Shown: piece by piece, positions 1-37,471 of the stretch
Position numbering within the stretch: position 1 is the stretch's first letter
How the letters are laid out: every line of letters begins with the position of its first letter
Virus record (IMG/VR): IMGVR_UViG_3300044878_000093
Span: 1 to 37,471 of that record
DNA: 37,471 nucleotides
Source of the DNA: a virus
Taxonomy: Duplodnaviria > Caudoviricetes
Reading direction: 5' to 3' (one strand)
The notes under the pieces: generated by a model
What the model saw: the letters and a program-made list of their open reading frames with translations, nothing else
Database searches by the model: none
Told to the model about the DNA's origin: nothing
Translations under genes and position numbers: made by a program

Positions 1-48
1 TGTACATGGATTCCTTTCTGTCCTAAAAGCTCTCTTGGAAGAATCAAA

Positions 49-255
49 ATGACCAAAGAAATCAGATTGTCATGGGCTGATATTGAAGCTGTAGCTCCCG
101 AAGATTATTCAATGATACGCCTATTGGCTGACAGAGGGTTTCCTGTAGACGATACATTCAGTTTTGCTCTGAAGCCTAAAGCTGGGTTGGAGTATTTTGA
201 GTATCATGATCATAAGACTGGTGAAGTGGTTGTGCAATGGAGGGAAGAGGACTAA
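49..255 (+). CDS. hypothetical phage protein
   Basis: 68-aa ORF, GGAAG upstream of ATG. Confidence 0.6.
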   Translation: MTKEIRLSWADIEAVAPEDYSMIRLLADRGFPVDDTFSFALKPKAGLEYFEYHDHKTGEVVVQWREED

Positions 256-283
256 AGTGCCAGTAGGGTAATTATTCCTATAG

Positions 284-315
284 CCCATAGGGTGAAACGC
301 CACACACCCTATGGG
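284..315. repeat. 11-bp perfect inverted repeat (hairpin) in non-coding region
   Basis: CCCATAGGGTG (284-294) / CACCCTATGGG (305-315). Confidence 0.85.
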
Positions 316-469
316 TATTTTAGCACCAATAATTATATTGAATGAGTTAGATTGAAATAATAAGATTGATAAATAGATAGCGTACAATTCAAGATCGGAG
401 CACGACATGAGCAGAGCGAAGATCTTTTCTTTTTATCTTGTATTTAGCATACCTTGTCTTGCATTCGGC

Positions 470-498
470 TTGACATCAGTGTAAGCTCTTAATATTGT
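470..498 (+). promoter_or_regulatory. sigma70-like promoter
   Basis: TTGACA-17-TATTGT upstream of RHH ORF. Confidence 0.5.
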
Positions 499-584
499 TT
501 GTGTGCCAGAACGAAGTGAAAGAGATATGAATGTGTATGGTCATTTTTACCCCATACGAAATTATCCTTACGGAGAGATACAAA

Positions 585-713
585 ATGAGCCTTATTATTC
601 CTAAACACTTGCTTACTTGGATTGACCAGAATCGTGGCAGCAAGTCACGTCAGTCCTTCATTTTGCAGTGTATGTTTAAAATTATGGAGGTGTCTGAAAT
701 GAAGAACAATTAA
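585..713 (+). CDS. small ribbon-helix-helix (CopG/Arc-like) DNA-binding protein
   Basis: 42 aa from ATG 585 after GGAGAG; MSLIIPKHLLTWID..RGSKSRQSFI has strand-helix-turn(SR)-helix pattern of RHH proteins. Confidence 0.6.
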   Translation: MSLIIPKHLLTWIDQNRGSKSRQSFILQCMFKIMEVSEMKNN

Positions 714-778
714 TAGAAATTAAGAACTCTAGGAATTACAAAACTAAATGAAAAGAACTTTAAGAACGAAGGTAACGT

Positions 779-1276
779 ATGTCAAAGCAAAGGAACGAAA
801 ACCAATTTCTGATGATGCCCTATAAGCTACTGAATGCAGGTGGGTATGTGAACAGTAACGGTGAATGTATTAAGATGAATCTTAGCGATAAGGTTATCTA
901 CGCACACCTCAAAAATAGATTTGATTTCTTTAAAAGTCTAGGAAATGAATACTATGACACACAGCAATCTATCGCTGATATGTGCAATATGGACTTGAAG
1001 GCAACAGGAAACATTCTTAGGAAATTTATTGAAGATGGTTTGACAACAGTATATAAGAAGAGGTTCAACGGTTATCCTAAAAACGTATATACATATGTGC
1101 CAAACCTACAGTTGTGGTATAAGGACAAGAAGAAAGGCAGCCAAAAGGCTGTTGTAGTCGTTGAGACATTGGATTTTGAGTATGATTTTCCAGAAGATCT
1201 TGTTGACAGTATGTCTGATGTGGGCTACTATCCTGAAAGTGAATTTGACATTAACAACCTAGACTTGGAGTACTGA
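779..1276 (+). CDS. winged-HTH protein resembling replication-initiator N-terminal domains
   Basis: FLMMPYKLL..LSDKVIYAHL..TQQSIADMCNMDLKATGNILRKF..G..NVY pattern; acidic C-terminal tail. Confidence 0.6.
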   Translation: MSKQRNENQFLMMPYKLLNAGGYVNSNGECIKMNLSDKVIYAHLKNRFDFFKSLGNEYYDTQQSIADMCNMDLKATGNILRKFIEDGLTTVYKKRFNGYPKNVYTYVPNLQLWYKDKKKGSQKAVVVVETLDFEYDFPEDLVDSMSDVGYYPESEFDINNLDLEY

Positions 1277-1277
1277 A

Positions 1278-1535
1278 ATGATCGAAATCAGCAAGCTTAA
1301 GAAAGGTTCACGAATCATCCGGCATTGGTCTGAAGGTGAAACTGCCACTAGTGACTTCATTGTAACTAAAATTGTTGAGGATGAGGAACTTGGTTGGATT
1401 GCTTATGTAGATTGGTCAGACGACGATTGCAGTACAACCATTTATGAGGCTAATCAGCATAAATATGAATATGGCCGCAGACGTAATGATCGCAGACCAA
1501 GGCATTACAAAGAGATTAAGGAGAATTTGAAATGA
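1278..1535 (+). CDS. hypothetical protein
   Basis: ORF in tightly packed operon, GGAG RBS. Confidence 0.65.
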   Translation: MIEISKLKKGSRIIRHWSEGETATSDFIVTKIVEDEELGWIAYVDWSDDDCSTTIYEANQHKYEYGRRRNDRRPRHYKEIKENLK

Positions 1536-1804
1536 GCGTATTTAATTTTGATGGTTATTCAGCATACTGTGATTGGTGTGAAACTAATGGCTATGATCCA
1601 GATGAGCAGTACGATCTACAACAAGAACCACATAAACGAAACATGTATGAGACTTTCTACATTAAATCTCTAGAAGGTGAGACATATATGATGGTGTGGG
1701 TTGAAACTAGTTGTGATCATGGATGGCTTGAAGGTGAGATTGAATTGCTGCCCTTAACACGCAAGGTCACTCAAGTGGTGACAGAAAAGGTGGAGTATGT
1801 CTAG
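1532..1804 (+). CDS. hypothetical protein (acidic)
   Basis: ATGA overlap with upstream ORF, AAGGAG RBS. Confidence 0.65.
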   Translation: MSVFNFDGYSAYCDWCETNGYDPDEQYDLQQEPHKRNMYETFYIKSLEGETYMMVWVETSCDHGWLEGEIELLPLTRKVTQVVTEKVEYV

Positions 1805-1973
1805 CCTAGTTCAATGTGAAGGCACAGATTGTCTACGCAAAACCTCCTGTGCCCGCTTCACACAAACACCATTAATTCGTTATCAGGCGTGGCTTTGTAT
1901 GCCTGTTTCTGTTAAGGTGGTGGAAGAGTGTAGATGGTTTGTTGCAAACAACATTAGTAATGAGGAGAAATGA
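1797..1973 (+). CDS. small Cys-rich hypothetical protein (58 aa, not in ORF track)
   Basis: MSSLVQCEGTDCLRKTSCARF...; fills gap between neighbours; AGGTGGAG RBS. Confidence 0.6.
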   Translation: MSSLVQCEGTDCLRKTSCARFTQTPLIRYQAWLCMPVSVKVVEECRWFVANNISNEEK

Positions 1974-1974
1974 A

Positions 1975-2190
1975 ATGGCTGTGAAAACTAAGCGGGCTGT
2001 GGTAAGTAAGAAAGTCTCAAACGATGCTCTGAAGAACAACGAGCGTTGGACATTCTTCTTGTCTCAATGTAAAGTTGAATGGGATAATTTGAGTGACAAT
2101 TCTAAAGACTTTTTCATGGTTATGGGCAACACAGAATCTAGTGAAGAAGATATTAATAATGCGATGGACCTTGCACGAGGTGTGAAATGA
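1975..2190 (+). CDS. hypothetical protein
   Basis: start moved to ATG 1975 after GAGGAG. Confidence 0.65.
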   Translation: MAVKTKRAVVSKKVSNDALKNNERWTFFLSQCKVEWDNLSDNSKDFFMVMGNTESSEEDINNAMDLARGVK

Positions 2191-2378
2191 AGAACATTGA
2201 TTACTACATTCTAAACTATTACGATTATGAAGGTATCCGTATTAGTCGTGTTGCCGATGATGATTATCTACTGCAATCTGAGTTTGATGGGGAATTAATG
2301 GTAAAGCTTACAGATTACAGGCGGTTGCTTAATCAATACAATGAACTTAAGTTTCGTATGGATGGGCTTGAGAAATGA
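2187..2378 (+). CDS. hypothetical protein
   Basis: ATGA overlap, GAGGTG RBS. Confidence 0.65.
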   Translation: MKNIDYYILNYYDYEGIRISRVADDDYLLQSEFDGELMVKLTDYRRLLNQYNELKFRMDGLEK

Positions 2379-2563
2379 AAGATCTGATCGAGCTACGAAA
2401 TAACCTAAAGAAAGCCGAACAAGAATACTACACTGCCCACACGTCGCTTGAAGGGAGTCTTGCCCTCATTTTGGCCAAGGAAGAACTAAAGCAAGCCCGC
2501 TATAACTATGCATTGGCGTGCAGGGACTATGTAGAGATTACTCTGTTTGAGGATGGTGCGTAA
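2375..2563 (+). CDS. hypothetical helical protein
   Basis: ATGA overlap. Confidence 0.6.
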   Translation: MKDLIELRNNLKKAEQEYYTAHTSLEGSLALILAKEELKQARYNYALACRDYVEITLFEDGA

Positions 2564-2967
2564 TGCCACAAGTAACCATCTACTCAACCACTAAAAAGAC
2601 TGTACAATCTTACGATAGGAATTATATCCCACACTATGTTCGTGAGCCAATTCCTGTCTATAATTCAGACATTATTCTAGACAAAGCAGAAGTACAAATT
2701 CATCATTTGCCTATCGAGAGATTCTGTTGGGCAGATGGAAAAGGAAATTACACACGAGAAATCTTTGCAGCATTTGATGATGAATTGAGAGAAATCATTG
2801 GCTGTTCTCAAGAGAAATTTGAACGAGATGTTCAGACAGCTACAGATAGGCGTGTAAAGCATGAATATACACAGTTATTGGCGGTAAAAGATGAGCTAAA
2901 AACGTTGCATAACCTTTCTGTAGGTGCTAGCCTATGGTGGTCGATTAGCAAGCTTTGGAGGATATAA
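2563..2967 (+). CDS. hypothetical protein
   Basis: TAATG overlap, 134 aa. Confidence 0.65.
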   Translation: MPQVTIYSTTKKTVQSYDRNYIPHYVREPIPVYNSDIILDKAEVQIHHLPIERFCWADGKGNYTREIFAAFDDELREIIGCSQEKFERDVQTATDRRVKHEYTQLLAVKDELKTLHNLSVGASLWWSISKLWRI

Positions 2968-2970
2968 ACA

Positions 2971-3243
2971 ATGAATAAACAATTACTAGAATTGTTCGAA
3001 GAACACATTAACTTTCCAGAAGACAACACTAAAGTCTGCTGGTATGCTGATAGGGATCAAGTGGTTTACAACACAGACAACAATCTAGAAGATTTGTATG
3101 ATCAAAACGGTCAGACATATTCTGGAGAGATTCGTGGAGAACCAATTGAGGTTGATGGTTATGTCATGTACCTTCTTGACTCTCAGTGTGGATGGGACTA
3201 TCAAGCTATTTTCTCATTAGCTTTGAAGGTGGAAGAACAATGA
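2971..3243 (+). CDS. hypothetical protein (acidic)
   Basis: GGAGG RBS. Confidence 0.65.
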   Translation: MNKQLLELFEEHINFPEDNTKVCWYADRDQVVYNTDNNLEDLYDQNGQTYSGEIRGEPIEVDGYVMYLLDSQCGWDYQAIFSLALKVEEQ

Positions 3244-3527
3244 ACCAACTTTACCAAATAGGAGAACTGGTAATCCTCCAAAGTGAACATCAACCTAAGC
3301 ATAATGGTGAATACATCATTGAAGCCATTGATGATTCCTTAATGGTGAATGTTAACACCAAAAAGATCGAAGGTGGTCTTGGCTATTATCTAGGCTTTAC
3401 TGGAGATATGGGCAATAAGTACTGGACTCAAGCAGCCTTGAGAAAAATCCACAAACCAAGCACACAAAGCTTTACGGAGATGATGAGTGTGTTGAAGATG
3501 CCGAATAAGGTGTGGGAGAGGGTGTAG
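3240..3527 (+). CDS. hypothetical protein
   Basis: start moved to ATG 3240 (ATGA overlap). Confidence 0.6.
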   Translation: MNQLYQIGELVILQSEHQPKHNGEYIIEAIDDSLMVNVNTKKIEGGLGYYLGFTGDMGNKYWTQAALRKIHKPSTQSFTEMMSVLKMPNKVWERV

Positions 3528-4078
3528 TGAGTAAGTTTAAAGTTGGTGATAAGGTTAAACGTGTGAGTGGTGCTGATGACATCATATTTAAGATGTTTCT
3601 TGGAGACATCCGTACAGTTAAGGCTATGAGAGATGATGGTATGTGGAAAGATTGGCTAGTACTTGAAGGTTCTAACGATTGCTGGGATCCAAATAATTTT
3701 GAATTGGTCGAGGAGAATGTTATGAAGAAGTCTGATTTGCGTACCGGTATGCGTGTTGTTCATGGTAAGCATAGTCGCCATAGTGGGGAATACGCAGTTG
3801 TGGTGAAGGATCTTAACAAGATTGTTTTCGCTGATGGTTCGTATAACTATCTGAGCAGCTACAGTGATGACTTGAAAATGAGTGGTGGGGTGTGGGACAT
3901 CACTGAGGTTTATGATGATCCCGACCGTGACTTTCTGAATCATAAGGTCGCTGGTGATCTGTTGTGGAAACACGTAGAAAAGACACCTGAACAGCTTCAG
4001 CTTGACAAAATCACAGCTCAGATTGCAGAGCTAAAAGATCAAGCAGACAAGCTTCAATCTCTGATGAAAAATAAGTGA
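3527..4078 (+). CDS. hypothetical protein with two SH3/KOW-like segments and coiled-coil tail
   Basis: GTG start after GGAGAGG; KFKVGDKVKRV and DLRTGMRVV segments; internal GAGGAG-ATG at 3722. Confidence 0.65.
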   Translation: MSKFKVGDKVKRVSGADDIIFKMFLGDIRTVKAMRDDGMWKDWLVLEGSNDCWDPNNFELVEENVMKKSDLRTGMRVVHGKHSRHSGEYAVVVKDLNKIVFADGSYNYLSSYSDDLKMSGGVWDITEVYDDPDRDFLNHKVAGDLLWKHVEKTPEQLQLDKITAQIAELKDQADKLQSLMKNK

Positions 4079-4182
4079 AAAATTCATTGCTTTGGATCCG
4101 AAAGGTGGTAGAGTGGCGTTAAGGAAATGGACACATGTAACATAAAAGCAACAACACAACATAAATGTACAGGAGAAACGAC

Positions 4183-4449
4183 ATGATTCGCGAAACAAAA
4201 TTCCAAACAATTGGCGAAGCTTTCGAATTTATGCGTATGGATGGCTCCGCATCCCTTGCACTCATTGATTGCATGAATGCCTATGCATTGGGTACAGACC
4301 ATCTAGAGAAGCATTTTGACAGCCATTTGTGGCTTGCTGATGAGGACGGTGATGCTAATTTTGACTCAGATGAAGCAAAGCAGTATTACATTGAGCTGGC
4401 AAGAATCGAAGAATTCCTTGTGCATCAGGAGCTTATCTATTCCGAATGA
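4183..4449 (+). CDS. hypothetical protein (acidic)
   Basis: AGGAGA RBS before ATG 4183; weak promoter TTGCTT-16-TAGAGT at 4087-4114. Confidence 0.65.
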   Translation: MIRETKFQTIGEAFEFMRMDGSASLALIDCMNAYALGTDHLEKHFDSHLWLADEDGDANFDSDEAKQYYIELARIEEFLVHQELIYSE

Positions 4450-4478
4450 ATTAATTTCAAAATGCGTCAAATAACAGG

Positions 4479-4507
4479 TTGACAGGACGTAAACCATCTC
4501 GTACAAT
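4479..4507 (+). promoter_or_regulatory. strong sigma70-type promoter
   Basis: TTGACA-17-TACAAT with AT-rich upstream sequence. Confidence 0.85.
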
Positions 4508-4581
4508 TAAGTCATGAGAAAGGAGATGTGTGTCGCCAAGGGAGGTTCGATTCTTAAACCTAACCTTATGAGTATAAAATC

Positions 4582-4785
4582 ATGGCTAAATCAACAGCAA
4601 TCAAAGGCGAATTTTCAACTGTAACCGGTAGCACAACCCGCCGGATGTTCGACGCCAGTGGCAACTTCATTGGTTTAATAATCAAGGTAAAAGGGGGTTA
4701 TCAGATTCGTCGGTTTCCCGATGGGAAGGTTCGGGTTAAAGCTACCCTTCGTGAAGCCTTCCAATCGATAGCCCGGAGTAATTAA
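4582..4785 (+). CDS. small basic hypothetical protein
   Basis: ORF directly after promoter. Confidence 0.6.
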   Translation: MAKSTAIKGEFSTVTGSTTRRMFDASGNFIGLIIKVKGGYQIRRFPDGKVRVKATLREAFQSIARSN

Positions 4786-4786
4786 A

Positions 4787-5032
4787 ATGGATAAGGTGAT
4801 AGGTTTTCTTATCCAAAGAGATGGTCGTGATTTGTTCATGAAAGACTTGCCTGAATGGGTGAGTCTAGATGAGAACTACACAGCAACAGCACTAGTAAAG
4901 TGGAATGATTCGCTTGAGGTGTTGCTACGTGAGGTGCAGGAGGATAGAGACTTATACGCTGAGTTGTGCGTAATGTTGGATGAGGAGAATCGTGACTTGA
5001 AGCAACAGATAAAAGAGCTACAAAAGAAGTAA
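4787..5032 (+). CDS. hypothetical protein, C-terminal coiled coil
   Basis: GGAG RBS. Confidence 0.6.
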   Translation: MDKVIGFLIQRDGRDLFMKDLPEWVSLDENYTATALVKWNDSLEVLLREVQEDRDLYAELCVMLDEENRDLKQQIKELQKK

Positions 5033-5062
5033 ACACAACGACTGATTTTCAGTCTACAAAAC

Positions 5063-5085
5063 AACCCCGTTAATTCGGGGTTTAT
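5063..5085 (+). terminator. intrinsic terminator
   Basis: AACCCCG-TTAATT-CGGGGTT followed by TAT. Confidence 0.6.
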
Positions 5086-5101
5086 CTATGAGGGTAATAA
5101 A

Positions 5102-5788
5102 GTGAAGAACAGAAGCAACAGCAAGAATCCGATGAAACCAACACTGTATAATTGGGGTGTGAATGACCTCAAGTATGTTGATGACTTTTATATCAACAAC
5201 TATGAGGACTATCGCGGAGTCTATGGCAAGTGGACAGGTATGATGAAGAGGGCTATGTCACCGAAGTACTTAGCCAAAACCCCATCATACGAAGGTTCAA
5301 GTATCTGCGATCATTGGCAGTATTTGTCTGAATTTAAAGCTTGGACAGTAGATCAGGTGTGGAAAGGTCTAGAGTTAGACAAGGACATTCTAGTTGTGGG
5401 CAACAAACACTATTCGCCGGACACATGTGCGTACGTACCTAAGTATGTGAATTACTGCTTTCTAACCAAGAAGGGTGGTCGTGGTGAATGTCCTCTTGGG
5501 GTTAACAAGAAAACCGAAACACGTTATGGCCCGGACTACTTACTGCCAAATCCCTATGCGGCCGCAGTGAATGATGGTACAGGTACATATATCAGACTTG
5601 GAACTTACAATAATCCAATGGACGCACATCGAGCATGGCAGCTAGGGAAGATTGACGTTATTGAAAATACAGTGCTTCGCTACATGTTAGAGCCTTGCTA
5701 TCGGCAGGACGTAGCTAATGCAATTTACCTAAGAGCCGAAATGCTTCGGGATGACTACGAAAATAATCGAGAAACTTTTTCTCTTTAG
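5102..5788 (+). CDS. free-standing HNH-type homing endonuclease
   Basis: W..M..R, ELDKDILVVGNKHYSPDTCAYVP..VN, PLGV, AP2-like LGTY...AHRAW; paralogue of 27290-28030. Confidence 0.8.
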   Translation: MKNRSNSKNPMKPTLYNWGVNDLKYVDDFYINNYEDYRGVYGKWTGMMKRAMSPKYLAKTPSYEGSSICDHWQYLSEFKAWTVDQVWKGLELDKDILVVGNKHYSPDTCAYVPKYVNYCFLTKKGGRGECPLGVNKKTETRYGPDYLLPNPYAAAVNDGTGTYIRLGTYNNPMDAHRAWQLGKIDVIENTVLRYMLEPCYRQDVANAIYLRAEMLRDDYENNRETFSL

Positions 5789-5791
5789 ATG

Positions 5792-5820
5792 TTGACAGAG
5801 TGTGGGACCAGCTGTAGACT
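5792..5820 (+). promoter_or_regulatory. sigma70-type promoter
   Basis: TTGACA-17-TAGACT. Confidence 0.8.
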
Positions 5821-5860
5821 TATCCATAACGAAGCAAAACAACCGAATAGGAGCTACAAA

Positions 5861-6019
5861 ATGGACACCATCAAAGACCTCTACGTAGTAATCGACCGTC
5901 ACACCGGTGCTGTCGTTAGCAAGCCAATGTCTTTCAAAGCAGCTATCCGTTCTGTTGATCGTCGTGACTTGGCCTATGGTGCTTGCCGCTTTGGTAAGAA
6001 ACGTGTGGAGGCTAACTGA
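5861..6019 (+). CDS. hypothetical protein
   Basis: AGGAG RBS before ATG 5861 (MDTIKDLYVVIDRHTG...). Confidence 0.65.
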   Translation: MDTIKDLYVVIDRHTGAVVSKPMSFKAAIRSVDRRDLAYGACRFGKKRVEAN

Positions 6020-6020
6020 A

Positions 6021-6215
6021 ATGATCATTCTCAAATGCACTACCTCAGTAATCATGACAGATGGCTCTGTAGCCTTCAAAGCTGGTGAAAGCTATCAGTT
6101 TAATCTGAAGTCTAACGGAGACATTCAACGCTTTCATAACAACACTGTTCACATCTTCTATTGTGTTGGTGAACAAGCTTGGACGAATTACTTTAAATAT
6201 GAGATTGAAGAATGA
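6021..6215 (+). CDS. hypothetical protein
   Basis: GGAGG RBS before ATG 6021. Confidence 0.6.
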   Translation: MIILKCTTSVIMTDGSVAFKAGESYQFNLKSNGDIQRFHNNTVHIFYCVGEQAWTNYFKYEIEE

Positions 6216-6633
6216 AACCACAATACAAGACAACCAAAACATCCACACAACGCCTTGTCAAAGCTATTGAAGAGCTTATTGAGCAATACAAATATGTGAC
6301 CTATGTAGATATGGATAGTGACCCTGGTGTTGTGAAGGCTAGGAAATTAATTGAGAGTTTGAGGGTTAAATCATGAACGAAGACATCGATGAAAGCACAT
6401 TGACAGTGGGTAGGCTATTGTTCTGGTGTGTTGTTGGTACGGTAATGTGGATAGGTATTCTTCTAGGTTGTGTTAAATTGATTGAGGTGGTATCGTGAAA
6501 ATACCACCACCTAAGCCACCACCAATGAGACAACAAAAACAACCATCTCCAGCTTTTGGTGTTATGATGGTTATGACGGCGGCACTAATTTTTGGTATCT
6601 GGATTGGAATTAATATTCACTAAGAGGTGTAAC

Positions 6634-6867
6634 ATGAAAATGCATCAACAGATGTTCTATTTTGATACTAATAAAACTCGACCAACAGAAGCCGATACTC
6701 AGTGGGATGGTCATGTATTAGCTTTCCATAATGGTCGTTGGGTTGCTGTCCATTGGTTGAGTTTGAAGCTGATTGATAACAAACTGTTTGACGATGCGGC
6801 TGCCGAAGAATATCCTTATTGGATGCAGATGCCTAAAGCACCTTCTGACGCTGATAGGGATGCATAG
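6634..6867 (+). CDS. hypothetical protein (DUF551-like W..MP..P C-terminus)
   Basis: GAGGTG RBS before ATG 6634; YWMQMPKAP. Confidence 0.6.
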   Translation: MKMHQQMFYFDTNKTRPTEADTQWDGHVLAFHNGRWVAVHWLSLKLIDNKLFDDAAAEEYPYWMQMPKAPSDADRDA

Positions 6868-6869
6868 CT

Positions 6870-7043
6870 ATGAGTACCTTTAGCCATTTCATTCATCCAG
6901 TACTAACCATCATCTTCTTCCCGTGGCTCATTGTCTGGATTCTGTGTGCAATCTCAGCAGGAAACTCACGTAAGAGGAAAGAAGATAAGCGACGTGAGGA
7001 AGAGCTTCAGTTGTTGAGGGAAATTGCTAAAAAGAAATCTTGA
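6870..7043 (+). CDS. small membrane protein (57 aa, not in ORF track)
   Basis: HPVLTIIFFPWLIVWILCAI hydrophobic stretch, then charged tail. Confidence 0.6.
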   Translation: MSTFSHFIHPVLTIIFFPWLIVWILCAISAGNSRKRKEDKRREEELQLLREIAKKKS

Positions 7044-7068
7044 AAGGGCCTTGTGCCCTTTTCTTTTT
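7043..7068 (+). terminator. intrinsic terminator overlapping next promoter
   Basis: AAAGGGC-CTTGT-GCCCTTT-TCTTTTT. Confidence 0.7.
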
Positions 7069-7079
7069 GCGTATAGAAT
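7051..7079 (+). promoter_or_regulatory. sigma70-type promoter
   Basis: TTGTGC-17-TAGAAT; leader TCCATAACGAA shared with 5792 promoter. Confidence 0.6.
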
Positions 7080-7106
7080 TGTCCATAACGAAACAGGAGA
7101 ATTCCA

Positions 7107-7739
7107 ATGACACGCATGTACATACAACCTTCTTTTGTGGATAGCTGTTCAGACCATGGTGAGTGGTCGGGTGGTAACGGTCAATATCGTGGGGACAGGT
7201 CTGTTGAGGTTGTTCCTACCTACATCAATGGTCGTCCTAACGTTCGTGCATTCTCTGATGAGGCTATTGCAGCGAGACGTGCAAAGAAAGCTCCAAGTGT
7301 TCCACTATTTGACAGAGTGCTCCCACAACAACGTCGTGTACGTGTCTTGACAGAACAACTGTACGAACTAGAGACTGAACGAAAGAATGGTCTAGACATT
7401 CGCACTTATTCTCAATTGCGTGATGTTCTTATATGCAAGAGAGATAGGGCAGAAGTCTTGCTCAAGAAAGCTTTGAGTGCTAAGCCAATCCGTCCAGAAA
7501 CCTACGAAGATGAGGCAATTTCTAGCTACGCTAGTAGCAATCCCCCCTCAGACAACAACGGACACGGAGGGAGCTATTCGTCGCCTGTAGGGGTAGGATT
7601 CTTCGCAGAAGTTGTTGATGGGTTGAGTGATAGAAATTCTTTTAAAAAGATCCTTCAGAAGGGTTGCAAAGGTGTGGGAACCTTAGTAAGCTGGTCACAA
7701 CAGGCAGCAGCCTACTACAGAACTCTCAAAGAGGTGTAA
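7107..7739 (+). CDS. hypothetical protein
   Basis: 210 aa, AGGAGA RBS. Confidence 0.7.
   Translation: MTRMYIQPSFVDSCSDHGEWSGGNGQYRGDRSVEVVPTYINGRPNVRAFSDEAIAARRAKKAPSVPLFDRVLPQQRRVRVLTEQLYELETERKNGLDIRTYSQLRDVLICKRDRAEVLLKKALSAKPIRPETYEDEAISSYASSNPPSDNNGHGGSYSSPVGVGFFAEVVDGLSDRNSFKKILQKGCKGVGTLVSWSQQAAAYYRTLKEV
7664..7692 (+). promoter_or_regulatory. sigma70-type promoter inside end of upstream ORF
   Basis: TTGCAA-17-TAAGCT. Confidence 0.5.
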
Positions 7740-7740
7740 C

Positions 7741-7869
7741 ATGGATAATCAAAAAGCTCAAGTGTGGTATGATCAAGTTCTGAGGGACTGGGTAATGGGT
7801 CGGGCTACGGATGCACAAGTAGAAAAGGCTCGTGACCTTCTGATCAAAGCAAGGAAACAAGTTAAATGA
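7741..7869 (+). CDS. small hypothetical protein (42 aa)
   Basis: GAGGTG RBS; MDNQKAQVWYDQVLRDW... Confidence 0.55.
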   Translation: MDNQKAQVWYDQVLRDWVMGRATDAQVEKARDLLIKARKQVK

Positions 7870-7987
7870 CTACACAACAGCAAGCATTCAACAAAGCATA
7901 TTCCTTGCTTTTCCTTGGCAAGCAAGCTAAGCTTTTCAAACAAGATGGACAATGGATATGCACTGAAGTGCGTGAGGAGGTGGTGAA

Positions 7988-8173
7988 ATGAATGTTCCTG
8001 AAATGACCCTAAGAGACTACTTCGCAGCTCAAGCGATGGCAGCCCTGATGCAAGTGTATTGGGAAACTGACAGTGAATATACAAGTGGACAAGACATTAT
8101 TCTATGCCAAGTGGAAAGCGCTTACGAATATGCTGATGCTATGATTAAACAACGTGAGAAGCAAACCAAATGA
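7988..8173 (+). CDS. conserved small phage protein (MTLRDYFAAQAM family)
   Basis: MTLRDYFAAQAM...AYEYADAMI motif common in phage accessory genes. Confidence 0.75.
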   Translation: MNVPEMTLRDYFAAQAMAALMQVYWETDSEYTSGQDIILCQVESAYEYADAMIKQREKQTK

Positions 8174-8373
8174 ACAACATCTACACAGACATTTTCTCTG
8201 AAACCTCCCTCTCCCAACAATACGAATATAAACAAAAATACACAAGCAAGCGTAAAGAAATGTCTAAAGAATCTTCTAAAGAGACATATGACAAAGCTAG
8301 GGATAAGGCCAATAGGGTGAAGAGTGGCTACCGGGAAGTTAGGGCGAGTAAAAGAGAGTGGAGGGAGGAGTGA
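8170..8373 (+). CDS. small basic hypothetical protein
   Basis: ATGA overlap. Confidence 0.55.
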   Translation: MNNIYTDIFSETSLSQQYEYKQKYTSKRKEMSKESSKETYDKARDKANRVKSGYREVRASKREWREE

Positions 8374-8533
8374 TGTCGAGGACAACAGCATTCTTTATCA
8401 CTATTGCTTTATGGGGAGTGTTGAACTACTTCTTTGATAACAACCTTGAGGCATGGAAGATTTTGTTTCATCAAGCACTAGCTATCGCAACCTTCAACAT
8501 CACCTATTACTATTGCTGGCAGGAGCGTACACA

Positions 8534-8674
8534 ATGAAAGGTTATATAATTACTTATGAATGTGAAGGTGTGATTTGCACATCTTACATTACAGCAGGCT
8601 GCCAAGAACACGCTGAATGGATCTTCAAGGACTACTGCCCTGAGCTGGATATCATAACAATTAAAGAGGACTAA
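8534..8674 (+). CDS. small hypothetical protein
   Basis: AGGAG RBS before ATG 8534. Confidence 0.55.
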   Translation: MKGYIITYECEGVICTSYITAGCQEHAEWIFKDYCPELDIITIKED

Positions 8675-8677
8675 CCT

Positions 8678-8893
8678 ATGAACTACAACAAATCATACTG
8701 GCGCGCAGATGTTGAATATGAAACCATCAAGTATGTTACAGATGTTAGTGACCAAGCTCCTATGGGTATCTAGATACCAGCAATCGGCCAGCCTTACGCT
8801 TACTTTGAGACTGAGCAAGAAGCTAAAGCAGCATTGAAGTCTGCATTCAGCAATGAGATTCAACGCCTTAACAAATTGATTGAAGGGCTTTAG
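8678..8893 (+). pseudogene. small ORF interrupted by in-frame TAG at 8771-8773
   Basis: GAGGA RBS; frame stays open for 39 codons after the TAG and ends 2 nt before next ATG. Confidence 0.55.
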
Positions 8894-8895
8894 AC

Positions 8896-9186
8896 ATGAA
8901 CTTTAAAGAAGGACAGCGCTTCCTACTAGAACAATCTATCTTCAATCGTCACATCCTAGAAGTGACATACGTTGATAACACAACAGCTTATCTGAAGCTA
9001 CACAGGCAAGACACATTGACAGATTATCGTTATAGTGTGAAGAGTGGGAAGCTTCACCACTGGAATAAGGCTATGCAAAGTTGGGACTTAGTGGAGGATT
9101 ACACTTTGACAGAATACATTGTGAACGATGTTATGAGTAAATACAAACCAGAGGATGTAGTTATCTATTACGAATACAAGTCCTGA
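8896..9186 (+). CDS. hypothetical protein
   Basis: 96-aa ORF in operon. Confidence 0.65.
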   Translation: MNFKEGQRFLLEQSIFNRHILEVTYVDNTTAYLKLHRQDTLTDYRYSVKSGKLHHWNKAMQSWDLVEDYTLTEYIVNDVMSKYKPEDVVIYYEYKS

Positions 9187-9211
9187 TAGAATTTTACAAT
9201 GAATAAATGTG

Positions 9212-9240
9212 TTGACGTGATAGGCTAGAAAAGAGATAAT
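9212..9240 (+). promoter_or_regulatory. sigma70-type promoter
   Basis: TTGACG-17-GATAAT. Confidence 0.7.
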
Positions 9241-9284
9241 CTTCTCATCGAAACAAAACAACATCTTAAAAAGGAACACAGATC

Positions 9285-9470
9285 ATGAATAAATTCTCTA
9301 ACGACTCTCAAATCCTTTCCCTTCAACACAAACTTGCAGAAGCTCGTGCCAACACTCGTGAGGCTGAATCTACTGGTTGTTCTGATGAGCTTATCTGCTC
9401 TCTGATGGATGCAGAAGATATGATTATTGGTCAACTGCTGAAGCTTGGTTGCCATCGTCGGGATTGCTGA
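9285..9470 (+). CDS. hypothetical protein
   Basis: AAGGA RBS; own promoter and terminator. Confidence 0.65.
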   Translation: MNKFSNDSQILSLQHKLAEARANTREAESTGCSDELICSLMDAEDMIIGQLLKLGCHRRDC

Positions 9471-9486
9471 TTAATAACACCTATAC

Positions 9487-9514
9487 AAGCCCTCAAAAGA
9501 GGGCTTTATTTATT
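9487..9514 (+). terminator. intrinsic terminator
   Basis: AAGCCCTC-AAAA-GAGGGCTT-TATTTATT. Confidence 0.8.
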
Positions 9515-9527
9515 GGAGAATATATAA

Positions 9528-9722
9528 GTGTGGATTAAAACAAATCTTTATGCTTGGACACATTCAGAACATGGGTGGATAATAGCTAAGTGGTGGACAT
9601 TATGCGGCAAGAAAGAGGTTTATTACTCGACTTACCTCAAAGTACAGGCCAGAGAGAAAGGAGAGAATATAGGGACATTTAATAGCTTGAAAGAAGCGAA
9701 AAAGAGCTTTACAGAGGGTTGA
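9528..9722 (+). CDS. hypothetical protein
   Basis: GTG start after GGAGA. Confidence 0.55.
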   Translation: MWIKTNLYAWTHSEHGWIIAKWWTLCGKKEVYYSTYLKVQAREKGENIGTFNSLKEAKKSFTEG

Positions 9723-9736
9723 ATAGGGTTTAAACT
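9708..9736 (+). promoter_or_regulatory. sigma70-type promoter
   Basis: TTTACA-17-TAAACT followed by CA-rich leader. Confidence 0.6.
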
Positions 9737-9770
9737 CATTACATCAAAGACAAACACAGAGACACATACC

Positions 9771-10133
9771 ATGATCACTGCCACTTCCCTCCTGCACCCT
9801 TCGATGCAAATCAAAATCAAATCTGCTCGTGTGCAAGCTGAGTGCCTTGGTCTGGTTGCCCCAGTCTTAAACTCTAAAAGAGCAGCCTTCATGGTGGCCA
9901 TAAAGCATGAAGGCTGTGATAACGCCAGTTTCTACTTGACAGACAATGAAGGTTGGCTTGGTACGGATGTAACAGCAATGGTGTTGAAAGCTTGTCCTTA
10001 TCCTGCACCAACCGTAAAGAAATCTTTCTTTCGTAAATGTGTTGACAAGGCTGTCAGTGTGTACGAGAATGTAGCTACAAATGCAGTAGGCTATGTTGCT
10101 GGGATTACTCTAGTAACAGCTTCTTTCTCTTAA
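9771..10133 (+). CDS. hypothetical protein, hydrophobic C-terminus
   Basis: 120-aa ORF after promoter. Confidence 0.65.
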   Translation: MITATSLLHPSMQIKIKSARVQAECLGLVAPVLNSKRAAFMVAIKHEGCDNASFYLTDNEGWLGTDVTAMVLKACPYPAPTVKKSFFRKCVDKAVSVYENVATNAVGYVAGITLVTASFS

Positions 10134-10144
10134 GGAATAACTAA

Positions 10145-10363
10145 ATGTTCTCTACCATCTTGTATGTACAACTCTGCTTTAGTCAAGTAGATTGCCATGA
10201 ATTTGAACCTAAGACATGGACAGCTAATTCTGTAGCTGAATTGAACAAAGATTGTGTTGTCTAACACTCCCTTGAAGCTTGTGCTAAGGAAGAACGTAAA
10301 TACCTCTCTAATGTGATTGGAAGCTACAAAGAGTCTGACTGCTACGTCATAGAGGCTAAATGA
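10145..10363 (+). pseudogene. small Cys-containing ORF interrupted by in-frame TAA at 10262-10264
   Basis: AAGGA RBS; frame continues 32 codons past the TAA to a TGA 1 nt before next ATG (10365). Confidence 0.5.
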
Positions 10364-10554
10364 AATGAACACAACATCTGTCATCACCCCTGTAATCAAA
10401 CACACTATTCATGGCTCTCTAGTGTTGTGGGAAGATACTCGACATGTCTCGCTAAGAGCTTATCTGTATGAGTCTTTCTTGATGATGGGGGATGATTATG
10501 CTGAATATACGCCTGTTAGGTTTGAATCTTTGTAAAATAAATTGAAAATAATAC

Positions 10555-10583
10555 TTTACAGGGTAGTCTGATGTCCGTATACT
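10555..10583 (+). promoter_or_regulatory. sigma70-type promoter
   Basis: TTTACA-17-TATACT, A-rich UP-like element. Confidence 0.75.
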
Positions 10584-10626
10584 GAATCCATCAAGACAAC
10601 AAACACCTACTGAAAGGAACTACCAA

Positions 10627-10788
10627 ATGAATAACTCAACTTCCCGCAAAGCAGCCATGAGCCGTAACATCGCTAACTGGGAAACTGTAGTTAGTAAACA
10701 AGGTAAAACCTCTAAAGAAGCTCAACGTCTTCAGCTTCGCTTGGCACTGAACCTGTTCAATCAAATGGATCAACATCCAGCCTACTAA
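10627..10788 (+). CDS. small basic hypothetical protein (53 aa, not in ORF track)
   Basis: AAGGA RBS; MNNSTSRKAAMSRNIANW... Confidence 0.6.
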   Translation: MNNSTSRKAAMSRNIANWETVVSKQGKTSKEAQRLQLRLALNLFNQMDQHPAY

Positions 10789-10809
10789 GAACATTCTAGC
10801 AGGAAACTC

Positions 10810-10835
10810 AAGCCACTAGATCTAGTGGCTTTCTT
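10810..10835 (+). terminator. 22-bp perfect palindrome; probable terminator of + strand block
   Basis: AAGCCACTAGATCTAGTGGCTT then TCTT. Confidence 0.6.
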
Positions 10836-10922
10836 GTGTCTGTAACACTACATATAGACATTCTTCTAATACCTTCCTACATCTTGTGTCTAAAGACCTT
10901 TAAGCTACACTAGATCTAGTCT
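10813..10922. promoter_or_regulatory. four phased NrdR-box-like palindromes
   Basis: ccaCTAgATcTAGtgg (10813), acaCTAcATaTAGaca (10845), ttcCTAcATcTTGtgt (10874), acaCTAgATcTAGtct (10907) vs consensus acaCwAtATaTwGtgt. Confidence 0.6.
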
Positions 10923-11373
10923 ACAACATCCCTCTAATACCCTCATAAAGACTCTCTAGTCACCTTCCAGTGGCGTACACAAACTCTGTTTGGGTTAAGC
11001 CTGACCACAATCCCCTCTCAGTTTCACACCATCCCAACATATGGGACACACCAAACACTAGCCCAATAAGCATTCCCTACATGGTGGCTACAGTATTGCT
11101 TGACATAATCTTGTCAGTAAGGTGCTGCCTACAACGTAGAATAGTCAGTGCTAACCTTCAGTTCAGTTGATCAGTGGGAAGTTGAACTGAAGGCCTAAGT
11201 CATTGTATTTAAAGGAGATTCATTGTTTAAGTCATTAGCTTGGAATACCGTTTGGAATACCTACTGATGGGTGTCCTTGTCAGGTCCCTGTCGAGATGAT
11301 CATTAGTCCATTAAAGGTTAGTGCACAAGATGATTGTGTTCAAACGAATCGCACGCGATATTTCTCGATTTAA

Positions 11374-11393
11374 GATAATAATTATTCTCATTT
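11374..11393. promoter_or_regulatory. Fur-box-like site
   Basis: reverse strand TGAGAATaATTATTA vs 7-1-7 TGATAATnATTATCA (12/14). Confidence 0.45.
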
Positions 11394-11485
11394 AACTGGG
11401 AGCTGTTAAGAGCCTTAGATAACCCGCCAAGGTTTTGAGGAGTACAGACCTTGTTCCATAAGGCTTACAGATATTCTGGACATAG

Positions 11486-11517
11486 AAAAAGAGGTCTTCT
11501 ATACAAGCAAGACCTCT
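11486..11517 (-). terminator. intrinsic terminator of - strand block
   Basis: AGAGGTCTT/AAGACCTCT stem; U-tract on - strand; just after HNH stop. Confidence 0.65.
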
Positions 11518-11538
11518 AAAATTTAGGGGGTTGGGAAT

Positions 11539-12645
11539 TTACACAGTTGAGATAACCATTTCTGAAGTGTCTACACCAAAGTATTCGAATGTCTCTTTGA
11601 AGGTTAGCTTCTTGTCACTCTTATATTGGTTAGCAGTCTTAGCGTTAATACCGAAACTCTCGTACCAATATTTCGGGCTATTATAAACTCCGTTGATCGA
11701 AAGCCTTTTAACTCGCTGTCTAGGGGCAAATAGTGCTTCTTCCAATGTCATACCTTTACGAAGCATGTTGGTGGTAACAGCACCTTCACTTACACCAAAG
11801 TGAGCACACAACTCTTTGATATTTCCAGTCACACCCCTTATAGTCTGTTTAAGATATTCAAGTCCTGTATAATTCAAAATGCCTTCATAGTTATACCCTT
11901 CATCTAGCAGTTTGGTTAATACTTCTGTTGACCTGCCATGCTCTAGTCGAAAGTATTCTTTTGTAGGATACCAGTATGCAACACCTGTTTCACTTTGCAC
12001 TTCAAAACTGTACCTGTAAAAGCTTGCTGGAGGAAGGTCATTAACTGCACTCCAAATATCCCAACCATAAGCAGCAATCCTATTCCTTACAGAGAAGTAG
12101 TCTTTACCTAGCTGTGTGCATAGTTCATTAAGATTTACTGTCTGCCCTTCCCATTCAACTTCTACCAATCTAAAACCGTATCGAATGTATGTTTCATATT
12201 TCTCAACAGCGAGTTCAATAGATCCAAGTTTTAGTGCGTTAGAGGAAATATAGGTGTAGGCTGCATATGGGTTATCATACCCTTCAACATAATCTTTAAG
12301 GAACATACCATCAATCATCAAAGCCCCATCTTTGTTTCTCATGTTCTCTTGATGAGTAACCCAACGAAGGTTGGAGTAGTGGTTGTTTGTTTTGTCCCTA
12401 TCTTCGTGGTCTACAACATCTTTGGTTTCAGGATCACTGTTAGGAACAAAAGCAAAAGCTACAAGGCGGTGTACTCGTTCCATCTTACGCCATCCATCAG
12501 GATGTGTTAAGTTGACATAGTGATATTGTGGAATTCCGTTTAGGACTTGGGCTACAGGTACGTTGTCCCAAGCATTCCTGACTTCACCAGTGTTACTAAC
12601 TTCATATTTACCGTTCCAACCTTCTACTTCTTTCCACTCTTCCAT
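11539..12645 (-). CDS. NUMOD4-HNH homing endonuclease with long C-terminal DNA-binding region
   Basis: EEWKEVEGWNGKYEVSNTGEVR (NUMOD4); VHRLVAFAF..VDHEDRDKTNNHYSNLRWVT (HNH). Confidence 0.9.
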   Translation of the reverse strand: MEEWKEVEGWNGKYEVSNTGEVRNAWDNVPVAQVLNGIPQYHYVNLTHPDGWRKMERVHRLVAFAFVPNSDPETKDVVDHEDRDKTNNHYSNLRWVTHQENMRNKDGALMIDGMFLKDYVEGYDNPYAAYTYISSNALKLGSIELAVEKYETYIRYGFRLVEVEWEGQTVNLNELCTQLGKDYFSVRNRIAAYGWDIWSAVNDLPPASFYRYSFEVQSETGVAYWYPTKEYFRLEHGRSTEVLTKLLDEGYNYEGILNYTGLEYLKQTIRGVTGNIKELCAHFGVSEGAVTTNMLRKGMTLEEALFAPRQRVKRLSINGVYNSPKYWYESFGINAKTANQYKSDKKLTFKETFEYFGVDTSEMVISTV

Positions 12646-12680
12646 CTTTACAACTCCTCTTATATATTATACCGGCTTAA

Positions 12681-13103
12681 TTAAATTAATGCTTTGTTCT
12701 GATATTCATAACCATACTCAATACCCTGCTGTTCACAGACAATACTCTGTCTAGGATATTTCACTCTTAGTATTTCCTTGTCTTCTAGCGAGCGCTTTAG
12801 GAGTCTATAACAGAGTGTACAGGCTTTTACATAAAGCTTTGCTTGACTATTCTTAAACTCAAGAAGCTGCATTACATTCTCAGTAGATATTTCATCTAGG
12901 AAAAGAAAGCATTTGATAATTTGTGTAGTGGCTAGTGGTATTTGATTTGGTTTATCTCCATACCAATCTAACCGTGCAACACCAGATACAATGTCATCAA
13001 TCCACACAGGCCAAGTGTCTGGTTCATCTCGTCCATACCAGTGCTCACATATCTGCTCTCTAATATCATTCACTAGCACTATTGGCTTACGTCCTCTTGT
13101 CAT
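12681..13103 (-). CDS. hypothetical protein
   Basis: 140-aa ORF in - strand operon. Confidence 0.65.
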   Translation of the reverse strand: MTRGRKPIVLVNDIREQICEHWYGRDEPDTWPVWIDDIVSGVARLDWYGDKPNQIPLATTQIIKCFLFLDEISTENVMQLLEFKNSQAKLYVKACTLCYRLLKRSLEDKEILRVKYPRQSIVCEQQGIEYGYEYQNKALI

Positions 13104-13290
13104 CTAGTTTCTCTTCCTCAAGTTTTCTAACAGCTTCCTTCTGTTCAAGCTCAGTCATATTTGCTTTCTTCCTTCGCTGTCTCATCCATTCCTTAACTCC
13201 AATAGCTGCAAGGGCATCAGCGTTAGCTTCTACCCTTTGTGCAATCTCAGATGTTAAGTCAGGAATTTTAGATTCTTTTTCTTTACTCAC
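13087..13290 (-). CDS. hypothetical helical protein
   Basis: overlaps neighbours in operon fashion. Confidence 0.55.
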   Translation of the reverse strand: MSKEKESKIPDLTSEIAQRVEANADALAAIGVKEWMRQRRKKANMTELEQKEAVRKLEEEKLDDKRT

Positions 13291-13822
13291 TAAAGTATTT
13301 ATCCTTATACCAAATCAGACTCTCCAAAGCTGCTTTCCTCTCCTTAGTCCAACGTTCAATATGTGGCTTGTGCCATTCTTCTGTATACTCAGCTTCCTTA
13401 CTAAGACTCTCAATAGCCTCATCTAGTGTTGTATCTTTACCAAATGCACCAGTAATGTAGTGAAGTCCTTTCAAGCCTGCAAGGGTATTAATCCCAAGAG
13501 AATCTTCAGCAGCACACTTAGTACATGAACAGCATACTTTTGTGCAGTCTCCTGAGTGCTCGTATCCTAGGACTAGTTCGTCAACATAGTAAGACATCAA
13601 TTGTTCAACACGCTTATTGATTTTAGATTCAGGATCTTCCTCGCTGTTGATCAAGTCTTCCAAGGATTCCTTAACCTTGGCTAGATCATCTGCTTTGTAA
13701 TAAGCATCAAAGATAGCATTATAAACTTCTTCCAGTTTTAACTTGGCTCTCATACTAACAAGATCAGCTTCGGTCAGTTCCACTTTAGACTTCAGTGGAT
13801 GCTGCTCATAAATTATTCTCAT
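13283..13822 (-). CDS. hypothetical protein with His/Cys cluster
   Basis: HSGDCTKVCCSCTKC possible metal site. Confidence 0.7.
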   Translation of the reverse strand: MRIIYEQHPLKSKVELTEADLVSMRAKLKLEEVYNAIFDAYYKADDLAKVKESLEDLINSEEDPESKINKRVEQLMSYYVDELVLGYEHSGDCTKVCCSCTKCAAEDSLGINTLAGLKGLHYITGAFGKDTTLDEAIESLSKEAEYTEEWHKPHIERWTKERKAALESLIWYKDKYFSE

Positions 13823-13995
13823 AACCCCTCACACTCCTTAATAATATCCTAACATTTCTCAAATGCATCTACAACATGCCCACACCCAACAGCTTGACAG
13901 TATGTTGTATCAACGTCAAGCATCAGATGATAAACTTGTAGGTGTAGTTCACTAAGCTTACGTTCAAACTCTGTTGGTACATATTCGTCGTTCAT
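13819..13995 (-). CDS. small hypothetical protein, possibly truncated by TAG at 13849-13851
   Basis: ATGA overlap at start; reading through TAG gives a second ATGA overlap with next gene. Confidence 0.45.
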
Positions 13996-14198
13996 TCCAA
14001 CCTCAACAATTCAATCAACTTCTCATTAGCCTCAACAGGATTCTCAATCATCTCAAAAGCTTGTTGTGCATCCATGACTGTTATCCCTTGCTCTTTAAAT
14101 TCCCTTACACACATTTTCCCGTACCCGCTATCAGATTCTTTTGAGCATTTGTATTTATATCTAGCTCCGCAAGAGCATTTCTCGTATGTGTCTATCAT
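13992..14198 (-). CDS. small Cys-rich protein (SEC-C-like CSCG..YKYKC)
   Basis: motif in translation; ATGA overlap. Confidence 0.6.
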   Translation of the reverse strand: MIDTYEKCSCGARYKYKCSKESDSGYGKMCVREFKEQGITVMDAQQAFEMIENPVEANEKLIELLRLE

Positions 14199-14377
14199 TT
14201 ATCAATCCCTCTAGTTAAGTATTTATAAGCTTGCTCTTCATCTGGTGTGGTCAGATACATATACCACTGTCGAGCTTTCCTTCTAGCCTCTTTGGGTGTG
14301 TATCCCCAACCGGTAACCCAGCCATCTTTATCAACCGCCCACCAGAGTTTTTCTGTCTTACGATGCACTATTCTCAT
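14195..14377 (-). CDS. hypothetical protein
   Basis: GAGGAGAG RBS. Confidence 0.6.
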   Translation of the reverse strand: MRIVHRKTEKLWWAVDKDGWVTGWGYTPKEARRKARQWYMYLTTPDEEQAYKYLTRGIDK

Positions 14378-14390
14378 TTAAATTCTCTCC

Positions 14391-14642
14391 TCAACAATAA
14401 GCCGAACACTTCGGACAAGGACAGCTCAAACACATTGGCTTATATCTATCCGCTACAGGGATGCTGTCCCATATACATTTGATGTCTCCTATCTGCCCAC
14501 TTCTAAACTTACTAATACCTCCATCAGTAAACGGATATTCTTGACTAACTCTATACCTATTCAAAGACTCTTCAAGCTCTTTCTTAATTTCCTGAAGTTG
14601 TTGTTCGATACTGTCCATACGTTCTTCAATTGTGATGTTCAT
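14391..14642 (-). CDS. hypothetical protein, C-terminal CLSCPCPKC
   Basis: coiled-coil N-terminus plus Cys cluster. Confidence 0.6.
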   Translation of the reverse strand: MNITIEERMDSIEQQLQEIKKELEESLNRYRVSQEYPFTDGGISKFRSGQIGDIKCIWDSIPVADRYKPMCLSCPCPKCSAYC

Positions 14643-14920
14643 TTGGTATTCATACCTTATATTTATAATGGTCTTTAGGAGTTCTCACATCAAACGTTTC
14701 AGGATTGTTAGGGAACATTTCTATGTAATCCCCATCTGGATGCTCTAAATAAAGTTTCTTCTGAACCTCTCCATTTTCATAAGTTACTTCAATGTAGTTT
14801 TCTACCATCTTCTGACTAATAATTTTCATTTTCCACTCCTAATGTGATACAAAGCCCACACCACAACAATACAAGGCATTAGTGTCAGTGTTATTGCTGC
14901 TCCAAGGATATCTTGTTTTG

Positions 14921-15193
14921 TCATGGTGCCTCCCAATCAAACTTATAATCAATACCGCCCATCTCAAACTGAATAAGGTCAGTCAAGATAGTAACTGTTG
15001 TACTTCCTACAAGTCTCCAACCAGAGGGGAGGTTATAGTATAGGTATTCAGCAAAGTCTTTAGGGTCATCACAAATTACAGATAACTTGAGTTCGAAGAA
15101 GTCAGTAACGTCTTCATACACACTTACAAACCCCGGAATATCTTCTGGAGACCTAAACCTGCACTCTGTCTTATCCTTCAAATCTAAAATCAT
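14921..15193 (-). CDS. hypothetical protein
   Basis: start moved to ATG 15193 after GGAGG. Confidence 0.6.
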   Translation of the reverse strand: MILDLKDKTECRFRSPEDIPGFVSVYEDVTDFFELKLSVICDDPKDFAEYLYYNLPSGWRLVGSTTVTILTDLIQFEMGGIDYKFDWEAP

Positions 15194-15372
15194 TTCTTCC
15201 TCCCCTCGTCCCACTCATTAATTAAATCCACAGTATTTACAAATTTGTAGTTCACGTATTGTGAGGCTGCAAATTCATCCGGGAACTGCACCACCGCACA
15301 CTTATAATTCTCGCTAGCCCAGCGGATAAAGTCTTTGATCAATTGTCTGTCGTAATTGTATTCAGTGGTCAT
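15190..15372 (-). CDS. hypothetical protein
   Basis: ATGA overlaps. Confidence 0.55.
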   Translation of the reverse strand: MTTEYNYDRQLIKDFIRWASENYKCAVVQFPDEFAASQYVNYKFVNTVDLINEWDEGRKK

Positions 15373-15614
15373 TTGTATTTATCCTTCTTTGGTCCTTCCA
15401 TAAAACTTCTGAAATCTCGTTGACAATCAAAACACAACCAAGCATCACCTTTAAAAGTAGCCCCGCCCCAGTCACCTTGCATTGTGCAACCACCTTCGTG
15501 TCCAGACCACACTACTTTACAAGAACCTTCAACATTTCCCCGACGATCATCTGAGTTATTTGTTTCATGGTTGCATCTATCACAGATATAGATTGTAGAT
15601 GTTTTAATTGCCAC
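15369..15614 (-). CDS. small zinc-finger-like protein
   Basis: CDRC...LCFDC pairs; GGAGG RBS. Confidence 0.65.
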   Translation of the reverse strand: MAIKTSTIYICDRCNHETNNSDDRRGNVEGSCKVVWSGHEGGCTMQGDWGGATFKGDAWLCFDCQRDFRSFMEGPKKDKYK

Positions 15615-15871
15615 TTATCAATCCTCCCCAATAACAGCCGTATAAATCACAGCAACAATAACAAGAGGCCACAGAAGGCACAATATCCAGTCATTCTTCA
15701 AATCATATTTCTTACCCTTAGCCGTGCTGATGTGTGCATGGATGTAGGATACTATAAGTGCAACGATGAAATAAATAATTAGTAAGGTCATTTTAGTATA
15801 CCCTGTAGGTGTGCTTGTAGTTAAAGAGATTGAAGCTCAGTATAGCAGTTTTACCCAACAAAACAACCTTT

Positions 15872-16249
15872 TCAATCGATTTTTGAAGGGTATTTGTAGT
15901 CATGTGTTTCATTGTCATAATTATACTCCAAAATAAGGCCAACAAGTGCCCAACTAGGCCATGTTTTATTCACAGATGCAAGCTGTTTAAGGTTACTAAA
16001 GCCTGTACTCTCCAAAAAGTCACCCACTTCAATGTTTAGTTTCTTACAAGCTCGCTTAAGGTGCTTAATTTCGGTTCCCGGAACATGTCGTTGTGGCATT
16101 CGGATACCTTTCTCACTGGAAAGTGTACGCCAAAATGTTTCGTCAGCGAAATCATCACGAAGATTCTCACTAGCCCATAGTTGGGCTGCTTCTCGTTTCT
16201 CTTTTACTTGCTGACGTTGCTCATCAGTCATTGGTGCAAACGTTTTCAT
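15872..16249 (-). CDS. hypothetical protein
   Basis: GGAGAG RBS before ATG 16249. Confidence 0.65.
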   Translation of the reverse strand: MKTFAPMTDEQRQQVKEKREAAQLWASENLRDDFADETFWRTLSSEKGIRMPQRHVPGTEIKHLKRACKKLNIEVGDFLESTGFSNLKQLASVNKTWPSWALVGLILEYNYDNETHDYKYPSKID

Positions 16250-16261
16250 ATTTCTCTCCAA

Positions 16262-16537
16262 TTAAATTGTTATGCCACTATTCAAAGAACACTTCTCAAC
16301 CAAATATTTATGAATCCTATACACGTCCACTTCCGTAACTGCATACCCTTCCTTAATCTTCTCATCCACAATCTGTAACGTAACCATTGCAGCTTTGTTA
16401 TTACATTCTTTGAGAATAGCATTCTGCCATTTAGCGTAGAATACTCCGGGACCATAGATGACAGGCTTCACTGGTGGAGTGATTGTACAGGCTGTCAGGA
16501 TTAAAGTAAAGGACAAAATAATTATGGAAGTTTTCAT
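16262..16537 (-). CDS. putative lipoprotein
   Basis: MKTSIIILSFTLILTAC signal peptide with lipobox. Confidence 0.65.
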   Translation of the reverse strand: MKTSIIILSFTLILTACTITPPVKPVIYGPGVFYAKWQNAILKECNNKAAMVTLQIVDEKIKEGYAVTEVDVYRIHKYLVEKCSLNSGITI

Positions 16538-16543
16538 TTCCTT

Positions 16544-16738
16544 CTACCTTGAGCTAGTAAGCTCGGTTATTTTGTTTTCAAGGGATATTACGTATTCAAA
16601 ATATTCTTCTAATAAACTAGACAATCGGAAGTGTTCAGACATTCTGTTCTCCTTGTATTCTGTAAATGCTGGAAAGCTATGAGGTTCACCTAAAGCATAT
16701 TTAGTTTCCCACGCAAGACGTTGTTTAACTAGGTTCAT
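16544..16738 (-). CDS. hypothetical protein
   Basis: AAGGA RBS before ATG 16738. Confidence 0.5.
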   Translation of the reverse strand: MNLVKQRLAWETKYALGEPHSFPAFTEYKENRMSEHFRLSSLLEEYFEYVISLENKITELTSSR

Positions 16739-16970
16739 TGTTTTCCTTGTATTGTGTATCACACGACATTTTATGCTTTCCACTAAGCCCACATTCTGGA
16801 CATTGGTCAAACATTTTAATGAGTTCTTCTACTTCATACAATGTTCTCTCAAGAAATTCATGACCTCTGTCCATTCCTAAACCATCAGAAATCTTCTCCA
16901 TGCGTAGCTCAACCTTAGTGAGGTCTTTGTGGATTATTTGAAGATTCTTTAGTAGTTGTTTCTTAGTCAT
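16725..16970 (-). CDS. hypothetical protein with CPEC..H...C motif
   Basis: motif in translation; ATGA overlap. Confidence 0.55.
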   Translation of the reverse strand: MTKKQLLKNLQIIHKDLTKVELRMEKISDGLGMDRGHEFLERTLYEVEELIKMFDQCPECGLSGKHKMSCDTQYKENNEPS

Positions 16971-17179
16971 TTAACGCATTCCATATGCAATTCAACTTTC
17001 TCTGTATCTAATGGCTTACCAACTTCGACAGGAACAATCCTATATTCATATTTGCCACCTCTCCAAGTTTTCTCTACTTCACCATAGTAGGTGGCTAGGC
17101 TTTCAGTTGTATAAGCCCCGATAATATAGTGGTGCGTTTCAGTATCACCCCAACGAAGCATTTCTGTAATGTAGATCAT
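16967..17179 (-). CDS. hypothetical protein
   Basis: AAGGAG RBS. Confidence 0.65.
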   Translation of the reverse strand: MIYITEMLRWGDTETHHYIIGAYTTESLATYYGEVEKTWRGGKYEYRIVPVEVGKPLDTEKVELHMECVK

Positions 17180-17326
17180 AGTCCAAGTTGCTCCTTATAT
17201 TTCTTCACTTGTTGTTCAAGCTCTATAATTTTCATTCGTTTATCTATATTCAAAATAACAGCTTCTGAGTGTCCCTTTGAGTCATAGTGCTGTGGATTAC
17301 TTCTGATCCAGTTTACTTCCCACTCG

Positions 17327-17854
17327 CTAATCAATTCCAAGCTCCTTCTTAGCTTTCTCTACAATATCCTTAGCCTGTGCATACAAAGTAGGATCACCTT
17401 CTGTGAGAACTTCAAGCAACAACTCTTTCTCTTTGATATAAACCTTTGCAAAATCTTTATCATGTTTACAGATCGACTTGCTGTTTGAGATAAGGTCTGC
17501 AAGTTTGATTGTTTTAGCTGCTGGTGGTGCTTTTGCAGTATGCTTACGATCAATCTCTTTACGCTTTGTGCGATTACCCATGTTAGGGAGTGAGACATCT
17601 GTAAGCCATCCAACAAGCAATGCTACGTTTGTACCAAACACATCTTCAATGTCACCATATGAGCACTCCGTGTCTTCAACGCAGTCGTGCATAAGAGCAG
17701 CATAAAGCATATCCTCTGTGTGAGGTACAGAACGAACTATATTCATAACTTCAATAGGGTGGTTGATATAGGGTTCACATGTGTATTTACGTTTCTGTCC
17801 TTCGTGCCATTCTGTTGCAAACCCTACAGCTACACTCAATTTATCTACTTTCAT
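17327..17854 (-). CDS. HD-domain hydrolase, RelA/SpoT (p)ppGpp-hydrolase-like (small alarmone hydrolase type)
   Basis: H.GQKRK...EPYINHP..V, AALMHDCVEDT, LTD, IKLADLISN motifs; stand-alone 175 aa. Confidence 0.85.
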   Translation of the reverse strand: MKVDKLSVAVGFATEWHEGQKRKYTCEPYINHPIEVMNIVRSVPHTEDMLYAALMHDCVEDTECSYGDIEDVFGTNVALLVGWLTDVSLPNMGNRTKRKEIDRKHTAKAPPAAKTIKLADLISNSKSICKHDKDFAKVYIKEKELLLEVLTEGDPTLYAQAKDIVEKAKKELGID

Positions 17855-17881
17855 AAAACCTCCTGATTAATTTATAAACTC

Positions 17882-17910
17882 ATGATAGACGAAAGCCCAA
17901 CACCAGTCAA
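17882..17910 (-). promoter_or_regulatory. sigma70-type promoter for HD hydrolase
   Basis: TTGACT-17-TATCAT on - strand. Confidence 0.7.
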
Positions 17911-17926
17911 GGCATTGGGCTAGAAA

Positions 17927-18112
17927 TTATTCAAAAATATGTGGATTTTCTTGGTAATATTCCGCAAGCATTTGAGACACCTCACGATCTGACCAACCTT
18001 GCCCTAGAATGACTTCTTTGTAATTTCCAAGATGTCCGTAGGCTTTTAAGGAATACTCAAAGTTCCAGCACCAAGACCCATCAATAAACAGACAAACTCG
18101 GTCATGGTTCAT
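17927..18112 (-). CDS. hypothetical protein
   Basis: 61-aa ORF in operon. Confidence 0.55.
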   Translation of the reverse strand: MNHDRVCLFIDGSWCWNFEYSLKAYGHLGNYKEVILGQGWSDREVSQMLAEYYQENPHIFE

Positions 18113-18115
18113 AGA

Positions 18116-18541
18116 TTATCCCAAATACTTGTTATTGAGAAATAATTGTTTATAACTAGGCAACACAAACTGAATCCTGTGATCCTGCACGACAAAGCTA
18201 TTTGTTTGTTTGCAGAATTGCAGTTTAACTTGTTTAGTGACTCGTGCAGCCTTAGCTTGAGCAACTGCATAATCGGAGAAGCTCCAGATATTCAACTTCT
18301 CTGGTGGGCGTCCGAATACACACTTTGCACTGTTGCCGTTATACAATTTGATCGCTGAGATTACGGACAATACTTCACGACCTTTGTTTGAATGATGGTT
18401 ACTTTCAAACCGTGAAGGTGCAGAACGATATTCTACAAATTCGTAGTGAAGACCTTTCATCATTTGACAGAGCGAGAAGATTTGTAGTTGTTTGGTGTCA
18501 ACGATCTCATCTGGATTCCAACTGGATTGATTGCTATGCAT
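18116..18541 (-). CDS. hypothetical protein
   Basis: AAGGAGA RBS. Confidence 0.65.
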   Translation of the reverse strand: MHSNQSSWNPDEIVDTKQLQIFSLCQMMKGLHYEFVEYRSAPSRFESNHHSNKGREVLSVISAIKLYNGNSAKCVFGRPPEKLNIWSFSDYAVAQAKAARVTKQVKLQFCKQTNSFVVQDHRIQFVLPSYKQLFLNNKYLG

Positions 18542-18551
18542 TTTGTTCTCC

Positions 18552-18959
18552 TTAAATTTTAATTACTTTAACACCTTTGGATTCTAAATACTTAAGACCT
18601 TCTACAGATCTGTATTCATTACGATACCACACCTGTTTGATCTTTGCAGCCACTATTTTCAAACTACAATTCAGGCAAGGTGCATGAGAGATGAACATAT
18701 CAGCACCTTCAGATGTTTCTGTACTGAGGTAAAGCTTCTCCAATGCGGCAGCTTCAGCATGACGTACAGTCGAGAGTGTTTGTCCTTGACTATCCTCACA
18801 AATTTCTTCAAACCAACCCGGTGGCTGTCCGTTTACCCCCATCGAAATGCAAGAATCATTCTTATAGATCATTGCTCCAACTTGAAGACGTTTAGCCTCT
18901 GAGGTTTCTCCGAACCTACAAGTCATATCCATCAGGGCTAATGCATATTTTTGTTTCAC
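18552..18959 (-). CDS. dCMP deaminase (cytidine/deoxycytidylate deaminase family)
   Basis: RLQVGA, G.NG.P.G, HAE, SHAPCLNC zinc motif. Confidence 0.9.
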   Translation of the reverse strand: MKQKYALALMDMTCRFGETSEAKRLQVGAMIYKNDSCISMGVNGQPPGWFEEICEDSQGQTLSTVRHAEAAALEKLYLSTETSEGADMFISHAPCLNCSLKIVAAKIKQVWYRNEYRSVEGLKYLESKGVKVIKI

Positions 18960-19240
18960 TTAGACTGTCCTCGTCTGGTACTGGTTCCCGTGGCCGTACT
19001 CAGTCCATTTTCCTGTCTAGATTTAGTCTTAAATACTTTAGAAGGGATGGCTACGTATTTCCCTTTAACACCAGCATAGTCGTCAATCCACGATTGTGCA
19101 AGCTCTCGACTAGATGTTTTTAAATAGATGATATCTCCAAGTGCATTCTTAAAATAAAAGTTACCAATTGGTATATGGTCGTAACTGGTAAAGTCTTCAT
19201 AGGAAACCACTACAGAAACAATCTCTTTTTCTTTAGTCAT
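18956..19240 (-). CDS. hypothetical protein
   Basis: overlapping stop/start. Confidence 0.65.
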   Translation of the reverse strand: MTKEKEIVSVVVSYEDFTSYDHIPIGNFYFKNALGDIIYLKTSSRELAQSWIDDYAGVKGKYVAIPSKVFKTKSRQENGLSTATGTSTRRGQSK

Positions 19241-19395
19241 TGCATATCATCCCAGCCGTCATAGTTGTCGTAATCTGGAGCATTATCTATTTCAGGATCT
19301 TCATCAGGCCAAGGAATTTCCCAATCTTCTTCATTGTCCTCGTAGTGCTCATCAACACAATGATCTAAAAAGATATCATATGCACTATTGCTCAT
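19237..19395 (-). CDS. very acidic small protein (52 aa, not in ORF track)
   Basis: GGAGG RBS; 20 D/E and no K/R; ATGA overlap with next gene. Confidence 0.6.
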   Translation of the reverse strand: MSNSAYDIFLDHCVDEHYEDNEEDWEIPWPDEDPEIDNAPDYDNYDGWDDMQ

Positions 19396-19521
19396 CTACA
19401 AGAGCCTCCATAACCGCGTGTACTAAATTATCACCAAAAGTTTCACGCATATCTTGTTCATCGCTCAAAATCCAATGCTCAAGTGAACTTTCCATACCTT
19501 CCAACTCAACTTCTGTATAAT

Positions 19522-19698
19522 TCAAACTATTTCTCCTAAACTAATTAATCTTTTACCAAGTTCAACTCTTGTGTTTACTTTATCTTTCTCAATTCCGACT
19601 AAGCTAGCAATCTCTGATAGCGTCAAACCTTCTTCTCTAAGTTTAGCACATCTAATTGCTAAGTGTTGACTTCTTTTGAGTGCTCCTGAGCCCGACAT
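19522..19698 (-). CDS. small HTH protein (58 aa, not in ORF track)
   Basis: LREEGLTLSEIASLVGIEKDKV. Confidence 0.55.
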   Translation of the reverse strand: MSGSGALKRSQHLAIRCAKLREEGLTLSEIASLVGIEKDKVNTRVELGKRLISLGEIV

Positions 19699-20019
19699 TC
19701 AAGGATACTTCACATATTTTACAACTGGTATAAACTCTGATTCATCAAACAGTTTATGATATTGATCAATTTGTGCTTTAGCCCAATCAAGGCCTTTCAC
19801 TTCATCTAATTCAGAATTATTTATACAGTCAACATCAGCCTGCCAAGGAAGAGGACTACCTTTAAAAAACAAATGCTGAGTCAGAGTAAACTCCACTTCT
19901 GAAAAGTTCTCCCAGACCTTAATTCCCAGCAACGGATATTTGTACTCTACCTGAGCTTTATAATTTGTCTTGTGCAGATGTTCTGTAACTTTAATTCGGG
20001 TGTTTCGAGTATACGGCAT
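19699..20019 (-). CDS. hypothetical protein
   Basis: AAGGAGA RBS. Confidence 0.65.
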   Translation of the reverse strand: MPYTRNTRIKVTEHLHKTNYKAQVEYKYPLLGIKVWENFSEVEFTLTQHLFFKGSPLPWQADVDCINNSELDEVKGLDWAKAQIDQYHKLFDESEFIPVVKYVKYP

Positions 20020-20263
20020 TACATTTCTCCTTGTGCGTAGTGAAGATCTAATTCAAGATTCCAATAAGGATCTACGTTAAAGTCTGGTTCTAGGTGATCA
20101 TCTTCATCTGGAACTTCGTAGAGTTGGTCAAAGATGTTCATAGTTAGCACATACTAGGTCCGTGCCAAGGATTACCGCACCAAGGACACAATCCACGATC
20201 ATCAGTCATTTTACAAATAATTTTCATAATATCTCTCTCCTCTATTTGTGTTCGTATGCTGTC

Positions 20264-20292
20264 AGTGTAGACCAGCATACGTGCATGTGCAA
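20264..20292 (-). promoter_or_regulatory. sigma70-type promoter
   Basis: TTGCAC-17-TACACT on - strand. Confidence 0.6.
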
Positions 20293-20297
20293 GCGAT

Positions 20298-21062
20298 TTA
20301 TTCAGATTTTTCGATTACTTTTGCTGGCTTTGTTCGGGATGCTTTCTTTTCAGCAGTCAATCGTTTCTTTTCATATTGCTCAATACCAGAAGCTACAGCA
20401 GAACTGATCATCTCGTCAAGAGTCGGCATATCATCGAAATCTTCTTGTTCGTCCGGTCCCGTAGGCTGTTTACCACACTCACTATTGCCACAAGAGCAAG
20501 GAAGGCTTGCTCGATATTCTTGCAAATTATCCAGTCGATCCGCAATATTCTCAGCATCGAAATAAAACGGTGTGCCCTTAATTACATCAGAAAGCTCGTC
20601 GGTTGACAAAAAGCCCCGATACACATTTTCGTAAAGTCGCTTAAGTTGCTGACGACTAAAGTTGGCATGTTCCAGAATGTCTGTGTCCTTACCTCCGATA
20701 CCATAGCTTGAAGTGTGAATCATTAGGGTAGATGTATCATCCAAGATCCACTCCCTGCACGAAAGTCCGATGATCGAACCAGCGCTTGCTACTTCAGGAC
20801 CAATGATTGCAACAGTATGTCCTGCGCAACTGTTCAAGGACCGAACAAATAGCATTGCTGTGTCCAATAAACCTCCCGGCGTGCAGAGGTCCAATACAAT
20901 TGTGTCCTGTTCAGAACAACCATTGATCAACGCAAGTTCATCACTCCATTCTGTAGGTTCAGAAATTGGCTCGTGAATCTGAATAACGTGCGTCATACCA
21001 CCATTGTGACTGGATGTAATACGGGACTTCTGTGGCAGCAACATTAGTTCTTCAGTTTTCAT
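20298..21062 (-). CDS. ClpP-like (S14/crotonase-fold) serine protease
   Basis: TPGG, ASAGS (catalytic Ser), LMIH (catalytic His). Confidence 0.8.
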   Translation of the reverse strand: MKTEELMLLPQKSRITSSHNGGMTHVIQIHEPISEPTEWSDELALINGCSEQDTIVLDLCTPGGLLDTAMLFVRSLNSCAGHTVAIIGPEVASAGSIIGLSCREWILDDTSTLMIHTSSYGIGGKDTDILEHANFSRQQLKRLYENVYRGFLSTDELSDVIKGTPFYFDAENIADRLDNLQEYRASLPCSCGNSECGKQPTGPDEQEDFDDMPTLDEMISSAVASGIEQYEKKRLTAEKKASRTKPAKVIEKSE

Positions 21063-21064
21063 AA

Positions 21065-21700
21065 TTACTCCTTAGTAAAACCATAGTATTTAAGTTCGGC
21101 TTCTTCGCGGGCTTTCACGGCATCTTCAAATGACGGCCCATAGTACAAAATTATCTGTTCACCATCTTTTGCAATCCTTGATTCCCATACACCCCTTTCA
21201 TCTCGCCACCTCACGCCTGTCCTACCTGATTTATTGGTGTTCTTTCTTTTTTGATCAAAACTTTGGACGCTTAGGGTTGCCCACTCACAAGTTTCTTTAG
21301 AGTAAATCTTAGCTCCATTAATACGGTTGATGGTTGTTCCTTCAGGCCTTACGCCCATATCTTCCAAGAAGTTATCAAAAGACCCACCTTTCTTTGTATC
21401 CCATCTATCACAAATAACTACATCACCATGCCACTCTTCATACTCTGAACTCCTAGTTCTGGAACAAAGTTTTTGCCAAGATGTGTAGGTTGGAGTTCCG
21501 GTCATACCGTGACTATTAAGCACTCTTGGTTGACACCCACAATCAGTAAATTTATTGTGCAAAAGTCTTGGTGAAATCAACTCTAAAGTATTTCCACAAT
21601 CACATACACAATTCCAGATAATACTTTTACTCTTATGCTTTTTATCCGACTGACCTACCACCAATAGTAGGCCAAATCTTTGATTGATTAGGTCTTTCAA
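21065..21700 (-). CDS. HNH-like homing endonuclease with C-terminal AP2-like domain
   Basis: RFGLL.V, W.C.CDCGN, HGMTGTPTY.SW, F.NFLEDMG.RP, SGRTGV..AVKAREEAE; paralogue of 32315-33241. Confidence 0.8.
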   Translation of the reverse strand: MKDLINQRFGLLLVVGQSDKKHKSKSIIWNCVCDCGNTLELISPRLLHNKFTDCGCQPRVLNSHGMTGTPTYTSWQKLCSRTRSSEYEEWHGDVVICDRWDTKKGGSFDNFLEDMGVRPEGTTINRINGAKIYSKETCEWATLSVQSFDQKRKNTNKSGRTGVRWRDERGVWESRIAKDGEQIILYYGPSFEDAVKAREEAELKYYGFTKE

Positions 21701-21708
21701 ATTAACCC

Positions 21709-22491
21709 CTACTTTATATGTTTATCATATGAATCAAACGCCATTCCCCACATTTTGGCTTCCTCAGAGCGCACGCAATAATCCCATGAATCAAAATTAA
21801 TCAATTCTACGGGTAACTTTGCAAATTCTGCAACAGCTAGAAGATATTCTAGGCCTGATTTACGTTTCAAATCTTGTTGCATTACATCGCCCGTAACCAC
21901 AAGCTTACTATTCACGCCTTGACGACCAACCAAACTCTTAGCAACTTCTGGATCAAGATCCTCTGCCTCATCCACCAAGATAAAACTGTTGTCCCATGAG
22001 CGTCCTTTTACGTGCTCCAGTGCAAGCATTTCAATCTTACCATTTGAAAGAAATGCTTCGTAGTTGCCCATGCCGAGCCGTGCTTTCAGAGTATCTGTAA
22101 TAGGCGCACACCAAGGCTCAAGCTTTTCTGATTTATCTCCTTTCAAGAATCCGATTGACTTACCCTTACCCTCTGCTGGCCGTGCAATAATGATGCGATC
22201 AATTTTCTTATCAAGTAGCATATCAGCAGCAATCATAGAGGGGATAAAAGTCTTACTTGAACCCCAAACCCCGATACAAATAACAAAACTCGTATTAGTT
22301 ACTGCACTAATGTATTCTTTCTGACGGTCATTCATTGGCTCCAGAGGAGCACGGGTGGATGAAAGATTCGTAAACTTCTCCTTAATTTCAGGCTTAACAC
22401 CACCATTTCTAGTGGACCGTGTTTTCTTCCGAGGTACTTCGACTTCTTGACCATCAACCACAGTTAGGTATGCCCGACTTTTACCCGCCAT
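21709..22491 (-). CDS. phoH: PhoH-like ATPase
   Basis: Q..Y, G..GSSKT, IIIARP, IGFLKGD..EK..PW, KGRSW, ILVDEAE, GD..Q.DL...SGL, VRS. Confidence 0.9.
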   Translation of the reverse strand: MAGKSRAYLTVVDGQEVEVPRKKTRSTRNGGVKPEIKEKFTNLSSTRAPLEPMNDRQKEYISAVTNTSFVICIGVWGSSKTFIPSMIAADMLLDKKIDRIIIARPAEGKGKSIGFLKGDKSEKLEPWCAPITDTLKARLGMGNYEAFLSNGKIEMLALEHVKGRSWDNSFILVDEAEDLDPEVAKSLVGRQGVNSKLVVTGDVMQQDLKRKSGLEYLLAVAEFAKLPVELINFDSWDYCVRSEEAKMWGMAFDSYDKHIK

Positions 22492-22514
22492 ATTAGTATT
22501 TCCTTTTAGTTAAT

Positions 22515-22826
22515 TTATACAACCTTCTTTTCATAGCCAATTACAACTTGTTTAAACTTCTCTTCTACTTCAATAATTTCATAGTTGCCATTTGGGACGA
22601 AGTACCAAGGGTGTCCTTTCCACCGTTTAATGAATTTTTCAGCTCCATCATACGTGTCAAATGTTTTTACATCGACTGGTATATCCTTCCATATACTTAC
22701 ATGTGTAGATGTTGCTTCAACCCACCCATCACGTTCATTAATAACCCAAACCTTTGTACCTTCCTGAGTGATGATTGTCTTGTCGCTTGATCGTGCTTCT
22801 CTACATTCAGTCTTAATTACAAACAT
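22515..22826 (-). CDS. hypothetical protein
   Basis: GAGGAGGG RBS. Confidence 0.65.
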   Translation of the reverse strand: MFVIKTECREARSSDKTIITQEGTKVWVINERDGWVEATSTHVSIWKDIPVDVKTFDTYDGAEKFIKRWKGHPWYFVPNGNYEIIEVEEKFKQVVIGYEKKVV

Positions 22827-22928
22827 TTTTTACCCTCCTCTTCACATTCCCACAAACCCAATATCCCACATTCCATCTACGTTTGCAAGCTTTTTCTCAA
22901 AATAATCTACACATTTATTTTCACATAA

Positions 22929-23159
22929 TTATTCAATCATAAACTTAACTTTACTATCGGGTTTCAGAGCCTCTAGAAACTTCTCGCTAGCCTTCTCTAC
23001 AGAACACCTTTGAGAAATACTACAGGAAATCCCATTAAAGTCAAACTTCACGTAGGCAAGATTGTTAGTGATAGCGAACCGCCTAGCTTCTGTGCAAGCA
23101 TCTTCAATAGATGTTCCTGCCAAGAAAGACACTTTTACTTCCATACTAGGTTTGCTCAT
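22929..23159 (-). CDS. hypothetical protein
   Basis: AAGGAG RBS, ATGA overlap. Confidence 0.65.
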   Translation of the reverse strand: MSKPSMEVKVSFLAGTSIEDACTEARRFAITNNLAYVKFDFNGISCSISQRCSVEKASEKFLEALKPDSKVKFMIE

Positions 23160-23473
23160 TTCTGCTCCTTGACCACTTTCAAAGCATTCTCAGCAGCCTT
23201 CAGCGCTTCCCTAGCTTTAGCTACAGACTCTTCTGCCGCAATTTGTTCTGGTGTTTTAGTTTTAACCTTGACAATTTCATGCAATTCGTAACTGTAAACA
23301 GTTTGATTTTGGTAAGAGTAAATATCTGAATACACACTACCGCATGTAATACCTTCACTTACAACACAGTATTCCTTTTCTTCTGTACCAATAGTGATCT
23401 TGACAACTCTAAATGGATTGTTCCTATAATCCAAACGTGTCAAACTATTGTATGTCATTCCAAGTCTATTCAC
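23156..23473 (-). CDS. hypothetical protein, C-terminal coiled coil
   Basis: GTGA overlap; KTPEQ + coiled tail also seen in 3527-4078. Confidence 0.6.
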   Translation of the reverse strand: MNRLGMTYNSLTRLDYRNNPFRVVKITIGTEEKEYCVVSEGITCGSVYSDIYSYQNQTVYSYELHEIVKVKTKTPEQIAAEESVAKAREALKAAENALKVVKEQK

Positions 23474-23721
23474 ACCTTCTCCTCCAATTCAAGACATTTA
23501 TTCAAATCATCCAACAAACCGTTCCCTTGTAACACCCTTGTCATCGCATTACTAACACGTTCTAAGTACGATTTCTCTTCTAAGGTTTTACGGAGAAGAT
23601 AATACAACACTTCTGGATAGGATGCTTGGTTGATGTTTGGGTCTAAAAGCACAGAGGCCAAAGTGCCATTGCATCCTGTAGGATCTAACTGCTTTAATTT
23701 CTGGATCTCTTGTGGTTTCAT
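23470..23721 (-). CDS. hypothetical protein
   Basis: AAGGAG RBS. Confidence 0.6.
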   Translation of the reverse strand: MKPQEIQKLKQLDPTGCNGTLASVLLDPNINQASYPEVLYYLLRKTLEEKSYLERVSNAMTRVLQGNGLLDDLNKCLELEEKV

Positions 23722-23918
23722 TCTTCTTTCTCCTTCAATAATTTACACAACTCTTCCGAGCTTACACACTCATTTGTACAGAATGTTCCAAGTTCTGTCA
23801 AGAGAAGATCGTAGTCTTCTAGAGAAAGTGGGCCTGTGCAGTGGTCGTTGTTGCACGCTAACTTTTCAATAGTTGTTAGTGTTTCATAAGGTTTTCCGTT
23901 ACCACAGCAGACTTTCAT
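23718..23918 (-). CDS. small Cys-rich hypothetical protein
   Basis: ATGA overlaps. Confidence 0.55.
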   Translation of the reverse strand: MKVCCGNGKPYETLTTIEKLACNNDHCTGPLSLEDYDLLLTELGTFCTNECVSSEELCKLLKEKEE

Positions 23919-24084
23919 TCTTTCACCACAAATTTCTGATCAATCATCTCAGCCAATCTGACTACTTTAGAACAAACCATTTTCTCTTCAAATACTGATA
24001 GAGACATCCAGCCATAAAACTCTCGGGCTAGGTCGTAGCTTGGTGTGCGGATTCTGCATGCTTTCTCATAATCGTTCATACTAT

Positions 24085-24387
24085 TCATCCCCTAAAATCT
24101 GAAAAGTCTTGTTTATCGAATATTTGCCACCACAGAAGAATACACAGATTGATTGGCCAGATCAACAGGCTTTCTACCAAAAGAATCGTCCAGAACAAGG
24201 CATTCACAATATTGTCTGGACAGTCGTGCATTGGATCGATTGTTTCATCTCTTTTAGCGGCATTTCTCATAGCCTGAGCGATGTTCTCTGGTGGAGAGGG
24301 TAAGCGGCTCAGGTTGGAGGTGATGTAGGTTTTTAGTAGCATAAATGAGCAGATAGAGCATAGCAGCCAAGCTAGGATGTAGGTCAT
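24085..24387 (-). CDS. membrane protein with two hydrophobic segments
   Basis: start moved to ATG 24387; YILAWLLCSICSFML and LFWTILLVESLLIWP. Confidence 0.6.
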   Translation of the reverse strand: MTYILAWLLCSICSFMLLKTYITSNLSRLPSPPENIAQAMRNAAKRDETIDPMHDCPDNIVNALFWTILLVESLLIWPINLCILLWWQIFDKQDFSDFRG

Positions 24388-24716
24388 TGCTTTTCGCCCA
24401 TTGCAGCGGCACACAGTACAATTGCCATTCTAGGACATTTATCTGCTGCACCAAACCTGTGTGTCTGATTGTATGAGACAGCTTCGTAATAATCTTCTTT
24501 TACGTTATATCCAAATTGCATGTCTAGTTTTATAGCTAACCGAAAAGCATCCCCGTCATCTTCAGTTGGCACCCAAAGCTCACCCTCATGCATGTAATCA
24601 ACACCTTCGGAAAAAGGATCAATGGTTTCCCACTCATGTCTAGTTACAGGCAATCCCGGGTTGCCTACTGCTTGGTAGGCTAGATACGCCAAGTAAATCA
24701 AATCTTCGTTCTTCAT
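24384..24716 (-). CDS. conserved hypothetical phage protein
   Basis: W.P..DDGDAFRLAIKL...R.AIV.CAA motif frequent in phages. Confidence 0.7.
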   Translation of the reverse strand: MKNEDLIYLAYLAYQAVGNPGLPVTRHEWETIDPFSEGVDYMHEGELWVPTEDDGDAFRLAIKLDMQFGYNVKEDYYEAVSYNQTHRFGAADKCPRMAIVLCAAAMGEKQ

Positions 24717-25153
24717 TTCAAATTACCCTCATCAAACACATCAAAATCTGGGTAATGTTGCTCTGGTACGTTACGCCACTCCTTGTCAAAGTAATTATCA
24801 CCATTAACGTCAATATCTTCCTCGTTGTTCCTGTGCAATGTCCAGTTGCTGCACTCTTCGTAACGAGTCTCTAGGCACCATTTCTTAGCCATGTGTGGGA
24901 GCAGTTTAAGAAACTCTTGAATTGTGTGGTCGTAGTTCTTAAGTTCACTGTGAAATTTTACAGTCTTACCTTCAATTGATTTTACACCGTCTCCTGAATG
25001 TGGAATCCAGTGACTACGGCTGAATGTAATGAATGGTTTTACTTTATCTATTGTGTGACCCATCATTGACCACTGATTTTCTCCTGCGAAACATTTAGCA
25101 AGCGCTTCAGTGGTGAACTCGATAGTACCTTGAATCTCTGTGTACATTCCCAT
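24713..25153 (-). CDS. conserved hypothetical phage protein
   Basis: MGMYTE...LKNYD..I..F; AAGGAGA RBS; first gene of - strand block. Confidence 0.7.
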   Translation of the reverse strand: MGMYTEIQGTIEFTTEALAKCFAGENQWSMMGHTIDKVKPFITFSRSHWIPHSGDGVKSIEGKTVKFHSELKNYDHTIQEFLKLLPHMAKKWCLETRYEECSNWTLHRNNEEDIDVNGDNYFDKEWRNVPEQHYPDFDVFDEGNLK

Positions 25154-25184
25154 CTTTCATCTCCTTCGTTTAGTTGATAGAAAC

Positions 25185-25213
25185 AGGATACACGAGTGTT
25201 TAGAGGAAAGCAA
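25185..25213 (-). promoter_or_regulatory. sigma70-type promoter driving - strand block
   Basis: TTGCTT-17-TATCCT. Confidence 0.65.
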
Positions 25214-25307
25214 GCGTGAATTCAAAAGATTTTATGCTGGTTAGATTTTGTTGGAATAGGGGGATTGTTTTTGTTGAGAGGGTTGACATGGGAAGCGACG
25301 AAAGGAC

Positions 25308-25336
25308 TTGCTTTATTTTAAAATCCATGTTAAACT
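25308..25336 (+). promoter_or_regulatory. sigma70-type promoter upstream of structured non-coding region
   Basis: TTGCTT-17-TAAACT with TG extension. Confidence 0.6.
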
Positions 25337-25409
25337 AAACTGAAGGTATAGAGAAAAGAAAAAGAATATATTTATTAGTTGTATTTTTCTTTGGTTGCTG
25401 TATACTTGA

Positions 25410-25850
25410 TGCATTCCGTAATTTTCTAAGCGAGAGTACATTAGACTACGGATCGGTTTGAAGGTCGGTTAACATGGTGGTGAAAACTTCCTGTGTGAGA
25501 TGGCAGCTTCATTCTTAAACAAGCGGACTACTGTGAGTGATGGGACAGTCTGCAAGGTAAACTGAAAAACACTACCTCCCTAACGGTACTAATAATGCCG
25601 TGCGATATGCAATGTGTTGAGCTGATACGTTATTAGTGTTATCAGCCTGAAGGCAGCTACGTTTGTCCGTGTAGACTGTAGAGTGATTATTCACTCACTA
25701 AATCTCGTCTCAAGTTAGAAGGCATTTAATTGCTATAACGGACAGAGGCAGATAGGAACTTCAGATAAGGTACGTTACTCGGTCTTAGGCAGAACGTTGG
25801 TTCTGTATGGCTGGGTAAGGTATTTCTTTATCTGAAGTTCCTATCTGAAC
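25410..25850 (+). ncRNA. putative large structured non-coding RNA
   Basis: no long ORF; at least 6 hairpins, two long-range pairings, ~100-nt terminal hairpin; G-U pairs favour + strand. Confidence 0.5.
25749..25847 (+). repeat. 20-bp perfect inverted repeat closing ~100-nt hairpin
   Basis: CAGATAGGAACTTCAGATAA (25749-25768) / TTATCTGAAGTTCCTATCTG (25828-25847). Confidence 0.95.
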
Positions 25851-25966
25851 TCAGTTAGAATTGTAAATCAAATACAAATAAATAATATTAAATACTTAAA
25901 AATCAATAACTAATCTTAAGATCAACAACATAAAACAAAGAAAGATAAAATAAATATTACAAACCC

Positions 25967-25995
25967 TTGCTTTTTAGATATTTATTTGATATTCT
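25967..25995 (+). promoter_or_regulatory. sigma70-type promoter
   Basis: TTGCTT-17-TATTCT with TG extension. Confidence 0.55.
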
Positions 25996-26026
25996 ACAAT
26001 CTAATAACCAATTAAAGGATCCCTCC

Positions 26027-26218
26027 ATGCGCTGTAGGTGCTGCGACGTCCCTCTGACGTGGAGGGATATAAAGATTAAACAAGATGATAACAGCGAGGA
26101 GGATTTTTGCTCTAAGTGTTTATCCATTGTGTATGATATTGATAGCTATGAACCCAAGACATATGTATTTGAAGATTTGTGTAATGAGTTCTACATTCCA
26201 GAGCAATACATAGAATAA
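26027..26218 (+). CDS. small zinc-finger-like protein
   Basis: MRCRCCD..L....FCSKC; AAGGA RBS before ATG 26027. Confidence 0.65.
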   Translation: MRCRCCDVPLTWRDIKIKQDDNSEEDFCSKCLSIVYDIDSYEPKTYVFEDLCNEFYIPEQYIE

Positions 26219-26223
26219 AGTAG

Positions 26224-26252
26224 TTGCAAATATAGTGTAATAATGTTACAAT
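26224..26252 (+). promoter_or_regulatory. sigma70-type promoter
   Basis: TTGCAA-17-TACAAT with TG extension. Confidence 0.7.
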
Positions 26253-26257
26253 TATGT

Positions 26258-26536
26258 ATAGCTGCTGCTTTTGTATAGCGGATTTAAAAGATTCACCTGA
26301 TAAGACAAAAAGAACTAAATTCTACATAAAGTCTTATCTCCAAACGCTGACTTCTCTCCTCCTCTTCCTGTCAGCACTTAAGAGTATCTGCCTCTCTCCT
26401 CAGATATCTCTATTGACCTTGATAGCGTGTAACGTACCTCTCCTTACGGTATAGGCTTAGTACAGGGTCATTTCTTAAAATCTATCCTTACTTCTTAGTA
26501 TATTGCAGGTTGTCCTGTTGATAGATTTTAAGAAAT
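26258..26536 (+). ncRNA. putative sRNA / structured leader with three CU-rich (anti-SD) loops
   Basis: hairpins at 26346-26375, 26381-26411, 26414-26470 each expose CUCUCC(U); 17-bp perfect IR 26470-26486/26520-26536. Confidence 0.55.
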
Positions 26537-26559
26537 TCAACTTATTCGGGTAAAATGTT

Positions 26560-26985
26560 ATGGCTACTAAAAAAGAACAGAGTGACGCTGCTAAGGCAAC
26601 ACGTTTCGATGGTGAAAAATCAAACCGTAACGTTCGGGGAAATAGTAAGGTCCGTATCAATAAATCTAAAATCAGCAAGCTTTTAGACCAGTTGATGGAA
26701 CGTAAGGAGTTGGCATTTGAAATCATTGATGATATTCTTGCTAACAAAGGTGATAGGACTGCCGACCAGAAATCTACAGCCCAATGGATCGTAAATAGCA
26801 TTGTTTCGGTTTCAAAAGCTTGTACTGCTGAAGAGCTTGGTAGTTTTAATGCTAGATTGAAAGGTAAGCGTGATCCCGAGGAACCAGAGGAACAAACACC
26901 AGCTGAGATAGCCAAGGAATTTAAGCCTCGTTTGGTTCTGACTTATAAAGATCCAAATGCTGTTCCTGATGAAGATGATGAATAA
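26560..26985 (+). CDS. putative terminase small subunit
   Basis: basic N-terminus (ATRFDG..N..GN), helical core, size and position ahead of packaging genes; no diagnostic motif. Confidence 0.45.
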   Translation: MATKKEQSDAAKATRFDGEKSNRNVRGNSKVRINKSKISKLLDQLMERKELAFEIIDDILANKGDRTADQKSTAQWIVNSIVSVSKACTAEELGSFNARLKGKRDPEEPEEQTPAEIAKEFKPRLVLTYKDPNAVPDEDDE

Positions 26986-27000
26986 AAGAATTTCTGAGCT

Positions 27001-27284
27001 GCCTAGTTCGGAAACCCGTGGTTTCTGGCGGAACCACAAAAGCGTGATCGCTGCTTAAGCATCAATTCCGAGCACTTAGGTGTTTCGTCTGTGGAGAAGC
27101 TGAACAATTTTGTGTTCAGAGAGTTATTAGGTCATGGTAGAGTGGACGCTAATACAATTATTTATAGGCCGCTGCAACGGTCTTTAAAAACATGCAACAG
27201 TAAGACTCTTTTAGCAAGTTTCTCAGTGATGGGTTATTTGCATGTCCCTGTTGCAGCATTGGGTGACTTGACTAAAAGGGTTTT
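27001..27284 (+). promoter_or_regulatory. structured RNA leader of HNH gene, RBS in stem
   Basis: multiple hairpins; AAGACTCTTTTAG (27202-27214) pairs with CTAAAAGGGTTTT (27272-27284). Confidence 0.55.
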
Positions 27285-27289
27285 ATTAA

Positions 27290-28030
27290 ATGAGTAATAA
27301 AGAGAAATACCTAGGAAAGATTCTAGAAACAAAGAGCTTTGGTAAGTATAAAGTTATTGAATACTTAGCTTGGGATAACATTACAGTGAAGTTTCTTCAA
27401 ACTGGATATGTTACAAAAACCAGACAACAGCATATTACAGATGGTGTCATTAAAGACTATTTATATCCATCTGTTTATGGTGTCGGTTACTATGGAAGTC
27501 CTAGTGCAAATACAACAGGCCGAGCAGCCTTTATTTGGCGAAGTGTCATGCAGCGTTGCTATGAAGAGGAAGGTAGAATTGAGCCTGCCTATTACGAAGT
27601 AAATGTATGTACGTCATGGCACAATTTCCTAGTATTTGAAGAGTGGGTAGTAAAACAACCCGGATTTGATACGAAAGGATGGGAATTAGATAAAGACCTC
27701 CTTATTAAGGGCAATAAGCTGTATTCACCAGACACTTGCGTTTACTTACCTAAGGCTGTCAATGCAGCACTAACTAAGCGGCACAACCACCGTGGAAAAT
27801 ACCCTATAGGCGTTCAGCCAAGTAAGTCTGGGAAAAGATTCGAGGCTTGGTGTGGTGATGGAGAGCGTAGCAGATACTTGGGCGTATTTGGTACACCAAT
27901 AGAAGCTTTTCTTTGCTATAAGGCTAAAAAAGAAGAGATGTTGAGGAGTTTGGCTGAAAAATACAAAGACGAATTAGACCCTCGTGCATATCAAGCTCTT
28001 ATGAATTACCAAGTAGAAATTACTGATTAG
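27290..28030 (+). CDS. free-standing HNH-type homing endonuclease
   Basis: YGVGY, W..V.QRCY, W.NF..F..W, WELDKDLLIKGNKLYSPDTCVYLP..VN, YLGVF.TP.EAF. Confidence 0.85.
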   Translation: MSNKEKYLGKILETKSFGKYKVIEYLAWDNITVKFLQTGYVTKTRQQHITDGVIKDYLYPSVYGVGYYGSPSANTTGRAAFIWRSVMQRCYEEEGRIEPAYYEVNVCTSWHNFLVFEEWVVKQPGFDTKGWELDKDLLIKGNKLYSPDTCVYLPKAVNAALTKRHNHRGKYPIGVQPSKSGKRFEAWCGDGERSRYLGVFGTPIEAFLCYKAKKEEMLRSLAEKYKDELDPRAYQALMNYQVEITD

Positions 28031-28038
28031 GATATGTT

Positions 28039-28061
28039 GCCCTGTTTTATGCAGGGCTTTT
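28039..28061 (+). terminator. intrinsic terminator
   Basis: GCCCTGT-TTTAT-GCAGGGC-TTTT. Confidence 0.65.
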
Positions 28062-28108
28062 GCACACTCCCCTTATTAATAAAAATAACCTCTCAAAGGG
28101 AGAATATA

Positions 28109-28384
28109 GTGGCAACTCTACCAGATACTGTACTTAACAGTACGTCATATATTAACTTGAATACGAGCACTGGTCTTATCACAGGCACTCCACTTGCAAT
28201 TCAAAACAAGGGAACTGCTTTTGTTCGTATTATAATCTCTCCAACACAACCTTCAGCCTCCTCGGTTAATGGTAGTGTAATTGAACCTTTTAAGTTTCTC
28301 TACATTCAAAATGAAACTGATATTGTGTGGGGCAAAGCTACCGAAAATACTGGCACTCCAGTCTCTGTACAACAGATTAATTGA
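28109..28384 (+). CDS. small beta-rich putative virion protein
   Basis: GTG start after GGGAGA; LAIQNKG..VRI...P pattern; precedes fibre gene. Confidence 0.55.
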   Translation: MATLPDTVLNSTSYINLNTSTGLITGTPLAIQNKGTAFVRIIISPTQPSASSVNGSVIEPFKFLYIQNETDIVWGKATENTGTPVSVQQIN

Positions 28385-28394
28385 GGAGATTTGA

Positions 28395-30611
28395 ATGTCC
28401 GTAACAGACGTACTGCCCGGAAAATCACTCAGGCTTGGACCTCCCACAAATGCGTTCAACGACGTAGATCAAGCGACCACGGAAGCAGCCAGAGATGCAT
28501 ATTTTTCTGCAAATCCTTCAAAGCTTGCTGTTTATAATTCAAATACTGATCTTTTAATCCGGCTGAGTTATTTCGTTGGGCCTGAACTTGTAGTTAAATA
28601 TCAAAGCCGTTTTGCAGGAAGTTGGGTAGACGTAACCCCGGTTGTCGAAGGTCCTCCGGGGGAAGTAGCCAGTCTTGAAAACGTTCCTATCGGTGAACTC
28701 CCTTATAAAACTGTATCCGGCACATTTGCCGGATCTAATATGCGTGTTCTAGAGAACGGCTCTATTCTGGCTCCAGTTGGGTTTGGCGTGGAAAGCGGGT
28801 CTGTAACCTTTGGTGATGTTCTCAAGTTATCCGAAGTTGCTGGGTTTCTTGGTATTTCCAACCTACTGAATGATCGTCAATATACAATCGTTGACTTCTA
28901 TACTCCACGTACAGCAGCCTCTTCAGAACCAACAGTATTCCACTTGATTGAAAGCGAATTTGAGTTTGTCTCTCAGGGCGTAGATACAACAAATCTTCCT
29001 GACAACCCTCTGCTTTTTGATTATGTTGTAGTCAATAATGCTCGCACTAATGCTATTAAGTTCCGTACTTATGCAGCGATGACTAACGTTCGAGTTAAGA
29101 TCAGTCAGATTAGTAATGGTGTAGCCTTAAAGTTTTTACCCAATAAAACCAGTTGGGAAAAAGAGATTGACGGTTTGACTTGGGGTATTGGCGATAACAC
29201 CTTTGACTTCACAGACAGTCCTGTAATCCTTTCCTCCGGTGTTCAATTACGTTTTGAAATCCGTGCTGATGTTGTAGCCTTGAAAGGTAATGCTTTAGGT
29301 GTTCCTTACTTTACAGCGACCCTTCAACGCGGTGTTTTTGATAACGTAATCACTGATCGTGTCTACACTGCTACGGATGTCAAGTCTAAGCTAGAAACGC
29401 TTTTAAGCCCCAATAAGCTCAGTAAAACAGCCATTCAAGACGTAGTAAATACAGTGAACGGTGGGTTTGGCGATGTAGTCATTACCACAGGTTCTATTGG
29501 TGCTCAGCCTGTAGATGCGACCCTTACAGCTTTGGCTGGACAAGTTACTGCTACTGACGGCCTAACCTACTCCACTGGTGTGGATACATTTGCACAAACG
29601 GTCCTCACTCCTTTTGCACGTACGATCCTAGACGATACTTCTGCTGCTCAAACTCGTGGTACATTAGGTCTAGGCGACATGGCATTGCAGAATGCTGTGA
29701 ACGTAGCAATCACAGGCGGTAACATCACGGGTATCACCGACCTTGCAATCGTTGATGGTGGTACTGGTGCAAGCGATGCTCCTACAGCTCGTACAAATCT
29801 TGGTTTAGGCACTATCGCCACTCAGAACTCTAATTCTGTTAGCATTACAGGTGGTTCTGTCACAGGCATTACGGATATCACCGTAGCCGATGGTGGTACA
29901 GGAAGTTCTACTGCAAGTGGTGCTCGTACAAACTTAGGTTTGGTTATTGGTACAGATGTTCAAGCTTGGGATAACACCTTACAGCAATTCTCCACCTTCG
30001 GTACTGTAGCAGATCGAATCTTCTACTCTGCTGGCGTAGATGCTTATGGTGAAACTTCTCTGACGACTTATGGTCGTAGCTTGATTGATGATGTTGACGC
30101 TGCTGCTGCAAGGATTACTCTCGGTCTTGGTAGCATGGCTGTACAGAATGGTAATAGTGTTGCCATCACTGGTGGATCAATTACCGGGATTACAGACTTA
30201 GCTGTTGCAGACGGTGGTACAGGGGCTAGTACTGCGTCAGGTGCAAGGACAAACCTTGGTATTACTACTGGTACTTATACTCCTACATTGTTTAATACTA
30301 CAAACGTGGCAGCTTCCACAGCCTTTGTTGCCCAGTATATGCAAGTGGCTGATATGGTGACTGTGAGTGGTCGGGTTGATATTGACCCAACAAACAACAA
30401 CCAACAAACCATTCTTGGTATGTCTCTTCCTGTAGCCTCCAACCTAGCAACAGCAGAACAATGTGCAGGCACTAGTAACTGCTCAACTGTGGCAGGTGCT
30501 TCAGCAGCCATCTTTGGTGATCCAGTTAATGACAGGGCTACGATTGAGTTTGTGGCTGCGTCTAACGCAAACCAAAGCTTCTTTTTCCAATTTATGTACA
30601 GGGTGATTTAA
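28395..30611 (+). CDS. fibre-like virion protein with internal repeats
   Basis: 738 aa, G/T/A-rich; three ~45-aa repeats with ITGG.ITGITD.A..DGGTG.S....ARTNLG; GTYTPTL..VTVSG C-terminal domain. Confidence 0.75.
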   Translation: MSVTDVLPGKSLRLGPPTNAFNDVDQATTEAARDAYFSANPSKLAVYNSNTDLLIRLSYFVGPELVVKYQSRFAGSWVDVTPVVEGPPGEVASLENVPIGELPYKTVSGTFAGSNMRVLENGSILAPVGFGVESGSVTFGDVLKLSEVAGFLGISNLLNDRQYTIVDFYTPRTAASSEPTVFHLIESEFEFVSQGVDTTNLPDNPLLFDYVVVNNARTNAIKFRTYAAMTNVRVKISQISNGVALKFLPNKTSWEKEIDGLTWGIGDNTFDFTDSPVILSSGVQLRFEIRADVVALKGNALGVPYFTATLQRGVFDNVITDRVYTATDVKSKLETLLSPNKLSKTAIQDVVNTVNGGFGDVVITTGSIGAQPVDATLTALAGQVTATDGLTYSTGVDTFAQTVLTPFARTILDDTSAAQTRGTLGLGDMALQNAVNVAITGGNITGITDLAIVDGGTGASDAPTARTNLGLGTIATQNSNSVSITGGSVTGITDITVADGGTGSSTASGARTNLGLVIGTDVQAWDNTLQQFSTFGTVADRIFYSAGVDAYGETSLTTYGRSLIDDVDAAAARITLGLGSMAVQNGNSVAITGGSITGITDLAVADGGTGASTASGARTNLGITTGTYTPTLFNTTNVAASTAFVAQYMQVADMVTVSGRVDIDPTNNNQQTILGMSLPVASNLATAEQCAGTSNCSTVAGASAAIFGDPVNDRATIEFVAASNANQSFFFQFMYRVI

Positions 30612-30612
30612 C

Positions 30613-30957
30613 ATGGCAGCAGAACATCCAGCAGCATTTGTTTGGAGAAATGGTGCTCAGCTAAGATCACCTATTATTTGGATTGTCACAACTACAACCA
30701 CTGGCGGTAATTGGAGCGTAGATTATACAGAGGCAGGCTTTACTAGTGCCCCTGTAGTTACAGCTACCCTTCAACTGCAAGATGCTGATGTCTATGACAG
30801 GGGTTTCGCTAGCACCTCCTCAGCACCAACTGCTACTGCTGCATCAGGATACGCTATCAGGGGGAGCAACCTTGTAGCTTTGGGTAGTACAACACGGACA
30901 GTGCCTGATGGTACGATTGTGCATGTAATGGCAATTGGTGAGACGTTCGATAAGTAA
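30613..30957 (+). CDS. fibre-associated small beta protein
   Basis: F.SAPVV.AT...VMAIG pattern seen in fibre tip domains; 1 nt after fibre stop. Confidence 0.55.
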   Translation: MAAEHPAAFVWRNGAQLRSPIIWIVTTTTTGGNWSVDYTEAGFTSAPVVTATLQLQDADVYDRGFASTSSAPTATAASGYAIRGSNLVALGSTTRTVPDGTIVHVMAIGETFDK

Positions 30958-30964
30958 GTTTATA

Positions 30965-30994
30965 GGTTGCTCTTGAAATATAGAGCAATTTATT
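30965..30994 (+). terminator. possible intrinsic terminator
   Basis: TTGCTCT/AGAGCAA stem then TTTATT. Confidence 0.45.
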
Positions 30995-31014
30995 AAGTTT
31001 ATTTTCAAATAGGG

Positions 31015-31044
31015 TTGACAAACAGCCCTGTGAGTTGATACACT
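31015..31044 (+). promoter_or_regulatory. sigma70-type (early-like) promoter inside packaging module
   Basis: TTGACA-18-TACACT with TG; CA-rich leader like early promoters. Confidence 0.7.
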
Positions 31045-31081
31045 TCTCCCATCAAAGAAACAAACAACGGAGAGAAGAATT

Positions 31082-31420
31082 TTGAACAAGTATAAGCTTC
31101 AAATTACAAGCCAAGATTACTACGGTCATAACTTTATTGACAACATTATCAAGTACGCTGCAAAGGGTGCTGAGCTAGATAAGAAAGAGAGATTCTATAA
31201 TGATTATCCACATGCGTGTGTGATGGTTATTGAGACGGAAGAGTTTCTTAAAAGTGAACCTAGTGTTGATGTTGTGATTGTTAAGGAAGAGTGGACTAAA
31301 GAAGTTTTGCAAGAAATGCGGATTGAAGATCTTCGACCTATTGTCGCTACACGCGGGATTACTGGTCGAGATAAAAATCAGATGATTCGCGAGTTCTTGG
31401 AAGAGAACGAGAAAGTCTAA
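31082..31420 (+). CDS. hypothetical protein, C-terminal SAP/HeH-like helix pair
   Basis: TTG start after GGAGAG; LQEMRIEDLRPIV...GITGRDKNQMI. Confidence 0.6.
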   Translation: MNKYKLQITSQDYYGHNFIDNIIKYAAKGAELDKKERFYNDYPHACVMVIETEEFLKSEPSVDVVIVKEEWTKEVLQEMRIEDLRPIVATRGITGRDKNQMIREFLEENEKV

Positions 31421-31444
31421 AAAAAAACTAAAATGAGGTGTTAT

Positions 31445-32167
31445 ATGAACATCGTGAAACCTTGCTCTAATGCACAGGCTTTGTTCGTAGAAAGTGAAAG
31501 CGATATTACCATTCTTAATGGTGCTGGTGTAGGTAAGAGTTTTGGTAATCTGCTGATTCATCGAGACTGCATTGAAGACCCTAAGTACAGTGGTCTAATT
31601 GCTAAAGCATCAGCAAGAGCTGCTTCGTATACATTTGATGAAGCTGTTGAGTTCTATAAAGATTACGGTATCAAAGCCTTCTCGAAAAACCGAAGAATTT
31701 GTTTTGATTCAGGCGCCCGAATTGATGTTGGAAGCGGCGCTACAGTTAAAGATATAGGATATGCCTATGGAGCACAGTACGATAAAGTTACTGTGGATGA
31801 CGCAAGTATCTTTAAACTAGAAACTATCTTTTATCTTATGACTAGGATCAGAGGTCAGTCTTCTATTCCTAAGCAACTTTATCTGACTTGTAATGCTGAC
31901 GAAGAATCTGAAATTAAACCATTCGTACTTCCTTGGTTAGATGACAAAGGTTATCCCAAAGAAGAGTCAAACGGAAAAGAATATTACTTGTATCGTGATC
32001 CAGAGTTGGGAATTGTTTATACATCTTCTCCTGAGATTCCTTGGCAACGAAGCGTCAAGTTTATTCACGATAAAGCAGATAACAATCCTTATTTGAAAGA
32101 TACCAAATATTTAGAATACCTCTTGAGTTGTAATAAGGTTGACTCGCTTTATTATGGTAAGTGGTAA
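31445..32167 (+). CDS. degenerate ATPase-only paralogue of terminase large subunit
   Basis: collinear with TerL N-terminal domain: NGAGVGKS, GAQYD.VTVDDA, YLMTRIR, TCNAD, NNPYL, LYYGKW; no nuclease domain. Confidence 0.75.
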   Translation: MNIVKPCSNAQALFVESESDITILNGAGVGKSFGNLLIHRDCIEDPKYSGLIAKASARAASYTFDEAVEFYKDYGIKAFSKNRRICFDSGARIDVGSGATVKDIGYAYGAQYDKVTVDDASIFKLETIFYLMTRIRGQSSIPKQLYLTCNADEESEIKPFVLPWLDDKGYPKEESNGKEYYLYRDPELGIVYTSSPEIPWQRSVKFIHDKADNNPYLKDTKYLEYLLSCNKVDSLYYGKW

Positions 32168-32182
32168 AAGTTTATAAAGAGT

Positions 32183-32286
32183 TTGCTGCTTGCAGCAACA
32201 CCGAGGCTCGTCGGGATGACGCCCTCACCTATTCAGGACACGTTGTGAAACGCTCCTATACTCATGTCTTGCCGTGAGGCACACAG
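32183..32286 (+). promoter_or_regulatory. cluster of hairpins with GUGA/GGGAU loops
   Basis: CGTC-GGGAT-GACG, CGTT-GTGA-AACG, TGCC-GTGA-GGCA. Confidence 0.55.
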
Positions 32287-32314
32287 TTATCTTAGTTTAA
32301 TAAGAGACTAAAAC

Positions 32315-33241
32315 ATGAATGAAGTTGAACAAAGAAGTAAAAACACCAAAGATATGACTGGATTTAAGTCTGGTCTTCTTACAGTTGTAGAATGGGCTGG
32401 TTATTTCCAATTGTCTGGTGGATTACGCCATGCACAGTGGAAGTGTTCTTGTGAATGTGGCGGTGAAGTTATTTCACTGGCTACAAACTTGAAGAAACCA
32501 AATCATACAACCTCTTGCGGCTGCGTTAAGAAACAAGTATTAACCAAGCACAGGGAAAGAGTTGAATCCGGCGAATGGATACCAGAGAAACTGGTCGGTT
32601 CAAAGTTTGGTCGCCTTACTGTTATGGAATTCACAAGATGGCATGTTGGTAACGACACTCAAAAGACATCAATGTGGAATTGCTTGTGTGATTGTGGTAA
32701 TGAAAAAGAGATGAGAAGGTCTTATCTTCAATCTACCGAAGTCCCTAGTTGTGGTTGCTATATGTCTGAAGTGTTATCTGAACTTCAAACTAAACATGGG
32801 ATGACAGGTACACCAACACACCAGACTTGGCGAAAGATGAAAGAACGTTGTCTCGCTGAGTACTACGTTGAAAAAGAGTATTACCAAGATCAAGGTATTG
32901 ATATTTATCCGCCTTGGGTTGAATCTTTTGAAAACTTCTATGCTGATATGGGTGAACGCCCTGAAGGTATGACTTTAGACCGAATTGATGGAACTAAAGG
33001 CTACTATCCTGATAACTGCCGATGGGCAGATTTAACGATACAAGCTTATAACCGTAAGAAAGGAACTAATAATACATCCGGTCGCGTAGGAGTTTTTGCG
33101 CTTCCTAATGGTATGTGGAAAGCTGCTATTGGTTATTACAAAGAACTTATTGTAGTTGCAAACAATGTTAGTTTTGAAGCTGCTTGTGAAGCTCGTGAAA
33201 AAGCTGAACTAGAATATTACGGATGGACCAAAGAGCGGTAA
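32315..33241 (+). CDS. HNH-like homing endonuclease with duplicated CxCxCG modules and AP2-like C-terminus
   Basis: W.C.CECG..SCGC twice; HGMTGTPT..W..M..RC; F.NFYADMGERPEG.TLDRID...Y.P.NCRWA; SGRVGV. Confidence 0.85.
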   Translation: MNEVEQRSKNTKDMTGFKSGLLTVVEWAGYFQLSGGLRHAQWKCSCECGGEVISLATNLKKPNHTTSCGCVKKQVLTKHRERVESGEWIPEKLVGSKFGRLTVMEFTRWHVGNDTQKTSMWNCLCDCGNEKEMRRSYLQSTEVPSCGCYMSEVLSELQTKHGMTGTPTHQTWRKMKERCLAEYYVEKEYYQDQGIDIYPPWVESFENFYADMGERPEGMTLDRIDGTKGYYPDNCRWADLTIQAYNRKKGTNNTSGRVGVFALPNGMWKAAIGYYKELIVVANNVSFEAACEAREKAELEYYGWTKER

Positions 33242-33246
33242 ATATT

Positions 33247-33281
33247 AATTCCCTCTAGGTTATAATTATTTAGAGGGAATT
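33247..33281 (+). promoter_or_regulatory. hairpin sequestering TerL RBS, TATAAT in loop
   Basis: AATTCCCTCTA / TAGAGGGAATT; TATAAT at 33261-33266. Confidence 0.65.
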
Positions 33282-33286
33282 TTTAA

Positions 33287-34753
33287 ATGTCTGATCCAAA
33301 TGTCATCGCCCCTGCAAGTAAACCTCAGGCCATGTTCCTCTCTACTCCTGACTGGGTAGATATATGCTTCTACGGCGGCCAAGCTGGCGGAGGCAAGACT
33401 TGGGCAGGTTTGGCACATCACGCTAAATATATGCACGATCCTTTGTACAGAGGATTGACACTTCGACGAACAACACCAATGCTGCTTAAGCCGGGTGCTG
33501 TTTGGGACGAAGCAAAACAATTATACAGACTTCTTGATCCAGATTGTAGAATTAGGATCAAAGATCTAAAGATTATTGCAAGTTCAGATGCAGAAGTATT
33601 CTTCTCCCACTTTGAACGGGTAGATGATACCGACAACTTTCAAGGCGCTCAAATCTCCAGTTGTGTAATGGAGGAACTTTGTCAGTTTGAAGAGTCTCAG
33701 TTTAACTACATCCTCTCTCGACTTCGTACTAAGGCTAATATGAAGCCTAACATGCGAGCTACCATGAACCCTGACCCAGATTCGTGGGTCCGTAAGTGGG
33801 TTGATTGGTACTTGTACCCAGAAGGTCACGAATTGTTTGGTCGTCCAGACCCAGCAAAGCAAGGTGTAATTAGGTGGTTTGTTCGTCTAGATAATGAAAT
33901 GTTCTGGGCTGATACAAAAGAAGAACTTGCTGAACGATTTCCTGATGCAGTTCCACTCTCATTTAGGTTCATCGCTGCTTCCGTCTACGATAACCCGCAT
34001 ATTGAAAAGAGTTATATTGCTTTCCTTCAAGGTCTTCCTAGAATTCAGAAAGAAATTTTGCTCTACGGGAATTGGGAAGCGCGTCCAGAATCGAATTCCC
34101 TGATCCGGCGTGAGTGGTTCGTGGAATGTGCTGAAGAACCGGCATGGACTGACATTGTAAAAACTGTACGAACTTACGACTTCGCAGGAACTCTTAAGGG
34201 CCCGGATACAGTCTATGATCCTGACTACACTGCAAGTATTAAAATCTCTAAACTAAAAAATGGTGAATACTTTATTCATGACGTTATCCGTACAAGGATT
34301 CGTTTTGGTGAGTGGAGCCGCTTTGTTCTAGAGAATGCACTTCGCGATGGTGTGAAGGTTGATATCGTAATCCCAGAAGATCCGGGACCAAGTGCTAAAG
34401 CTGCAACTATGATGCTGGCACGAGAGATATCTGAGCAAGGTTACTTTGTAAGAACGTTGAAAACGAACCAGAAAAAGATCGACCGTTTCCGCCCATTCGC
34501 ATCATTCACAATGAATGGTGGTATGAAGATCCTTAAGAATTGTGGTAATGACTTTGAGAACAAAGTCTACAATGATCTTTCTTTCTTTTACAAAGAATTG
34601 GAGACATTCACAGGTGAGCGCAAATCAGGCTCACAGGGCCACGATGATCTTGTTGACGTTTGCTCTGATGGATTTATTGTTCTAGCTCAGAAGTTAAGTA
34701 TCCCACTCTTCACTCTTCCGAGTGTCACAAAATCAAATGAATTCAGCTTTTAA
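33287..34753 (+). CDS. terL: terminase large subunit
   Basis: YGGQAGGGKT Walker A, MEEL Walker B, TMNP motif, YDFA and HDDLVD nuclease acidic residues; precedes portal. Confidence 0.93.
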   Translation: MSDPNVIAPASKPQAMFLSTPDWVDICFYGGQAGGGKTWAGLAHHAKYMHDPLYRGLTLRRTTPMLLKPGAVWDEAKQLYRLLDPDCRIRIKDLKIIASSDAEVFFSHFERVDDTDNFQGAQISSCVMEELCQFEESQFNYILSRLRTKANMKPNMRATMNPDPDSWVRKWVDWYLYPEGHELFGRPDPAKQGVIRWFVRLDNEMFWADTKEELAERFPDAVPLSFRFIAASVYDNPHIEKSYIAFLQGLPRIQKEILLYGNWEARPESNSLIRREWFVECAEEPAWTDIVKTVRTYDFAGTLKGPDTVYDPDYTASIKISKLKNGEYFIHDVIRTRIRFGEWSRFVLENALRDGVKVDIVIPEDPGPSAKAATMMLAREISEQGYFVRTLKTNQKKIDRFRPFASFTMNGGMKILKNCGNDFENKVYNDLSFFYKELETFTGERKSGSQGHDDLVDVCSDGFIVLAQKLSIPLFTLPSVTKSNEFSF

Positions 34754-34777
34754 GCCTCTTTACTTTTAAGGAATAAC

Positions 34778-36253
34778 ATGGCAGAAAATGACAATTTAAA
34801 TCTCTCTGCCGGTGATAATCCAGCCCTCCGCATTAAAATGGGGGAGACAGGTTGGACAGGCTTGAGAGAGTTTGATGGTATTATTCTTGAGGAGATGCGT
34901 AAGGATCTCCAATGGCCACGGGCTAATAGAACTTACCAAGAGATGGGTGAAGATGCAACGATTGCTTCTGCCCTTTCCCTGTTTTCAATGATGATTAGCC
35001 GTGTTAGCTGGAAAGTGACACCGCCTGTAGATCCTACAGAAGATGATTTGAAGAAAGTTAAGTTCCTTCAACAGTGTATGGATGACATGGAACATAGTTG
35101 GTTCTCCTTTATTAAAGAAGTAACTAGCATGTTCACATACGGCTACGCTATCCAAGAGAAAGTGTACCGTCGTCGTCGTCTGTCTACAGGCTCTAAGTAT
35201 GATGATGGTCTTGTAGGTATCTCTAAGCTCGCTACACGCTCACAGACTACTATTTATCGTTGGTTGTTTGATGATACTGGTCGTGACCTTCTAGGTGTTG
35301 TTCAAGACACAAGCTTTCTAGTTGATGGTTATAGACTTGCCAATAGTAAAGAATACGGCGGTCAGATTGATATTGATCGTAAGAAGTTTCTTCTATTTCG
35401 TACTGATGTAAGCAGAGATAACCCGCAAGGCCGTTCTCCTCTTTCCAAAGTATACAAGGCATGGCGCTATCGTAAGCAGATTGAAGAATCTGAAGCTGTA
35501 GGCATTACTCGTGGTCTTGGTGGTATTCCTAAGTTTGAATTGCCAGCAGATTACTTGAAAGCTGATAGTACAGACGACCAGAAAGCTACAGTAGAAGCCT
35601 TTAAGAATATTGGCCGCAACCTCCAGAATAATGAACAAGCCTGCATTATTCTTCCTAAGTTTTACGATGACCAGAATAACAGCCTGTTTGACTTTGAACT
35701 GATTGGTCCTCCTAATGCTAGTCAGTACGACACTGACAAAGCAATCATTCGTTGGGATAACAAGATCCTTCAAGCATTGTTCGCTGACATCTTGCAGATG
35801 GGTAACTCGAAAGGTGGCTCCTTCAACCTTGCTGATAGTAAATCATCTATTGTGCATATGGCTGTTGAGAACTACCTGAAAGAGATTCAAGATCCCCTCA
35901 ATACTGATTTGATTCCTCAACTCTTTGCTCTTAATGGTTGGCCGCTAGATCGCCTTCCAAAGTTTGAATATGATCAGATTAAAGAAGAAGATTTGGATGT
36001 TCTTTCCAAGTACTTGCAACGTGCCGCATCTGTTGGTTTGATTAGTATCACTCCAGAGAATATTAACCAAGTTGCTGAGTGGGTTGGATTGCCAACACGT
36101 CACGATTCTGAAATGACTCTAGATGATCTTAAAGCTCAGTTGACAGGTAATACTACAGGTGCTGGTGAAGGCATGACTAGTCCGGGCGCTGGTACATCGA
36201 AGTCACCAATTGGCGAAGGTGATAATTCTGTATCTAATTCGGAGAATACTTAA
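34778..36253 (+). CDS. portal protein
   Basis: 491 aa after TerL; YGYAIQEKVY, NPQGRS.L, GS..LA, DLIPQLFALNG (DUF935-type portal pattern). Confidence 0.88.
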   Translation: MAENDNLNLSAGDNPALRIKMGETGWTGLREFDGIILEEMRKDLQWPRANRTYQEMGEDATIASALSLFSMMISRVSWKVTPPVDPTEDDLKKVKFLQQCMDDMEHSWFSFIKEVTSMFTYGYAIQEKVYRRRRLSTGSKYDDGLVGISKLATRSQTTIYRWLFDDTGRDLLGVVQDTSFLVDGYRLANSKEYGGQIDIDRKKFLLFRTDVSRDNPQGRSPLSKVYKAWRYRKQIEESEAVGITRGLGGIPKFELPADYLKADSTDDQKATVEAFKNIGRNLQNNEQACIILPKFYDDQNNSLFDFELIGPPNASQYDTDKAIIRWDNKILQALFADILQMGNSKGGSFNLADSKSSIVHMAVENYLKEIQDPLNTDLIPQLFALNGWPLDRLPKFEYDQIKEEDLDVLSKYLQRAASVGLISITPENINQVAEWVGLPTRHDSEMTLDDLKAQLTGNTTGAGEGMTSPGAGTSKSPIGEGDNSVSNSENT

Positions 36254-36958
36254 TTGACAGTATATGCCTATAATCCAGACCCAGAAGATGAGTCTAAAGC
36301 AAAGTTAAATATCTCAGATGCCCGACATACAGCCGCCGCAGTCGCGGCCTTAGGTCCGGGCTTCAGAGGTAACAAAGTTCAAATTCCAGAAGAAGACTTG
36401 CCAGCAGTTAAACGTAAAGTACGAGCTGCCTACAAGAAATACTTCCCAGACAATGAACTTCCAGACATCCTCAAAGCATCTGAAATGCTAGACATGTTCT
36501 CATCTTTCATTGACAAATTCTTCACTAAAACTTCTGATGAACAAGTAGTTGAAGAAGTCAACGAAGAGATGGTTAGTTATGAAGTTGTCTATGAGCCTCT
36601 AGTGAAGGATGCTCACGGAGAATGGATGTCAGAAGAAACCATTGCTGAAGCTTGTGACAACTTCAACCATTACCTTGAGAAAGGCGTGGTTACATCCAAC
36701 CTCTTCCATCTTGAATCTACTAATGCATTCACCATTGAATCTACTTGGGTTCAAAAGGAATTGGATGTAAAAGTTATTCAAACTGGTGAGATTATCAAAG
36801 CTGGTACTTGGGTCGCAAAACTGCGGTATCACAGCGAAGAGTTGTGGAACCTCAAGAAAGCTTCCGTGATTGGCGGAGTTAGCATTGGCGGAAAAGGTAG
36901 GATCAATCCTAAGACTGGTGAAATCACCAATGTCACATTTGATGGTGGTGAAGAATGA
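36254..36958 (+). CDS. prohead protease (XkdF-like) with extra N-terminal domain
   Basis: VYEP...DAHGE, N..H, IES, GTWV, W......GGVSIGG; follows portal. Confidence 0.8.
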   Translation: MTVYAYNPDPEDESKAKLNISDARHTAAAVAALGPGFRGNKVQIPEEDLPAVKRKVRAAYKKYFPDNELPDILKASEMLDMFSSFIDKFFTKTSDEQVVEEVNEEMVSYEVVYEPLVKDAHGEWMSEETIAEACDNFNHYLEKGVVTSNLFHLESTNAFTIESTWVQKELDVKVIQTGEIIKAGTWVAKLRYHSEELWNLKKASVIGGVSIGGKGRINPKTGEITNVTFDGGEE

Positions 36959-37471
36959 CTTTGATCATTAAAACAAAAGACGATAGCAAGCGTCCGCATC
37001 TTGCACTGACTCATAAAGTCTTGCAGGGCGGCGCGGCGAACGGGCGTAACGTTTCTCTCTTGATGAAAGCAGATGTAGAGATTACCCCAGAAATTACAAA
37101 GGCTCTTGAAGCTTTGGGTATTGACGTTAACAAATCAATGTACGCATCCAAGATCAGTGAAGCACTTTCTAGTGCAGTTCGTGAAGCTTTCGGTGATGAC
37201 GATCATTGGCTGTATGTAGAAGACTATAATGATTCCATTGTTCTCTTCTGTAGTGAGGGCGGTCTATTCTCGGTAGATTACTCTCTTGTAGATGGAAAAG
37301 TTACTTTAGGTGACTTGGCCAAACCTATGTCTCGGGTTATTTCTTATGAACCTGAGTCTGGGGAAATGCTTCTGTCTGAAGATGCGGAAGACAAACTTGA
37401 AGAAGGAATCTATAGCCTTGTAACTAAAGCCCTTCAAAATGATAGTACTAAAGAACATCTAGTTGAGATGT
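36955..37471 (+). CDS. putative scaffold / head assembly protein (truncated at window end)
   Basis: ATGA overlap with protease; open to window end; PHLAL...QGGAANG...LLMK N-terminus. Confidence 0.6.
   Translation, partial: MTLIIKTKDDSKRPHLALTHKVLQGGAANGRNVSLLMKADVEITPEITKALEALGIDVNKSMYASKISEALSSAVREAFGDDDHWLYVEDYNDSIVLFCSEGGLFSVDYSLVDGKVTLGDLAKPMSRVISYEPESGEMLLSEDAEDKLEEGIYSLVTKALQNDSTKEHLVEM

Follow-up and report, generated by a model that had tools for sequence, protein, structure and literature searches.

What does the stretch that lies between a small zinc-ribbon-like gene and the packaging operon of a myophage that probably infects Pseudomonas, positions 26224 to 26536 of IMGVR_UViG_3300044878_000093, specify? 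To our knowledge, only a few of the RNAs made by lytic phages have been assigned a function. The original prediction for this locus was a small RNA displaying three anti-Shine-Dalgarno (anti-SD) loops, with which it would block ribosome binding sites (RBSs), and that reading as a whole is partly supported. Judged by comparison of sequences, the element is a real, uncatalogued structured RNA family found throughout one phage clade.

The window, that is, the whole 37,471-nt stretch of DNA analysed, is a 37-kb fragment (40.6% GC, 43% complete) of a myophage related to PAK_P3, phiPsa374 and ventosus. It carries terminase, portal and PhoH genes (PHROG matches), and its portal protein is 46-50% identical to those of Pseudomonas phages. 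Because the ribonucleotide reductase of a clade member is 76% identical to its Pseudomonas phage counterparts, and one homologue of the 141-aa protein encoded downstream of the RNA bears the label Pseudomonas sp., the host is likely to be Pseudomonas; the RNA-carrying clade probably consists of uncultured phages infecting that genus. The RNA locus corresponds to the position of the tRNA cluster in cultured relatives, and ARAGORN finds no tRNA or tmRNA gene in the window. The features of the locus are as follows.

26027..26218, + strand: zinc-ribbon-like ORF of 63 aa upstream of the RNA (phrog_10364, E 1e-7; Pfam Zn_ribbon_2 below cut-off)
26224..26252, + strand: sigma-70-like promoter-like site TTGCAA-17-TACAAT with TG (9/12 consensus)
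26290..26535, + strand: the predicted non-coding RNA in full, about 245 nt (26290-26534 scores 172.9 bits with covariance model R1)
26290..26297, + strand: conserved single-stranded 5' motif G(A/U)UUCACC (GTTTCACC in 30/43 copies)
26299..26338, + strand: hairpin H0, with a variable A-rich top (in 38/38 core copies)
26346..26375, + strand: hairpin H1, 18-nt pyrimidine loop with CUCUCCU (predicted stem 26346-26351/26370-26375)
26381..26411, + strand: hairpin H2, loop CCUCUCUCCU (predicted stem 26381-26390/26401-26411, 10-nt loop)
26414..26470, + strand: hairpin H3 (predicted), loop CCUCUCCU at 26437-26444
26471..26535, + strand: 3' three-way junction, a 16-bp closing stem around hairpins 26489-26500 and 26505-26518
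26560..26985, + strand: 141-aa clade-specific gene downstream of the RNA, heading the packaging operon (138 homologues)

From its 5' end, the RNA thus runs through GUUUCACC, H0 and the three CUCUCCU-loop hairpins to the 3' three-way junction. The hairpins, promoter-like site and inverted repeat of the original prediction all lie where it had placed them; it missed H0 and the 5' motif, which reads GATTCACC in the window copy. The third hairpin had been drawn as a GTAA/TTAC stem presenting CTCCTTA. That sequence is present, but the tip is predicted to fold as a CGTA/TACG stem with an 8-nt loop, so that the UA of CTCCTTA is paired. Similarly, the 17-bp stem thought to divide the unit from the next gene exists as an inverted repeat (arms 26470-26486 and 26520-26536), but it encloses two hairpins and belongs to the RNA. 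The fold energy of the + strand (z -5.57) is matched by none of 100 shuffles, whereas that of the - strand (z -1.42) is not beyond chance. A search for an intrinsic terminator with a U tail gave none. Two other candidates were rejected. An ORF overlapping the RNA (26254-26454) has no PHROG match, and its homologues differ by many indels; of four CTGATGA..GAAA matches in the window to a hammerhead core, none lies directly upstream of the RNA.

How widely is the element distributed? Homologues of the 141-aa protein led to 29 viral and 27 metagenome loci, and a pattern scan led to 65 further viral loci. The covariance model R1, built on 28 copies and run against 79 sources, returned 48 matches, of which 43 are full-length with E below 1e-9; the five weak ones were dropped from the family. 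The 43 copies are all distinct, are 49-78% identical to the window copy and sit on phage-like contigs, almost all of which also carry the 141-aa gene of the clade. Two further pattern scans (142 loci) add four full-length and two partial copies. Each of 15 near-complete clade genomes holds a single strong copy; one genome also has a weak second R1 match (G010:C1:26682-26905, - strand, E 4e-4). A divergent subtype, seen in L018, L028 and L040/L058, has another 5' half and extra hairpins bearing UCUCC. Helix and loop counts refer to 38 core copies, the 43 minus the divergent L018, L021, L028, L040 and L050.

Outside the clade, R1 found nothing at E 0.001 or better in 11 cultured relatives (two fragments, E 0.3 and 0.9). 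In the window no Rfam model reached its gathering score; six unrelated weak matches (E up to 10) fall in 25100-27350. A blastn search of cultured phages left the window stretch unmatched; with the L052 copy as query it returned only short matches, 11 in all and attributable to chance. A pattern scan of 16 of 64 parts of the bacterial and archaeal genomes yielded at least 120 loci, and none among the matches listed fits the profile. No phage RNA with repeated anti-SD-like loops was found in the literature searched. The RNA does not occur in the searched part of the supplement (three of six listed files) of the Fremin 2023 catalogue (PMC10690425), and no such RNA was seen in the available portions of a 2025 review (PMC12197685) and an ONT-cappable-seq study (10.1101/2023.10.13.562163).

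Multiple observations indicate that the fold is conserved. When folded individually, all 38 core copies form the same five top-level domains and contain the three motif hairpins, whose stems are variable and covarying. In a MAFFT alignment, both partners have changed in 21 of the 24 pairs counted for H1 and the 3' domain (H1 5/5, closing stem 13/15, inner pairs 3/4), and 88.6% of paired alignment cells can pair, versus 72.2% after shuffling and 33-48% when the partners are slid. H0, H2 and H3 aligned too poorly for such a count, and their support comes from the single-copy folds. The original prediction had proposed to check relatives for loops that stay constant on stems that covary, and this is what the family displays: C and U make up 97.6% of the 114 H1-H3 loops, of which 105 contain UCUCC and 81 CUCUCCU. 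UCUCC motifs are mostly unpaired (148/153), and the base 5' of them is C in 105/153 and U in 32/153. The further idea that the loops copy the 3' end of 16S rRNA is not supported, however. The 16S tail used for comparison is CUCCUUA/CCUCCU, and the 16S core CCUCCU is found in only 12 of the 114 loops and CUCCUUA in 2; the core of the family is CUCUCCU.

The same folds identify the strand. The + strand is the more stable in 40 of 43 copies, the mean z is -8.0 for + versus -3.7 for - (22 of the 43 copies tested), and the + strand folds contain 155 internal G-U pairs versus 3 A-C mismatches. From these comparisons, + is well supported as the functional strand, the preference already voiced in the original prediction. 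The reverse complement still folds, and its loops hold AGGAGAG, so it could be imagined that the - strand is the functional RNA and that its GGA loops act as a sponge for CsrA/RsmA. That the stability and the G-U asymmetry both favour +, that tRNAs adjoin the 5' end on the + strand and that the conserved promoter points the same way make a - strand sponge scarcely credible.

The sequence around the 5' end suggests how the RNA might arise. Promoter-like sites as a class are no commoner in the window than in shuffled sequence (9 vs 7.6 +/- 3.1). The TTGCAA-17-TACAAT site, with a predicted transcription start at about 26258-26260, is kept in L002/L004, L055 and L019. In the window and L055 this promoter precedes the 5' motif, from which it is separated by a short leader that ends in TTTAAAA; in L004 the promoter is followed by tRNA-Asn and then by the RNA. 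CCA immediately precedes the 5' motif in 15 of 43 copies, tRNAs called by ARAGORN stop one base before it in L003, L008, L011, L020, L023, L030 and L045, and its UUCACC is unpaired in 33 of 36. The 5' motif is thus likely to be a processed 5' end. Directly 3' of the RNA, L008, L013, L014, L029, L042 and L054 have elements closed by a long bulged stem, several of them with tRNA-like D and T loops and no ARAGORN call; we take these to recall Y-RNA-like tRNA mimics. As to the enzyme at the 5' end, RNase E frees the alphaproteobacterial RNA CcsR1 by a cut at GUUUCC, which is close to the phage RNA start GUUUCACC (available portion of PMC8034643), and release by RNase E can therefore be reasonably supposed here.

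Could the element instead act in cis? It might serve the 141-aa gene or the late operon as a 5' leader or processing signal, or form an array of cruciforms in the DNA. In favour, many loci have the end of the RNA just 23-55 nt ahead of the 141-aa gene, and the inverted repeat at the base of the 3' stem is conserved. The distance between RNA and gene exceeds 1 kb in 12 of 38 loci, however, with other genes or a tRNA (L017) next to the RNA, which therefore is not the leader of that gene, and the G-U asymmetry points to RNA rather than DNA. A role in cis is thus very unlikely. The 141-aa gene itself is found in 12/12 RNA-carrying and 0/10 control genomes. PHROG, Pfam and PDB give no identification of its product, which from its position may be the terminase small subunit.

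Two terminase-large-subunit-like ORFs of 244 and 488 aa (24% identical) lie at 31433-34753 with an HNH gene in between, and terminase and portal types are shuffled among clade members. Five HNH endonuclease genes are found in the 37 kb (5102, 11539, 21065, 27290 and 32315); the segment that precedes one of them (27150-27287) recurs at differing places in relatives. A second, larger conserved structured non-coding element of about 460 nt lies at 25405-25865 (+) and is also present in L055, L030 and L021 (nhmmer E 1e-176 to 1e-72). RNAalifold on the four copies gives 146 pairs, 30 of them with changes on both sides; there is no Rfam match, and 1 of 12 complete clade genomes scanned has the element. 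A third, of about 170 nt, lies at 26995-27160 (+), right after the 141-aa gene, and comprises CCUAG, a hairpin with a CUGGCG loop, GUGGAGAAG and a hairpin whose GGUAG loop may pair with the first loop.

If the loops do pair with RBSs, which ones would they meet? The original prediction pointed to two genes with 10-nt loop matches. Both matches (14383-14392 and 20233-20242) exist in RBS positions, but the second uses one stem base, and the two genes are not supported as specific targets: a perfect loop complement of at least 8 nt is present at 3-18 genes per genome, and no conserved single target stood out among the long loop matches across genomes. The proposed link to AGGAGA-type RBSs in general fares better. 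A single script called the genes of both the 12 RNA-carrying genomes and the 10 cultured relatives that lack the RNA. The carrying genomes consist of four strand blocks, with labels inferred from gene content, and no RBS 6-mer is commoner than AGGAGA in the replication (126/478, 26%) and phoH (120/521, 23%) blocks; its share falls to 13% in the block presumed to be early and to 8% (44/524) in the late one, which holds the virion genes, and it is lower in late than in middle genes in 12/12 carrying genomes. Inside the 37-kb window alone, a single fragment, the AGGAGA comparison (1/11 vs 11/72) is uninformative.

Regions anchored by homology, to portal for late and to helicase for replication genes, allow the two groups of phages to be compared. 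AGGAGA RBSs are found at 19/341 late vs 109/400 replication genes in the RNA-carrying phages and at 49/275 vs 88/296 in the 10 relatives without the RNA (per-genome ratios, Mann-Whitney p 0.003). The base after AGGAG is A or G at 31/77 late vs 120/158 replication sites in the carrying phages, and at 68/105 vs 137/159 in the controls, and the late-gene spacers of the carrying phages are as A-rich as those of their replication genes. In 12/12 carrying genomes the late-gene drop in predicted loop pairing exceeds the drop in anti-SD pairing, by 0.51-1.37 kcal/mol; the same difference is at most 0.29 kcal/mol in the 10 controls, on a measure partly inflated by their GGAGG-rich middle genes.

Several points bear on how these numbers are to be read. 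The 12 carrying genomes probably form one clade, and being related they are not independent in the RBS test. Their GC content is 40-41%, versus 44-51% in the seven controls measured. PAK_P3, which has no copy of the RNA, shows this late depletion as well (1/28 vs 10/31), and the controls as a group lean toward late AGGAGA depletion too. With gene families as units, AGGAGA (8/10, p 0.11) and GGAGA (12/16, p 0.077) do not reach significance; AGGAG(A/G), picked after several motifs were tried, is rarer in the carrying phages in 12 of 15 informative late families (sign p 0.035) and in 6 of 9 replication families, and no trend appears for the control motifs (9/18 and 9/19). Together, the RBS signal is consistent with masking at a late stage and escape of the late genes, and is suggestive rather than decisive.

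A working model for the RNA is multivalent masking of RBSs that damps translation late in infection, a reading with about an even chance of being correct. The RNA would be transcribed from the + strand as part of the tRNA/packaging operon, freed by an RNase E-type cut at its 5' GUUUCACC, with a tRNA CCA or an AU-rich leader before the cut, and stabilised by the 3' junction. Its three UCUCCU loops would then pair in trans with AGGAG(A/G) RBSs. The loop has U in place of the first C of the 16S CCUCCU and could pair with both AGGAGA (A-U) and AGGAGG (G-U), so that the RNA would read the RBSs of phage middle genes and of the host; virion genes with AGGAGU, AGGAGC or shorter sites would escape. As to the late timing, the promoter is sigma-70-like and need not be late. 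Replication-gene sites read GGAGAA (82) more often than GGAGAG (46), and because the loops prefer C before UCUCC, they are not tuned to the commonest 7-mer of the phage. The full AGGAGAG is present in only 5-7% of middle genes, and thus most duplexes would be about 6 bp. If masking holds, phages can time translation through sub-classes of RBS, and the RNA would offer a compact and tunable means of damping translation in Pseudomonas. A bolder version, in which a lytic phage switches from middle to late translation and shuts off host translation by RNA alone, its virion RBSs having evolved out of the AGGAG-purine class, is doubtful; if true, the temporal programme would be written in the RBSs and the RNA would be its reader.

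The preference for C before UCUCC, which phage RBSs leave unexplained, could also reflect a protein partner. CsrB, RsmY/Z and CrcZ are protein sponges with a repeated loop motif, and three near-identical loops on variable stems would suit such a design as well. The loops might sequester a host factor that binds pyrimidine loops, or occupy, as surplus substrate, a defence nuclease that cuts the anti-SD-like UCCU of 16S rRNA; some toxins reportedly cleave the 16S anti-SD or remove it. An anti-defence role has often been proposed for phage tRNA clusters, and the RNA sits amid tRNA genes. Against a decoy stand the scarcity of 16S-like words in the loops and the late-gene RBS shift, which it would not explain, and a scan of 14 clade-specific proteins, out of 17 clade-specific families listed, recovered no known RNA-binding family. 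A protein decoy is rather unlikely on this evidence; if it is correct, the loop word would lead to a new host factor or defence nuclease.

A fixed loop word would equally be explained by a fixed RNA partner, namely one or a few specific RNAs with GGAGA(G), either a host sRNA that the loops would sponge or the 170-nt neighbour at about 26995-27160 with its conserved GUGGAGA. The neighbour shows G(U/C)GGAGA in 8 of 9 aligned copies and is present in 7/12 carrying vs 0/10 control genomes. It offers, however, one motif for three loops, was not detected in the other 5/12 carrying genomes, and has GUGGUGAAG as its motif in G001. Pairing with such a specific partner is thus unlikely, more so than a protein decoy.

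How does the RNA compare with known systems? CsrB, RsmY and RsmZ repeat a GGA motif in many hairpin loops, whereas GGA occurs in 0/114 of the + strand loops of the phage RNA, and there is no RsmY match in the window. Staphylococcal RNAIII uses C-rich loops to kiss RBSs, but is bacterial, longer and encodes a peptide; its Rfam model finds no match in the phage RNA. Closer in setting are sRNA1 and sRNA2 of PAK_P3, which the available portion of PMC4933390 describes as strongly late and for which translational silencing was proposed. Their genome is that of a related Pseudomonas myophage, and they are encoded, like the present RNA, in the tRNA region ahead of the terminase genes. They differ in size (83 and 134 nt as annotated), and PAK_P3 has no R1 match anywhere and no CUCUCCU hairpin array was seen in its sRNA stretch.

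The closest likeness in design is to the cuckoo/alpha-r14 RNAs of Alphaproteobacteria (CcsR1-4 and NfeR1), in which adjacent hairpins with variable stems present one repeated anti-SD-like C/U loop word (available portions of PMC4615179 and PMC8034643). Cuckoo RNAs have 2-4 such hairpins, and the phage RNA has three in 38/38 core copies. The cuckoo loop word CCUCCUCCC, however, is found in 0/114 phage loops, where CUCUCCU takes its place, and cuckoo RNAs are without a multiloop (PMC4615179, as far as available), whereas the phage RNA has the extra H0 and the 3' three-way junction. The phage RNA, of about 245 nt, also resides in the tRNA operon of a lytic phage rather than on alphaproteobacterial replicons. 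Cuckoo Rfam models give no match to it at gathering score, and the two ORFs that flank it have no Pfam match to DUF1127, the neighbour of the CIN1 subgroup. Since motif, architecture and host range all differ, the phage RNA is not a member of the cuckoo family. The three redundant anti-SD motifs of NfeR1 silence many mRNAs (available portion of 10.1101/2025.11.14.688489), and by analogy the phage RNA would work as the cuckoo and NfeR1 RNAs do.
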